62,112 nucleotides of DNA, filler included, from 5 parts of 5 records of this genome joined end to end with filler, not necessarily neighbours in it, one strand, 5' to 3'; shown: positions 1 to 62,112, numbered from the whole stretch's first letter. The notes: generated by a model from the sequence alone, not told the origin. A program made the numbers and translations.

Positions 1-693
1 CCTGAATGTGGGGCCGAAGGTATAGACGTCACCCATGGCCAGGGCATAAACCTCCGCCTCCAGCTGCCCGCTGACGGTTAAATGGGAGGGTCCCCCGAAA
101 AAATCCTTGGCGTAATCCGCCTGTCCATCTTTCACGGGGACCGATGCCGGATCCAATGTGGTCACCCGGAACATTTCCCCGGCCCCTTCACAGTCGCTCC
201 CGGTGAGGATGGGGGTATGGACGTACAAAAACCCCTTTTCCTGAAAAAACCCATGGATGGCCTTAGCCACGGCATTTCGAACCCTGGCCACGGCCCCGAA
301 GGTATTGGTCCGGGGCCTCAAGTGGGCAATGGTCCTCAAGAACTCAAAAGAATGCCGTTTTTTCTGGAGTGGATAAACTTCCGGATCGGCCCATCCCACC
401 ACCTGGATCTTATCGGCTTTCAGCTCCACCTTCTGACCTTTTCCTGGGGAAGCCGCCAAAGTGCCGTCGGCGATAATGGAACAACCGGTCTGCAATTTCA
501 GCACATGGCTCCGGTAATTGGACAGGTCCTGATCCGCAATAATCTGCAGGCCTGAAAAGCTGGACCCATCGTTTATTTCAATAAATGAAAAGCCCCCCTT
601 TGAATCCCTGCGGGTCCTGACCCATCCGGCCACCGTAACGTGTGTGCCGATGGCGCCTACCTTGAAAATCTCGGAAATTCTTGTTCTTTGCAA
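1..693 (-). CDS. asnS: Asparagine--tRNA ligase (N-terminal part; runs off window start)
   Basis: Not in ORF track. Manual translation from TTG at 693: [10 protein letters not shown]...[24 protein letters not shown]...[28 protein letters not shown], which are AsnRS OB-fold and motif-2 region signatures. Confidence 0.93.
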
Positions 694-709
694 AACCGGT
701 CACCCATTA

Positions 710-797
710 TTAGCTGATAGCTGATAGCTGTTAGCCATTAGGCAAAAAAACTTCCTGCTTTAGAAACCTAACAGCTAACCGCTAACGGCTAATCGCT
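710..797. repeat. Imperfect inverted arrays of 7-nt repeats (TAGCTGA-like / CTAACAG-like) between serC and asnS
   Basis: tagctga-tagctga-tagctgt-tagccat-tagg (710-742) faces cctaacag-ctaaccg-ctaacgg-ctaatcg-ct (767-797). Confidence 0.7.
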
Positions 798-802
798 TTC
801 AC

Positions 803-1888
803 CTATCCTTCCTTCTTTTCAAAATCGATCATGAAATCCACCAAGGCTTTGACCGCATCCATTCCGCTGGCATTGTAAATGGAAGCCCTGCAGCCGCCCA
901 CGGAACGATGCCCTTTCAGCCCCCCCATACCTGCCTTCAAGCCTTCCGCCACAAATTTCTTCTCCAGATCTTCGCTGGGAAGTCTGAAGGTTACATTCAT
1001 CAGGGAACGGCTCTCTTTTTCCGCGGTTGCCTTGTAAAAATCGGACCGGTCAATAAAATCATAGATCAGTGCCCCTTTTTCCCGGTTGATCCGCTCCATC
1101 TTTTCAAGGCCGCCCACACTCTCCTCAAGCCATTTCAGGACCAGGTTAATCGTATAAATGACAATGCAGGAAGGCGTATTATACATGGAATTTTTTTCGG
1201 CAAACGTCGTATATTTCAACATGGAGGGCAGATTATCCGGCGTCCTTTCCAGCATGTCTTTTCTGATAATCACCATGGCCGTACCGGATGGCCCGATGTT
1301 TTTCTGGGCACCGGCATAAATCAAACCGAAGGGTTTGGCATCAAAGGGACGGCTCATGATATCAGAGCTCATATCACAAACCAGCGGAACATCCCCCGCA
1401 TCCGGGAATTGTGCCCATTGGGTTCCCTTAATGGTATTATTGCTTGTGAAATGAAGGTACGACGCATTATGACTGATCTGATATGTCTTTGGGATATAGG
1501 AAAAATTCTTATCCTCGGATGAAGCGATGACCTGTACGTCCTTCTCCTGGATGTTGGCCTCTTTGATGGCTTTGGTGGACCACGTTCCCGTATTGATATA
1601 ATCCACGGGACGGCCTTCCACGCCTAGGTTCATGGGAATCATGCAGAATTGCAGGCTGGCCCCTCCCTGGATGAACAAAACATCAAAATCATCCCCGAGA
1701 CCCAGCAGCCGTTTTGTCCTTTCAACCGCTTCATTGATCACATCATCAAACCATTTGGAACGATGACTCACTTCCATAATGGACATACCCGATCCCTTAA
1801 AATCAATAAGCTCAGCCTGAATCTCTTCCAAAACAGGCAACGGCAATGCAGCGGGACCCGCATTAAAATTAAAAATTCTGTCTCCCAT
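803..1888 (-). CDS. serC: Phosphoserine aminotransferase
   Basis: FNFNAGPAALP, SIMEVSHRS, QGGASLQF, YAGAQKNIGP (PLP lysine), GHRSVGGCRASIYNA. Confidence 0.97.
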   Translation of the reverse strand: MGDRIFNFNAGPAALPLPVLEEIQAELIDFKGSGMSIMEVSHRSKWFDDVINEAVERTKRLLGLGDDFDVLFIQGGASLQFCMIPMNLGVEGRPVDYINTGTWSTKAIKEANIQEKDVQVIASSEDKNFSYIPKTYQISHNASYLHFTSNNTIKGTQWAQFPDAGDVPLVCDMSSDIMSRPFDAKPFGLIYAGAQKNIGPSGTAMVIIRKDMLERTPDNLPSMLKYTTFAEKNSMYNTPSCIVIYTINLVLKWLEESVGGLEKMERINREKGALIYDFIDRSDFYKATAEKESRSLMNVTFRLPSEDLEKKFVAEGLKAGMGGLKGHRSVGGCRASIYNASGMDAVKALVDFMIDFEKKEG

Positions 1889-1901
1889 GTTTCATCCTCC
1901 T

Positions 1902-2663
1902 TTAATCTTTCAGTTTCGTGAGCATTTCACTGACTTCCCCGAGGGTATGTGCGTCTTTTTCAAATGGGGGCCTTCCGTCGCGGTCCGCATCTGTAATTTC
2001 CTGTCTGTAAGGCATGAACCCCATGAATGAAAAGTCCGGCATTTCTTTTAACAGAAAGTCTTTGTCCTTGTCGGATCGCAGCTTGTTTCCCACAAAACTC
2101 AACTTTTTCAACCCGATATCATCGGCCAGACGACGAATTTGATAGGCTGTCTCTACACTTCTACGCCCCGGCTCAACCACCACAATGAGCCGATCCACAT
2201 ACATGGATGTCCCTCTCCCCAAATGCTCCAGGCCGGCCTCCATATCCAGGACAACCGCCTCATCCCTGGCCAAAACCACATGGGAAACGAGCCTTTTCAG
2301 CAAGGTGCTTTCAGGACAAATACATCCTGCGCCCCCTTTTTTCACCCCCCCCATGACCATCACCTTAACCCCATCCACCTCAACGGAAAGTTTTTCCGGC
2401 AAATCATTAACTTTTGGATTTAATTTAAAAAAAGACCCCATGGAGCCGACTTTGGCTTCGGTTCTTTCCTCAATGAGCGCTTTCATTTCAGAAATGGGAA
2501 CGATTTCCTCGCTTTTATCAACCCCCAGGGCCTGCGCCAGATTGGCGTCCGGGTCCGCATCAATGGCCAGGACCCTTTTTCCTTCATTGGCCAAGGCCCT
2601 TATTAAAAACGACGCAAAGGTGGTTTTACCAACGCCTCCTTTTCCGCTCACAGCAATTTTCAT
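1902..2663 (-). CDS. cooC: CooC/AcsF-family nickel-insertion ATPase (CO dehydrogenase maturation)
   Basis: Deviant Walker A GKGGVGKT, DADPDANL, GGAGCICP (CxC), DMEAGLEHLGRGT. Confidence 0.88.
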   Translation of the reverse strand: MKIAVSGKGGVGKTTFASFLIRALANEGKRVLAIDADPDANLAQALGVDKSEEIVPISEMKALIEERTEAKVGSMGSFFKLNPKVNDLPEKLSVEVDGVKVMVMGGVKKGGAGCICPESTLLKRLVSHVVLARDEAVVLDMEAGLEHLGRGTSMYVDRLIVVVEPGRRSVETAYQIRRLADDIGLKKLSFVGNKLRSDKDKDFLLKEMPDFSFMGFMPYRQEITDADRDGRPPFEKDAHTLGEVSEMLTKLKD

Positions 2664-2907
2664 ATTTCGTACCCTCTTATGGATAAAAAAACAGCCTCAG
2701 CAAATTACCCCATCAGGAAATTGTCTGCAAGGATAAAATTTACGGATAAACCATTCGGGAACAATTGCAAAAGACCGGCGTGTTGGATTCTGGATCAAAA
2801 AGAAGGGTCCGGCAAACGATTCCTTCGGATACCCGGCAAAAAAAAAGCCCTTACTGAAATGAAAATATCCAATAAGAGCCCGGGGGATCTCACCCATTTA
2901 TTGCGGA

Positions 2908-3174
2908 TTAAACAGCCTCCTTCAAAGCCTTTCCGGCCACAAATTTCGGAACCGTTTTTGCCGCGATATCGATGGCTTTTCCGGTTTGGGGGTTAATGCC
3001 TTTCCTTGCTTTTCTTTCTTCCACCTTGAAGGTCCCGAATCCGATAATCGTGACCTTATCCTTACGCTTCAATGCTTCGGTGATACTGGAAAAAACACAA
3101 TCCACTGCAGCTTGCGCCTCTTTCTTGGTACCCACAACTTTGGCCACCTCGTCTAGCAAATCACCCTTGTTCAT
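2908..3174 (-). CDS. hup: DNA-binding protein HU
   Basis: MNKGDLLDEVA...GFGTFKVEERKARKGINPQTG...PKFVAGKALKEAV. Confidence 0.95.
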   Translation of the reverse strand: MNKGDLLDEVAKVVGTKKEAQAAVDCVFSSITEALKRKDKVTIIGFGTFKVEERKARKGINPQTGKAIDIAAKTVPKFVAGKALKEAV

Positions 3175-3496
3175 TACCTTCCCTCCTCGCTACAGATGTT
3201 GACGAAAAGTCCGCCCTGAAAGCCGGAATCTAAACCACCCTCCCCGAAAAAAAGCCGAATGTCAAAATAAAACCACCCAACATTCCTGCCGCCAAAACCT
3301 TTCCCACCCAACCTTTTACGACGCGCATGAAACATATCCCATGGGCTTTCTTTTGTCAAGAATTTATAAGAGTTAAAGACAATTTACATAAACGGTTTCA
3401 ATTTTCCCGGAAAAACACCCACCGGAACATTTTCCTCCATAAGGGTAAAAAATTCACCACCATGTATCCCAGATATGCTACCAAACAGATTTGATC

Positions 3497-4564
3497 TTAA
3501 ATATCCTGAAAGGCTCCCTCAGTGGATTCGGCCTGCAGTCGAGCCAACAAGCGCATGGCTGAACGTGCATTGGCCGGGTTCATGGAACCCATGCCGCAAG
3601 ACGGCGTAAAAATGGACCTTTCGACAATTGTCTCCGGACTTATACCTTTTTCCCCTATCCTTGCAATGCCGCCTCCGACCTTTTTCAAAAGATCCTTTTC
3701 AGATTCATGGCCCGTAAAACCGGATGTGGGAACAATGCCCCATGCAACGGTGCCGCCCTCTTTAATAAAATCTGCGATACCGTCGGGATAAAGCAGGAAA
3801 TGTTCAATAAATTCAAATGCATCAAAATTGATAATGTCCGGTCTGGCCGCCATAATCATAGACCAATCCGTATTACCGCAGCAGTGTATTCCCACCAGGC
3901 AATCAGAATTGTCTTTGAGATGAGATATCATCATTTGAAGCTTATCAACCACATCCTGCCGCTGAATTGAGGAAAAAGCCGATCCAAAACCCGAAAGTGA
4001 CGGTTCGTCCAGAAAAATAACAGGCCGGCGACCTGATTTTTCCAGCATCCTTACCTGCCAGAGGGCTTTAATGGCCAGACCCCTCACAAAGGCTTCCGAC
4101 AACTCAGGATCATGGATAACAGGTCTTCCGTCCAACCCCAGGATTCCCGACGTGAAGGTAATGGGCCCAACAGTCTGCCCCTTGATATAATGTGTTTGAT
4201 TCGATTTGATTTCATTTAAAGAGGCCATCAGGGTATACAGCCCCGGGGCATAAGCCTCACTGATGGCAAAAGACTCCAAATCTCCCGAGAAGAACCGCTC
4301 ATAAAAATTCACCAGTTCCGATTCCCTTTCACCGGAATTGGAGAGTGTCAGACTTCTTTTTTCCCGGTTTACCGAAAGTAGTGGAAGCCCTTCACTGTAT
4401 TGGACACTCATATCCTCAAAATAGCTCCGTTTCACGAACTGGGGCCAGAAGGGCATGTGTGGGAAAAGCCGTATGATTTCCCGACAAGTCGATTCCACCT
4501 CCAAAAACGGAACGCTTCCGATACCGGTTGCCATAAACCCGAAATCGGGTAATTTTTCAGCCAT
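3497..4564 (-). CDS. Cobalamin-independent methionine synthase II-like family protein
   Basis: ATGIGSVP, WPQF, KGQTVGPIT, FLDEPSL, GIHCCGNTDW, AWGIVPT, TPSCGMGS (Zn-ligand pattern). Confidence 0.7.
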   Translation of the reverse strand: MAEKLPDFGFMATGIGSVPFLEVESTCREIIRLFPHMPFWPQFVKRSYFEDMSVQYSEGLPLLSVNREKRSLTLSNSGERESELVNFYERFFSGDLESFAISEAYAPGLYTLMASLNEIKSNQTHYIKGQTVGPITFTSGILGLDGRPVIHDPELSEAFVRGLAIKALWQVRMLEKSGRRPVIFLDEPSLSGFGSAFSSIQRQDVVDKLQMMISHLKDNSDCLVGIHCCGNTDWSMIMAARPDIINFDAFEFIEHFLLYPDGIADFIKEGGTVAWGIVPTSGFTGHESEKDLLKKVGGGIARIGEKGISPETIVERSIFTPSCGMGSMNPANARSAMRLLARLQAESTEGAFQDI

Positions 4565-5315
4565 ATTTTATCTCCCCCACCCTGGGAAGCCACTTTTCCA
4601 GTATTGTGAGCAATTTTTCTTTTTGCGTATCCACCCCATTCCGGGACTCTTTCGTTACACCGGGAAGGTCTGCTTCCAACTCGGCTTTCAGCTGGGCAAG
4701 CCGCTCGGCGGAAACACTGTCATCGGGATGTTCTTCAATGACTCTTTCATAGGTTTCCACCGCAGCGTTCAGTTGCCCCTGGCTGAAATAAAGCTCGGCG
4801 ATGGTCGGCGTGGCGAAGTTTACCAGGGATTCCTCTTCATCATCCGGCAAAACAGGCCATTTTGGATCAGGCCCTTCTGCCGCATCCCCGACTTCTCCCG
4901 CTATTTGGAGTATTTCATGCATTTCAGGATCATCAGGTTGGTGTGCCAGGAAAATTTCAGCCTCACCGGCAGCCTCTGTAAACCGCTTCTGCTTTGCATA
5001 AATCCCCGCAAGTCTGGCGTAGACGGGAAGCAAATCATTCATCATGGTTGAAACCTTCAGAAATTCAGTTTCCGCCTGCCCCACCGATCCCGATTCATGG
5101 TAACACTCCGCAAGGAGCATTCTCAAATAAATATCTTTTGGATAGACCCTCAAAAACGTCATGCACCATTTAATCACTTCATTGACGCGGCCCTCACCCC
5201 TCATTCGGGCCAGAATGACGTACAAGGTGCTTTGAGAGGGCCCATGCCTTAGAATTTCATCATATAAAACAGTGTTATCTTCCATTTGTCTAATTTCCAG
5301 TACCACCTTTCCCAA
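4557..5315 (-). CDS. Tetratricopeptide-repeat protein
   Basis: Helical TPR-like repeats, e.g. TPTIAELYFSQGQLNAAVETYERVIEEHPDD; true start may be MEDNTV near 5285. Confidence 0.7.
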   Translation of the reverse strand: MGKVVLEIRQMEDNTVLYDEILRHGPSQSTLYVILARMRGEGRVNEVIKWCMTFLRVYPKDIYLRMLLAECYHESGSVGQAETEFLKVSTMMNDLLPVYARLAGIYAKQKRFTEAAGEAEIFLAHQPDDPEMHEILQIAGEVGDAAEGPDPKWPVLPDDEEESLVNFATPTIAELYFSQGQLNAAVETYERVIEEHPDDSVSAERLAQLKAELEADLPGVTKESRNGVDTQKEKLLTILEKWLPRVGEIKYG

Positions 5316-5640
5316 ACCGATAAATAACCTCGTTTTCTCGAATCAGGTTAAGCTCGGTTCTGGCAACGGATTCCACATATGTCATATCCGTACGAAACCG
5401 GTGGACTTCTTCAATAAGCGCCTGGTTTTCAGCCACAAGCTTCCGAATGCGGTCAAGGCACGCCTGCCGCTCCACTTCAGTCCGGCAAAGATGCACCATC
5501 CCTCCTTCACCATACCAGATCCAGCCCGCAATCGGAACTGTGAAACACAACAGGATTAAAGGAATTTTCAGGATTTTTTTTAATTTCGGACCCAACCTGA
5601 AATGTCTCCCGCTCCAAAAAAGTAAACCCTGAAATTCCAT
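5290..5640 (-). CDS. FtsB/DivIC septum formation initiator family protein
   Basis: TM helix, then coiled coil, then YVESVARTELNLIRENEVIYRF. Confidence 0.78.
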   Translation of the reverse strand: MEFQGLLFWSGRHFRLGPKLKKILKIPLILLCFTVPIAGWIWYGEGGMVHLCRTEVERQACLDRIRKLVAENQALIEEVHRFRTDMTYVESVARTELNLIRENEVIYRFGKGGTGN

Positions 5641-5659
5641 CGAAGGATGGAAACTTTTT

Positions 5660-7411
5660 TCAGTTCTTATCGACCTGCTCTTTAATAAAGTTCTCCATGG
5701 GAATATAATCCGTACCGGTCACCACAAGTTCCACACGGCTCCAGACATGCAGATCCACTTTTTTACCGGTACTCCCCCTAAGCCGTCTTTCCATAAGACG
5801 CACTTCATGCGGCCTGAGAACCCTCGGCCCCACGACCTCTGCACGAACCGACCAGGTATCCCCCTTTGGTACCGCATCAACATTGGTGGCAAACATGTTT
5901 TTGATGCTCCTGATCTCGTTTCTCACCTGGGATTCCAGAGCTTCGCCTGTTGCTTTCCCTTCTTTCGAGAGCCCTCCAAAATGCGCTTTGCCATACAATA
6001 CCCTCCCCTTACTGCTCACATCCGTCAGATCATCGGAACGGATCAGCAGACGCACTTTTTCATCCCCAAGCCTTTCCTGAATGGCTTTTTCATACCTGGA
6101 TACTTCACCTGGCGTAAGGGTCCGTCCACTCTGGATACTGGCCACAACAACCGCACCGTTGGGAAGTTGTACCAGATTCAGATTATCAAGGTCCAGATAA
6201 AGTCCTTTATGTTTCTCCAACATTTCCCGAAGGACCTGCTCGGCGATCTGTATCCGCTTGACATTGGGATGAAGTTTGCCGGATATAAATTCACCATCCA
6301 GATTCCGAGCCACGATACCACTGGTGGATCCGGTTGATGAAATATCCTTGGTAATAAAGCAGCGCATAATGAGATTGGCGCGGGCATTAAGCTTTTTATC
6401 GAGAATGCTCTGCATTTCCTTTATCTTCTGAGGAGACAACACGCGAGGGGTCGTAACATACGCCAGGATATTGACGCTTGGATCCTTATTGTCGTAAATC
6501 ACGTTTTCCACACAGGCGCCCCGCTCTGTTCTTAATTCTTTCTCTAAAACCCCTTTTATGGCTTTTGTGGTCTCGTTTTTCGCAATAATACCCACCAGGG
6601 CGTTGGTCAACAGGATCGTTACCAGGATCAGCCCGATAACCGGCGCCAGGAAACGTTTCAGAACAGAGAGTCCGGAACCCATCTCTTCACGGCTGACAAA
6701 CCCCGCCACAATAAAGAGTGCGGCTGAAACCGCTAAAATGGCCAGAAAATTGGCAAAGAATAGAAGAAAAGCCCCCCATGCTCCTTCAAAGGCCCCGAAC
6801 GCAAGGCATAGGCCGCTGACCGCCAGGGGCGGCGTCAAAGCGGTGGCCATGGCAATACCCGGCAATACCGGACTGATCCGCGCATCGATCATGGCCAGAC
6901 AACCTGCAATACCCGCAAGAGCCGCCACCAGCAAATCAAGCAGGGTCGGACTGGTACGGGACAACATTTCCGGCGTCACTTCCTGGGCAAAAGGAAACAT
7001 GCCCAATATGGCAGCGACTCCCACGGCGATCAGTACACCGCCGAACTCGGCAACAAAGGCCTTTCTGAAAAGGGCCATATCCCCACGAACAAGACCCAGG
7101 GATATACCGAAGATGGGCGTCATGAGCGGAGAAACCAGCATTGCACCGATCACCACCGCCGGACTGTTGGTCACAACCCCGAAACCGGCTATCAATACGG
7201 ATATGGACAGGAGTAGATAATATGTGGCTTTAGGCGTGGAACCAAGGGTGATATCGTCACGGACTTCCGTCTTTCGACACTCATCAACGGACATAAGATC
7301 CGTGAATGTCCGGGTCACAAAACCCCTGCAACGGGCCACAATCCCGGGAACGGAACCGTTCCCGCTGCCTTCTTTTCCGCTTTGGGCATCTGACGGCCGG
7401 CAATTGTCCAT
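5660..7411 (-). CDS. DUF389-family membrane protein with long C-terminal extension
   Basis: NSPAVVIGAMLVSPLMTPI, RTSPTLLDLLVA, LPGIAMATALTPPL. Confidence 0.8.
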   Translation of the reverse strand: MDNCRPSDAQSGKEGSGNGSVPGIVARCRGFVTRTFTDLMSVDECRKTEVRDDITLGSTPKATYYLLLSISVLIAGFGVVTNSPAVVIGAMLVSPLMTPIFGISLGLVRGDMALFRKAFVAEFGGVLIAVGVAAILGMFPFAQEVTPEMLSRTSPTLLDLLVAALAGIAGCLAMIDARISPVLPGIAMATALTPPLAVSGLCLAFGAFEGAWGAFLLFFANFLAILAVSAALFIVAGFVSREEMGSGLSVLKRFLAPVIGLILVTILLTNALVGIIAKNETTKAIKGVLEKELRTERGACVENVIYDNKDPSVNILAYVTTPRVLSPQKIKEMQSILDKKLNARANLIMRCFITKDISSTGSTSGIVARNLDGEFISGKLHPNVKRIQIAEQVLREMLEKHKGLYLDLDNLNLVQLPNGAVVVASIQSGRTLTPGEVSRYEKAIQERLGDEKVRLLIRSDDLTDVSSKGRVLYGKAHFGGLSKEGKATGEALESQVRNEIRSIKNMFATNVDAVPKGDTWSVRAEVVGPRVLRPHEVRLMERRLRGSTGKKVDLHVWSRVELVVTGTDYIPMENFIKEQVDKN

Positions 7412-7441
7412 GGCTGATCAAAAAACCTCTAAACACACCGT

Positions 7442-7891
7442 TCAAAAAGCATCAAACATGGAAGCATCGCGTCGTTGTGTTTCCGAATTGGGCTCAGGAT
7501 TAACATCAGACTCATGTTCAGGCACAACCTCGGCTTTTTCCCGAGGCGGTGCATCCTGCTTGACGGTTACCTTTGAAGACGCTCGCTTTCGCCAGACGAG
7601 ATCACGATTTCTAACCCAGCCCACCTGCCCTGTTCCGGTCACTTTCACATAGGCAAAACCCCGTTCCGTCTTGTAGCGCAGCACTTTCGCATGAAGCGGT
7701 AATTCGGCAATGGGCGAACCGGAAGCCCTGCTTTGGGAGAACATCTTGAGGCCCGGAACACCCACATAATACACCTTTGGTGCATCGGATTCTTCCTGCG
7801 GCATCAGCTCCCTGCCGACGGAATCAACCATTGCACAGGCATACAGTGAAAGGAAAAGCGGAAGCAAAAGAATCATTTTCAGAAGTTTCAT
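7442..7891 (-). CDS. SH3-domain lipoprotein
   Basis: Signal peptide with lipobox (SLYAC) from MKLLK; SH3b-like GFAYVKVTGTGQVGWV. Confidence 0.65.
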   Translation of the reverse strand: MKLLKMILLLPLFLSLYACAMVDSVGRELMPQEESDAPKVYYVGVPGLKMFSQSRASGSPIAELPLHAKVLRYKTERGFAYVKVTGTGQVGWVRNRDLVWRKRASSKVTVKQDAPPREKAEVVPEHESDVNPEPNSETQRRDASMFDAF

Positions 7892-7997
7892 GGCAATATC
7901 CGTTCCGAACAAGTACCGGTTTACGGATTTCAGTATAGGAGAATCAGCATCCTCTTTTCAAGTACAAATATGCTTCATGAAAATCATCCACACCCGG

Positions 7998-9515
7998 CTA
8001 TTGCGCACCGCCATAAAGATCTTTTACCTTTTCCCTGTCCACAACGCCATCTTCCAGCAATGGCAATTGGGTGACAAAATCGATATATTGGGGTTTTTTG
8101 TACCGTGCTATGCGTTCTCCCACAAAATCGATCAACGCCTGGGCTTCAATGGTTTGCCCTTCTTCCAGCACACAGACGGCTTTGATACCTTCTTTCCACT
8201 TGGGGTCCGGAACTCCGATAACAACCGTAGACGCTATTGCCGGATGCTCCAGAATGGTCTTTTCAACCTCCGCCGGATAGACATTTTCCCCACCCGGTTT
8301 GATCAACTCCTTTTCCGCCTTACGCCCCGCATACCAAAGGAAGCCGTTCTCGTCGAACCGTCCCTGGTCACCGGTGTGATGCCATCCGCCCCTGAAGGTG
8401 TATTCGTTGTCCTCCGGCAGATTCCAGTACCCCTTAAACACCATGGGGCCTTTGACCACAATCTCCCCCACCTCCCCTACGGGAACGGGAGCATCATAAT
8501 CGTCCACAAGCCTGACCTCGGCCATTGGAAGGGTTTTGCCCGCCGAGCCCGGCTGATCATTGTATGCCCCATAGGTGGCCAGGCAGGAGGTTTCCGTCTG
8601 ACCATACATGGCATAAAACGTACCACCCGTCATTTCCTGATATTTTTCAATGGTCTCCGGCACCTCAAGCCCCGTCACGGCCCTGAGGGAACTGATGTCG
8701 ACCCCTGTTTTTTCATGCTGCTCCAGAATGGATCCCAAAATCGGCGGGAACTCCACCATCACGGAAACATTCTTTTCCCGGACCAATTCGGCCGCCCTTG
8801 CAGCATCAAATTTACTCACATTCAAATTAAAAGCGCCTGCGTGAAAGGCGGCGGTCGCCATGAAAAGACCGCCCACATGAAACAGGGGCAAGACATTATA
8901 GTGAACATCCTTCGTGGTCAAAGTTAAGAGGCAATTGAACTGCATATTGGCGCATAATACATTTCCATGGCTCAGAAGCGCTCCCCTGGGCCTGCCGGCC
9001 ACGGCGGCCGTATGGATAATCACGAACCCGTCATCGGTTTCCACATCCACCGGTTCAAACTCCGAACCCTGGTCCAGAAGGGTCTGGAATGACTTGAAAC
9101 CACCGGAGCCGAAATTGAAATAGTCTTCCACCGACGTCAGTTTGCCCTCGAGGCTCTTCAGCACTTCCTCGAATTCCGCATCGGCAAATATGATCCTGGG
9201 GCTGCAATCATTTAGATTATAGGCCACCTCATCGGCGCTCAGACGCCAGTTGATGGGCAACACAATGGCACCCAGAGCTGCTGCGGCACCATAAAGAAGG
9301 AAATAGGAAAGGCTGTTTTTCCCTAAGACTCCGATCCGGTCGCCTTTTTCAATTCCGAATCTCTGTAAGCCGCAGGCCAACCGATCCACCGCCTCCTTAA
9401 TCTCGGAAAACGAATAAACCTTTGAATCACCATCGTCCATCCAGGCCTGTCCCGAACCGTAAATGGCGGCATTGCGATTTACCAGGTCATAGAAAGTAAA
9501 ATCGTGAAGTCCCAT
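7998..9515 (-). CDS. AMP-dependent acyl-CoA synthetase/ligase
   Basis: YGQTE, GWHHTGDQG, KPGGENVYPAEVE; GAGGAGG RBS before MGLHDF; atypical P-loop HTAAVAGRPRG. Confidence 0.9.
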   Translation of the reverse strand: MGLHDFTFYDLVNRNAAIYGSGQAWMDDGDSKVYSFSEIKEAVDRLACGLQRFGIEKGDRIGVLGKNSLSYFLLYGAAAALGAIVLPINWRLSADEVAYNLNDCSPRIIFADAEFEEVLKSLEGKLTSVEDYFNFGSGGFKSFQTLLDQGSEFEPVDVETDDGFVIIHTAAVAGRPRGALLSHGNVLCANMQFNCLLTLTTKDVHYNVLPLFHVGGLFMATAAFHAGAFNLNVSKFDAARAAELVREKNVSVMVEFPPILGSILEQHEKTGVDISSLRAVTGLEVPETIEKYQEMTGGTFYAMYGQTETSCLATYGAYNDQPGSAGKTLPMAEVRLVDDYDAPVPVGEVGEIVVKGPMVFKGYWNLPEDNEYTFRGGWHHTGDQGRFDENGFLWYAGRKAEKELIKPGGENVYPAEVEKTILEHPAIASTVVIGVPDPKWKEGIKAVCVLEEGQTIEAQALIDFVGERIARYKKPQYIDFVTQLPLLEDGVVDREKVKDLYGGAQ

Positions 9516-9633
9516 AGTCCTCCTCATCAAAAAAAAGCCTTCACCCTGCCTATTACGATTTGCAAGAGGGCGGATGAAGGCCGTTTGTACTATTCCATTT
9601 TCCTTACAGGGTATGGCGCCCCGTCTTCATTCG

Positions 9634-10236
9634 TTACTGCACCTGAACTTTGTAGGGGTATACCATGGTCACGTCGCCGGCAGTAAACGTAAATCCACAC
9701 TCCGTCAACGTCACAGGCACCGTACCTTCGGGGACACCTTTCCACCATTTTTCAAGGGTATCCCAGTTTTTCCAGCCGCGCTTTTTCAGCTCAACGGCGT
9801 TTGCCAGCAAAAGGCCAACCAGCGCGGAACGCACGGTGATCAGCGTCGTCACCTTGACTTCGTCAGCCATGCCCGCCGGGATCCAGTTGGACAGTTGGTC
9901 GGCGGTGGTCATGACGGTGAACGCCTCGTCAAACACAACCGAGTATTTAATCTCTTCAAGATTGATGGGATACAGGTTATTATTGGTAATTTTAAAAGTG
10001 AAACTCATGGGCAAAAAGGCGCCCCGGTTTCCGGCCTCACCCTTTGTGGGTTTGGTTTTACCGGAGATATACCAATATCCATCATACTGCGGAACCGCAA
10101 AAGATTCCAATTCGATCTTTGGTGCCACAAAATTACTATTATTGGGTTTAACCTGCGTATCAGTCGTTACACAGGACGAAAAAACAAAACCAAAGCCAAC
10201 CAACAGCGCTATCAAAAGCATCAAACTTTTCTTCAT
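9634..10236 (-). CDS. Hypothetical lipoprotein
   Basis: MKK + hydrophobic stretch + FSSC lipobox; GGAGG RBS. Confidence 0.7.
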   Translation of the reverse strand: MKKSLMLLIALLVGFGFVFSSCVTTDTQVKPNNSNFVAPKIELESFAVPQYDGYWYISGKTKPTKGEAGNRGAFLPMSFTFKITNNNLYPINLEEIKYSVVFDEAFTVMTTADQLSNWIPAGMADEVKVTTLITVRSALVGLLLANAVELKKRGWKNWDTLEKWWKGVPEGTVPVTLTECGFTFTAGDVTMVYPYKVQVQ

Positions 10237-10322
10237 CAGTGAACCTCCCTTTTCGATTTCCGTGTTCAGGAAAAGGGATCAAACAGCTTTACACCCTTTC
10301 CGCACCCGGAATCTGATTTATG

Positions 10323-11129
10323 TCAGCTCAACCACCTTTTTCTCCGTTTATAATGTTTTACGTCGCGAAAACTCTTTTTCACACCACCCCCCATGCCCAG
10401 ATAGAAATCCTTGATATCCTCATTCTGGCTCAATTTTTCAGAGGTATCATCCATAACGATTCTTCCGGTCTCCATCACATAGGCATAGGGAGCAATGGTC
10501 AGGGCCAGTTTGACATTCTGTTCAACCAGAAGGATGGAAATCCGCTCCTCCCGATTCAATTTGGTGACGATATTAAAAATTTCATGAATCAACATGGGGG
10601 CCAGACCCATGGAGGGTTCATCCAGCAGTATCAGTTTGGGCTCGGTCATCATGGCCCGCCCCACAACCGCCATCTGCTGTTCACCACCACTGACAAAACC
10701 GGCGGTCTCAGATCTTTTTTCGAGGAGCCTTGGAAAGTAATGATACACCATTTGAAGGCCTTCTTTTACGGATCCGGTCTTCCTGAGATGAGCGCCCACC
10801 TTGAGGTTTTCCTCAACGGTTAAGTGTTCAAAGACTTTTCGCCCCTCAATCACTTGAACAATACCCGCCTTGGCGATCTTGGCGGCTTTGGCGTGATGAA
10901 TGGGTTTGCCCTCATACTCAATGCTGCCATCGGTCACTTCCCCATCTTCGGTTTTCAACAAACCGGAAATGGCTTTCAGGGTCGTGCTTTTCCCTGCACC
11001 GTTGGCGCCCAGAAGCGCCACGATACCACCACGGGGAACCTCGATTGAAACGCCTTTGAGCACCAGAATAACCTCATGGTACTTAACCTCAATGTTCTTG
11101 ATTTTAAGGATTGCCTCTGATGTCTCCAA
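10323..11129 (-). CDS. livF: Branched-chain amino acid-type ABC transporter ATPase (LivF-like)
   Basis: GANGAGKST, VSGGEQQM, LLDEPSMGLAP. Confidence 0.9.
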   Translation of the reverse strand: METSEAILKIKNIEVKYHEVILVLKGVSIEVPRGGIVALLGANGAGKSTTLKAISGLLKTEDGEVTDGSIEYEGKPIHHAKAAKIAKAGIVQVIEGRKVFEHLTVEENLKVGAHLRKTGSVKEGLQMVYHYFPRLLEKRSETAGFVSGGEQQMAVVGRAMMTEPKLILLDEPSMGLAPMLIHEIFNIVTKLNREERISILLVEQNVKLALTIAPYAYVMETGRIVMDDTSEKLSQNEDIKDFYLGMGGGVKKSFRDVKHYKRRKRWLS

Positions 11130-11187
11130 GACATTACCTCCAAACGTGATGGTTTAAATGGCAGTTTGACCACAGAACATCTTTTCT

Positions 11188-12462
11188 TTAATAGCCGAAG
11201 AAACCGCCTTCTTTTTCGGTCTTGTTCCAGAGATCAGGCCATCTTTTCTTCAGATCCACATCCGCCACCACCTGAAATTTTCCGCCTTTCCATTCCTGAA
11301 CACGGCATCCGGTGGCCGGACGGTGATCCTTCGCCGTATAGCTGATGGGCGCGGCGCCCAGACCGATATCAAAATTGCGCATGGTCTCAAAGCCCTTCTT
11401 CATAATCGCGGGGCCGGACCCTTTTTTGGTGACGTCCACACCGGCAGCGTCAGCCCGTTTCAAGGCTTCCCAAAAAACCAGGGCATCACCCCATGCCTGG
11501 ACCGTACGGATCAGCCTTTTTCCCAGAGGCACACCGGGGCTGTATTTTTCAGCAGAGGAAACCACCAGATCCATATTCTTCACGTTCTGGCCGAAAAACG
11601 CACATGGGGTAGCACCCATGACCCCTTCAGCCGCTTCCCCTGCCAGGCGCGGCAGATTCTCATCAAAACCCCAGTTGTTGACGATCCAGCCGGCGCCCAG
11701 CCCCAGGGCATAAGCGTCCCGAACGGTAGCGGCAACGCTCATGGTGGTATTGCCGTGCCATACCAGGTCGGGCTTGAATTTTTTAAGGGCCATTACCTGA
11801 CTTTTGGTGTCCAGGGCGAAAAGAGACACATCCTGGTCCGGGCCGATCTCAAAGCCCAGCAGCTTGGCCTGGTTTTTGATGGCCTTGATGGGGGCGGAGC
11901 AATAGGGCGACGCAAACATGTAACAGCACGCAAACCGGGGTTTCCGTTTTCCGAAATCCGGATGCTTGGACCACTTCTTGTCAAACCATGCGGTGATGCA
12001 ACTCCTGGCATTGGTGGAATAGTCCGACGAGAAAAAGAGATTGTACGGCGTCTTTGCGGGATTCGTCAAATGGGCCGAATAGGACGCCGACACGTAGGGG
12101 ATCTTGTCCTTGTTGACGGTGGGCGAAAGGGCTTCCGTATCACCGGTTCCCCAACCCATAATGCCGACCGCACCCAAACGTTTCAACATCTTATACTTGG
12201 TGATGGCCTCGGGAATCCGGTAGCCGTAGTCAAACCACGTATACTTGATTTTTTTGCCGTTGACGCCACCCTGGCTGTTGATGTATTTAAAAGCGTCCGC
12301 CATGCCGATGGCATAATCCTTCCCCACATCGGAAGTGGCGCCGGTGCAATCCATAATTCCCCCGACCTTAATTTTCTTTGCCGCGGCAACCGTTCCAAAA
12401 GCTGTCAGAAAAACCACCGCCAGCAACAGTACCCCTAATTTTGTGAGCATACTCTTTTTCAT
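11188..12462 (-). CDS. ABC transporter substrate-binding protein (LivJ/K-like, type 1 PBP)
   Basis: Signal peptide; IKVGGIMDCTGATS, YINSQGGVNGKKI, GWGTGDT. Confidence 0.88.
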   Translation of the reverse strand: MKKSMLTKLGVLLLAVVFLTAFGTVAAAKKIKVGGIMDCTGATSDVGKDYAIGMADAFKYINSQGGVNGKKIKYTWFDYGYRIPEAITKYKMLKRLGAVGIMGWGTGDTEALSPTVNKDKIPYVSASYSAHLTNPAKTPYNLFFSSDYSTNARSCITAWFDKKWSKHPDFGKRKPRFACCYMFASPYCSAPIKAIKNQAKLLGFEIGPDQDVSLFALDTKSQVMALKKFKPDLVWHGNTTMSVAATVRDAYALGLGAGWIVNNWGFDENLPRLAGEAAEGVMGATPCAFFGQNVKNMDLVVSSAEKYSPGVPLGKRLIRTVQAWGDALVFWEALKRADAAGVDVTKKGSGPAIMKKGFETMRNFDIGLGAAPISYTAKDHRPATGCRVQEWKGGKFQVVADVDLKKRWPDLWNKTEKEGGFFGY

Positions 12463-12654
12463 AAAGTTTTCCCCCTTTTTACGCTGATTATGAAACTATC
12501 ATGCCAACCGATATTACCGACGATATGAAATATCCTCTAAAAGACAACCCTCACCCCCTTTCTCCGGAACAGTGCCAACATAAACATCGGAAGAATTCCG
12601 CCACGGGCGGAATCGTGTATCCACATATTATAAGCGCCATTGAAACCTGGAACC

Positions 12655-13755
12655 TTAGTACGAAAACGGCCAGAGGTTGAAATAGTTCTTCGCCTGCCAC
12701 CAGCGGTATGCGAGACCGTTGGGTTCATAAATGAGAAAACCACAGATGGCCAGCCCGAACGCCATGTCCTTGACATAGGCGAAATCCATCAGGAGTTGCG
12801 GAAAATAGTCCGCCAGGGGGATCACCGCCAGCTGTAGGACTTCCATCACCACCACCATGAAAATGGAACCGAAAACAGCCCCCTGGATCGAGCCCACACC
12901 TCCGATAAGAATCACGCCCACCAGCCACAGGGATAAAAACCACTGAAAATGTTCGGGACTTAAGGCTGCCGTGTTGCACACCCAGAAGGCGCCGGCAACA
13001 CCCGCCATGAATCCGGCCACGAAAAAAGCCAGCAGTTTATACCATACGATATTGATCCCGAGGGCTTCCGCGGCGATATCGTTGTCCCGAATGGCCACCC
13101 AGGCCCGGCCCGGTTTGGAGCGGAGCAGGTTGGCCAGAACGATAATCATCAGCGACAACAGGACCACCATCACCAGATAGATGCTCATCTCATTATCGAT
13201 AACCCAGGGGCCGATCTTGATGGTTCCGGGCGGCAGGGAAAAAGCCTGCCCTCGCCCGCCGATCTGGCTGATATACTGGGTTAAAATAAAGTCCACGGTG
13301 ATAAACTGGGCCGCCATGGTGGTTAAAATCAAATAAAACCCTTTGACCTTAACGGAGGGGAGTCCAAAGAGCACGCTCCAAAGCCCGGCGACAATACCCG
13401 CCGCAACAATGCTCACGGGATAGGCCAAGCCCCCATCCACCATGAACTGGGGCCAGGGGAACTGCAATACCAGCATGGTACTGGTATAGGCGCCCACCGC
13501 AATAAAAGCGGCGTGCCCCAAAGTCAAAAGCCCCGCATAGCCGATGAGCAGTTGAACGCCCAGTGCACCCATGGCCGTATACCCCACCATGGTGGCCACA
13601 CTCATCCAATACTCATCAAAAAGGAGGGGAATCCCCACAAAAACAACCAGCAAAAGCAGAATCATCTTTCCCTTGATGAATTTGGTCTGCCACCATCCCT
13701 GATCTTCTTTATAATCCTGATGGTAATCACCGCAAGGCAACCATACGCTGCTCAT
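12655..13755 (-). CDS. livM: ABC transporter permease (LivM-like)
   Basis: GYAGLLTLGHAAF, GRAWVAIRDNDIAAEALGIN. Confidence 0.88.
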   Translation of the reverse strand: MSSVWLPCGDYHQDYKEDQGWWQTKFIKGKMILLLLVVFVGIPLLFDEYWMSVATMVGYTAMGALGVQLLIGYAGLLTLGHAAFIAVGAYTSTMLVLQFPWPQFMVDGGLAYPVSIVAAGIVAGLWSVLFGLPSVKVKGFYLILTTMAAQFITVDFILTQYISQIGGRGQAFSLPPGTIKIGPWVIDNEMSIYLVMVVLLSLMIIVLANLLRSKPGRAWVAIRDNDIAAEALGINIVWYKLLAFFVAGFMAGVAGAFWVCNTAALSPEHFQWFLSLWLVGVILIGGVGSIQGAVFGSIFMVVVMEVLQLAVIPLADYFPQLLMDFAYVKDMAFGLAICGFLIYEPNGLAYRWWQAKNYFNLWPFSY

Positions 13756-13824
13756 ACATACCCCCTACAAAATTCTCGATTCCCTAGGTTTCAAACGGTC
13801 CCGTTCAAAAAAAACCGCTTTTCC

Positions 13825-14709
13825 TTACACCCTTTCAATCCGCTCCCATCCCCACAGACCGTAAGGCTTAAATAGAAGAAAAACCGCCATGAAGACAAAG
13901 GGGACGATTTCCTTTACACCCCCCGGAAAATAGGCATCCAGATAGGTGCCTGAAAAATTCTGAAGCAAGCCGATCAGAATTCCCCCTACAATGGCTCCGG
14001 GCACTGAATTGAGACCGCCCAGAACAACCGCCGGCAACACCAGCAACCCCAGATAGCCCACGGAAATATTAATGCCGTTGATATTCCCCAGGAGCGCACC
14101 GCCCACGCCCGCACTCATGAACGCAATGGCCCAGGCCGCGGCATACACAAAGCGTGCGCTGACGCCCAATGAGAGGGCCGCGGTCTCATCATCGGCCGTT
14201 GCCTGCATGGAAAGGCCCCAACGGGTGTATTTGAAAAAACTCATGAAAACGATGAGCAAAACAATGGCCAGGATGAAGGACCAGAGATAGACCGGCGAAA
14301 TCTTGAGGAGCCCCAGAGAAATGGGCTTGATGTCAAAAACGGCCGGTTCAAAAACCCGGGTATCCGATCCCCAGATGTATCCGATAAGCCCCTTCAAGAA
14401 AAAAGAAATACCCACGGTTACCATAATGACCGCCAGAATCGGTTCGCCGATGAGTCTGTCAAGGAAAATCCGCTCCGTCAAAAATCCCAGCACAATACCC
14501 ACCAGAAGCGTCAGAATCACGGCAAGAATAAAGGGTACGCCCGCATTGTAAAACGAATAGGTCACATAGGCCCCGATCAGGGTCAACTCCCCCATGGCCA
14601 GATTCAAAACGCCTGAACACTTGTATATGAGAACCCATCCCAGGGCCACCAGGGCATAAATGCCGCCTACCATAATCCCCGTGGTCAAGCTCATAAAAAA
14701 CAGCTCCAT
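13825..14709 (-). CDS. livH: ABC transporter permease (LivH-like)
   Basis: GIYALVALGWVLIYK, VVLGGLNSVPGAIVGG, KPYGLWG. Confidence 0.88.
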   Translation of the reverse strand: MELFFMSLTTGIMVGGIYALVALGWVLIYKCSGVLNLAMGELTLIGAYVTYSFYNAGVPFILAVILTLLVGIVLGFLTERIFLDRLIGEPILAVIMVTVGISFFLKGLIGYIWGSDTRVFEPAVFDIKPISLGLLKISPVYLWSFILAIVLLIVFMSFFKYTRWGLSMQATADDETAALSLGVSARFVYAAAWAIAFMSAGVGGALLGNINGINISVGYLGLLVLPAVVLGGLNSVPGAIVGGILIGLLQNFSGTYLDAYFPGGVKEIVPFVFMAVFLLFKPYGLWGWERIERV

Positions 14710-14757
14710 TGGCTCCCTCCTCGCTTTTTTCCGGTCTGCTGGTCTTGAACCTAAACC

Positions 14758-16674
14758 TTATAGTTTCTGAATCCTCAAATCGGTCTTAATGCGTTGCTCC
14801 CGCCCATCCTCGTAGGTAATGGTGGTATCCATGTGCACCACATCCACATCGGAATAGAGCGCATCCACGATGTCCTTGTACCGGTCGGTCACAAAAGCGC
14901 GGCGAAGTTTTGAGGTTCGGGTCAACTCTTCGTCGTCCGCATCAAACACTTTATACAGATTCACAAATTTGTTGATCTTCGCAGGGCCCGGCAGATCCTT
15001 GTTGGCCTCCTCGATCTGCTTCTGGACCAGGTCATATACTTCCCGCTTCTGGGAAAGTTCAGGGTAGCTGGTATAGTTGAGCTTGCGGTCATCGGCCCAT
15101 TTCCCCACCACCGCGTAGTCGATGCACATGACGGCGGTAATACATTCCCTTTTGTCGCCGATGGCCCAGGCCTCTTCGATAAAGGGGCTGAACTTGAGCC
15201 GGGTTTCAAGATACTGGGGAGAGAAAGGCCTTCCGTCATTGAGGGTCATCACGTCCTTGGAGCGGTCGAACACCACCAGATGGCCGTCTTCATCAATGAA
15301 GCCCCTGTCTCCGGAATGGAGCCAGCCATCCACCAGGGTTTCCGCCGTGGCCTCCTCATTCTTATAGTACCCTAGAAAAACGGAAGGGCTTTTGGAGAGG
15401 ATTTCACCCTCTTGGTTGATTTTCACCTCGGTTTCCGGAATGGGTGTTCCCACCGTATCAAACTTGACATCCCCATCCCGATGAACAATGGAAATGCCGG
15501 CAATCTCGGTCTGACCGTAGATCTGTTTGAGATTAACCCCCAGGGCGTGAAAAAAACGGAAATGGTCGGGTCCCATGGCGGCACCGCCGGTATAGCAGTG
15601 TCTCAGCCTTGAAAGGCCCAAATGATCCTTAAGTTTTTTCTGCATGGTGGCATGGGCCACCCAGCCCAGGATCTTCAGGAAAAACGGCATCGGTTTTTTA
15701 TCAAACTTAAGATTGGCGGCTTTATAGCCTATATTTGTTGCAAATTCATATATTTTTCGTTTAATCCAGGTAGAATCAATGTATTTAACCTGAACCTTGC
15801 GTGTCATTCCTTCGTAGAGTCTGGGCGGAGCAAACATCACATGGGGACCGATCTCGCGAATATTATCCTGGGCCGTATCCGGTTCTTCCGGAAAATTCAC
15901 CGTGTAACCCACCTGAAGGCCGCAGGAGATGGACATCATCTGCTCCCCGATCCAGGCAAAAGGGAGATAGGAAACAAAATCATCCGTATCATAGCAGGGG
16001 TCGACAGCCATCAAATTGTGCCCCATGGTCAACATATTCCAGTGGCTTAGCAGCACCCCCTTGGGCAGGGAAGTGGTTCCCGAGGTGTAAAACAGCAGGC
16101 AGACATCGTCTCCCGAACCTTGGGCCACAAGATGCTCAAAAAGCGCAGGCTCCTTTTGATCCAGCTCCCGGCCCAACTCCTGGACCTTTTCCAAACTCAT
16201 GAGATAATCCTGATGATAGTTTCTCATCCCCTTGGGATCATCCCACAAAATCCATTCCATTTTGGGACACTCTTCCTTAATGGAGAGAGCCTTATCCACC
16301 TCTTCCTGAGTTTCCCCCACGAAAATTTTAGTATCGGAATGGTCTATAATGAACTTTACTTCGTCCATCATGCAGTCCTGGAATAACCACACGGCCACTC
16401 CACCGGCACAAAGGGCCGCCATCTCCGCCCAAAGACCTTCCGGGCGGTTATCGCCGATCATGGCCACCTTGTCCCCCGGCTTCAAACCGAGACTGATCAT
16501 GCCCAGGGAAAGATATTTGACGTTGTCATAGTAGTCCTGCCAGGTAAAAGGGATCCAAATGCCGAACTCCTTTTCCCTCATGGCCACCTTGTTCTTGCCG
16601 TACTTTCCGCATTGCTTGACAAAAAGCTTGGGGATCGTGAGGTCCTTGGTGATTTCTATTCCAGCTTCAGCCAT
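14758..16674 (-). CDS. Long-chain fatty acid--CoA ligase
   Basis: YTSGTTSLPKG, YGQTE, GWLHSGDRG, ELTRTSKLRR. Confidence 0.9.
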   Translation of the reverse strand: MAEAGIEITKDLTIPKLFVKQCGKYGKNKVAMREKEFGIWIPFTWQDYYDNVKYLSLGMISLGLKPGDKVAMIGDNRPEGLWAEMAALCAGGVAVWLFQDCMMDEVKFIIDHSDTKIFVGETQEEVDKALSIKEECPKMEWILWDDPKGMRNYHQDYLMSLEKVQELGRELDQKEPALFEHLVAQGSGDDVCLLFYTSGTTSLPKGVLLSHWNMLTMGHNLMAVDPCYDTDDFVSYLPFAWIGEQMMSISCGLQVGYTVNFPEEPDTAQDNIREIGPHVMFAPPRLYEGMTRKVQVKYIDSTWIKRKIYEFATNIGYKAANLKFDKKPMPFFLKILGWVAHATMQKKLKDHLGLSRLRHCYTGGAAMGPDHFRFFHALGVNLKQIYGQTEIAGISIVHRDGDVKFDTVGTPIPETEVKINQEGEILSKSPSVFLGYYKNEEATAETLVDGWLHSGDRGFIDEDGHLVVFDRSKDVMTLNDGRPFSPQYLETRLKFSPFIEEAWAIGDKRECITAVMCIDYAVVGKWADDRKLNYTSYPELSQKREVYDLVQKQIEEANKDLPGPAKINKFVNLYKVFDADDEELTRTSKLRRAFVTDRYKDIVDALYSDVDVVHMDTTITYEDGREQRIKTDLRIQKL

Positions 16675-16682
16675 CTCTTCAT

Positions 16683-17504
16683 CTACCTCCTTGTGGAATA
16701 CAGATCATCTTCACCCAGGTACGCCTTAACGACCGCTGGATTCTGCTGAACCTCTTCGGGCGTTCCATCCGTAATCTGAACCCCGAAATTCAACACATTG
16801 ACACGGTTACTAATATCCATCACCACCCCCATGTCATGCTCCACCAGGATACAGGTCACCCGCCATCGTTTTTCCTCGTTGATATCCAGAATGAAGCGGG
16901 CCATATCTTCCACTTCTTCCAGATTCAATCCCGCCAGAGGTTCATCCAGCAATAATAGTTCGGGATTCAGGGCCAGCGCCCTTCCCAGTTCCACGCGCTT
17001 TTGCAGCCCATAGGGAAGCATGTGCGCGGACTGGTCCCGAATGCTTTCAATCTCAAGAAGGTCAATAATCTCCTCTTCAATGAACTTCCTGGAAGCCACC
17101 TCTTCCCGTTTGGTTTTACCCACATATATGGACCCGCTCACAATGCCGCTCTTGAGGTGGATATGTCTTCCCAGACGGATATTGTCAAGGACCGTCATCC
17201 CGCCGAACAGTTCCAGTTTCTGGAAGGTCCGTGAGAGCCCCCGTTCCGCCCGCTGGAAAGGCTTCAGATCATTGACACGTTCCCCCTTCAGATAGATGTT
17301 GCCTTTCTGGGGTTTGTAAAGGCCATTGATACAGTTCATCATGACCGTCTTTCCGGCGCCGTTTGGACCGATAATGGAATGAATATCTCCTTTTTTTACT
17401 TCCAGATTCACACCGGCCAACGCAGCCACTTTGCCGAAAGACATATGAACGTCTTCAAGTTTCAAAATGGTGTCGCCTTCCTCGATTTGCCCCCCCTGAA
17501 CCAT
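16683..17504 (-). CDS. livG: ABC transporter ATPase (LivG-like)
   Basis: GPNGAGKT, LPYGLQKRVELGRALA, LVEHDMGVVM, AYLG. Confidence 0.9.
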   Translation of the reverse strand: MVQGGQIEEGDTILKLEDVHMSFGKVAALAGVNLEVKKGDIHSIIGPNGAGKTVMMNCINGLYKPQKGNIYLKGERVNDLKPFQRAERGLSRTFQKLELFGGMTVLDNIRLGRHIHLKSGIVSGSIYVGKTKREEVASRKFIEEEIIDLLEIESIRDQSAHMLPYGLQKRVELGRALALNPELLLLDEPLAGLNLEEVEDMARFILDINEEKRWRVTCILVEHDMGVVMDISNRVNVLNFGVQITDGTPEEVQQNPAVVKAYLGEDDLYSTRR

Positions 17505-18096
17505 AATAACAGGCCTCCATTTCGTAAAATGATACGGTATTTATGGCTTAGCTAATTTTTTCTTTGAATGCTGAAAATCGGGTCGGCAATCCTCAAATAC
17601 CCGCAGACTGTAACCCTGAACGGATTGGACCGTGAAAAAGGCACAATCACCCCTCTTGTTTTGAGTAAAACGACGGACAAGCTTAATCAACCCGATAATC
17701 TCCCCCAAACTGACGAGAACACGAATAGAGTCTCAATCTGCACGAAAAAGCGTTTCTGTTGGCGAACTTCCGGTCTATCGAATTTCTGACTATGGGCGAT
17801 TTATCTCACACCGCAATACAAGCGGCAGAGCATTAAAGATATTACAAAGACTTCGAAGCATAAAATTTCATTGAGCAGAGTCTTGAGTTTCTAAATAATT
17901 CTCAATGATCTTTAGTGAAACCATTATGTTCATATATAAGCATTTAGTGACAGGAATTTTGAAAACAAAGGCAACAGCGGCCTTAATGTGGATACAGCAT
18001 TACTCCGTTGGCGACTTTTTGTCAACACGTTTTAAGAAAATGAGGGGGGTTTTTTAATTTCTCAGTCACACTTAATACCGAAAATGAAAACAGGGT

Positions 18097-19266
18097 TTAA
18101 AACAGTGAATGGGTTGTTTTGGGGATCAGGTGTTTGTGGCATTGATCCATGAAAAACTCATCGGTCATACCGGCGATAAAATCCCTGACCATGCCTGCCG
18201 CCGGCGTTTTCGCCCGATAGCTCTCGGACATCCCTTTTAAGAATTCCTTATAAATCACGGACGCCTCCCCGCGTTTGTCATGATCCTCATAGAGCTTCTC
18301 AAAAAGGAGCGAAAACATGAGCTTTACCTTGGACGTCTGTTTTTTAACCCTGATATTTTCATAAATGTGTTCCCGGTTAAAGCGTTTCAATTCCTGCAAA
18401 GCGTCTCCAACGCGCGCGCTGAAATTTAAATTTGGCTGGTCCAGGCTGTTGACCACAAGATCCTCCACCAAATTATAGACGATGGTGCCGTTGCTGTCAC
18501 CCAAGACGGACCGACAACCATCAGGGATATCATCCCTATGAATCAGGCCCAGTCGAATGGCATCCTCAATATCTCGACCGATGTAGCTGATGGTGTCAGC
18601 CATCCTGACCGAGCAACCTTCCAGGGTCATGGGAATAACATCCACCGATGGATCGTTTGCCTTCATTTCCATTTCCCGAACCAACTCGCCGAAACCTTTC
18701 TCCTTCCTGGGCTCCAGAAACTGGGAATGGAGTTCTCCGTCATGGCAAAAGATACCATCCAAAACCTGCAGGGAAAGGTTGCAACCTTCCCCTTTCTTTT
18801 CAATATTCTCCAGGAATCGCACGCTCTGGATATTGTGGAGAAAACGGCCCACACCGTGGGTCTGGCAGAGTTCGGAAAGAAACCGTTCTCCGTCATGGCC
18901 AAAAGGCGTATGTCCGATGTCATGACCTAAGGCAATGGCCTCCGTCAAATCTTCATTCAGTCGGAGAAGACGGGAAATGGTCCTGGCTATCTTGCTGACC
19001 AGTTGCACATGCAACACACGATGGGTGATATGATCATTTTTGATAAGATAGAACACTTGGGTTTTATCGATGTATCTGGAATAGGCCATGGAATGAAGGA
19101 TTCTGTCCGTATCGAGGGAAAAGTTCTGCCGATGCCCCAAAAGAATCCGATCTTCTTCCCTCCGTCTCACGGCACTACAGCTGAAACAGGCCCAGGGAGA
19201 AAGGATCTCCTGCTCTTTTTCATCCAGTTTCCGCCGGATATCCAATAGCCTTTCTTGGTTCGTCAC
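18097..19266 (-). CDS. dgt: dGTP triphosphohydrolase-like HD-domain protein
   Basis: DTDRILHS, KTQVF, HITHRVLH, LGHDIGHTPFGHDGE, ADTISY, DFIAGMTD. Confidence 0.85.
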   Translation of the reverse strand: MTNQERLLDIRRKLDEKEQEILSPWACFSCSAVRRREEDRILLGHRQNFSLDTDRILHSMAYSRYIDKTQVFYLIKNDHITHRVLHVQLVSKIARTISRLLRLNEDLTEAIALGHDIGHTPFGHDGERFLSELCQTHGVGRFLHNIQSVRFLENIEKKGEGCNLSLQVLDGIFCHDGELHSQFLEPRKEKGFGELVREMEMKANDPSVDVIPMTLEGCSVRMADTISYIGRDIEDAIRLGLIHRDDIPDGCRSVLGDSNGTIVYNLVEDLVVNSLDQPNLNFSARVGDALQELKRFNREHIYENIRVKKQTSKVKLMFSLLFEKLYEDHDKRGEASVIYKEFLKGMSESYRAKTPAAGMVRDFIAGMTDEFFMDQCHKHLIPKTTHSLF

Positions 19267-19547
19267 GCCTCCTCCCCCCTTTTTCCGGTGCCCCCTTTCT
19301 TGCTACCGTCCTTTTTGACGCGATGTTCCCCGTAAACTTTTTTCAGATCATGCCAAATCGTATTACCGGTTTTTGCCAGGACGTCATTGGCCAATGATGC
19401 CGCCTCACGGGACTGTTGCTCCAACTGCGCATCCGATGGAAGGCTTTTTCCTTCCTTTTTGTATTTCCATTTCAATATGGAACGGACAGCACCCATCTCC
19501 GCCTCTTCAGCAAACCGCCTGAGCTTGTTCTTCATATGTTCATCCAT
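19263..19547 (-). CDS. Hypothetical protein
   Basis: 94-aa ORF, stop overlaps start of the HD gene. Confidence 0.6.
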   Translation of the reverse strand: MDEHMKNKLRRFAEEAEMGAVRSILKWKYKKEGKSLPSDAQLEQQSREAASLANDVLAKTGNTIWHDLKKVYGEHRVKKDGSKKGGTGKRGEEA

Positions 19548-19594
19548 GATCTTTCATTTTTGAACCTGGGAATTTCTTTAGTGAAACTTTTTTC

Positions 19595-19623
19595 TTGCAA
19601 AAAAAATACACCAGTAGTATAAA
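19595..19623 (+). promoter_or_regulatory. Putative sigma70 promoter of the rpsB-tsf-frr operon
   Basis: TTGCAA-17 nt-TATAAA. Confidence 0.5.
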
Positions 19624-19939
19624 TTTTAGTTTATTAAATTCAGGAACCCGCCTGTAGCGAACTGTAGAATATGCATGCTGATCCGTGTCACCTTCAAGCA
19701 TATTCGGAAAATTCACCACAGGCTGTTCCGGATCATACCAAGACCGTTAAATTAGCTCAAGGGCATATTTGCCCTAAAAACACAGGCCCGGATTATTGCC
19801 AGGTGCCGTTAGAATCGCGTTTATCCCTAAAACCGACAGATACGGAAAGGTGAATATGCGTGACCAGGTGCAAAATATTCCGGCCCGAGGAAAAACCGGC
19901 ATAGAGATTCGGAATGGGATCTCGAAAAAGGAGAAGAAA

Positions 19940-20806
19940 ATGTCAGCCATCAACATGAAACAGCTTCTGGAAGCAGGGGTCCATTTCGGACATCAAACAA
20001 GACGTTGGAACCCCAAAATGAAACCTTATATATTTGGGGCGAGGAACGGAATTCACATCATTGATCTGCAAAAAACCGTCAGGCTTTTTAAAACCGCCTA
20101 TGATTTTATCGTGGGCACGGTTGCCGACGGCTATCCCGTGTTGTTTGTCGGGACCAAAAAGCAGGGACATGACGCCGTCATTGAAGAAAGCGAACGATGC
20201 GGGATGTTTTTCATGGTCAACCGCTGGTTGGGCGGCACGCTGACCAATTTTCAGACCATAAAAAAGAGCATCAACCGGTTAAAAGATCTTGAAAAAATGA
20301 AGGAAGACGGTTCCATCAATCGCTATACCAAAAAAGAAGTCCTTAAAATGGAAAAAGAGCTTTCCAAGCTTGAAAAAAACCTGGGCGGCATCAAAAACAT
20401 GGACGAAATTCCCGGGGCCGTCTTTGTGGTTGATCCCAAGAGAGAGAAAATTGCCGTCAAGGAAGCTCGGAAACTGGGCATACCCGTGGTGGCCATTGCC
20501 GATTCAAATTGTGACCCGGATGACATCGACCTGATCATCCCCGGAAATGATGACGCCATTCGCGCCATCAGGCTCATCACATCAAAAATTGCCGATGCCT
20601 GCATCGAAGGGCACGCCATCGCCGAACAACGCCTGAAAGCCGAGGATACATTGAAAGAGGAGCAGAATGAGGCCGCCGTGGAAGAGAAAGCTGAAGCTTC
20701 CGCCGGTGAAGACGGAGGCCCCGAGGTAATTATCCTGCCTAAAACAGAAGGTAAGTCCGTAGATTCAGAAGCGCCGGAAACCTCTGAAGACAAACAAACC
20801 AACTAA
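19940..20806 (+). CDS. rpsB: 30S ribosomal protein S2
   Basis: [49 protein letters not shown] before ATG 19940. Confidence 0.98.
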
Positions 20807-20828
20807 AGATAAGTAAGGGAGATAGAAA

Positions 20829-21434
20829 TTGGCTATATCCGCTACACTGATTAAAGAATTGAGAGAAAAAACGGGCGTGGGGATTATGGACTGCAAGGCC
20901 GCTCTGACCGAATGCGACGGCGACCTTGATAAAGCAGTGGATCACCTGAGAAAAAAAGGGATTGCAACCGCTAAAAAACGCGGCGGACGTGAAACAAGCC
21001 AGGGTCAGGTTCAAGCCTACATACATGCCGGGGGCAAAATCGGCGTTCTCGTTGAAGCGAACTGCGAAACCGACTTCACCGGGAAGACGGATGATTTCAC
21101 ATCCTTTGTCAAAGATATTGCCATGCAGATTGCAGCAACAAGTCCCATTGCCATTGATCGGGAAAGCGTGCCCGGGGATGTCCTGGAAAAAGAGAAGGAC
21201 ATTTACGCCACCCAGGCCAAGGATTCGGGGAAGCCGGAGAAGGTCATTGAAAAAATCGTAGAGGGAAAGCTGAAGAAATTTTTCTCCGAAAGCTGCCTGC
21301 TGGAGCAGACCTTTGTCAAGAATTCCGATATTACCATCCAGGATCTGATGAATGAGCTTATTGCAAAAACCGGAGAAAACATTGTTATCAAACGTTTTGC
21401 CAGGTTTCAGCTTGGAGATTCGGATAATAGCTGA
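20829..21434 (+). CDS. tsf: Elongation factor Ts (short form)
   Basis: IKELREKTGVGIMDCKAAL, EANCETDF, LLEQTFVK, FARFQLG. Confidence 0.97.
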   Translation: MAISATLIKELREKTGVGIMDCKAALTECDGDLDKAVDHLRKKGIATAKKRGGRETSQGQVQAYIHAGGKIGVLVEANCETDFTGKTDDFTSFVKDIAMQIAATSPIAIDRESVPGDVLEKEKDIYATQAKDSGKPEKVIEKIVEGKLKKFFSESCLLEQTFVKNSDITIQDLMNELIAKTGENIVIKRFARFQLGDSDNS

Positions 21435-21523
21435 TATTTTGAACGAACCCACGCCAAAGGGCAATATGCCATGGCGCCCGAACAAACAGTTCGTTCAGGC
21501 GCCGAACAGGTAGGAGGAGAGTC

Positions 21524-21834
21524 ATGAAAGAGGAAATCCTTTCCGAGCTTCGTCAGAAAATGAACAAGGCCGTCGATGCCCTTAAGAAAGACTTTCGAAA
21601 AATCAGGACCGGCAGGGCCTCCACAGCGTTGCTGGATGGCATCAAAGTTGATTGCTATGATACGCAAATGCCCATTGACCAGGTTGCCACCATCTCCGCA
21701 CCTGAGAGCCGCCTGCTCACCATTCAGCCCTGGGATCAAACTCTCATGGGGAATGTGGAAAAAAGCATCCTGAAATCGGAATTGGGCCTCACTCCCATGA
21801 ACGACGGTAAAATCATTCGCATCTCCATCCCCCC
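21524..21834 (+). CDS. frr: Ribosome recycling factor (truncated by contig end)
   Basis: KIRTGRASTALLD, LTIQPWD, LGLTPMNDGKIIRI. Confidence 0.96.
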
Positions 21835-21934
21835 NNNNNNNNNNNNNNNNNNNNNNNNNNNNNNNNNNNNNNNNNNNNTTAATTAATTAANNNNNNNNNN
21901 NNNNNNNNNNNNNNNNNNNNNNNNNNNNNNNNNN
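21835..21934. other. Artificial contig spacer (N run with TTAATTAATTAA)
   Basis: 100 nt, central all-frame stop linker. Confidence 0.98.
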
Positions 21935-22714
21935 ATCAACCCCGGCAATTCCGGCGGCGCCCTGATCGCCATGGACGGCCGCCTGGTCGGCATCAATACC
22001 GCCATCTTCTCGAAAAGCGGCGGCTCGCACGGCATCGGGTTCGCCATTCCCGGCAACATGGTGCGCTCGGTCATCGCCGGCCTGACCAACGGCGGCCGAC
22101 TGGTCCGGCCGTGGTTCGGGGCCTGGGGCCAGACGGTCAATTCCGATATCGCCGGATCGCTCGGCATGGACCGGCCGGCCGGCGTGCTGATCCATCACGT
22201 CTATCCGGGCGGCCCGGCGGAACGTGCCGGACTGGATGTCGGCGACGTCGTGCTTGCCGTCGGCGGGCAGCCGGTCGACGATCCGCAGGCGCTGAAATTC
22301 CGCATCGCTACCCAGGTCATCGGCGAAACCGTCCAGTTGTCCGTCTGGCGGCGCGGTATTGAATCCGATCTCGCCCTTTCCCTGGTGGCGCCGCCGGAAA
22401 CCCCGCCCCGGAACCTGACCGAGCTTTCCGGCCGGCATCCCTTGGAAGGCGCCGCGGTCGCCAACATGTCGCCGGCCCTGGCCGAGGAATTGGGCCTCGA
22501 TCTGGTCAGGCCCGGCGTTATCGTCATGCAGCTCCGGCGCGGCGCCACCGCCAGCCGCTTGGGTTTCCGCCCCGGCGACTGGATCCTGGCGATCAACGGC
22601 GAGACCGTCGATACGGTCAGCACGCTGAAGACCGTGCTGTTGCGGCGCGCCATGCGCTGGCGCGTTTCGCTTGAGCGCGGCGGCAAGACGCTGAACTGGG
22701 TGATCGAGCCGTGA
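21935..22714 (+). CDS. DegP/DegQ (HtrA) serine protease, C-terminal part with two PDZ domains
   Basis: INPGNSGGAL catalytic-Ser motif at contig start, GINTAI, GIGFAIP, PDZ motifs. Confidence 0.92.
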   Translation: MNPGNSGGALIAMDGRLVGINTAIFSKSGGSHGIGFAIPGNMVRSVIAGLTNGGRLVRPWFGAWGQTVNSDIAGSLGMDRPAGVLIHHVYPGGPAERAGLDVGDVVLAVGGQPVDDPQALKFRIATQVIGETVQLSVWRRGIESDLALSLVAPPETPPRNLTELSGRHPLEGAAVANMSPALAEELGLDLVRPGVIVMQLRRGATASRLGFRPGDWILAINGETVDTVSTLKTVLLRRAMRWRVSLERGGKTLNWVIEP

Positions 22715-24009
22715 CGACCCTTTTCGAATCCCAGGCGCCCAGGCCGCTGGCCGACCGGTTGCGCCCGGCCAGCTTGGACGACGTCGTTGGCCAGGACCAT
22801 CTGATCGGCCCGGAAGGCCCGATCGCCCGCATGCTGGGCGCCGCCCGGCTGTCGTCGATTATCCTGTGGGGGCCGCCGGGAACGGGCAAGACGACGATTG
22901 CGCGCCTGCTGGCCGAACAGACCGACCTGGTGTTCGAACCGTTATCGGCCGTCTTCTCGGGGGTTGCCGATCTGCGCAAGGTCTTCGATGCCGCCAAGCA
23001 GCGCCGGCTGGCAGGGCGGGGGACTTTGCTGTTCATCGATGAGATCCACCGGTTTAATAGGGCCCAGCAGGACGGGTTTTTGCCCTACGTCGAGGACGGC
23101 ACGGTGATCCTGGTCGGCGCCACCACGGAAAATCCGTCGTTCGAATTGAACGCCCCGCTTCTCTCGCGCTGTCAGGTCCTGGTGCTGAACCGCTTGGACG
23201 ATGCCGCCATGGAGAAGTTGTTGTTGCGCGCCGAAGACGACGAATCCCGGCCCTTGCCGCTCGATGCCGAGGCCCGTGCCGATCTGCGCACCATGGCCGA
23301 CGGCGACGGGCGATATTTGCTGAACATGGCCGAGATGCTGTTCAGCCTGCCGCCCGAACCGGTGCTCGATGCGGCCGCCATGGCCGATGTCGTGCAGCGC
23401 CGGCGCCCGCTTTACGACAAGCACCAGGACGGGCACTTCAACCTGATCAGCGCCCTGCATAAATCCTTGCGCGGATCGGACACCGACGCGGCGCTTTACT
23501 GGTTCGCCCGCATGATCGCCGGCGGCGAGGATCCGCGCTACATCGCCCGCCGCCTGACCCGTTTTGCCGTCGAGGACATCGGCCTGGCCGATCCGCAGGC
23601 GTTGGTTCAGGCCCTGGCCGCCTGGGACGCCTTCGAACGCCTGGGTTCGCCGGAAGGCGACCTCGCTTTGGTGCAACTGGTGATTTATCTGGGCAGCGCG
23701 CCGAAATCGAACGCCGCCTACAAGGCGGAAAAGGCGTCTTCCAAAGCGGCCCGGCAGACCGGGTCTTTGATGCCGCCAAAGCACATCCTCAACGCGCCGA
23801 CCCGGATGATGAAGGATCTCGGTTACGGCGACGGGTATGCCTACGACCACGACGCCGAGGACGGATTTTCCGGGCAGAACTATTTCCCCGAGGGCATGGG
23901 CCGGCAGCGATTTTTCCGTCCCGGCGAGCGCGGCTTCGAGCGCGAAATCGGCAAGCGGCTGGAATACTGGGATGGCTTGCGAAAGACCCGCAAAAGCAAG
24001 GGGGATTGA
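22711..24009 (+). CDS. rarA: Replication-associated recombination protein A (MgsA AAA+)
   Basis: PLADRLRP, WGPPGTGKTT, FIDEIHRFN, GATTENPSF, SALHKSLRGSD. Confidence 0.96.
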   Translation: MTTLFESQAPRPLADRLRPASLDDVVGQDHLIGPEGPIARMLGAARLSSIILWGPPGTGKTTIARLLAEQTDLVFEPLSAVFSGVADLRKVFDAAKQRRLAGRGTLLFIDEIHRFNRAQQDGFLPYVEDGTVILVGATTENPSFELNAPLLSRCQVLVLNRLDDAAMEKLLLRAEDDESRPLPLDAEARADLRTMADGDGRYLLNMAEMLFSLPPEPVLDAAAMADVVQRRRPLYDKHQDGHFNLISALHKSLRGSDTDAALYWFARMIAGGEDPRYIARRLTRFAVEDIGLADPQALVQALAAWDAFERLGSPEGDLALVQLVIYLGSAPKSNAAYKAEKASSKAARQTGSLMPPKHILNAPTRMMKDLGYGDGYAYDHDAEDGFSGQNYFPEGMGRQRFFRPGERGFEREIGKRLEYWDGLRKTRKSKGD

Positions 24010-24042
24010 ATTTTCGCCCCGAATCCCTCACATTTCACGGCG

Positions 24043-24092
24043 ATGGGGATGGAGTCCCCCGAAACCGCCCGCCATGGCTGATGACTCCTAAA
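24043..24092 (+). ncRNA. Fluoride riboswitch (crcB motif)
   Basis: GGGGATGGAGTCCCCC...AAACCGC...GCTGATGACTCCTA matches the crcB aptamer pattern including the GGAG/CTCC pseudoknot; lies upstream of crcB. Confidence 0.9.
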
Positions 24093-24204
24093 TCGCGACT
24101 TGAAAAGAAAAAAGGGCAGGGTTGCGGTCTCTCGATCGTCCCGGGGCGGTTTGTGTTTGTCCCGTACGGAAGATGAAGCCGGACGTGTCCGGAGCGGGAT
24201 AAAA

Positions 24205-24591
24205 TTGATTTCGACCAAACTGTTGATCAGCGTCGCCGCCGGCGGCGCGATAGGGGCCGTCGGACGTTACGTCGTGGCGGGGTATGTGTCGCAGATGACG
24301 GCCGGTGAATTCCCTTACGGGACGCTGACGGTCAATATCGTCGGCTCGCTGGTGATGGGGGCGCTGGTGGCGCTGTTGGGCATCGCCTGGTCGCCGGGGC
24401 CGGAGGTCCGGGCCTTTCTGACCACCGGCGTGCTTGGCGCCTTCACGACGTTTTCGCTGTTTTCGCTCGATCTCGCGTCGATGATCGAACGCGGCGACAT
24501 GATGTCGGCCGGCGCCTACGCCTCGGCCTCGGTACTGCTTTGCGTTGGCGGATTTTTTGTCGGCAACCAATTGATACGCACGATGGTCTGA
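24205..24591 (+). CDS. crcB: Fluoride efflux channel Fluc/CrcB
   Basis: GGAIGAVGRY, FPYGTLTVNIVGS, TGVLGAFTTFS; probable TTG start at 24205. Confidence 0.93.
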   Translation: MISTKLLISVAAGGAIGAVGRYVVAGYVSQMTAGEFPYGTLTVNIVGSLVMGALVALLGIAWSPGPEVRAFLTTGVLGAFTTFSLFSLDLASMIERGDMMSAGAYASASVLLCVGGFFVGNQLIRTMV

Positions 24592-25574
24592 TGGTGGCGG
24601 GACAGGTCCTATCGGTCGCGCATGACGAAGCTGGCATTCGGCTCGATCGCTGGTTCAAGCGGCATTTCCCGGACATTCCCCACGGCCGCCTCGAAAAGCT
24701 GCTGCGGACCGGCCAGATCCGGCTCGACGGCAAGCGCGCCAAATCGAACATGCGCATCGAGGCCGGGCAGGTCGTGCGCGTCCCGCCGCTGCCCGACGAG
24801 GCTCCGGCCCGGCCGCGCAAATCGCCGCCGCCGCCCGCGATCTCCCCTGAAATGGCCGATACGGTGCAGGGCTGGGTCCTGCATCGCGACGACGACGTCA
24901 TCGCCATCGACAAGCCGGCCGGGCTCGCCGTGCAGGGCGGCAGCAAGACGGTCAACCACCTGGACGCCATGCTCGACGCTTTGCGTTTCGGGTCCAAGCA
25001 TCGGCCGCGCCTGGTTCATCGGCTGGACAAGGATACCTCCGGCGTCCTGCTGTTGGCCCGTCACCCGGCCGCCGCCACGGCCCTGGCCGCCGCTTTCAAA
25101 TCGAAGACGGCGCGTAAACTTTACTGGGCGGTTGTCGTCGGCGTGCCGTCGCCCGACGCAGGCACCATCGATCTGTCGTTGGGCAAGGTCGGCGGCCAGC
25201 GCGGCGAACGCGTCGTCGCCTCGGCCGGGGGCGGCAAACGGGCGATCACCGATTACGCGCTCATCGACCGTGCCGGCAAACGGGCCGCCCTGGTGGCGCT
25301 GTCGCCGCTCACGGGCCGGACCCATCAGCTGCGCGTCCATATGGCCGAGCTGGGCACGCCGATCTTAGGCGACGGCAAATACGGCGGCAGCGAAGCCTTC
25401 CTTGAAATGGACGGCTACGAGCGTCGCCTGCACCTGCATGCCCGCTCGATCCGCCTGCCGCACCCCAAAGGCGGGGAATTGCACATCGAGGCGCCGCCGT
25501 CGGCCCATATCCGGCAAACGCTGGCCCTGCTCGGTCTCGACGCTTCCCTCGCCGGCCGCATCGAATTTCCCTGA
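24591..25574 (+). CDS. RluA/RluC-family pseudouridine synthase
   Basis: S4-like RLDRWF, DKPAGLAVQGG, HRLDKDTSG, TGRTHQLRVH, GDGKYG; TGATG overlap with crcB. Confidence 0.93.
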   Translation: MVAGQVLSVAHDEAGIRLDRWFKRHFPDIPHGRLEKLLRTGQIRLDGKRAKSNMRIEAGQVVRVPPLPDEAPARPRKSPPPPAISPEMADTVQGWVLHRDDDVIAIDKPAGLAVQGGSKTVNHLDAMLDALRFGSKHRPRLVHRLDKDTSGVLLLARHPAAATALAAAFKSKTARKLYWAVVVGVPSPDAGTIDLSLGKVGGQRGERVVASAGGGKRAITDYALIDRAGKRAALVALSPLTGRTHQLRVHMAELGTPILGDGKYGGSEAFLEMDGYERRLHLHARSIRLPHPKGGELHIEAPPSAHIRQTLALLGLDASLAGRIEFP

Positions 25575-25686
25575 TCGGGCGGCCGAAACGGCACCACACC
25601 GTAAGAACGGCCTTGCCTGGACCTTTCCGATATGCCAAAGCCGGTGCCGAGGATTTCACGAACCTGGATTTGAAACGAAAAATATT

Positions 25687-26916
25687 ATGACCGCACCGCA
25701 AACGCTCTTGAACGAAGCCCTTTCGAAAACCTCCGGCCCGCTACTTGCCGGCGGCATGAGCCGGCTTGGCACCGAGTCCGCCTTCGACGTGCTGGCCAAG
25801 GCCAAGGCGATGGAAGAGGCTGGACGGGACATCATCAATCTCGGCATCGGACAGCCCGATTTTGCAACGCCGCCGAATATCGTCGAGGCCGCCGTCAAAG
25901 CACTTAGGGATGGCCATCACGGCTATACGCCGGCCAACGGTACCCTGGCGCTCAGAGAGGCCGTTGCCGAGGACGTCGAGAAATTCCGCGGTGTGGCGAT
26001 CGATCCAGGCAATGTCCTGGTCGTTCCGGGCGGCAAGGTGACGATGTTCTTCGCGGTGCTGATGTTCGGCGAACCGGGGGCCGAGATCCTCTATCCGAAC
26101 CCGGGTTTTCCGATCTATGAATCGGTCATCAAGTTCACCGGCGCCAAGGCGGTTCCGATTCCGCTGCACGAGGAAACCGGATTTTCCTTCAATGCCCAGG
26201 AGGTACTCGACCGGATCACGCCGGCGACCCGCCTGATCATCCTCAACAGCCCGGCCAACCCGACCGGCGGCGTCGTCCCGCGCGAGGAATTCGACCGGCT
26301 GGTCGAGGGGTTGCAGGCGCACCCGCAGGTCTTCGTCATGAGCGACGAGATCTACAGCCGCATGCTCTATGACGGGCGCCGGCATGTCAGTCTGCTTGGT
26401 TATGAAAGCTTGCGCGACCGCCTGATCCTGCTGGACGGATGGAGCAAGACCTACGCCATGACCGGTTGGCGCATGGGTTACAGCATCTGGCCGGCATCCT
26501 TGATCGAAAAGGCGACGCGGCTGTGCATCAACTGTCATTCCTGCGTCAATGCGGTGGCGCAGCAGGCCGGGATCGAGGCCCTCAGGGGGCCGCAGGAAGC
26601 AGTCGGCGAGATGGTCAAAGCATTCGATGCGCGCCGCAAGGTGGTCGTCGATGAACTGAACGCCATTCCCGGTTTTCGCTGCATCGTGCCGGGCGGGGCG
26701 TTTTATGCCTTCCCAAACATCAGCGGTACCGGCATCAACGCCCACGACATGCAGGATCTTCTGTTGGATAAGGCCGGCGTCACGGCCATCGCCGGAACCA
26801 GCTTCGGCGCCTTCGGCGAGGGCTACTTGCGTATTTCCTATGCCAACAGCGTCGAGAACATCCGCGAAGCCATGTCCCGCATCAAGGATTGCCTGGCCGA
26901 ACACGGTCAGGGCTAA
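25687..26916 (+). CDS. PLP-dependent class I/II (aspartate-type) aminotransferase
   Basis: LGIGQPDF, NSPANPTG, SDEIY, GWSKTYAMTGWRMG, GAFYAFP. Confidence 0.93.
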   Translation: MTAPQTLLNEALSKTSGPLLAGGMSRLGTESAFDVLAKAKAMEEAGRDIINLGIGQPDFATPPNIVEAAVKALRDGHHGYTPANGTLALREAVAEDVEKFRGVAIDPGNVLVVPGGKVTMFFAVLMFGEPGAEILYPNPGFPIYESVIKFTGAKAVPIPLHEETGFSFNAQEVLDRITPATRLIILNSPANPTGGVVPREEFDRLVEGLQAHPQVFVMSDEIYSRMLYDGRRHVSLLGYESLRDRLILLDGWSKTYAMTGWRMGYSIWPASLIEKATRLCINCHSCVNAVAQQAGIEALRGPQEAVGEMVKAFDARRKVVVDELNAIPGFRCIVPGGAFYAFPNISGTGINAHDMQDLLLDKAGVTAIAGTSFGAFGEGYLRISYANSVENIREAMSRIKDCLAEHGQG

Positions 26917-26962
26917 TCGATCCAATTGCGACGATCGCGATTGTCGTTTGGCCGCTCGTTAT

Positions 26963-26976
26963 TTGGAACGTTCCAA
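26963..26976. promoter_or_regulatory. LacI-family operator upstream of the aldolase
   Basis: Perfect palindrome TTGGAACGTTCCAA with central CG. Confidence 0.7.
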
Positions 26977-27087
26977 TTTCTTCTGGCTGTTCCATGACCG
27001 CGACCGTATAATTATTTGACCGGACCATATGGACCGTACGATCCGGGCGAAGAAAAGGCGAACAGCCGAAAATCTAAGGAGAACAAA

Positions 27088-27858
27088 ATGTATCGGGAGA
27101 ACATCCTTCGAAAACGTCTGGCTGCCGGCAAGAAGGTTTATGGTTGCTGGGTTCAGTTTCTCGATCCCGGGGTCACCGAAATTCTCTCCTACGTCGGTTT
27201 CGATTTTCTTCTGGTCGACAACGAGCACGGACCGGGGGACGTGCTCAGCACGGCCAACCAACACCGCGCCGCCGCCGCAACCGATACGACGTTGGTCGTG
27301 CGGGTGCCGTGGAACGATTCGATCTATCTGAAAAAAATCCTCGACGTCGGTACCGAAGCCGTCATGGTCCCGATGATCGAGACGGCCGAACAGGCCGCCG
27401 CCGCGGTTGCCGCCTGTCGCTATCCTCCCCGCGGAATCCGGGGAATTGCACACACCGATGTCCGTGCTTCCGACTATGGCATGAAGGCGATGGAATATCT
27501 GGAAACGGCTTCCGACAACGTGTTCGTGATCTGCCAGATCGAATCGGTCAAGGGCGTCGAAAATGCCGAAGCCATCTCCGCGGTGGACGGCGTCGATATG
27601 ATCCTGATCGGCCCGTTCGACCTTTCCGCCAGTCTTGGCCGGCCGGCCGATTTCGAGAACCCGCAGCACGTTGAAATGATGACCCGCACCCGTCAGGCCG
27701 TAAAGGATGCCGGGAAATTCCTTGGCACGACCCCCTATGGCGGACGTTCCCCGGCCGAACTTTTCGAGCAGGGATACGACCTGATTGTCGGAAAAGCCGA
27801 CGTCGGGATGCTTCGCGATGCCGCTATCGAGCAGGTAAAGGCCCATAAACCAGGCTAA
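27088..27858 (+). CDS. HpcH/HpaI-family aldolase
   Basis: GFDFLLVDNEHG, VRVPWND, RYPPRGIRG, QIES, IGPFDLSASLG; AAGGAG RBS. Confidence 0.92.
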   Translation: MYRENILRKRLAAGKKVYGCWVQFLDPGVTEILSYVGFDFLLVDNEHGPGDVLSTANQHRAAAATDTTLVVRVPWNDSIYLKKILDVGTEAVMVPMIETAEQAAAAVAACRYPPRGIRGIAHTDVRASDYGMKAMEYLETASDNVFVICQIESVKGVENAEAISAVDGVDMILIGPFDLSASLGRPADFENPQHVEMMTRTRQAVKDAGKFLGTTPYGGRSPAELFEQGYDLIVGKADVGMLRDAAIEQVKAHKPG

Positions 27859-27918
27859 TTCAAAGGGTGTCTGGCAAGTTTAGCCCCGAACCGGACCGGC
27901 GGCACCAGGGGCGATCCG

Positions 27919-27964
27919 TTGACAATTTGCGGGGAAATCAGTACCATATTTGGATCGTTCCAAT
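27919..27964 (+). promoter_or_regulatory. sigma70 promoter plus LacI operator (autoregulation)
   Basis: TTGACA-17 nt-TACCAT followed immediately by TTGGATCGTTCCAA (one mismatch from the 26963 site). Confidence 0.7.
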
Positions 27965-28037
27965 AGTGAAACCAGGAAACAAAAAAAGTTGGGGAGTTGG
28001 AACTAGACGGATGGAGCGACTGTCGGGTTCCTAAAAT

Positions 28038-28901
28038 TTGGTCTTAATTCGCTGGGGACGACTCGGTCTTGTGCCTTCTGTAGAAACGAGACATAGCCGT
28101 GCAGGCCGAGCGACGTTGAAAGACGTCGCCGCCCGTGCGGGCGTATCCAAGTCCACCGTCTCGCTTGTGTTGCGCGAGTCCTCGTTGGTTGCCGATTCGA
28201 CACGGACGAAGGTACGCGGCGCGATCGATGAAATCGGCTATGTCTATAACCGCGGCGCCGCAACCATGCGTTCGGCGAAAACCAATATGGTGGCGCTTCT
28301 GGTGCCGCAGATCGACAACCCGTTTTTCGGCGAAATGACGGCCGGCGCGGACGACGCGTTGGACCAGGCCGGTTTTGTCTCTTTTCTGGCGAACACCTCC
28401 GAGCGCCCGAACCGGCAGGACCGGTTCCTGGATCGGATGCGTGAGCACAATATTGACGGGGTAATCGTCTGCCCGGCGCACGGCACGAAACCGGATCTGG
28501 TCCGTCGCTTGAACGATTGGGGAATACCCTGCGTTCAGGCGATGCGTCATGTTCACGTCAAAGGCGCCGATTTCGTCGCGCCGGATTTCAGTCTCGGCTC
28601 AATGATGGCGATCGATCATCTTGCGGGATTGGGCCACACCAGAATTGCCTTTGTCGGTGGTGCTTTCCCGATTTCGGTGACGAAGGAACGGCAATCCGGA
28701 TTTCGCGCCGCCATGCGCCGCCATGGACTGGCCGACGACCTGATCTTCCCTTGTTATTCAAGCTTTCGAGGCGGATTGACCGTCATTCGCGATGTCCTGG
28801 AAACGCCGAACCCGCCAACGGCTGTTTTCTGTTTTAACGACATCGTGGCCATGGGTGTTACGGCTGGATTGAACACAATGGGCGTTCGTGTCGGTTCCGA
28901 A
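28038..28901 (+). CDS. LacI-family transcriptional regulator (truncated; start uncertain)
   Basis: ATLKDVAARAGVSKSTVSLVL HTH, GYVYNRGA hinge, PTAVFCFNDIVAMG. Confidence 0.93.
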
Positions 28902-29001
28902 NNNNNNNNNNNNNNNNNNNNNNNNNNNNNNNNNNNNNNNNNNNNTTAATTAATTAANNNNNNNNNNNNNNNNNNNNNNNNNNNNNNNNNNNNNNNNNNN
29001 N
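28902..29001. other. Artificial contig spacer
   Basis: N run with TTAATTAATTAA. Confidence 0.98.
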
Positions 29002-30589
29002 TATTGTTCTCTCCGTGCATCATTACTAGATATTCAGGCGCATATCGCTCGATCAAATCATCAATTGCAAAAAAGCTCCACATGATACCCATGTTGTCCA
29101 TACTGGACGATCCGGCAACGGTCCCAGAGGTATAATACGCACACGATTCTGCCGGCATGGTAAAATCCACATCCACATGCCCTTCGGTGATTCGCGGGCA
29201 TTCATTGATTGTCCCGCCTACAAGCAGCAATGTGCCTTGATTCAATGACGGGTTCTCGATTTCCGGAACATATCCATCGGTTACGCCGGTATTGGATAGA
29301 TGCCCGACATGAGGACCAATCCAAGCAGTTCCGTTAAAGTCTCCGCCTGCAGGCAATTGGGAAGCAACGCCCTGACCCAATGCGTTGGAACTGTTTGACA
29401 CGATATAATCGCTCAAATCCAGATCCGAACCAACGGTGAATCCCGGATCGAATAGATGGTTCGTATGATTTTGTACAATCAGGCCATTGGTATCTATTTG
29501 TTTTTGATACCAAAACTCATAAAAATAAGAGGATCGGATGCTAATGTTCGCCCTGTCTCTCGCTGTTGTCCAATAGATGTTATTGGTAAATTGGTCCTTA
29601 AGGGTAGAAGCCCCGCCATCAAACGAGGCCCAGGATACGACGTGCTGATCGAGTAAATCCGACCCCTCGGCCAAGGTATAAAAAACATTGTTGTACACTT
29701 CCCATGCGGTAAGCTGTGGTGTAGAAAGATCCAGATTTTTGGTAAACAACCAAGGCCTTGGCGCCTGAGTAGATACAACGAAGGTGTTGTTTTTTACCGT
29801 GAATGCCGAAACGTACTCGCCACCCGCGCAAAACTCTCCAATTTTATTTTCGTTGGTTGCATCCGCCCACCCCTTAAAAACCACCAAATTCGATTCCAGG
29901 GTAATCGCAAAATCAGCGTCAACCTGCGCCCCGCCGAGGACTCGCCAATAATGCGTAGAGCATTGGTCATAAATCAGACATCTTCTGAAGGTTACATCTA
30001 TGCCTTTTTGATTGTTTGCATGAAATTTTAAAAATGCCCCGCCATCTGCTCCGGGATTGAAATCCCCAATCTTACAGTCCTCGAACACATAGTTTACAAC
30101 GCCCTCTTCCTCATCATCACCATCCAAGGGATACAACATATCGGTGTCTGATTCGTCGCTGAAAACGAACCGAATCCCGCGCCAGAGGATTTGTTTGCCC
30201 GTTCCGGGGTGTATGGCCAGATAGGCATCTTCTACCGGATCCGACAAATCCAGCTGAACGCCTTTTTCTACTCCGTAGTGGGAGTCTTCTGCCTGTATGG
30301 TTATATTTCCTGCCCTGGACAGCCTCTCATTGGTTCCCATTGTGGACGCGACAATCCCTGATGAACCATACAGCAGCGTAACAGTGCTATCCACATCTTC
30401 CCCAACACGATTGTCAAGCATATAACCAAGGGAGAAACAAGGTGTCCCGATCTCACCGCATGTGTCGTCGTCTGTCCCCTGATCCGAAACATAACAGGCG
30501 TCTCCGTTTACAATGGTTCCACCGCAATCGGCCCCGGCGATTGCGCAAAGGCTAACAATAAGAATCAGTGATAAAACAATCGACTTCAT
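29002..30589 (-). CDS. Secreted acidic protein, probable beta-helix region (truncated at contig edge)
   Basis: Signal peptide MKSIVLSLILIVSLCAIAGA; YVSDQGTDDDTCG...PC; beta-helix-like VKNNTFV, VYNNVFY, FTNNIYW. Confidence 0.6.
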
Positions 30590-30620
30590 AGAGGTCTCCA
30601 TGTAGTAATACGGCAATTCA

Positions 30621-31832
30621 TCAAAACTTCTCGACAAGGTTGATAAATTGCCGGGCTTGGGTATTCCGGTTAAAGTGGATTTCGACATAGCGGCGTGCCG
30701 AAGCACCCATCGCTTTTGCCCGGCCTGCATCATCATGCAATTTTACTATCGCATCAGCCAAAGCCTCCGCGTTTCCTGGCGGTACAAATAATCCGCCGGA
30801 AGCCTTTTCCACGACGTCACGGATGACACCGTCGATGGCAAGAACGGTCGGCCGACCGGCAGCCATGTAGTCAAAAACCTTGTTGGGATAAGTCGTTTTG
30901 AACATGGGGATATTCAAAAGCGTCGCAATACAAGCATCGGATGCTGCCAAGACATCCGGCATATCGCTTTTGGGCTGGGGTCCGGTAAAAGTAACATTTT
31001 CAAGGCCCAGGGACTGAGTTGCAGCTTCCAGTTTAGGCCTGTCTTTACCATCACCCACGAGCAGGAAATGAATGTCTGACCTGCCCTTGACGATTTTAGC
31101 AGCGTTAAGAATCGTCGAAATGTCATTGGCCATGCCCAGCGCTCCGGCGTAGGTGGCAACGAACTTCTCTTCCAATTGAAATTTTTCCCGAAACCGGCTG
31201 CCCGTATCCGAGGGGTTGAACATTTCCGGGTCCACACCATTGGGAATTAAAGTAACTTTCTCCTTTGAAATGCCCTTTTGGATCAAATACTCCCGGTAGG
31301 CGGGTGAATTGACCATCAAGTGTGTGGCCTGATGGTATAGGAAACGTTCCATACGGCGGGAGAGCCAAATCAGGACCGGGTTTTTCAAAACACCCATGTC
31401 GATGGCGAACTCGGGCCAGAGGTCCCTGATTTCCAATAAAAAGGGTTTCCCCTTCAACTTTGCCACCAACCACGCGGAAACAGCCTGAAAAATCGGCGGA
31501 GAGGTCCCTATTACCAAATCTACCTTCTTGGCACGCATTCCGGCGATAACCGAGCTGACCATGAAGCTCAGAAAGCTGATCACCCGCCAAACAAAACTTT
31601 TGTGTAGAGCGGAGTAGGTGCAGGCACGCAGAACGTCTACACCATTTGCTTTCTCGGCGGTTACGATGCGGTTGTCAGCGGTAATTCGCTTGCCGTCAAT
31701 GTATGAGACATTGCTGGCGACGATGGTAAAACGGTGTCTTTGTTTCAGGCAGCGCTGGGCAAATTCAAAATGACGGGTGCCGCCGGCCTGTTTTGGAGAG
31801 ACGAAGGCTTGATGGAGCAGGAGAATATGCAT
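30621..31832 (-). CDS. Glycosyltransferase family 4 (WbuB-like)
   Basis: GGTRH, TSPPIF, EIRDLWPE, YAGALG, PNKVFDYMAAGRP. Confidence 0.92.
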   Translation of the reverse strand: MHILLLHQAFVSPKQAGGTRHFEFAQRCLKQRHRFTIVASNVSYIDGKRITADNRIVTAEKANGVDVLRACTYSALHKSFVWRVISFLSFMVSSVIAGMRAKKVDLVIGTSPPIFQAVSAWLVAKLKGKPFLLEIRDLWPEFAIDMGVLKNPVLIWLSRRMERFLYHQATHLMVNSPAYREYLIQKGISKEKVTLIPNGVDPEMFNPSDTGSRFREKFQLEEKFVATYAGALGMANDISTILNAAKIVKGRSDIHFLLVGDGKDRPKLEAATQSLGLENVTFTGPQPKSDMPDVLAASDACIATLLNIPMFKTTYPNKVFDYMAAGRPTVLAIDGVIRDVVEKASGGLFVPPGNAEALADAIVKLHDDAGRAKAMGASARRYVEIHFNRNTQARQFINLVEKF

Positions 31833-31906
31833 TTTACATTTTTTCCGCTGATTACGCAGATTCAACCTATTGGTTTGAAGGTTAGACAGAGATGAAATCG
31901 TCTTTT

Positions 31907-33805
31907 TCAGGAAACATCAAGACGAATCAGAGTCGTTATCTCTTTGCAATCGGGGCCGAAAGTTGTTTCCAACACCGGTATGGGCGTCTTTTCCATATAA
32001 TACTGCGACTCCCACCCCTCTTCGAGATGAAGTCTCGCTTCTGTGCAACTTTTAACGACTAAGGAAACACTGCCTGCGGTGCAATGATCACCATTTGCTT
32101 TCCAGTCCAATTCCGGTGCAAGCCGCCAGCGCAAGATCGCCCTTTTAAAGGCACCGTGGACGGTATCGATTACTTTGAAACCATTTTGGACGGTTGTAAC
32201 CAAACGTCGGTGGAAGCACTCTTTCCAGTCGGTGAAGCCCGCCTCCACAAGAGGGGGGTGATTTTCATATCGAACATCGAGCCGTGGCCATTTGCCATAT
32301 AAAAACCGGCTGATTTTTGGCATTTGATCGTGATCATCAAACTGAATCGTATTGTGAGCGGTTGTACTGTTAAAATAGGTCTGCCACGGGTGTGGGCAAT
32401 TATAGCTGTATGTCCCGGCATCCCTGAGAATATTGACGCCGTCCGCCCAAAGATCGACATGCAACAGATCGCATTGTGCCGGCCGGAATCGAAATTTCTC
32501 CGGGCATCGAATAATCAGCTTGCTTCCATCAACGGATAATACCGCGTACCCACCGTCTTTTAGAACGGAAAGGCTTGTCTGTTCATTGGCGTTTCCAACT
32601 TCGTCGGTAGAGGATAGCGAAACCTTTCCGCGTATCGTTTCATCCCCATCGTCAGATAGATCCGGAACCAACCATAAGGCCAGATCATCCCACCGACCGG
32701 GGGGAATCCATCGCTTTTTATTTACAACCGCACCAACGGCCTGGATAATCGGGCGGAAATCAAGATAATCGCAATCGGAAAATGGAAGTATACTGGCACC
32801 ATCGTTGGAACCTAAATTCGGCATCCGTCCGGTTTGGCGATCATACAGTGTAAGCAGCCAATTTCCGGCATTGCGGATTCGATCCAGAAAGTTGCCACTG
32901 AAACCGAAACCGTTTTTACGGCCAAGCTGAATCGCCCACAAACAGGCATCCAGCATCACTCGATGGTAATTGGCGGAATGCTGGGAAAACGAACCATCCG
33001 GTGAGACCAAGGTCTCAATCTGCTTCTCCAGGCATCTCGATCCTTTTCTTATCCACTTTTTATTACCGAAAAGAACGCCTGCAGTGAACAGTCCGGCAGC
33101 TTCTGAGAGGCCGTGATTGTTATTTTGGCTGAGGGCATACCCGATATTGGCCTCAATGCGTTGTGCCGATTCATGGATCACTGCTGTCAATAAAGCTTTG
33201 CGCTCAAAACCGGGCTCGGGAAAGCTGAAGTAGGCGGTCGCCAGTGCGAACATGCGGATGGCAATTTCCTGGCCACACTTCCAGTGAACACCGCGATTGG
33301 GCGGATTGTGTGTGGCCCAATCCTCGAGCAAGTGCCAGAATGTATCGATATAACAACCTTTAGCGGTAGATAGATAACTGCGCACCAAAGGAAACACCCA
33401 GGCAAATCGACTCAGTTCCCAAATGCATTTGATGTCGCCATTAGCAAAATCGGGAATTTTCGACCAATGGCTGCTCCAAAGTGATTTTTCATCGGTGGCC
33501 GATCGACTAAAAGGGTTTACATACCAGTTTGGCGGCATCCCACATTGAAATGACTTATTGTTGAAAAACCGGAACTCACCCTGAATAATCTTATCCGCTT
33601 CGATTTTCTGAAAATGGCCATTCCTTTCAGGTTCCGCTGGTTCGTAAAAAAACCGACCGATGATTGGCGGCGCATCGTGTTTCCACTGATGGCAGGGAAT
33701 CCGCCTTTTGAGCCAGCCGTTTCGCACTTTCAGCGCATACAACAACCTCTCGGCCACCCAGCCAGGACCCATCAGGCGACAAATGTCAATGGTTTTGGAT
33801 ATCAC
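31907..33805 (-). CDS. Heparinase II/III-family protein
   Basis: DIKCIWELSRF, NNHGLSEAAGL, QHSANYHR, DLLHVDLW, DAGTYSY, STTAHNT. Confidence 0.88.
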   Translation of the reverse strand: MISKTIDICRLMGPGWVAERLLYALKVRNGWLKRRIPCHQWKHDAPPIIGRFFYEPAEPERNGHFQKIEADKIIQGEFRFFNNKSFQCGMPPNWYVNPFSRSATDEKSLWSSHWSKIPDFANGDIKCIWELSRFAWVFPLVRSYLSTAKGCYIDTFWHLLEDWATHNPPNRGVHWKCGQEIAIRMFALATAYFSFPEPGFERKALLTAVIHESAQRIEANIGYALSQNNNHGLSEAAGLFTAGVLFGNKKWIRKGSRCLEKQIETLVSPDGSFSQHSANYHRVMLDACLWAIQLGRKNGFGFSGNFLDRIRNAGNWLLTLYDRQTGRMPNLGSNDGASILPFSDCDYLDFRPIIQAVGAVVNKKRWIPPGRWDDLALWLVPDLSDDGDETIRGKVSLSSTDEVGNANEQTSLSVLKDGGYAVLSVDGSKLIIRCPEKFRFRPAQCDLLHVDLWADGVNILRDAGTYSYNCPHPWQTYFNSTTAHNTIQFDDHDQMPKISRFLYGKWPRLDVRYENHPPLVEAGFTDWKECFHRRLVTTVQNGFKVIDTVHGAFKRAILRWRLAPELDWKANGDHCTAGSVSLVVKSCTEARLHLEEGWESQYYMEKTPIPVLETTFGPDCKEITTLIRLDVS

Positions 33806-33816
33806 AGGATAGGATT

Positions 33817-35139
33817 CTACAGGTAAGCAGCCATCATCTGTCTGGCGAGCGCCTTCTTTTCCACCAGGGTGGATAAAATGGCGGATGAAAGGGAGCCCCG
33901 ATTCTCCACGGCCCGAACAATCATGTCGTACAGGGCACTTGATGACGCGGAATCCAACTCCACAGCATAGTCTTTTAAATTCAGGTCCTGCATCATGGAT
34001 GGGATCTTTTCACCAAGCGCTTTGCGCCACAATCCAATAACCGGTGTTCCCTGGCCAAGAGAAAAAATCATGGAGTGCAGACGCATTGAAAAGACAGTTG
34101 ACGCCATGCTGTAAAGGGCTACGAAATCATATGGATCTTTGAGTTGAATCAGTTTCGCCGGGCATTTTTTTTCATCGGTTAGCCGCCGATGGACAAGGTG
34201 AGAAATTTGGGCATCGTCTTCGGTCTGCACAACAATCACGATTTCCCTACCCGTTTTTTCACTAACCGACGCCAATGTATCCGGGAGGATTTTTAATACC
34301 CTGGCTTTTGTTGCTTCCGGGTCGTCCACCTTCCTGGATACACCGTAACCAAGCGGATCCACCCGAAGGACAACCGCTATGAAACTGTTTTGTTCCAACC
34401 CATACCGTTTCAACAACTCCTGCTTCCGGTTCCCATACGGTGTCAGAAAAAATGCCAGATCCGGAACTATGGCCGTTGTATCTCTTTGTATGGCGGCAAC
34501 CTGGCCGGCATGATCGAAGGACCTGGAATCACGAAAGAGGGTGAAAGTAGCGTTTTTGAATATCGTACCAATGAGATGCCCGCCCAATCCCTCAAAAGGT
34601 CCGCTGGTTTGCGGCAAAAGGCCATAGGGTATTCCCTTGCGTGCCGCCATTACCAAAGGAAAGGTGAAAGCGATCAAGCGAGCCGGAGATTTGCGAACGC
34701 GATACCAGTAGAACAGGTTTCCACCATTGAGTAAAACCAGACGGGAACCGGCAAGCGCCTCGAGAGCAATATGCTTTCGAAACAGGATTCCGGCCAAGCG
34801 CGGAAATGTCATGCAGGTGCACGCGAGGGCCAAACCATGGGCCTGTTCGGCAAGCTTCCCGAACAGGGAATCCCCGAATGAGGGAAAGGGGCCCGGTACA
34901 ACCGTCACACCCGGGAACCGTTTACCGATATCTTCCGTCGGGTTTCCCGCATTCACATTCTCACCGTATCGACTGATCACGGTAATGTCCTGTTGCGGAA
35001 CGGCAGCCGTGAGCAATTCCAGCGCACCGAGACAAAGTGCGTGGTCACCCGCATTGCGCGTACCCCATGCAAAACAAAGAACGACACGACCATTTCCGTT
35101 CGAGTATTGTCTCTTTCCGTTTTGTTCCATATTGCTCAT
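33817..35139 (-). CDS. Polysaccharide pyruvyl transferase family (WcaK-like)
   Basis: NAGDHA, NGGNLF, FRDSRS, VPDLAF, MRLHSMIFS. Confidence 0.85.
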   Translation of the reverse strand: MSNMEQNGKRQYSNGNGRVVLCFAWGTRNAGDHALCLGALELLTAAVPQQDITVISRYGENVNAGNPTEDIGKRFPGVTVVPGPFPSFGDSLFGKLAEQAHGLALACTCMTFPRLAGILFRKHIALEALAGSRLVLLNGGNLFYWYRVRKSPARLIAFTFPLVMAARKGIPYGLLPQTSGPFEGLGGHLIGTIFKNATFTLFRDSRSFDHAGQVAAIQRDTTAIVPDLAFFLTPYGNRKQELLKRYGLEQNSFIAVVLRVDPLGYGVSRKVDDPEATKARVLKILPDTLASVSEKTGREIVIVVQTEDDAQISHLVHRRLTDEKKCPAKLIQLKDPYDFVALYSMASTVFSMRLHSMIFSLGQGTPVIGLWRKALGEKIPSMMQDLNLKDYAVELDSASSSALYDMIVRAVENRGSLSSAILSTLVEKKALARQMMAAYL

Positions 35140-36215
35140 CTTTTTCCCGGTTTGGGATATTGCAAATGCTCCAATAGCACCGTCATGACCGTATCTGCGC
35201 GATACGCATAGGATGCGGCCTTGTTGTTATTCGCCAGTTTACGGCGTTTTTCCTTATCATCAACCAATTCGACGATTCTTGCTGCCAGATCATCCGGATT
35301 GGCCGGTTCTGCCATGAGGCCATTAACGCCATCTTCTATGATTTCATCGTTGAAAGCGATTCGTGTCGCCACCACCGGCAAACCGGCAAGGGCGGCATCG
35401 ACCAGGACACCGGGGAAGCCTTCGTCTTTCCACTCGGAAGGAAAGACCATGATATCATATCCGAACAATACCGGAACGACAGCATCGATTTCCAGATGAC
35501 CGCGGTAGTTCGCCCATGGACGTTTTTTCAGCAGGTCGAAAAATCGATCCCGATAGTCCTCGGTGAGTAAACCATATAAATCCAAGGATACACGGTGCTG
35601 CCCATTTTCAACTGTATCCAAAGCCCGAAGAAGCGTCTCAACGCCTTTTTCCGCTTTGATACGGGACAGATAGACCAATTTGACCGGTCGGTTGGCATCC
35701 GGTGCGGAACGGACAAAGTTCTCTAGTTGGAAATTCGCCGGGGCCGGTTTAAAATTTGGCAGGTGTAGAACATTATGCAATCCGTAGTTTTCCAGTTCGG
35801 TGGCGAGTCCGCTAGTCTGGACCACAACGAGACGGCATTGCCTGAGAAAAATCAGATAGAGTTGGCGGATCGGCCCTGGCAGTACAGCCAACTCCCGTGC
35901 GAATAATCCGCCGGCGGGGAACAGAACGATCTGAAGCGTTTGAATCATTCCAACCATGCCAAGGAGAAGCAGGAGTACAAATCTTCCGTTTCTGGAAACG
36001 GAGAGAAACACTTGCGGCGTCCGCCACAAACTACGGATAAGCCGGGCAGCGAACAGAACCGGCTGTTTCTTCCAGAGGAGCGTATTGCTTACGTCAAAAA
36101 GAAATCCATCTTTTGTCAGGGTCTCGATGATGACCCGGTTCCGGACCGCCGGCCCCCACTGGGGGGGGGCTACCGGGCCGATGAATACGATGCGTTCGCG
36201 GCCTTTACACCGCAT
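35136..36215 (-). CDS. Glycosyltransferase family 4
   Basis: YLSRIKAEKG, PSEWKDEGFPGVLVDAALAGLPVV. Confidence 0.9.
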   Translation of the reverse strand: MRCKGRERIVFIGPVAPPQWGPAVRNRVIIETLTKDGFLFDVSNTLLWKKQPVLFAARLIRSLWRTPQVFLSVSRNGRFVLLLLLGMVGMIQTLQIVLFPAGGLFARELAVLPGPIRQLYLIFLRQCRLVVVQTSGLATELENYGLHNVLHLPNFKPAPANFQLENFVRSAPDANRPVKLVYLSRIKAEKGVETLLRALDTVENGQHRVSLDLYGLLTEDYRDRFFDLLKKRPWANYRGHLEIDAVVPVLFGYDIMVFPSEWKDEGFPGVLVDAALAGLPVVATRIAFNDEIIEDGVNGLMAEPANPDDLAARIVELVDDKEKRRKLANNNKAASYAYRADTVMTVLLEHLQYPKPGKR

Positions 36216-37488
36216 TGAGTTCCTCTAAAAAGTCCATGAGACGTTGTGTATGCAACCGGTAATCGAAATGTACGGACAACTGCTGCCGGCCTGCCACCCC
36301 CATTCGGCGCTGCTTGCCGGGATTTTGGTAGATGTCGATAATTCGTTCGGCAAGCAGGTCCGGTCTGCCCGGGGGAACGACATGGGCGTGGACGCCATCC
36401 TGCAGGTATTCGGGGATATCCGGAACGGTCGTTGTAATCACAGGGTTACCCGTTTGCAGAAATTCGGGAATGCGCGTAGGAAATGCCGCCCTGGCCCGAA
36501 TGGATTGTTTTCGGAGAAGAACCAGAGCTCTTGCCGTATTCAGGCATTTTGCAAAGGCATCATCCGGCAGTCGCCCGGTGAATCGGATCGCACCGTTCAG
36601 TTCCGGCAGCCCGCTGATCTGTGATCGAATGTTACCGCCCCGTCCGGTCGTGGCCACGTTCCCAACAATGGTCAATGTAGCGGCGCACCCTGCCGATCGG
36701 GCGATTCGCAGCCCCTCTACCAGGTCTTCAACGGCCTCGTCATCTTTGCATTGCCCGACGTATACAAGGTCCGTTCCCGGCTCATGGCCGTTTCCATATT
36801 GATTTTGCGGCACATCGAGAAGAGCCGGAACCCGAATGGCCGGCACCCCCAGATGATGAAATTTTTCCTGGATGAACCCGGAGATACCGATGGCGCCATC
36901 CAGCCGGCGATAGCTTCCGTTCATGCCAAGAAACCAGTCCAAAGCAGGAAGAAAAGGAAACTGGCGTGTGATATACCATTCTACGGCATCGACCAGCACG
37001 GGAACACGGTGCTTACGGCAGATTCGGATAATCGGTTGGCATTGGAGAAAGCTTCGCGAATAGAGAATAACGGTATCGACAGCACCGCAACGGATCAATG
37101 CTTCACATCGGTGCCAGGATCTTCGAATTGAATTTATCAGGGCCGATGCACGCCGGAAACGGCCCTTTTGCACCGAATCGTCATGGGTGCCTGCCGTGGT
37201 TTCATAAAAAACCCCTGAGTGCTTACCCACACCGGTCGCCAACAACTCTTCCGGATGTGAGGTCAACTTTTTCGTCGTAAGGATTCGGACCTTCGCCCCT
37301 GCCTCCGTTAGCCCTCTGGCCATATGACGAATGCGCGATGCCCCTGCGGATCCGTATGGATAGTCGAACCAACCTACGAACAGGATGCGCGGCCGCCGTT
37401 TTGGTCTGTACATGGTTTCCTTCAATTGAACCGTTGAAATCGCCATCTCGGGCAGCCGCTGGTCAACCGGCACATCTTTTTTGCCCAT
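36205..37488 (-). CDS. Glycosyltransferase family 4
   Basis: FPTRIPEFLQTGNPVITT; start may be further downstream. Confidence 0.85.
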   Translation of the reverse strand: MGKKDVPVDQRLPEMAISTVQLKETMYRPKRRPRILFVGWFDYPYGSAGASRIRHMARGLTEAGAKVRILTTKKLTSHPEELLATGVGKHSGVFYETTAGTHDDSVQKGRFRRASALINSIRRSWHRCEALIRCGAVDTVILYSRSFLQCQPIIRICRKHRVPVLVDAVEWYITRQFPFLPALDWFLGMNGSYRRLDGAIGISGFIQEKFHHLGVPAIRVPALLDVPQNQYGNGHEPGTDLVYVGQCKDDEAVEDLVEGLRIARSAGCAATLTIVGNVATTGRGGNIRSQISGLPELNGAIRFTGRLPDDAFAKCLNTARALVLLRKQSIRARAAFPTRIPEFLQTGNPVITTTVPDIPEYLQDGVHAHVVPPGRPDLLAERIIDIYQNPGKQRRMGVAGRQQLSVHFDYRLHTQRLMDFLEELNAV

Positions 37489-38722
37489 CTTTCAACCTTT
37501 GATAAAGATGGATCATCTCTTTTGCCTGTTGCTGCCGGGAGTATTGGGAGATGGCTTTCTGACGCGCATTTTTTCGCATCTGCAGGTAGCGGTCGTCCTT
37601 TTCGAGCAGCCATTGTATGCCGTCGGCCAGCGACTCCGCGTCGAAGGGTTCGGAAAGGATGCCGTTCACCCGGTGCTGGATCATATCCGGCATGCCGCCA
37701 ATTGCGTAAGCCGCGCAAGGCGTTCCGCAGGCCAAGGATTCCATTACCGTGTTCGGAAGGTTGTCCTGAACGGAGGGTGCGACAAACACATCTGCCGCAC
37801 TGTAGAGAAGAACCAGGGAAACCGTATCGTGCAGGCGTCCGGCGTAGTGGGCCGGGAATCCAAAATCCGGTGGACTCTCGGGGCGTTCCCCTCCGAATAG
37901 GACCAAGTCCACGTTTCTCATTCGACCAGACAGCGTTTCCAATGCCGGTCGCAGATACTGAAACCCTTTTCTCGGGTTGCTGGTCGGCGATATGGAACCG
38001 AACAAGATCAATTTTCTGTCCCGTGGCAACCGGAGAATACTGCGGGCCAGATCCTGCTCAATGGGACGAAAAAGGTCAGTATCCAATCCGTTTGGAATCA
38101 CCACAACCGGCTTGTCGGCAAACAGAGAGCTTTTACGAACACAACGCTCCATCCACTTGCTGAGGACGACAATGGTGAGATTGATGTCTGCGTATACGGC
38201 TTTCTTTCGGTTCCAAAGTTTTCGGGACAGATCGTCATCCCGGCGGGATCCGATCATCGGGCATCGGCCGCATTGTGCTTCGTATCGGCCACAGTTTTCA
38301 TCGTAGTTGCATCCACCGGTGAACGGCCACATGTCATGGAGTGTCCAGACGATGGGAACCCCGAATTGCCGTAGTTGCTCGGGACGAAGAAATTCCCTGC
38401 AGATGTAGTGCAAGTGGATGATATCCGGCCCAAAAGCGTCGATTTCTCCGTCCAGACGGCTGGACAACCAGGCAGGAGAAAAGTTGCCGGTTCTCCTTCC
38501 GGTTCTATACCTCATCAATTCTCTGGCCAGCGGATATCGGAGCTGTGCGGCAATCTTGGCGCCAGCGCGCGTCGGGCCGATCACCTTGGGAATACCACCT
38601 GTCTTTTGTTCCACCAGCATAGAAGAATTTATACCGGCAGTTAACAGTCCATCATGCAGACGATGCGCCGCAATGGCCGCCCCACCGGAGCGGTCCGATT
38701 TATTGATTTGCAGGATTTTCAT
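37463..38722 (-). CDS. Glycosyltransferase family 4 (WcaC-like)
   Basis: GGAAIAAHRLH, WTLHDMWPFTGGC, QDNLPNTVMESLACGTP. Confidence 0.92.
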   Translation of the reverse strand: MKILQINKSDRSGGAAIAAHRLHDGLLTAGINSSMLVEQKTGGIPKVIGPTRAGAKIAAQLRYPLARELMRYRTGRRTGNFSPAWLSSRLDGEIDAFGPDIIHLHYICREFLRPEQLRQFGVPIVWTLHDMWPFTGGCNYDENCGRYEAQCGRCPMIGSRRDDDLSRKLWNRKKAVYADINLTIVVLSKWMERCVRKSSLFADKPVVVIPNGLDTDLFRPIEQDLARSILRLPRDRKLILFGSISPTSNPRKGFQYLRPALETLSGRMRNVDLVLFGGERPESPPDFGFPAHYAGRLHDTVSLVLLYSAADVFVAPSVQDNLPNTVMESLACGTPCAAYAIGGMPDMIQHRVNGILSEPFDAESLADGIQWLLEKDDRYLQMRKNARQKAISQYSRQQQAKEMIHLYQRLKDGQKRCAG

Positions 38723-38767
38723 AAAATGGAAGAACCCGAACGGGCTTTTCAGAGACGAAGGGCAGGA

Positions 38768-40546
38768 TCAATCGACCACAAATTCATTCCCATGGATAAT
38801 CCCATCGCAGATGGTATCGAGATAAGAGTTTTTCCCGGGCATCAGAGCATCGAGGCTGTCAAAAGTCAGTTTCAGCCCCAGCCTATTGCCCGGCTGAAAA
38901 CCGGTCAAAAACGGAAAATCAATCTGGCGCCGGAAGAAAAAATGGTAGGCATATCTTCTTGCGCAATCCATCATCTCCTGCGAATTCTTCGGCAGATCCC
39001 CTACCCGGTCCAGCAGCGTGAAATACTCCTCCGGTGACGAAACGTCATAAGTGAACCCTTTGCCCCGGTTAAAGCTCTCTCCGGCGATGACCACCGGAAC
39101 TCCACGCAATGCGATCTCCAATCCCATCTTGGTGCCGTAGATCAGGGCCGCCCTGCTCATATCGACCAGTGTGTAGGAACTCAGATCGCTTTCCGGTGGA
39201 ATGATTTTGATATGCTGGGGAAGAGTGCCGTAACGATCGGTTAACTCTGTGGCAAGGGGCTGCTCGGTTTTTTTGGCGGCCTTCACTTCTGCCGGGTGGA
39301 TACGAATCACCAGGTGCAAATCTTCCCGTTGAATAAAATAGTCAACCGTCTGGAACAGCCAATCCAGAATGTTCTCGAATGCATTGTAACTGTGGTAAAG
39401 CTGCGCATCCCAGATCACATTGGTGTATAGGCTTACGATCGGTTTTTCAGGATCGAGCTTCAATGCCTGGCGCAGGGCGGACTGCTCTTCGATGGGATTG
39501 GGATGATAGGTGATGCTGTCCTGCTTGCCTGTCTGGCGCCCTCGCACATACGTATCCAGCCGGCTGCCCATTTCCGGGGTCAGTTCCAAATTCTCCCATA
39601 ATTCGGTCGGCTCGGTAACCAGGGCTCGATGGTAGGTATCCCCGTGACACAGCATGATGGTATCCTTGCGGTAGGGTACCGAATAGACGACGATGGGGTA
39701 TCCCATTCGGCGGGCTACTTCACAGGCCGTACCGTGGTCTACATATATGCCGTGGACCGCCATGACACGGCGGGGGCGAATTTCGTTCAACGCACGCTCC
39801 GTGAGGTCGACAAGCAGTAAAGCGGAAACCAATTGCCGGCGAAGCAACCAATGATGAAAGGGATCATCCTGCAAGGTTCCCCTTCCAAGTGCCCGCAGTG
39901 CAGAGGCGTGGGCGTGCTCTCCTACGTGGATGTCCCGATACACATGGCTCGAACAGCATTCATCCTTCAGGCCATTCACCGTCGATTGCGCCCGTTCCAA
40001 GTCGCCGGTTTTTGCATACCGGGATAAAAAATCCAGATCGATCGGGCTCCTTTGATAGTACTCGTGTATACCTCGCATACAATTCCGGCAAGTCACTGCA
40101 TTAAGGCTTGTGATACAATACTCGTTGGGAATATCCAGTTCATGATTTCCGAGCGGGTCATACACGCAGGCGGGCAATGATTGGCCGCAAGCCAAGGATA
40201 CGGTTTGTACCCCCCGCAATCGCATGCCATAGGCCAAAATCGATTCGAGGGCATTTAAAATCGGGCTGTTTCCGCACCAAACTGTCATGAAAAGCACAGG
40301 TGGCCCGGCTGGCGTATCCAAGTTTGCCAGGATCGATGGACTGTTCTTTTGCAAAACATTCCACTGTTGCTGAATGGTCAGCGGGATCGTTTGAATGGCA
40401 GATCGCACCGGCCGGGTTCTGGCCTGCCATCCGCGAGCCTCCTGCCGGCAGCGAGTGATCTCATTTGCGGTCCACTCCCTGGTTTGCCGAGCCAGATTCC
40501 CGATAAATGGCAAATCGTCCAATGCGTGTGATATTTTTTTGGTCAT
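38768..40546 (-). CDS. Capsular polysaccharide biosynthesis/modification protein (GT-B-like)
   Basis: TNVIWDA, VIRIHPAE, YGTKMGLE, GKGFT; location inside the cluster. Confidence 0.65.
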   Translation of the reverse strand: MTKKISHALDDLPFIGNLARQTREWTANEITRCRQEARGWQARTRPVRSAIQTIPLTIQQQWNVLQKNSPSILANLDTPAGPPVLFMTVWCGNSPILNALESILAYGMRLRGVQTVSLACGQSLPACVYDPLGNHELDIPNEYCITSLNAVTCRNCMRGIHEYYQRSPIDLDFLSRYAKTGDLERAQSTVNGLKDECCSSHVYRDIHVGEHAHASALRALGRGTLQDDPFHHWLLRRQLVSALLLVDLTERALNEIRPRRVMAVHGIYVDHGTACEVARRMGYPIVVYSVPYRKDTIMLCHGDTYHRALVTEPTELWENLELTPEMGSRLDTYVRGRQTGKQDSITYHPNPIEEQSALRQALKLDPEKPIVSLYTNVIWDAQLYHSYNAFENILDWLFQTVDYFIQREDLHLVIRIHPAEVKAAKKTEQPLATELTDRYGTLPQHIKIIPPESDLSSYTLVDMSRAALIYGTKMGLEIALRGVPVVIAGESFNRGKGFTYDVSSPEEYFTLLDRVGDLPKNSQEMMDCARRYAYHFFFRRQIDFPFLTGFQPGNRLGLKLTFDSLDALMPGKNSYLDTICDGIIHGNEFVVD

Positions 40547-41885
40547 GATGATCTTTGCTTTGCGTCTTAAGATTCGAGGAAAAGCGATCTTTTTCGCCTT
40601 CTCCGTTTTGTTTTCCTACTTTCAAAGCTTGGGCTTCATCCAAATGGAACAGGCAAATGCCAAAGGAAATGAGAATGAGAAGCCAAGTTAAGTTTGCATT
40701 AACGATATTACCGGTAAGGCTTTTGGCACCAAACCAGACACACATGCCGGAGGCGGCAAGAATGAGCGGCTCTCGCGCCGTTATCCAGAGATAAAACCCG
40801 ATGCAAACCGGTCCTGCAAAAATTACAAAAAGCAGTGGCAGCCCTCCCAACAGTATGAATTTACCATACCCAATGTGCATGGTCTGCCCATCCAAACCGT
40901 GCACATGCTCCCATCCACCGTTGACTCCCCGTCCGAACATATAATCGAAGAGTGAAGCCTGCTGGCCAAAAAATGCCTTTAATTCGCCAAATCGAGAGTT
41001 TTCTTTCAGGCTCGCATCCCCGGAATCCTCGGCAAAGCGGGATTCCGTCAAAGCAATGGCGCCCTGAAATTTGGTAAGCAGAAACGGTACGGATGTCGCC
41101 ATGACGACAACAAAAAAAATGGCCCCGAAAACGATGGACACCTTTTTCTTGTCCGTTTTCTGTCGCATGAAGGCCCACCCGCCCATGACCAGGGACATTC
41201 CCAAAAGTGCTACCGCCTGTCTGGTGGCGCTGGCAATCCCCTGAATTGCCAGTTCGAGAAGCCCACCGGCAACCGTCAGCTTCAGGGGCATTTTGAGTTC
41301 CTTGAATCTGAACAGCAGAAAGTAGATCGCGTAAAGCAGCGGCTTACCTTCCTTCGCTTCCATCCCTTCCTGCCGTGCCACATGGGATGCGGTAATCACC
41401 CCCCAGTTTCTTACGATGACTAATCCGGCCAAAAAGACACCCGCTACAGCATGCCATTTCAGAATACGCAAAAGCCGTTGACGAAATTCCGGTGCACCAA
41501 GGATCGGCAGGACCACCATGGCAACATAGGGGATCCCTCGCCTGGCAGTATGCAGAATATCAAACTCCCCTAATTGAAGAAACGAATGTACAACCATCTG
41601 AGAAACAATCATACCGCTACCGATTACCCAAACGGTTAGTTTTTTCGGCAATCTGGAACGCTGGAGTCGATTGATTAAATACAGGAGACAAAACAGACAT
41701 AGCGCAGCGCTTGAGACGAATGTGATCCAGGCTCCCTTGCCGGCCGATGTCAGTTGATCGAGAGACTCGAAAGATTTTATCAGAAAACCGGCGAACATGA
41801 AGTGTAGAGAATACTCAACACCCCAGGCAATAAATTTCGGGCACTGGTAATTTCTGGCAGTAGATTGTTTAGGGCGAGGTATCAA
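40461..41885 (-). CDS. Polytopic membrane protein, probable Wzy polymerase/O-antigen ligase-like
   Basis: About 10 hydrophobic segments; SATRQA, FGRG, HIGY...GG pattern; cluster context. Confidence 0.6.
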   Translation of the reverse strand: MIPRPKQSTARNYQCPKFIAWGVEYSLHFMFAGFLIKSFESLDQLTSAGKGAWITFVSSAALCLFCLLYLINRLQRSRLPKKLTVWVIGSGMIVSQMVVHSFLQLGEFDILHTARRGIPYVAMVVLPILGAPEFRQRLLRILKWHAVAGVFLAGLVIVRNWGVITASHVARQEGMEAKEGKPLLYAIYFLLFRFKELKMPLKLTVAGGLLELAIQGIASATRQAVALLGMSLVMGGWAFMRQKTDKKKVSIVFGAIFFVVVMATSVPFLLTKFQGAIALTESRFAEDSGDASLKENSRFGELKAFFGQQASLFDYMFGRGVNGGWEHVHGLDGQTMHIGYGKFILLGGLPLLFVIFAGPVCIGFYLWITAREPLILAASGMCVWFGAKSLTGNIVNANLTWLLILISFGICLFHLDEAQALKVGKQNGEGEKDRFSSNLKTQSKDHHDQKNITRIGRFAIYRESGSANQGVDRK

Positions 41886-41929
41886 ATAAAAGAGTAAAGT
41901 TTCACAGTGGAAAAATTTCCTTGATGAGC

Positions 41930-42784
41930 CTATTGCCGGCTTGCAGATCCACTCTGATCCGCCTTAATGGTGTTTCCATACACCATCATTTTATTTAACG
42001 GCCACAAGACAGGCATCAGACAATAGATCAAATTCACCCGGGTGTCGGCAAACCATCGGTTGTCATACAAAATGCGGCTTGATTTTTTTCGGCTTTTTCT
42101 CATGGGATTGCCGACAACCAAATGGCCGCTGGCATTTTTGAGGTCCATCATGCGCGGATCGAAATCGATATCGAGAAAATTGCATATCCTTTTTAAAACC
42201 GATTCCGTGTTCATACAAAGCTCTTCATATCCAACGCTAAAACTGTTGATACCGGCATCTGTGATGAATCGGTCCAATTCACGGTTGCGAATGTACCATT
42301 TTAAATAGGACGTGAATGTTCCAGTACGTCGCCTTCCCGCCTGACGTAATTGGGAATATACGTAACCGCGGACATCTTTGACCAAATGAATCACCCTCAA
42401 ATCCTGCTTACGTATTCCCAGGTCGGAACGGTGTTCAATCATGAATTTCAAATGGGGGAGATATTTGGAAGAATCCGACAGGATCTGTCCGGCACCAAGG
42501 GAATTTTGGAAAGCTTTCATTAATGCCCTGTAGGATTCAGCATGATTCTTCGTTGGGTCATCTTGGATGTTGATCGCGTAGGCCGACCAGACCGGACATT
42601 CAAACACCTGCCGCCCACAGGTGCAATTTAGATTTCCGATGCTTTCTGGTAACTTTGCCCTCAGCCCCGGATTTGCCAACTTGTGGACTTCTCCCATTCC
42701 GGTAATCGACGGATGGCAACTTAAAATTAGATCCAGCAGGGTCGATCCGCTGTGTGAAAGGCTGGCGATGAAGATGAGTTTCAT
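41930..42784 (-). CDS. Sulfotransferase
   Basis: SLSHSGSTLLDLIL (5'-PSB loop), DSSK, HLVKDVRGYVYS (3'-PB), YEELC. Confidence 0.85.
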   Translation of the reverse strand: MKLIFIASLSHSGSTLLDLILSCHPSITGMGEVHKLANPGLRAKLPESIGNLNCTCGRQVFECPVWSAYAINIQDDPTKNHAESYRALMKAFQNSLGAGQILSDSSKYLPHLKFMIEHRSDLGIRKQDLRVIHLVKDVRGYVYSQLRQAGRRRTGTFTSYLKWYIRNRELDRFITDAGINSFSVGYEELCMNTESVLKRICNFLDIDFDPRMMDLKNASGHLVVGNPMRKSRKKSSRILYDNRWFADTRVNLIYCLMPVLWPLNKMMVYGNTIKADQSGSASRQ

Positions 42785-42785
42785 T

Positions 42786-43616
42786 TTACGGTTGATTTAG
42801 TTCTTTGATACGGTTCCAGTGAGACACATTCAGATTCAACAGCTTCTCAAGCTCCTGGTTTTTTTCACCATACACCTCCTTGATCAACCATTTGCGAATA
42901 TCGGGATGTAGATCTGGGATATAGGCCCGATTGAAATTCTCGATCCTCATTGCCACTTTCCAAAACCCGGCACGATGGGCAATGATTTGAATGTAGTAGA
43001 GAGATTTCGATTTCGCCATGTATTTTTTGGCCGAAGCGGAATTAATTCGTTCGGCAAGGAAAGGTGCTTGGAACGTTGTATCGATGCCCAAAAAATCTAA
43101 CAACTGATGATACAAACTCTCTGGGGCGGATTGGAGCTCATCGAAAAGGAGGACCAGTATTTGTTCTCTTGTGAATTTCTCCAGATGACGCTTCAGGTGA
43201 TCTACATAATAGCCCGGTACAAGCATAGCGGGTTTGGATCGGATTGCCTGCTCAAATCCCGACAAATCACCTTTCCTGCTGCCTTTGGCTGCGCCTTTTA
43301 TGTAATTGGAGTATAACCGGTCTACGGGATCGCGAAGAATAGCGATGAGTTTGGCGTTCGGAAGCACGTCATGGATGCGCTGACAGACATCCGGTGTGTG
43401 CAGGTAGGCTGGAGTCGCTTCGCCTATGGCTTTATACCCGTTCGCACTTTCAAAAAACGACTGATAGTATTCGATCCCTTTGTCAAAATGTCGATCAAAA
43501 AAATGGAGTTCTTTAATGGACGTTGGCATGAATACCTGAGGGTGCTGGGATAGGTTACGGTGGAGCCATGTTGTACCTGCACGTCGCGCACCGATCACGA
43601 GAAAATTGGGGAGCAT
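42786..43616 (-). CDS. Sulfotransferase
   Basis: PNFLVIGARRAGTTWL, KELHFFD, GEATPAYL, LRDPVDRLYS. Confidence 0.92.
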   Translation of the reverse strand: MLPNFLVIGARRAGTTWLHRNLSQHPQVFMPTSIKELHFFDRHFDKGIEYYQSFFESANGYKAIGEATPAYLHTPDVCQRIHDVLPNAKLIAILRDPVDRLYSNYIKGAAKGSRKGDLSGFEQAIRSKPAMLVPGYYVDHLKRHLEKFTREQILVLLFDELQSAPESLYHQLLDFLGIDTTFQAPFLAERINSASAKKYMAKSKSLYYIQIIAHRAGFWKVAMRIENFNRAYIPDLHPDIRKWLIKEVYGEKNQELEKLLNLNVSHWNRIKELNQP

Positions 43617-43654
43617 GGTCTTATGGACAATCCATCAAGTCTTGGGCGGTTGCA

Positions 43655-44416
43655 TTAATAGTGACTACCGGATGCGAACAATTCCGGTTGAAGTCTGATG
43701 ATTTTTTCGGCCATGAACCGTTCGGTATTTGCCATGGATTCAACGGTGGCCCCTCCGATATGAGGTGTTATGATCAGGTTTTCATGATCTGCGGCATATT
43801 TGACAAGCTTATGCGTTGCCATCCCATCTGCCTTCTCGTTGGAAAGGACATCCAGGGCAGCTCCAGACAGTCGGTTGGATGCAAGAGCAGCCAACAGTGC
43901 CTCTTCATCGATCAATTCACCCCGTGACGTATTGATGATCCAACTACCCGGTTGCATCCGTTGAAAACAACCTGCGTTAAAAAAGCCTTCCGTGGCTTCG
44001 CACAGGTTAACGTGCAGGCTTACAATATCGGACCACTCAAGCAGGTCGTGCAGACCCATCAGCGGCACATCTGCAGGCTCCACCGGTTTAGGGTCAGAGG
44101 CAGCCACGATGCAACCGAAAGCCTGTAGGTAACCGCAGACCAATCGTCCTAGACGCCCGTGCCCGAAGATCCCCACTCGTTTTCCAGCAAGCTCGTTGCC
44201 CTTGAAGCGGTCGCGGTCCCACCCACCCCGCTTCACATGTTCCACCGCCGAGGGAATCCTCCTCATGGCCGCCAGCATGATTCCTATTGTCAGTTCTGCC
44301 GTAGCACGAACGTTTCGTAGAAATTCGGTTTCTCCACGTAGTGAAACGACTTCAATTCCCCGTTTTACAGCCTCGGGAATATCGATATGATTCAAACCCG
44401 TTGTCGGGCTGACGAT
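43655..44416 (-). CDS. D-isomer-specific 2-hydroxyacid dehydrogenase (5' truncated)
   Basis: TTGLNHID, GHGRLG, INTSRGE, AALDV, TPHIGGAT. Confidence 0.9.
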   Translation of the reverse strand: MVSPTTGLNHIDIPEAVKRGIEVVSLRGETEFLRNVRATAELTIGIMLAAMRRIPSAVEHVKRGGWDRDRFKGNELAGKRVGIFGHGRLGRLVCGYLQAFGCIVAASDPKPVEPADVPLMGLHDLLEWSDIVSLHVNLCEATEGFFNAGCFQRMQPGSWIINTSRGELIDEEALLAALASNRLSGAALDVLSNEKADGMATHKLVKYAADHENLIITPHIGGATVESMANTERFMAEKIIRLQPELFASGSHY

Positions 44417-44516
44417 NNNNNNNNNNNNNNNNNNNNNNNNNNNNNNNNNNNNNNNNNNNNTTAATTAATTAANNNNNNNNNNNNNNNNNNNNNNNNNNNN
44501 NNNNNNNNNNNNNNNN
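44417..44516. other. Artificial contig spacer
   Basis: N run with TTAATTAATTAA. Confidence 0.98.
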
Positions 44517-44651
44517 CGCAGTAATTAAGTTGATTAATAGAATTTATTGCATTCCCAATTTTGGATGTAATTTCTGAAAATAGCGACCGCCCCCTGCAAT
44601 CAGTATTGCGAAGTGCCGACAATGAATTTGCATCGGCCTTGTCGGCTTTGA

Positions 44652-45557
44652 TCAGTTGGATGTTTCGCTTGCCGGCTTGGGCCGCCCGGCCGGAATATCG
44701 CGGCCGAACAGCCGCGAGGCGTTGCCATAGGCAATCTTTTCGGCCGTGTCGCGCGGCAGCAAGGCGAGCCAGCGGCGGTTCAGCGCGATCAGCCCTTCGT
44801 AATTGTCCCACTGCGCGTTGACCCAGGTGTCGGTGCCGACCATCAGCTTATCGGCATGGCGCTCGATCACCGCCCGCCAGGCCGGATCGAGGCCGTCGGC
44901 ACCGCCCAGAATATCGTTCTCGCGGAACGAGGTGTCGGCGTAGAGGGTCGCATAGGCGTCCATCATTTCACCGACGACGGCGGCCGGTTCGCCCATGCCG
45001 GCATGGGCCCAGATGATCGTCAGGGCCGGTTCCAATTCAAAAAAGAAGCGCACCGGCTCGGCGCTGGAATGGATGTGCACGGGGACGTTCCTGGATACGG
45101 CCATTTCCGCCACCGCGGCCAACAGCGGCCGATCGTCCGGATCGAGGTTGTGGATATGGAACTCGCCCAATCCTTCGTGCGGATAGCGGGCCAGGCGGTC
45201 ATTCAAATACGCTTCCATGCCGTCGGCCTTGGTCCAGTTGCCGGACCCGGCATCGCCGTGATAGGGGCGCAGTTCGGGCACGATGCGGTCCGGCGCGTAT
45301 TCCCACAGCCGAATGGTGCCGTCGTCCGGGGTCGAGGAAACCAGGGCCATCGCGACGCCGCTACGATCCATCAGTTCGATGACAGTCTCGACCGGATAGG
45401 GTCCCCTGGCCGGCCGTTTGTAGTGCATGTGGGCGTCGAAGATGGGAACGTCTTCGATCGCCGCCCCGATGGGGGGCGCTTCGTCGGCGATGGCGACCGA
45501 CAGAGCAAACGCACAGAAGGCCGCCGCGACGGCAAGATATCGGACCGATTGAACCAT
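44652..45557 (-). CDS. Secreted amidohydrolase-family protein
   Basis: Signal peptide; IFDAHMHY, GLGEFH, HIH, IWAHAG, MVGTDTW, KIAYGNA. Confidence 0.85.
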   Translation of the reverse strand: MVQSVRYLAVAAAFCAFALSVAIADEAPPIGAAIEDVPIFDAHMHYKRPARGPYPVETVIELMDRSGVAMALVSSTPDDGTIRLWEYAPDRIVPELRPYHGDAGSGNWTKADGMEAYLNDRLARYPHEGLGEFHIHNLDPDDRPLLAAVAEMAVSRNVPVHIHSSAEPVRFFFELEPALTIIWAHAGMGEPAAVVGEMMDAYATLYADTSFRENDILGGADGLDPAWRAVIERHADKLMVGTDTWVNAQWDNYEGLIALNRRWLALLPRDTAEKIAYGNASRLFGRDIPAGRPKPASETSN

Positions 45558-45586
45558 AAGCGCTCCCTCTCCGTCGTCGCTGATCG

Positions 45587-46495
45587 TCAAGTGTGTTTGA
45601 TGAAGCTGCCGTCGTTGAGTTCGGCAATAGCCTGGCGCAGTTCGTCTTTGGTGTTCATAACGATGGGGCCGTGCCAGGCGACCGGTTCCTCGATCGGTTT
45701 GCCCGAGACCAGCAGGAAACGGATGCCTTCCTCGCCGGCCTGCACGGTGATTTCGTCGCCGCGGTCGAACAGCACCAGGGAGCGGTTGCCGGTGGTCTCG
45801 CGGACCAGGGTTTCGGCACCGTTTACCTCTTTCTCGGTGAGAACGCCGAAGGGCGCCGAAGCGTCACGGAAATTTCCCGATCCGGCAAACACATAGGCGA
45901 AGCCGTGCCGGCCGGTTTCGACCGGCAACGTCTTGCGCTTATTCGGCGGCACCGATACGTCGAGGTAGCGCGGATCGGCGGCGATGCCGTCGACGGGGCC
46001 GGACTTGCCCCAGAAATCGCCGCAGATGATGCGCACCGTCGTGCCGTCGTCATCGATGATTTCCGGGATTTCGGCCGCCGGCACATCCTGATAGCGCGGC
46101 TTCGTCATCTTCAGCGAAGACGGCAGGTTGGCCCACAACTGGAAGCCGTGCATGCGCCCGGCAGCGTCGCCCTTCGGCATTTCCTGGTGCATGATGCCGC
46201 TGCCGGCGGTCATCCACTGCACGTCGCCGGCGCCGAGCGCGCCCGCATTACCGAGGCTGTCACCATGAGCCACCGTGCCGGCCAGAACGTAGGTAATGGT
46301 TTCGATGCCGCGATGCGGGTGCCAGGGAAAGCCGGCCAGATATTCTTCGGGCCGATCGTTGCGGAAATCGTCGAACAGCAGGAACGGATCTGTTTCAGCC
46401 GTTTCGCCGAAGCCGAAGGCGCGGCGCAGGTGAACACCGGCCCCTTCGAGCGTCGGCCGGGATTCGACGATGCGTTTGACCGGGCGGATGGACAT
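45587..46495 (-). CDS. Pirin-family protein
   Basis: DPFLLFD, GFPWHPHRGIETITY, WMTAGSGIMHQE, QLWANLP, GPIVMN. Confidence 0.95.
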   Translation of the reverse strand: MSIRPVKRIVESRPTLEGAGVHLRRAFGFGETAETDPFLLFDDFRNDRPEEYLAGFPWHPHRGIETITYVLAGTVAHGDSLGNAGALGAGDVQWMTAGSGIMHQEMPKGDAAGRMHGFQLWANLPSSLKMTKPRYQDVPAAEIPEIIDDDGTTVRIICGDFWGKSGPVDGIAADPRYLDVSVPPNKRKTLPVETGRHGFAYVFAGSGNFRDASAPFGVLTEKEVNGAETLVRETTGNRSLVLFDRGDEITVQAGEEGIRFLLVSGKPIEEPVAWHGPIVMNTKDELRQAIAELNDGSFIKHT

Positions 46496-46573
46496 GGCGG
46501 GCTCCCACAGAGTTGGCGGACGCCCTGCATGTGGGAAGCGGCCCGCGAAGTGTCCAGTCCGCCGCCCTCGACC

Positions 46574-47476
46574 TCAGAACAGCAGCAGGGTCAGGATGCC
46601 GCCGACGACCAGGACGATACCGGTAAATTCGACCGGCGTCGTTTTTTCCCGGAAAAAAAGCGCCGAGGCGGCGAAGGTGAAGACCAGCTCGATCTGGCCC
46701 AAGGCCCGCACATAGGCCGCATTTTGCAGGGTCATGGCGGTGAACCAGCAGGCCGAGCCGATCATGCTGGTCACGCCAACCCAAACCGTCCAGCGCCATT
46801 CCCGAAAGACCGCCGTAATCTGGGCCCGGTCGGTCATCGCCAGATAAACCGTCATGACGATGGTCTGGAAGACCAGCACGCAAACCAGGGTAAGACCGGC
46901 GCGCTCGGCAATTCCGCCGGTACCCAGCGCCAGCGCGGCGCCGCGATAGCAGACCGCGGCAATGCCGAACAGGCCGCCCGAGGCGAGCCCGATCAGGGCC
47001 GGTTTTTCGGCGATGCCCGACAGCATGCCCCGGATCGATCCGTCGGTTTTCACCGCCGAGATCGCCATCACCCCGGCCAGGCTGATGACGATGCCGAGGC
47101 TTGCCGTCGGGCTCGGGAACTCGCCCAGCAGGACCATGCCGACCAGAACGGTCTGCACGGTCTCCGTCTTCGAATACGTCGTACCGACGGCGAAATTGCG
47201 GAAATCGAAGGTCCGCAACAAAAGAAACGTCGCCACGACCTGAGCCAGCCCGCCGACGAGGCCGTACAGCGCGAAGACCCCGTTCGGCCGCGGCAGGGGC
47301 GCCGGCCCAAGGGACGAAATCAGCCACAGGTAGGCAACCGCGAACGGCAAGCCCAACGCGAAGCGGGCGTAGGTGGCGCCCATCGTGTTCAGCCGGCCGG
47401 TCAGGTGTTTTTGCAGGGCGGTGCGCAGGTTCTGCGTGAACGCGGCCAGGATGGTAATCGGTATCCACAGTTCGAT
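46574..47476 (-). CDS. DMT/EamA-family transporter; apparent non-AUG (ATC) start
   Basis: Frame extends 31 codons upstream of the tracked ATG as (I)ELWIPITILAAFTQNLRTALQKHL; GGGAG 9 nt upstream, then an in-frame TAA. Confidence 0.8.
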   Translation of the reverse strand: MELWIPITILAAFTQNLRTALQKHLTGRLNTMGATYARFALGLPFAVAYLWLISSLGPAPLPRPNGVFALYGLVGGLAQVVATFLLLRTFDFRNFAVGTTYSKTETVQTVLVGMVLLGEFPSPTASLGIVISLAGVMAISAVKTDGSIRGMLSGIAEKPALIGLASGGLFGIAAVCYRGAALALGTGGIAERAGLTLVCVLVFQTIVMTVYLAMTDRAQITAVFREWRWTVWVGVTSMIGSACWFTAMTLQNAAYVRALGQIELVFTFAASALFFREKTTPVEFTGIVLVVGGILTLLLF

Positions 47477-48021
47477 CGGACGATACTCCCGTTAAGCATT
47501 CCCGCCGAAGGCTTCCCTATTCCGGGGAATTGCCGGGGCGGCATAGTCGATTAACCTAAAACGACGCCTGATTACAAAGGGATCGTTGAGTTTTCCCCAG
47601 GGTCAAACCGGCCGCGCCGGTTGGATGCCCGAACGCCGGCGTTCAAAAATGACGATTTTCCGGCCTCGCGGATTTGCGCCAAGTTCTTGATAACAAAGGC
47701 CGATCCGAAATCTCCACGAACGATTTATCGTCATTCATCGTCCCTGATCGTCATTTTGCCGATTTTGCCTTTGTTTTCAGGGCCGTAGCCGCCCGGAAAA
47801 ACCGCCTGTATGGCCGCCCCGGTTTCGGCAGACCGACAACGCCGCCCCGCCCGGGAGCAAAAGGGGAATACTATCCTATTTGCCGCAAAAAGTCAATATT
47901 TTTGAAGCGAGAGCGTCGTTTGCCAAAAGTATAAAAAATATCGCCAGCACAGCTTTTCATTGTATGGCGATTCATTGATAGTTTAATCTCCGCTTTGAAC
48001 GGTTTGGGGGAAGCCATTCAA

Positions 48022-49566
48022 ATGGGAACAATACCGCACACAATATTCATCGCTTACGCACATCAAGATTGGAGATTGGAACAGAAAACTTCCACGCAAT
48101 TACGCGTGTTAGAATCCTGCTCTAACATTGATGTTTGGAGTGACAGAGATATAGGCGGTGGCGAAAATTGGCTTAGAGAAATTGAGGATGCGATTTCACG
48201 AGCACGCGTGGCCATCCTTCTTGTATCTTCAGATTTTCTGACCTCGGACTTTATTACACGTGAAGAAGTCCCTGCGCTTTTGGCGCGGGAATCGAAAGAC
48301 GGTCTCCCCATTATTCCAGTCCTTATTGAAGACTGCGCGTGGAAACATGTTCCATGGTTAAAGAAGATGCAAATTCGCCCAAGCGGGGCCAAGCCAATTG
48401 CAAATTATTCCCGCGCCAACCGCAACACACAGTTGGCAGCTATCGTTGATGAAGTAGCAAAATTGTTGGAGAAGACTGCTCCTAAAGCTACGGCGACCGC
48501 AGAGACGGTCGCAGACATCCCAAGACATAGAACACCATCCAAAACAGTAGAGCGCATAAGCACACTTCCAGTTGGCGGATTGGCCCTTCCTTGTTTTTTC
48601 CCTTCTGTCTCAGGCGCCGCTAAAAGCAACTTTTCGCCCCTCGCACATCTTGAGATTCTTGTTCGACTGAAGCATCCGTGTTTTTTGACCTCTGCATACG
48701 ACTTCGTGAAAGTTAGCCGGAGTGAAAGAATTCACCGGGATGATCGGTTGAAGATGCTGTCCTTGATTAACGAAGCTTCTGTGAATGGTCAGGTGGTTTT
48801 GCTTGATTCGGGATTGTATGAGCGAAAATGGCTGCACGATAGTACGTGGGCTCGGCAAAGCTTTCATGCGGCTCTTGCTGGCATTCGTTGCCATCTGGGC
48901 TTTTTCTTCGATAACGTGAAAAATAAGCCATCATCGTCTCTTCGGGAAAGCGCAGCGGCGATCAACAACAAAGTACGTAGTGATCGACGCTCGGCTGATC
49001 TCGAGGCTCTTTTCCCAATAGTCCACCCAAGAATAGCTGGCGAGCCTGATTCATTACCGGAACTGTGTAAATTGGTCGCTTTTGATCTGGACAGCGACAT
49101 TATTGCGGTTGCCGAGAGAGAATTGGGAAATGGCATATTGGAAGGTGTGAAAACAATGCTTTCCATCCGCCGTGCCCTAAATGAAACAGGCCGATATCGG
49201 ATAATTCATGTGCTTGGCACAGGGAACCCGCTATCTATTTTAATATATGCATCATGCGGCGCAGACAGTTTTGACGGGCTGGATTGGTGTCAGACCGTTG
49301 TGAACTATGAAGACAAGCGTCTTTACCACAATTTGCAGATTGACTTCTTCAGGGATCAGTCAGGCTATGCAGAAGCCATAGAACTCGGCCATCCAACCCG
49401 TATGTTGGGCCACAACCTTCTTTTCTATCGGGAATGGATGAGTCGAATTCAAAATCATATAGCTTCGGGGACCCTGTCTGAGTTGTTAAGAGAAGTGCTC
49501 CCAACACAGTTCTGTGACGATTTCCTCAAGTTATTGGATAGTACGAACACAGGGGGTAGGACGTGA
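48022..49566 (+). CDS. TIR domain fused to a tRNA-guanine transglycosylase (TGT/Cap10-like) barrel
   Basis: N-term IFIAYAHQD...VWSDRDIGGGENW...AILLVSSDFLTSDFITREE (TIR_2-like); low-complexity linker; C-term VLLDSGLYE, IIHVLGTGNP, GADSFDG (TGT-fold motifs). Confidence 0.8.
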   Translation: MGTIPHTIFIAYAHQDWRLEQKTSTQLRVLESCSNIDVWSDRDIGGGENWLREIEDAISRARVAILLVSSDFLTSDFITREEVPALLARESKDGLPIIPVLIEDCAWKHVPWLKKMQIRPSGAKPIANYSRANRNTQLAAIVDEVAKLLEKTAPKATATAETVADIPRHRTPSKTVERISTLPVGGLALPCFFPSVSGAAKSNFSPLAHLEILVRLKHPCFLTSAYDFVKVSRSERIHRDDRLKMLSLINEASVNGQVVLLDSGLYERKWLHDSTWARQSFHAALAGIRCHLGFFFDNVKNKPSSSLRESAAAINNKVRSDRRSADLEALFPIVHPRIAGEPDSLPELCKLVAFDLDSDIIAVAERELGNGILEGVKTMLSIRRALNETGRYRIIHVLGTGNPLSILIYASCGADSFDGLDWCQTVVNYEDKRLYHNLQIDFFRDQSGYAEAIELGHPTRMLGHNLLFYREWMSRIQNHIASGTLSELLREVLPTQFCDDFLKLLDSTNTGGRT

Positions 49567-50264
49567 CTTTAGATAGAATTGAGGCTGCGGTCATCGCTGT
49601 TTGCCAAGAGATACTCTCTCAGATGTCCGAGGCAACGGATTGGATCGAACGCACCGAAAAGGATTTGTTTCGAGAAGTTGTGGCATCCATCCTCGGCAGC
49701 CAAGTTTCTTTCGAAATGGCCCTAGCGGCAACTGATGCTCTCGAGGCAGATGGGTTGCTGAGTTATTCCGGAGATAGAGAAGAGTACACAAAACGCGTAA
49801 CGCAAATTCTAATTCAGCCTCTATATCAACCTGAGTGGCAACGAAGTCGACGTTACCGTTTCCCAAAAGCACGTGGTGAAGCTATCGCAAATACGGCAGC
49901 AACTTTTTATGAGAACAGTGGAACAATTAAGGGCTTTCTCGATCAATATAATGACCCGCTTTCGGCACGGCGCCACTTCGTTGAACAGGCGAAGGGGATA
50001 GGTCCTAAGCAAGCAAGTATGGTTCTGCGAAACATTGGTTTTTCTCACGATTTGGCAATTCTAGATGTGCATTTATTGCGGTTCATGAAAATCTGTGGCT
50101 TGCGAAGAACTTCATCATCCGTTTCAACATTGAAGAATTATGAAAAAACTGAAAGGGATTTTTCGGCTTATTCAAGTGAAACAGGGTGGCCGATGGGAAT
50201 ACTTGATCAAGCTGTTTGGGTGGTCATGCGGGTTTATCAGCGGGAAGTTCGATGGGCATCGTAA
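49563..50264 (+). CDS. HhH-family 8-oxoguanine DNA glycosylase/lyase-like protein (Cap11-like)
   Basis: YRFP, KGIGPKQASMVLRNIG (HhH with Lys), LAILDVHLLRF (Asp), LDQAVW; GTGA overlap with upstream gene. Confidence 0.82.
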   Translation: MTLDRIEAAVIAVCQEILSQMSEATDWIERTEKDLFREVVASILGSQVSFEMALAATDALEADGLLSYSGDREEYTKRVTQILIQPLYQPEWQRSRRYRFPKARGEAIANTAATFYENSGTIKGFLDQYNDPLSARRHFVEQAKGIGPKQASMVLRNIGFSHDLAILDVHLLRFMKICGLRRTSSSVSTLKNYEKTERDFSAYSSETGWPMGILDQAVWVVMRVYQREVRWAS

Positions 50265-50848
50265 TACTTTCGTCAGGTGGACTTGACTCGAGCTTGGTTG
50301 CTCTTATGGCAGCAGAGGAGGGAATCACCCAATATCCACTCTTTGTTAATTACGGCCAGATCAACAAAAACAAAGAGTGGAATGCCTGTCTGCACGTGCA
50401 CCAAACCCACAACCTGCCCAAACCAGAGCAAGTAGATTTATCGGGATGGGGCAAGACTTTTCCGTCCGGTCTAACCGATACCTCGAGGGATGTCGTCTAT
50501 GAGGCATTTCTTCCAAATCGGAACCTTTTGTTTCTCTTGGCAGGTAGTGCATATGCTCATCAGCGAGAGGCAAACGCCGTTGCGATTGGGTTGCTAAATG
50601 ACGCCAGACATCTTTTCCCTGACCAAACTCAAGAGTTTGTCGCTCGGGCAGAAGATATGATTGCCTTGTCTCTAGGACGCCGCATTCGGCTTTTGGCTCC
50701 ATTAATCGAGTATTCAAAAGCCGACGTTCTATTGGCGGCTGATCAGAGAGGTTTGATCGGAACCTACTCTTGCCACGCTGGCGGCGATGAAAAATGTGGC
50801 AGGTGCATTTCGTGCATGGAATTTAACATTCAGCAAGATGAGGTGTGA
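50252..50848 (+). CDS. queC: QueC-family 7-cyano-7-deazaguanine synthase-like protein (Cap9-like)
   Basis: SGGLDS PP-loop, NYGQ, PNRNLLFL, FPD, SKAD, TYSCH...CGRCISC Zn site. Confidence 0.92.
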   Translation: MGIVILSSGGLDSSLVALMAAEEGITQYPLFVNYGQINKNKEWNACLHVHQTHNLPKPEQVDLSGWGKTFPSGLTDTSRDVVYEAFLPNRNLLFLLAGSAYAHQREANAVAIGLLNDARHLFPDQTQEFVARAEDMIALSLGRRIRLLAPLIEYSKADVLLAADQRGLIGTYSCHAGGDEKCGRCISCMEFNIQQDEV

Positions 50849-50849
50849 A

Positions 50850-51295
50850 ATGGGCGGCGGCGGAGGCGGAGGCCCATCAAGGGCCAATCTTCAGAAGCTG
50901 GAAGATATTGCAAAGAATAAACTTCGTGAATCCGGCGGAGAATCTCGACGAAATGTTTTCATTAGTTTTGCGTACGAAGATCTTGCAGACGTAAATCTCT
51001 TGCGCGGTCAATCGAAGAACAAAAACAGTGACATTGAATTTAACGATTGGTCGCTTCGTGAGCCGTTTGATAGTAAAAGGGCAGAGTATATTCGCCAAGG
51101 TATCGAAGATCGAATAAGGCAATCATCAGCAACGTTAGTTTATATTTCTGACAAGACAGCTTCGAGCAAATGGGTTAACTGGGAAATAAACAAGAGCATC
51201 GAACTCGGCAAGAGGGTTGTTGCTGTCTATAAAGACGGTTCAAAACCAACTCAAACTTGCCCAGCAATTAAGACTCATGGGATCAAGATGATACC
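50850..51295 (+). CDS. ThsB/DUF1863-like TIR protein with N-terminal poly-Gly (truncated at contig end)
   Basis: GAGGTG RBS then MGGGGGGGPS; RNVFISFAYED, IEDRIRQSSATLVYIS, SKWVNWEI (catalytic Glu). Confidence 0.87.
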
Positions 51296-51395
51296 NNNNN
51301 NNNNNNNNNNNNNNNNNNNNNNNNNNNNNNNNNNNNNNNTTAATTAATTAANNNNNNNNNNNNNNNNNNNNNNNNNNNNNNNNNNNNNNNNNNNN
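51296..51395. other. Artificial contig spacer
   Basis: N run with TTAATTAATTAA. Confidence 0.98.
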
Positions 51396-51495
51396 CCATG
51401 GAGATCAATTTGAGATATTCATGGTATGGAATCACAGCGAAGGCCGGAACCCCGTTTTGTTCAATGATTTGGGCTTTAGTGGTAGGTGTGTTCAT
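51396..51495 (-). CDS. Antitoxin (HigA/XRE-type) N-terminus, truncated by contig edge
   Basis: Manual translation MNTPTTKAQIIEQNGVPAFAVIPYHEYLKLISM; GAGGAGG RBS inside the toxin 3' end. Confidence 0.75.
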
Positions 51496-51727
51496 CTCTT
51501 TTTTTTACCTCCTCAATATAGAGGATTTCGAGGGCCTCTGTAAAAATTATTCGCCAGTTACCAACTCGCAGACGGTATTCTTCCCGGCTTTTCAATCGTT
51601 TTATGTTCGAACAGTCTGGAAAATCAGCGAGTTTTTTGACCGCGGCAACAATTCTGGTTCTTGTTTGATTCGTTTTTATCTTCTTGAGTTGCCGAATTGC
51701 TTTTTTGCGCCAGATAATTCGTTTTAT
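51476..51727 (-). CDS. RelE/ParE-family type II toxin, beginning at ATA
   Basis: Manual translation (83 aa): IKRIIWRKKAIRQLKKIK...LADFPDCSNIKRLKSREEYRLRVGNWRIIF...IEEVKKRDEHTYH. Confidence 0.85.
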   Translation of the reverse strand: MKRIIWRKKAIRQLKKIKTNQTRTRIVAAVKKLADFPDCSNIKRLKSREEYRLRVGNWRIIFTEALEILYIEEVKKRDEHTYH

Positions 51728-51733
51728 AATATT

Positions 51734-51776
51734 AGGTTAGAGTGTTAATATAAGTTTGTCAATAAATAATATAAGT
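51734..51776 (-). promoter_or_regulatory. sigma70 promoter of the TA operon with two 10-bp direct repeats
   Basis: Minus strand TTGACA (51762-51757)-17 nt-TAACCT (51739-51734); TAATATAAGT at 51746-51755 and 51767-51776. Confidence 0.65.
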
Positions 51777-51783
51777 ATTGAGT

Positions 51784-52965
51784 ATGGCAAAACAGAAAAA
51801 CTCCCAGGTGGAATTTAAGCGGTTCGAGCAGCTTTTCAATCAAATCCACCGGCAAAATTCCGAAAAACGCAGGGGCGCAAAGGGGACGCTGACTCCGGAA
51901 GTCATGCGGAAGCATTTGGCGTCGGGCGCCCCCATGGATCTTTTGTACGGTGTTAACCGGCAAGGGAAAGCTTTCACCCGTGATGACCTGGTGAAATTTG
52001 GCAAAGCCACCAAGGATGCCAAACAGAAATATGGTTTCAATAAGCGCGGGGTCCCTGTCAAACAGCTGATAGCGTCGTCTTTAACCGCGGATATCATGCG
52101 GGCAAAGCAGCAGATTAGAACCGCGACCCTGTATCGGCTATTCAATAGCAAAGATGGAATGATCCTGCACTTCCGGGTGACCGCCAGCAAGAACAGTAAA
52201 TTGCAGCACCATCAAGTGAAAATTCGCTTGGATGAATGGTCGGATTGGATCACCAGTACAAAATCATACAAAACCATTGTGAATAAGATTCTCAACGGGC
52301 GCATTTCCTTTGATTGCGATTGCGGCCGGCATCAATACTGGTACCGGTACATAGCTACCGTTGGCGGGTTTGCAATCAAGCCCCTGGAGTATGCCTATCC
52401 CAAGATCCGGAATCCGCGCCTCACCGGGTGTTGCTGCAAGCATGTCCTGAAAACATTCTCTGTTTTGAGGGGGCCGGTTGTAAGCCGGATGGTTCTGAAG
52501 GAAGTGGAAAAGCAGGCCAAAACGATCGGTTTTGGAGATGACAAGGTTGGTACCGGGCGGTTCCTGCAGAAGGATGAACTGGACAAACTGGAAAAAGAAA
52601 GCAGCCAGGCTAAAGCCGTTGATAAATCCATCGCTTCAAAGGCCTTTGGTATGTTTCAACGGGCAAAGCAGGGGATAAAACAGAAAATGTCAGAAACAAG
52701 CGTCATGAAGTCGTTGGAGCGGTTGCGGAGCGAGCAGGCTGCATACAAGAAAATTGCGACACAGGAAAAACGGTCCCGGGAGAAAGCCGAAAGGGAAAAA
52801 CAGCAGATGTCACAAGATCTCCTGAAGGCCAATTTGAACACGGCCCTTTTGCAGGCCGCCTACCGGGACAATATTCCCCGGGAAAAGGCAATCGAGAGGT
52901 TTGCAAAAGCAAATGATATCTCCGTGCGGGATGCCAACAAACTTGCGGAGGATATTGCAGTATGA
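51784..52965 (+). CDS. P1 gp25-like protein with SWIM-type Zn finger
   Basis: FDCDCGRHQYWYRY...YPKIRNP...CCCKHV; size and position as P1 gene 25 (recalled). Confidence 0.6.
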   Translation: MAKQKNSQVEFKRFEQLFNQIHRQNSEKRRGAKGTLTPEVMRKHLASGAPMDLLYGVNRQGKAFTRDDLVKFGKATKDAKQKYGFNKRGVPVKQLIASSLTADIMRAKQQIRTATLYRLFNSKDGMILHFRVTASKNSKLQHHQVKIRLDEWSDWITSTKSYKTIVNKILNGRISFDCDCGRHQYWYRYIATVGGFAIKPLEYAYPKIRNPRLTGCCCKHVLKTFSVLRGPVVSRMVLKEVEKQAKTIGFGDDKVGTGRFLQKDELDKLEKESSQAKAVDKSIASKAFGMFQRAKQGIKQKMSETSVMKSLERLRSEQAAYKKIATQEKRSREKAEREKQQMSQDLLKANLNTALLQAAYRDNIPREKAIERFAKANDISVRDANKLAEDIAV

Positions 52966-53447
52966 CAACACCACGTGATTTAAGGCCTCTCCTGAGGATC
53001 GTGGCCGGTGACCTTGATACTTTTTTGAAAAGCTCTCCGGATGCCTTTGATGCGTTTCTCTTCAGGGCGTTGAGAGACCAGGTTGAACAGGTGACCGATG
53101 TTGTGGACCAGGTCGGCTCCATGGAGGCCAGCGAGAAGATTATCGAGTACGCGGATCCGGATCCGGTCCGGGCCTTTGAACTGCCCTTTGATTTCCCGGT
53201 ACCGGTTGATAATCAAGGTGAATCAGCATCCGGGTATTCGGACCAGCCCATTGCCGCACTCATTGGTGCTGCAAGCATCCCCAAGGCGAGCGTTTTGGTT
53301 TATGATGAGTTTGATGATCTCACTGATAAGACAACCCGGCGTGTGCTCTACGTTGAACGGGTTGAATCCATATCCAAGAAGCCTGGCGCCGGCAATATCT
53401 ATTTCATGCTGCCATTCTTTGATTTCGATGAGAGGTTTATGGCATGA
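52962..53447 (+). CDS. P1 gp7-like tail protein
   Basis: 161 aa, ATGA-coupled; assignment mostly by synteny. Confidence 0.45.
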   Translation: MTTPRDLRPLLRIVAGDLDTFLKSSPDAFDAFLFRALRDQVEQVTDVVDQVGSMEASEKIIEYADPDPVRAFELPFDFPVPVDNQGESASGYSDQPIAALIGAASIPKASVLVYDEFDDLTDKTTRRVLYVERVESISKKPGAGNIYFMLPFFDFDERFMA

Positions 53448-54151
53448 CCGAATATTCAGAACTACATGCGGTTGATATTGCTTTTGGGGGATGTATCCTG
53501 GACGCCTTTTCAGGCCTTTCCGCTGCCGGCCCATCCGAGTTTAAAGAGTTCCTGACGCGGGAGCCGAAAAAGCAGGTGTTCCGGCATGATTCGGACAGCG
53601 TCCAAGGTTTTTTAAAGAGCTACATGGCTTCCGGCAACTCCGTGGCCACACTTTCTGCCGGCAAGCGGGTGAAGTCCGCAAGGTTGCCCGTGGTGAATTA
53701 CAGCCGGCAGCCGGGCCTTATCAGTGATGATGAAAACCCCGGGGGAATATACAACCGGCACAAAACGCTTTTCCATGGTGAAACAGGGATGAAGGTTCGC
53801 TTTCTGAGCGTGGTTTTGACCTATCGCCTGGTTTTTATCACCAGGGATAAGCCGACACTGGATAAATTTACCCTGGCATGGCTTGCCCATGTGAGTGACA
53901 CACAAAATGGCAAGCATAAGTTTCCAATCCAATACCTGGTTGACGGCCAGCGCCTGGACGCCGTGGCCCAGATTAAGAATCCAAAGATGTGTTCTTTCGA
54001 CAACGAGAGCGTCACCACGGAAACAGGCCATTTCTTTGCGGTGGGGACCATTGTTGAGGTTGAGACCCCGGTTGTGTTTGGCGGTGTGGTTGATGTCCAT
54101 GATCCCATAAGGATCGAGTATGTGGGAGTGGAGGCTTTGCATAATGCCTGA
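53444..54151 (+). CDS. P1 gp24-like baseplate/tail protein
   Basis: 235 aa, LPVVNYSR motif; synteny. Confidence 0.5.
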   Translation: MTEYSELHAVDIAFGGCILDAFSGLSAAGPSEFKEFLTREPKKQVFRHDSDSVQGFLKSYMASGNSVATLSAGKRVKSARLPVVNYSRQPGLISDDENPGGIYNRHKTLFHGETGMKVRFLSVVLTYRLVFITRDKPTLDKFTLAWLAHVSDTQNGKHKFPIQYLVDGQRLDAVAQIKNPKMCSFDNESVTTETGHFFAVGTIVEVETPVVFGGVVDVHDPIRIEYVGVEALHNA

Positions 54152-55127
54152 TCAGGAGGGCTTGTTTATTCAACGCATTGTTTGTGGCGAGAATGAGATA
54201 GATTTGTCCTTCTTGCAAACATGTTGCTTTGTGGAGACTCTGGATCTCTCCGGACCAAAATTGATCATGACGTTTTCCGATACGGATTCCATTTTGCGAG
54301 ATGACATGGCCGTGGCACCATTCAGTGAGCTTGAGGTTATTTTTGCCGATTACTGGAACAACAATAGCGATGTTGAATTGAAGGATTATTTCATCGTTTT
54401 GACCATGCCGGTAAAGGGGGAGGTCGTTACCCTTAATTGCATCCAAAGTGATATCCAAAGGCTGAAGGTCCCATCCACCACGGCGCGAATGTTTGTGAAT
54501 AAGCCGGTATCTACTATCATTCAAACCTTGGCTCCAGGGGTGAAGTGCTCTGCCGGCGGGTTCCCCGTGGTGGAGGATTACCACCTCCTGCCCGGGGAAC
54601 GGCCGTCAGTTGTTTTGCGGCAAATAGCTCGGGAGCAGGGCGCCAGGCTTTATTATCAGCGGACAAGTTTTTTTCTGGCCAGGGTGGCCGATATGTTTTC
54701 GCAAAAGGCGGAGTTGACATACTCCTATGAAAACCGGCAGGCGGAATACAGGATCATCCATTATTCCCGGCCCAACTCCGGCTACATTGTCGAGGATAGC
54801 CTTTTGCGGTCCTATTGCGGTTGGAACATGACAACCGGTTTTGTGTGGGCGCAGAAGCATGGCGATAAGCCGGCAGAGTTCACGGCAAGGGATACAATGG
54901 GGACACTGAGAAACCTATCTACTGCGAGCTTCCCGGAGGTTGATTTCACCACTGAAGGTAACGGCATGTTGCGTCCCGGGATCCCCCTGGATCTTGAGTG
55001 GAATTTATTCAGAAGGGATTGCCCCATTGATGAGAGCCTGCCCGACAAAGTGGTGATCGGGACCGCGGCTCATTTTTACAGCGGACAGAAATATCTTACC
55101 AGGGTAAAAGGAGTCATACCGTTATGA
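54144..55127 (+). CDS. P1 gp6-like baseplate hub protein
   Basis: VETLDLSGPKLIM, DYHLLPGERPSVVLRQIARE, IDESLPDKVVI; precedes a gp5/gpV-like gene. Confidence 0.6.
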   Translation: MPDQEGLFIQRIVCGENEIDLSFLQTCCFVETLDLSGPKLIMTFSDTDSILRDDMAVAPFSELEVIFADYWNNNSDVELKDYFIVLTMPVKGEVVTLNCIQSDIQRLKVPSTTARMFVNKPVSTIIQTLAPGVKCSAGGFPVVEDYHLLPGERPSVVLRQIAREQGARLYYQRTSFFLARVADMFSQKAELTYSYENRQAEYRIIHYSRPNSGYIVEDSLLRSYCGWNMTTGFVWAQKHGDKPAEFTARDTMGTLRNLSTASFPEVDFTTEGNGMLRPGIPLDLEWNLFRRDCPIDESLPDKVVIGTAAHFYSGQKYLTRVKGVIPL

Positions 55128-55882
55128 GTCAGCCTATTTTACAGCAACCGCCGAGCAAGAAATATGATGGCGAGTATGTCGGGATTGTTGAATGCCTGGA
55201 TGATCCGGAGAGGTTCATGCGCGTTCAGGTTCGGGTGTTTCCCATTTTTCCTGATAGTATCCCAATGAAGGACTTGCCCTGGGCAGAATACAAATTGCCG
55301 ATCGGGGCCCGGGCGGGGGAGGGGCACTTCCTGCCGGTGAAGGTTGGGGATTATGTCTGGGTTGATTTTCCCTATGGGGGCGACACCCGGAGGCCGCGCA
55401 TTACAGGATCTGTTCATTATTGCCCTGGGGGAGTGCCGAATTTCCCCCAGGATGTATGGGCGGGGCCAGGGGCCTTTGAACATGTTCGTATAGGGAAGGA
55501 ACCTGCACCCACAAACCCAGGGTACCATGATGGCTCCACGGTTCTAGACGAGAACGGTGTGCTGGTGGAGATCCGGAGAGACCGATCATTTTGCTTGACG
55601 CAAAAGCACACCAAGACGGCGATTGAAATAACCCCGGATGGAAAGATCACTATCCATGGGGAGTCAGAGATCAATGTATCGTCTGCAGCTGATACGAACG
55701 TGATTGTTAAGGGGAACACCAATGTTGATTGTGACGGCAAAACGATCATCACCAGCGCCAAGACCGTTGAGATAGACGGGGGCAGCGGTGGAGTGAAGGG
55801 TGTTGTACAAGGGGATTGCATCTGCGCTTACTCGGGGCGGCCCCATATTATGGTTTCATCAAATGTGAAAGCGAGTCAGTAA
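55124..55882 (+). CDS. Baseplate spike gp5/gpV-like protein
   Basis: OB-fold DDPERFMRVQVRV...LPWAEY...PVKVGDYVWVDFPYGGDTRRPRITG; beta-strand repeats; C-terminal CICAYSGRPH. Confidence 0.8.
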   Translation: MSQPILQQPPSKKYDGEYVGIVECLDDPERFMRVQVRVFPIFPDSIPMKDLPWAEYKLPIGARAGEGHFLPVKVGDYVWVDFPYGGDTRRPRITGSVHYCPGGVPNFPQDVWAGPGAFEHVRIGKEPAPTNPGYHDGSTVLDENGVLVEIRRDRSFCLTQKHTKTAIEITPDGKITIHGESEINVSSAADTNVIVKGNTNVDCDGKTIITSAKTVEIDGGSGGVKGVVQGDCICAYSGRPHIMVSSNVKASQ

Positions 55883-55883
55883 C

Positions 55884-56099
55884 ATGTCAATGAGCAAGGA
55901 AGGGATGGCTGCGGCTATCCAGGCACGATTAAACGAAGTGGATCATAGCCAGACGGTCGATGCGGATCGGGCTAAAAATTATCAGAATGATATGCTGGAG
56001 GCCCTTTGCCAGGGGATTATTGATCATATGAGGGAATGTACCCGGGTGTACACGATATCTGGAGCTCCTGATGGTGAGCATGAGGGGAAGGTTGAATGA
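55884..56099 (+). CDS. Small phage protein
   Basis: 71 aa, 1 nt after the gp5-like stop. Confidence 0.6.
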   Translation: MSMSKEGMAAAIQARLNEVDHSQTVDADRAKNYQNDMLEALCQGIIDHMRECTRVYTISGAPDGEHEGKVE

Positions 56100-56386
56100 C
56101 TTTGTAGCTGCGTGAGATTTTTTTGATCTGAAAAGTCAGATAAATAATTGGTCAAATACCTTTGATATAATCGAAATGTTTTTTATTTCATGAGTATATG
56201 TCAAAGGCATTAATGCCCTTTGATATTCCGCATGGAACGAGGGGGGATAAAAGCTCACTATAAATATGCTTGTCCGCTTTATCGACTATGTCATAATATT
56301 CTTAAGTGTCTGTAATGAGTTATATAAAACTGATAAATAATATTCATAATCTCTTTTTGTCTATTGGTGTGTTAACTATCCTAAAT

Positions 56387-56623
56387 TTAGAGCGGTAAGT
56401 TTTGTACGGTTTTTGCTTGTAATAAATTTAAGAGGATAGTTGAGGCGTAGAAGTGCTTTTGATCTGGATATTGGTCCAAACCCAGGTTTACCAATCCGTT
56501 GATTGCGGATTCCACTACCGAGTATATTCGTTTGGATATGATAAAGTCCTCGGCTGTTTCCTTTTTTAGCTCAGCTTTGTTTTCTTTTCTTCGGAAGCCG
56601 CAAGTTGGAAATCCATTCCGCAT
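56387..56623 (-). pseudogene. Degenerate IS transposase C-terminal fragment (ISNCY/IS5-like)
   Basis: RIYSVVESAINGLVNLGLDQYPD resembles the HSAVESAINALE-HGLD-CPD motif of these transposases. Confidence 0.55.
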
Positions 56624-56691
56624 GGATTCATAAAATGAGCCTTTAGACTTTTTGATTAAACTCTAACTGTTAGAAAAAGGTGTGTTTTTAG

Positions 56692-58785
56692 ATGATTAAA
56701 ATAACTTTTCGATCGAAAAATATATCATTGATTTATTTTGTTGTTATCTTGTTTGTTCTTTTTATGGGAGATAGGGCAGCACAAGCCTTCTGGAGAACCG
56801 GAGGACCTTATGGGGGCGATATTAATTGTTTGGCAATCGCCCCGAACCCCGATACTATATATGCAGGAACTATCAGGGGATTGTTTAAAACGGCTGATGG
56901 AGGAAATACATGGAGAAGGACAGGCTTTCCCAAAATTCCAGTTCGAACTATTCAAGTCTCTCCCGAGGGCCAGTGTCAAATAGCATCCGGAAGCGTAGCA
57001 AAAGCGGAACAATCCAATGTTGTCTATGTAGGTACTGACGGTGGCGTCTACAAAAGCCAGGATGGTGGTAATACATGGGATCTGAAAGGCCTGTTGGGGG
57101 ACAAGGTCAATACCATAGCCATAGACCCTCTAAATCCTTGTGTTATTTATGCAGGAACCGGAGATGATGATCCGGGAAGCACAAGCATAGGAAAAATATT
57201 CAAAAGCACAGATGGAGGAGAAGTCTGGCAAGAAAAGGTTTCTTCTGTATGGATGAATGCGGTAAGGGCTCTCCTCATCGACTCCGATAACTCTGATTAC
57301 ATTTACGCTGGTGCCTACGGTTCTTATGGTTTTTGGAAGAGTACAGATGGGGGAGAGATTTGGGTGCGAAGTAAAATAGGACCATACCTTACAAATGAAG
57401 TGTCTGCCCTTTCCATGCCCCCTGCTGGATATAGCCCCAAAGTAATTTATGCTATTGCCGGTATAAGTGGGGACAACGTATATAAGAGTACAGATCAAGG
57501 TGAGAGTTGGTTGCTAACGAATGCGCCGAGCCAGTCCCGGGCAATAGCTTTTGATCCTAATAATCCCGATGTTATCTATAGTTGCAATCAATACTACCAA
57601 GGACGTTTTTATAAAAGCACCGATGCGGGTAATACGTGGTCTGTGAAAGATGTCGGCCTTCCTCGGGGTGGTATTTACGGTAGTCCTTCAAGTATTGTAA
57701 TTAATCCGCAAAACAGTGCTCTTTATGTTGGTATTCATGAAGGTGGCGTGTTTAAATCTACAGATGGCGCAGATAATTGGAGTTTTTCAAGTTCCGGCAT
57801 TACCGGGTGGATAGACATTGCAAATCTGGCTGTTCACCCAGCTTGGTCAAGTACTGTATTTGCCGCGGTAAAGGCTGATGGCCACTGCCTTGTCAAAACG
57901 AACAACGGGGGATCCTCATGGGAGTGGTTACCCAATTCATCCACTAATCTTGGAGCAGTTGCAGTCTGCCCAGAAAATCCTCAAATCCTTTGGGCAGGTG
58001 ACGGCCTCCAGGGGGACAGAAGCTTTTACGTTTACAAGAGCACTGATGGTGGAAAAAGTTGGACGGATAAAATGTTTTTCTATTTCTCCGGTTACGATTA
58101 TACAGGAGTTACCGACATTTTGATAAAAGCCAATGCTCCAGATTCCATTTTGGTAGGCACGGATTTTCTAGTAGCTCATGGAGCTATTTATGGAGAAGGA
58201 ATGTTAGCTAGGACTATTGACGGTGGCAATACGTGGGAAAGGTTAGGCGGCTCAACCACTACATTGGCAACTGATCCCACCGATCCGAATGTCGTATATC
58301 GTGCAAAAAGAAGAATCGGGGAAGTTTTTCGACATACCGAGGTTTGGGGTTCTATTACCACCACGGAAATCACTCCTGCTGGCGGAATTGGTGATGTGAG
58401 TGATATAGAAGTCGATTCGGATTCGACGGTTTACGTTGCGGCAAGTGACGGCTTGTGGAAGTGGGACGGCTCAGATTGGGTAACTTTAAACGGTTTGTCT
58501 ACCAATAACCTTACTGCTTTAGCCATTGACAGATCAACAAGTCCGGGAATTGTTTACGTGGGAACCGCAGAGGACGGGGTATTTGTTTCAAAGGATGGTG
58601 GGAGTACTTGGTTAACCTTTAACGGAAGTCTTGGTAATCTTTCTATAACTAAACTCGTCATAACCGTGACCCAACCGAAAATGCTTTATGCTGGCACATC
58701 TAACGGCGGTGTGTGGAGTAGGAGATTATCTCCTATGGTCATGCCCGCCATGCCTTGGATTCCGGTGCTGCTGCTTGACGATTAA
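56692..58785 (+). CDS. Secreted BNR/Asp-box (VPS10/YCF48-like) beta-propeller protein
   Basis: Signal peptide; about 10 KSTDGGxxW Asp-box repeats; C-terminus MPWIPVLLLDD. Confidence 0.88.
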   Translation: MIKITFRSKNISLIYFVVILFVLFMGDRAAQAFWRTGGPYGGDINCLAIAPNPDTIYAGTIRGLFKTADGGNTWRRTGFPKIPVRTIQVSPEGQCQIASGSVAKAEQSNVVYVGTDGGVYKSQDGGNTWDLKGLLGDKVNTIAIDPLNPCVIYAGTGDDDPGSTSIGKIFKSTDGGEVWQEKVSSVWMNAVRALLIDSDNSDYIYAGAYGSYGFWKSTDGGEIWVRSKIGPYLTNEVSALSMPPAGYSPKVIYAIAGISGDNVYKSTDQGESWLLTNAPSQSRAIAFDPNNPDVIYSCNQYYQGRFYKSTDAGNTWSVKDVGLPRGGIYGSPSSIVINPQNSALYVGIHEGGVFKSTDGADNWSFSSSGITGWIDIANLAVHPAWSSTVFAAVKADGHCLVKTNNGGSSWEWLPNSSTNLGAVAVCPENPQILWAGDGLQGDRSFYVYKSTDGGKSWTDKMFFYFSGYDYTGVTDILIKANAPDSILVGTDFLVAHGAIYGEGMLARTIDGGNTWERLGGSTTTLATDPTDPNVVYRAKRRIGEVFRHTEVWGSITTTEITPAGGIGDVSDIEVDSDSTVYVAASDGLWKWDGSDWVTLNGLSTNNLTALAIDRSTSPGIVYVGTAEDGVFVSKDGGSTWLTFNGSLGNLSITKLVITVTQPKMLYAGTSNGGVWSRRLSPMVMPAMPWIPVLLLDD

Positions 58786-58874
58786 TCTAATACAGAAAAT
58801 TTGGTCCTCTGGGCTATGTCAAAGCGCAGAAATTTTGCTTTAACTCTCAATCTAACAGATCAAGGAGAAACAAA

Positions 58875-59189
58875 ATGAAAAATAAACTCATTTTTACTTT
58901 AGCTGTTACATGTGTATTAATAATAGCAATAGCATTGCCACCACCCCCTGTAAAGGCAGCTATGACGAGCCAGGAAGTGACCGTAATATCTGTAGGCATT
59001 TTCAATGACAACTATTACCAAATTTCTTTTCTATACGAAGGAAACACGTATCTGAAACTTTTTTCGTCTACAAAAAAAGATTGGCTGGCAATAGCTCTGA
59101 CGGCCATTTCAAGTAGTGGTAAAGCAGAGTTGCGATTCAATGATGAGGTTATCTATGGGGGGAGGGTTTATTCAATATCTGCAAAATGA
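58875..59189 (+). CDS. Small secreted hypothetical protein
   Basis: AAGGAG RBS; signal peptide ending VKA; AT-rich. Confidence 0.65.
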   Translation: MKNKLIFTLAVTCVLIIAIALPPPPVKAAMTSQEVTVISVGIFNDNYYQISFLYEGNTYLKLFSSTKKDWLAIALTAISSSGKAELRFNDEVIYGGRVYSISAK

Positions 59190-59730
59190 AATGGGAGATT
59201 TATCATAAAATCGGCCACGAGGTCTCCCAAAAAAACGAAATAAAAAGGAACTCGGGTAAAATATGTAGACAAAGTTAGCCCGTTCTGCGAAAAGATTTTG
59301 TGCCAAACAAAAACTATTCAAGGAAAGGACGGGCTAGATCATAACTTCGGCCACTTTATGCCGATCTTTTCAGAGGGTGAAAATTAAATACTGTAATTAC
59401 AGACCTTTGAAGGTGTTATGAAGTGAACTCCCGCATAGGTGGCCCATCTTATTATCAAGCCCCATTTTGATTTAAAGGTTCGGTCATCAAAGTTTATTGG
59501 AGATTATTGCGTCAAGTTAAATCCGAAACATTGGGAAAGGAGAGAATGAACTCTTTCAGATTATAGTCATAACACTTTCAGCATGTTCCATCCTACCGTT
59601 AAGTACGCATTTTTCCATATACAGCATGTAAAAAACTTCCCTTTACACCATATCTTTCTTGGTTGTATCTCCTTTCTTTAAAGAAAAAAAGATAACTTTA
59701 TTTTTAAGCCAACTCCATGGGGAAGAGAAG

Positions 59731-61353
59731 ATGAAGAGCAAATATAAAAAAAGAGTGGAAGATATCGAACGGCGCGCCAGGGACATGAAAGAGTCCTTGC
59801 TGAATCCCGTTATCGATGAATCAACCGGTGGGTTCATTGGCGAGTCTGCCGTCAGAAATGAACGTCTTGAGGCTGTGACCCAGCACAGTATCTTTGAGTC
59901 TGCCGGCAAAGGCGCGGCCACAATTCAGGCCACCGCATCCAATGCATTGCGGCAATATTGCCTCACCTACGGGGTTGCACCCAGCCCCGACCTGTTGGCC
60001 TCAGCGCACATGGCCATTGAGCAGGGGCTGCAGGTGACGTCCGAGAATGCGACCAGGCCTGAAGGTCTTGTTTTTGAATCTGCGCTTCCCACATCCACCA
60101 CGGAAGGCGTTTTGATGCGTGACCGGATGGTGGCCCTGGTCCTGCCCGTTATGCTGCATTCCGTCACTTCCCGTATGGTGACCCACATCCCTGGAACGTT
60201 CAATCAGTCTGAAATCTTCAAGGTCATGAAGATCGCGGGCAGCACGTTCGGGGACCTGAAGAAGGGCGACATCATTGATTATGATTTCAAAGGTCAGTAC
60301 GCCACCATGGACCAGCGGCATGAGATTGCCGTGGGCGATGGGACCGAGGTCGGCGGGGCCGGCAGCGCGACCAAAGATTATTTCAAATTCGATACCGCCA
60401 CCAACCTGGGCGCCAAGATGCCGATCAAGAAAAAGCGGGTCAGACTTTTGCACGACCGGAGTGTTGTGGCCGTGGACGATGGCGCAGGCAATCTCCATGG
60501 AACCTTCCTTGTGGGGGGCACCACGGTTACCGTTACCGGTTCCGTGGTCTATGGTAACGGTACGGTAAATCCTGTTTTTTCTGTTCCCCCTGCAACCGGC
60601 ATCAAGGTTGATATCGGCATTGATATTGATATCGAAAAAGACCCCTCCCTGATCCCCCTGACAGATTATGAGATGGATAGCAAGGTGATTTATCCCCACG
60701 AGTCTGCCATTTCCTGCGGAATGTCGCTCCAGGCGCTCTGGGCCATGAGGCGTGAGTACAACCTCAACATGGAATCCATGGCCATGACTGATATCCGGAA
60801 TCTGCTTGCGGCGGATAAGGACCGCAAGATCCTGAACGACCTGAGGTATTTTGCCAAGGGGAGTATGTCCTGGGATATCACAGTTCCGGATGGACTGTAC
60901 TTCCAGGAGCACTATGAAACCTTGAGGCGCAAACTCATTGAGATCGATGCGGCTATGATGAACAGAACCGGCAAGGCCGGCCTGTCCGGTATCGTTTTCG
61001 ATAAAGATTCAGCCGCAATCGTGAAAGCCATGAAGGCCCCGCATTTTGTGCCGGCCGCCGGCTACAGGCGCCTGGCGCAGCCCCATTACATCGGAAGGCT
61101 GTTCAATATGTGGGACGCCTATGAAGATCCCCAGGGGCCCTCCTACACCAACCTCTGTTACGGTGTCGGTAATTCTGTCGGGGAAGCGGGGTATGTTGTT
61201 GGCGACTGTATCCCCGCTCTTCCCTTCAAACATCCGGTTTTGGGTGACCTCAAATACTCAAGCACTCTCTGGAGCCTGGGGTATCGTGATCTGAACCCGT
61301 TTGATGGCAGGGATTATTTCATGGAATTGCTTTTCACGGCCTCAGGTAAGTAG
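59731..61353 (+). CDS. Major capsid protein, P1 gp23-like
   Basis: Colinear with recalled P1 gp23: PDLLASAH, LVLPVML, AGSTFG, DIEKDPSLIPL, HYIGRLF, AGYVVGDCIPALPFKHP, GRDYF. Confidence 0.88.
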   Translation: MKSKYKKRVEDIERRARDMKESLLNPVIDESTGGFIGESAVRNERLEAVTQHSIFESAGKGAATIQATASNALRQYCLTYGVAPSPDLLASAHMAIEQGLQVTSENATRPEGLVFESALPTSTTEGVLMRDRMVALVLPVMLHSVTSRMVTHIPGTFNQSEIFKVMKIAGSTFGDLKKGDIIDYDFKGQYATMDQRHEIAVGDGTEVGGAGSATKDYFKFDTATNLGAKMPIKKKRVRLLHDRSVVAVDDGAGNLHGTFLVGGTTVTVTGSVVYGNGTVNPVFSVPPATGIKVDIGIDIDIEKDPSLIPLTDYEMDSKVIYPHESAISCGMSLQALWAMRREYNLNMESMAMTDIRNLLAADKDRKILNDLRYFAKGSMSWDITVPDGLYFQEHYETLRRKLIEIDAAMMNRTGKAGLSGIVFDKDSAAIVKAMKAPHFVPAAGYRRLAQPHYIGRLFNMWDAYEDPQGPSYTNLCYGVGNSVGEAGYVVGDCIPALPFKHPVLGDLKYSSTLWSLGYRDLNPFDGRDYFMELLFTASGK

Positions 61354-61370
61354 TGATCAGTTAGCGCTCC

Positions 61371-61402
61371 CGGGTAGAGAGGGAGGATTCTCTTTCTACC
61401 CG
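61371..61402 (+). terminator. Hairpin after capsid gene (terminator or mRNA stabiliser)
   Basis: CGGGTAGAGAGGGA-GGAT-TCTCTTTCTACCCG, followed by a pyrimidine-rich tract. Confidence 0.55.
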
Positions 61403-61427
61403 CCTTCCTTTCTTCAGGAGATAAAAT

Positions 61428-61817
61428 ATGGATAAAGCCAAAGTCACAATAATAAATCCCTCATCCAGCGAGGTGCAGTATGTGGCCAGGGAATTCACGA
61501 TAAACATTCCCGGGCACAGGTTCAAAGATAACCCTTTCGAAGCGGAGATTCCCGAAAAGTGCCTGGATCATTTCATGGGCGTTCTGAGCACTAGGTTCCC
61601 TTTCATCCAGGCGGCGTTGGTTGAGGAGGAGGAGCCTGACGTGGAGCAGGTGCTCGGGAAAGATGAATTTCTTGCCGCATGCAAGGCAAAGAAAAAAAGA
61701 GGGGCTAACGGGGTTTGGATCGTAACCACTCCCGATGACCGGGAAATCGAAGTCGAGGCCGGTTCGAGAAAACAGGCGGTACAGGTGGCCTATGATAAGC
61801 TGTACGGAGATGAATAG
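61428..61817 (+). CDS. Hypothetical phage protein between capsid and sheath
   Basis: AGGAG RBS, 129 aa. Confidence 0.7.
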   Translation: MDKAKVTIINPSSSEVQYVAREFTINIPGHRFKDNPFEAEIPEKCLDHFMGVLSTRFPFIQAALVEEEEPDVEQVLGKDEFLAACKAKKKRGANGVWIVTTPDDREIEVEAGSRKQAVQVAYDKLYGDE

Positions 61818-61819
61818 TA

Positions 61820-62112
61820 ATGAAATCAATCATCACAAATGCCGCCGAGATCACGGTCCTGACACCCATCGACAACACATACAAGACCGGTGGTGGGCCG
61901 GTGTCTGTTGGGGTCACCGTTGTTCGGGCGTCAAAGGGGCAGCCGGGCAAGGTCCTGAAAGTCTATGATTCAAACTGGAAAGATATCCTTGGAAAACCCC
62001 TTTCAAAGAAGGCCGGGATCCACATGGAAGGTCTCCGGCACCTGGCGGATGCTGTAAGGGACTGCAACTATGTCAATGTTGTTCGGGTCGTGGCATCAGA
62101 CGCCAAATTCCC
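61820..62112 (+). CDS. Contractile tail sheath, P1 gp22-like (runs off window end)
   Basis: Manual translation MKSIITNAAEITV...KGQPGKVLKVYDSNWKDILGKPL...EGLRHLADAV...VVRVVASDAKFP matches the recalled P1 gp22 N-terminus. Confidence 0.83.
   Translation, partial: MKSIITNAAEITVLTPIDNTYKTGGGPVSVGVTVVRASKGQPGKVLKVYDSNWKDILGKPLSKKAGIHMEGLRHLADAVRDCNYVNVVRVVASDAKF

Follow-up and report, generated by a model that had tools for sequence, protein, structure and literature searches.

A predicted Thoeris-type TIR signalling locus with Cap9, Cap10 and Cap11 homologues and a TIR domain fused to Cap10

The window analysed here, a stretch of 62,112 nucleotides, consists of five contigs joined by N spacers, and the locus described below lies on the contig at 44517-51295. 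Four + strand genes (g1 to g4; Table 1) overlap or abut one another on this contig: g2, which has a GTG start codon, overlaps g1 by 4 nt, g3 overlaps g2 by 13 nt, and a gap of 1 nt separates g3 from g4. Their GC content is 0.46-0.49, against 0.62-0.65 in the amidohydrolase, pirin and EamA genes upstream. The gene order recurs across at least 90-odd loci from many phyla, and is far from chance. An earlier note on this DNA had described four tightly coupled genes of lower GC content than the upstream host genes, and had named their co-occurrence elsewhere as a check; all three points hold.

A consensus promoter scan of the intergenic stretch at the GC drop retrieved no convincing + strand promoter upstream of g1; the two sites that it returned, against 0.9 expected, are both on the - strand. 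An assembly chimera at the GC step was considered and is unlikely, with a single 11,363-nt contig of a public DNA run crossing the junction unchanged. This contig spans 44517-51295 with zero differences and runs 3.9 kb further beyond the contig end. Its run is the sole one listed as containing the sequence, with no RNA run among the entries. Since its sequence is identical, the step from high to low GC is no product of the present assembly alone; the public run is possibly the source sample, so that the match is not fully independent.

Table 1. Features of the contig carrying the four-gene locus (window coordinates)
Feature	Position	Strand	Basis or remark
Amidohydrolase, pirin, EamA transporter	44652..47383	-	Pfam; high-GC housekeeping flank, outside the system
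Intergenic stretch at the GC drop, left island edge	47555..48021	.	Composition
g1, TIR_2 and Cap10-type TGT-like barrel	48022..49566	+	Pfam, PADLOC, PDB match, AF2/Foldseek
g1 E82, candidate catalytic Glu of the fused TIR	48265..48267	+	Conservation, alignment
g1 Cap10 pocket residues D262/S263, D297, H396, D418	48805..49275	+	Alignment to 9ntn_A, conservation
g2, Ogg2-type HhH-GPD glycosylase, Cap11-like	49563..50264	+	PF22175, NF002305, PDB match
g3, QueC-like ATP-dependent ligase, Cap9-like	50252..50848	+	Pfam, PADLOC, PDB matches
g4, ThsB-type TIR, cut by the contig end	50850..51295	+	PF08937, profile alignment
MGGGGGGG codons of g4	50850..50873	+	Predicted 7-amido-7-deazaguanine acceptor is Gly2 after Met removal

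The protein encoded by g1 is a fusion, in which a TIR_2 domain (residues ~1-150; PF13676 at residues 8-114, 6.5e-15) is followed by a disordered linker (155-171) and a TGT-like barrel (~175-510). E82 of the TIR_2 domain, its candidate catalytic residue, is invariant across 41 fusion proteins. In an alignment with chains 7uwg_A and 7uxr_A (AbTIR-type TIRs) it falls on the Glu of their 'WTNYEL' stretch, the catalytic Glu of these TIRs. The barrel matches the PADLOC CBASS model PDLC00913 (3.5e-20), with the Pfam TGT profile right at its cut-off, and its top PDB sequence match is Cap10 (9ntn_A). An AF2 model of g1 (pLDDT 86.5) likewise retrieved 9ntn_B as the top Foldseek match (E 5.8e-13, TMt 0.69), above classical TGTs. 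Wassarman et al. named six residues of Cap10 (D73, S74, D122, H226, D248 and K154), five of which, forming the nucleobase pocket and the Asp-His pair, are kept in the g1 family: by an alignment to 9ntn_A counted by hand, D262/S263, D297, H396 and D418 correspond to D73/S74, D122, H226 and D248, and they are invariant in both family alignments (A1 and A3). The sixth, K154, falls on F331 at a point where the alignment is weak, and is not conserved. The acidic helix by which Cap10 clamps CdnD is not conserved in g1 either, so the protein interface must differ.

A TIR is fused to Cap10 in 24 of the 82 complete Cap10 proteins among the matches listed, and TIR_2-Cap10 systems of this kind are present in the cultured strains Paraburkholderia haematera LMG 31837 and Bradyrhizobium sp. 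Ai1a-2. TIR_2 is a separate gene immediately upstream of Cap10 in two loci (L064 and L042), and some Cap10 fusions carry an AlbA_2 nucleic-acid-binding domain in the TIR's place. An origin of the fusion from the small ThsB gene often seen upstream of unfused Cap10 was rejected, as those proteins belong to PF08937 and the fused domain is TIR_2.

The product of g2 matches Ogg-HhH (PF22175, 1.5e-27) and NF002305 (4.6e-30, but below the cut-off of that model). Its top PDB match is the Ogg protein 3n0u_A (5.2e-11), where GIGPKQAS/ILDVH of g2 aligns with GIGWKEAS/ILDKH; the Lys and Asp of the HhH-GPD motif, K149 and D168 in g2, align as well. The product of g3 belongs to the QueC family (PF06508, 1.1e-33; PADLOC QueC PDLC00911, 4.3e-24), with PDB matches to QueC (2pg3, 8.6e-13) and Cap9 (9nto_B, 1.1e-9). 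It carries a Cys cluster at its C-terminus, and its residues 8-13 read SGGLDS, the SxGxDS pyrophosphate motif that Wassarman et al. name in Cap9.

The last gene encodes a ThsB_TIR protein (PF08937, 2.2e-25), of which 148 residues are present and ~12 are missing, the closest homologue among the matches listed having 160 aa; it aligns with positions 1-150 of the 166-position profile. The protein begins with MGGGGGGG, followed by a helix and by a TIR core that starts at residue 37. Across 62 ThsB sequences M1 and the candidate catalytic Glu E112 (51183-51185) are invariant, and G2 and G3 nearly so. The N-terminus fits the motif M(G/S)G(G/S)GG of type IV CBASS CD-NTases, the site at which Cap9 attaches 7-amido-7-deazaguanine (Wassarman et al.), and by analogy it is a predicted deazaguanylation acceptor. 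These searches agree with the earlier note in identifying the TGT, OGG and QueC genes as homologues of Cap10, Cap11 and Cap9, and in finding a candidate catalytic Glu in both TIRs. Its description of a module wired to two TIR domains stands as to their number; the two belong to different families, TIR_2/AbTIR-like in g1 and Gly-tailed ThsB_TIR in g4, and probably play different roles.

To what extent the Gly-tailed ThsB is tied to the other genes can be seen in related loci. Among the matches listed, 77 loci carry Cap9 and 73 of them have at least 200 nt downstream, a set that includes the window, the duplicate records L071=L003 and L074=L007 and some near-identical contigs; it holds 61 distinct full-length ThsB sequences besides the window. 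ThsB directly follows Cap9 in all 73 of these listed loci, its start lying between -11 and +22 nt relative to the stop of Cap9, and in 71 its product begins M-G-G-like (MGNKSN and MGGYRRG in the other two). As a control, the Gly tail or the 35-residue extension was found in none of the 36 other ThsB-type genes of the same loci. At 76% identity P0001, encoded on a contig of 47 kb, is the closest of the long relatives; it lies outside the set counted here.

These loci bear directly on the possibility that we are looking at an ordinary type IV CBASS, with a CD-NTase and effector past the contig end and the two TIRs serving as NAD-depleting effector domains. The contig does end inside g4, PADLOC CBASS models match both g1 and g3, and there are CBASS systems whose effectors are TIR domains, cases that Yirmiya et al. 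set aside. However, what follows Cap9 in the 73 listed loci is a Gly-tailed ThsB-type gene in every case, and never a cyclase. Pfam and PADLOC profile searches found no CD-NTase on the window's contig, and no cyclase was found among 40 neighbours of related loci scanned one by one; a Pfam sweep of 121 neighbour representatives displayed the 25 commonest of 143 families, so that a single cyclase could hide in that sweep. SMODS (PF18144, a profile that possibly misses some CD-NTases) had no match in 11 of 14 host genomes and one match in each of the other three, on another contig or 0.8 Mb away. Moreover, in L054, the closest of the loci listed (73% identical in g1, 81% in ThsB), the gene after ThsB, at a distance of 18 nt, is ThsI-like (PF13281, 2e-45; PF20308, 8.4e-20). 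We regard the ordinary type IV CBASS reading as close to refuted, with next to no probability left to it.

The proposal of the earlier note that a TIR stands in the cyclase's place is thus matched by a ThsB-type TIR at the CD-NTase position, with the Gly N-terminus kept. The note had counted loci that always carry a CD-NTase or dpd genes as evidence against itself, and had suggested tabulating the genes downstream in homologous loci, out of concern that an effector or a CD-NTase might lie there; the tabulation gave ThsI-like or SLATT effectors, no CD-NTase beside the loci examined, and no dpd genes. For the effector, the concern is thus confirmed in relatives.

As the contig ends within g4, the window holds the system without an effector, and the other four contigs have no homologue of ThsH, ThsI, Cap10 or ThsB. 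Among the loci listed, 48 are flanked by 1.5 kb or more on each side. In 43 of these, an effector gene lies no more than 4 kb away: SLATT_3+SLATT_1 only in 28, MAP3K_TRAF_bd+TPR-S (ThsI-like) only in 12, and both in 3. The MAP3K_TRAF_bd/TPR-S cluster is equated with ThsI here by its domain description. These effector genes usually abut the core on the same strand. In Thoeris, type VII (ThsH, SLATT) and type VIII (ThsI, CMP hydrolase with TPR) effectors answer canonical cADPR (Yirmiya et al.), and our relatives resemble these types in that their ThsB adjoins either a SLATT_3+SLATT_1 protein or one with an N-terminal alpha/beta domain and MAP3K_TRAF_bd/TPR-S; rare operons with both effectors, as in our three loci, were also noted by Yirmiya et al. 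Types VII and VIII differ in being two-gene systems that lack the ancillary genes. The N-terminal domain of the ThsI-like proteins (first 130 residues of ten proteins) has no Pfam match; its Atlas similarity to 'nucleoside 2-deoxyribosyltransferase' clusters, scored at 0.88, offers a lead towards a nucleoside hydrolase, and the whole protein has a fold match to ASK1.

The effector genes also help to weigh a self-contained abortive-infection NADase, in which the tagged ThsB and/or the fused TIR_2 would deplete NAD+ after release by Cap10, with no diffusible signal or separate effector needed, and the ThsH/ThsI neighbours would be adjacent independent Thoeris modules. Such a device would suit the AbTIR/TcpB type of the fused TIR with its invariant Glu, as well as the five well-flanked loci that have neither effector, three of which (L034, L046 and L049) are among the 13 fused ones; a small ThsB of their own often accompanies the ThsI-like and SLATT genes, which could therefore be separate two-gene systems. 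Yet an abutting effector is the rule in the 43 loci, in those Thoeris types that have been tested the signal is made by ThsB_TIR proteins (Yirmiya et al.), and in many loci (L009, L013 and L040 among them) the Gly-tailed ThsB is the sole TIR adjoining the effector. We therefore consider a self-contained NADase unlikely, and a Thoeris-type signalling system the better account of these neighbours.

The Dpd system combines a TGT-like enzyme with QueC-pathway chemistry, acts on DNA, and includes DpdB/DpdC and helicase genes. A similar function can be envisaged here, with the TGT-like enzyme inserting 7-deazaguanine into DNA or RNA, QueC making preQ0, Ogg excising the base and the TIRs being add-on toxins. 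TGT-like enzymes, QueC and DNA glycosylases are indeed enzymes of nucleic-acid base exchange, the g1 barrel keeps the Asp-His catalytic pair, and some Cap10 fusions carry AlbA_2, a domain of the nucleic-acid-binding kind. The two systems share the TGT-like and QueC-type genes, but DpdB, DpdC and helicase genes were not seen among the neighbours scanned in related loci, and g1 is nearer to Cap10 than to TGTs by both fold and sequence. Cap10 itself binds a protein tail, its tRNA surface being remodelled (Wassarman et al.). A strict tie to a Gly-tailed ThsB, moreover, would have no role in pure DNA modification, and we judge such a base-exchange function very improbable. QatABCD offers a precedent for a protein target, since its QueC-family member QatC (with QatB) acts on a protein partner in anti-phage defence; as far as the accessible descriptions go, that system lacks TGT-like, OGG-like and TIR genes, and has an ATPase and a TatD nuclease as partners instead.

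The earlier note offered the architecture as a candidate new system, but it had been described before. Thoeris operons with cap9, cap10 and cap11 were reported, without experiments in the accessible part, by Yirmiya et al. (bioRxiv, Dec 2025; Fig. 6G), who also used AlphaFold3 to model ThsB together with Cap10 and Cap9 (Fig. S10B). Their example from Pseudomonadales SP163 is our locus L013, in which Cap10, Cap11, Cap9 and a Gly-tailed ThsB follow one another as they do here, and which has a SLATT gene besides; its Cap10 is unfused (341 aa), whereas that of g1 carries TIR_2. The text of that preprint, as far as accessible, mentions neither the fusion nor the Gly tail nor counts. A TIR-Cap10 fusion found no mention in the accessible parts of the literature searched (Yirmiya et al., PMC13434031 and PMC13082051 included), whose figures or supplementary tables may show one. 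The locus hence belongs to a class that has been published before, and its variant part is the extra TIR fused to Cap10.

Taken together, the locus is likely to be a Thoeris-type TIR anti-phage signalling system equipped with the Cap9/Cap10/Cap11 module of type IV CBASS, in which ThsB, rather than a cyclase, appears to be the protein tagged with a 7-deazaguanine base by the QueC- and TGT-like enzymes. It resembles type IV CBASS (Wassarman et al. 2025; PDB 9ntn, 9nto) in its QueC-, TGT- and OGG-like ancillary genes, in the M-G-G-rich N-terminal extension of the signalling enzyme, and in retaining the Cap10 pocket, its Asp-His pair and the Cap9 SxGxDS motif; it differs in lacking Cap10's K154 and CdnD-clamping helix, in its Thoeris-type effectors, and in having a TIR where type IV CBASS has a CD-NTase, so that one would expect a signal derived from NAD in place of a cyclic oligonucleotide.

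Under this scheme the start Met of ThsB would be removed, and g3 would activate 7-carboxy-7-deazaguanine from the host queuosine pathway with ATP and join it to the amine of Gly2, giving ThsB an N-terminal 7-amido-7-deazaguanine (NDG) tag; this step is proposed by homology, the reaction of Cap9 with CdnD having been solved. The base pocket conserved in the TGT-like barrel of g1 would then receive the tail with its tag, so that the barrel holds ThsB in a primed, inactive complex, and upon infection the Asp and His kept in the barrel may pass the tag on to some target. ThsB, freed or activated, would make a NAD-derived cyclic ADPR signal, read by an effector presumably encoded just past the contig end. 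By comparison with L054, the likeliest candidate is a hydrolase-TPR protein of the ThsI-like kind, and the next a SLATT membrane protein. The fused TIR_2 would be an added part. We would guess above all that it teams up with the tethered ThsB, whether as another TIR that consumes NAD or makes a signal, or as a component of the switch that activates the system.

A structure prediction of g1 with g4 weakly supports a complex of the two: its ipSAE is 0.42 (best control 0.00), 69% or more of the contacts recur between runs, and the partner pLDDT is 65 or higher. Of 80 solved complexes 58 reach the ipSAE pass mark, as do 2 of 110 mismatched pairs (rough counts, with own alignments used), and values up to 0.60 comprise 7 of the 80 solved complexes and both mismatches. 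A bolder idea, rather unlikely but worth stating, is that the fused TIR_2 is no passenger, and that a Cap10 dimer with two AbTIR-type TIRs and the tagged ThsB forms a pre-assembled hetero-TIR machine, the tag controlling when the two TIR families build a composite active site. If so, TIR_2 could be a second signal generator (of a different cADPR isomer, for example) or a built-in NADase amplifier, and this would be the first nucleobase-protein tag to gate TIR-TIR assembly. On this view, the alternative AlbA_2 fusions hint that the N-terminal slot selects the target of Cap10-mediated transfer.

Deazaguanylation, in which a nucleobase is joined directly to a protein N-terminus, is shown only for CD-NTases. 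Among the loci listed it is a strict rule that a Gly-tailed ThsB comes after Cap9, and these loci argue that TIRs, a further class of immune signalling enzymes unrelated to the first, are controlled by this tag as well across many phyla. TIR-linked loci would thereby offer a second, independent handle on the target of Cap10 transfer and on release by infection, and the TIR-Cap10 and AlbA_2-Cap10 fusions may be natural clues to this transfer or release step.

The window (62 kb) consists of five contigs separated by N spacers, and the system is encoded by four plus-strand genes at the right-hand end of the contig at 44517-51295: a TIR_2-Cap10 (TGT-like) fusion (g1), a Cap11-like Ogg (g2), a Cap9-like QueC (g3) and a ThsB-type TIR (g4). 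The junctions between these genes, given in the earlier note as overlaps of 4 nt and 13 nt and a gap of 1 nt, read identically from the sequence, and together with the domain matches they confirm the four-gene observation. GC content is 0.46-0.49 across g1-g4 as compared to 0.62-0.65 across the left-hand housekeeping genes, which are separated from g1 by a 470-nt gap. Since a single 11,363-nt contig of a public sequencing run, evenly covered, matches the whole 6.8-kb stretch with 0 differences, this GC step represents a real junction; the run is possibly the source sample of the window, and its contig reaches 3,929 nt past position 51295, beyond g4. The 653-aa ORF runs antisense to pirin and EamA in sequence of 64% GC, and is most likely spurious, an open frame of high-GC DNA. 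The contig at 51396-62112 represents a different genomic context, and no homologue of the g1-g4 genes was found on it.

Features of the operon contig and of the contig at 51396-62112
Feature	Position	Strand	Annotation
g1	48022-49566	+	TIR_2 6.5e-15; TGT-like part matches PADLOC CBASS TGT model 3.5e-20
g2	49563-50264	+	Ogg-HhH 1.5e-27
g3	50252-50848	+	QueC 1.1e-33; PADLOC QueC 4.3e-24
g4	50850-51295	+	ThsB_TIR 2.2e-25; truncated by contig end
Housekeeping genes	left 2.9 kb of contig 44517-51295	-	Amidohydro_2, Pirin, EamA
653-aa ORF	45593-47554	+
697-aa protein	56692-58785		secreted-looking; many 'TDGG.TW' repeats
564-aa ORF	59659-61353

The ThsB of the closest fetched relative is 160 aa long, so that g4 is short by only about 12 residues. 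Its TIR core is preceded by a 36-residue extension starting with MGGGGGGG. In type IV CBASS, according to the available text of Wassarman et al, Cap9 attaches 7-amido-7-deazaguanine to Gly2 of the CD-NTase, all type IV CD-NTases start with M(G/S)G(G/S)GG, and the tagged tail is bound by Cap10; the g4 N-terminus is exactly this motif. We fetched related loci from genomes (53) and metagenomes (at least 40) and annotated them by scripts, finding the order Cap10-Cap11-Cap9-ThsB to be near-universal. Downstream sequence of at least 200 nt was available in 73 of 77 Cap9-bearing loci (the 73 include the window itself, two records that are duplicates and a few contigs that are nearly identical), and in every one of these 73 a ThsB begins between -11 and +22 nt relative to the stop codon of Cap9. 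An M-G-G-like start is found in 71 of these 73 proteins, which besides the window comprise 61 distinct full-length sequences; the remaining two start with MGNKSN and MGGYRRG. As a control, none of the 36 other ThsB-type genes of the same loci has a glycine tail, and their first residues already belong to the initial TIR-core strand.

The sole significant PDB sequence match of the TGT-like half of g1 is Cap10 of type IV CBASS (9ntn_A). In an AlphaFold2 model of g1 (pLDDT 86.5, with a disordered linker at 155-171) the best fold match is likewise Cap10 (9ntn_B; E 5.8e-13, TMt 0.69), with classical TGTs ranking behind. The Cap10 residues D73/S74, D122, H226 and D248, described in the available text of Wassarman et al as base-reading and catalytic, correspond to g1 D262/S263, D297, H396 and D418 when counted along the HMMER alignment, and none of these varies among 41 fusion proteins and 33 Cap10-domain sequences; in the alignment to 9ntn_A, Cap10 K154 is not conserved in g1. 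g2 matches Ogg2-type glycosylase/lyases, with the HhH-GPD Lys and Asp aligned, and g3, whose SGGLDS represents the SxGxDS motif, matches QueC (2pg3) and Cap9 (9nto_B). In some relatives an inserted gene, encoding about 320-340 aa, apparently interrupts Cap9, on the pattern QueC:152 / 342 / QueC:56 in L007/L074 (~12126-13154) and QueC:102 / 323 (opposite strand) / QueC:118 in L069 (~2900-5000), which suggests that insertion sequences disrupt the system in some genomes.

We found no CD-NTase among 40 neighbours scanned singly, which include restriction-modification subunits, transposases, Fic, ATPases and extra TIRs, nor among the 25 commonest families in a sweep of 121 neighbour representatives, a display that excludes singletons. 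A SMODS match was absent from 11 of 14 module-bearing genomes, and in the remaining three the single match lay elsewhere, either 0.8 Mb distant or on a separate contig.

Two kinds of partner recur beside the core. One combines SLATT_3 and SLATT_1 domains in about 300 aa; the other, of about 440-470 aa, has MAP3K_TRAF_bd and TPR-S behind an N-terminal alpha/beta domain. In the 48 loci where each flank extends for 1.5 kb or more, the SLATT protein alone is encoded in 28, the second type alone in 12, both partners in 3 and neither of them in 5. By domain description these partners fit ThsH of type VII and ThsI of type VIII Thoeris, both of which respond to canonical cADPR according to the available text of Yirmiya et al. 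Along its full length, the modelled ThsI-like protein (pLDDT 84.9) is similar in fold to ASK1; for its N-terminal domain there are leads only, to the nucleoside 2-deoxyribosyltransferase/DRHyd-ASK group. Since in L054, a locus with 73% g1 identity, the ThsI-like gene lies 18 nt past ThsB, it is the gene most likely missing here, and an effector gene, probably ThsI-like, would lie just past the contig end.

Other neighbours were also seen. A 335-aa protein 5' of Cap10 (L044:2664-3668 and L042:112-1119; weak SLATT_1 match, 5.4e-05) may be a divergent SLATT effector left uncounted by clustering. Directly 3' of a Gly-tailed ThsB lies an 827-aa Avs/STAND-like TIR-NB-ARC-TPR protein (L091:13257-15737). 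Many loci (L005, L011, L013, L016, L019, L020, L023, L025, L030, L038, L067 and L070) have type I restriction-modification genes (HsdM, HsdS, HsdR) on the flanks of the module, consistent with a defence-island setting.

We consider it probable that this is a Thoeris-type system, in which deazaguanylation at the N-terminus primes ThsB and Cap10 holds the primed protein. The CBASS-IV/Thoeris hybrid proposed in the earlier note was right in substance, and its claim to novelty does not hold: the operon architecture is already in print in Yirmiya et al, whose available text reports no experiments on it. That text gives AlphaFold3-predicted binding of the ThsB of Pseudomonadales SP163 to Cap10 (ipTM 0.79) and Cap9 (0.62). 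In that example (L013 in our set), however, Cap10 is unfused, whereas in the window it is fused to TIR_2.

The more novel point is the role of the fused TIR, which is of the AbTIR type (matching 7uwg and 8g83) with an invariant Glu, E82. We found no mention of a TIR-Cap10 fusion in the running text of the literature searched. TIR_2 occupies the N-terminus of 24 of 82 complete Cap10 proteins, one has AlbA_2 and 57 have no added domain; the full-length TIR+TGT architecture occurs in about half of the best 120 g1 relatives. Fused forms fall into at least two clades of the Cap10-domain tree, whose well-supported branches require at least four state changes, and a stand-alone TIR_2 gene lies just 5' of Cap10 in L064 and L042. 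Hosts of a fused locus include Bradyrhizobium sp. Ai1a-2 (L046) and Paraburkholderia haematera LMG 31837 (L041). ThsH and/or ThsI are kept in 10 of 13 well-flanked fused loci, so that the fused TIR is not simply an effector substitute. Complex prediction for g1 and g4 scored 0.42 (0.00 for the best control), and weakly supports complex formation: of 80 solved complexes 58 reached the pass mark, as did 2 of 110 mismatched pairs, and scores of 0.60 or below were given by just 7 of the 80 and by the two mismatched pairs.

In some Cap10-like proteins an N-terminal AlbA_2/Schlafen domain (PF04326) replaces TIR_2 (L009:9653-11185 and the proteins P0091, P0093, P0097 and P0113); the N-terminal slot is therefore variable, a nucleic-acid-binding domain being one option. 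Directly 5' of TIR-Cap10, three fused loci carry a 377-451-aa protein (L046:8302-9495, L091:8480-9832 and L092:5807-6940) with a weakly PfkB-kinase-like C-terminal half; in two of the three, SLATT is encoded on the opposite strand, and one lacks both known effector types.
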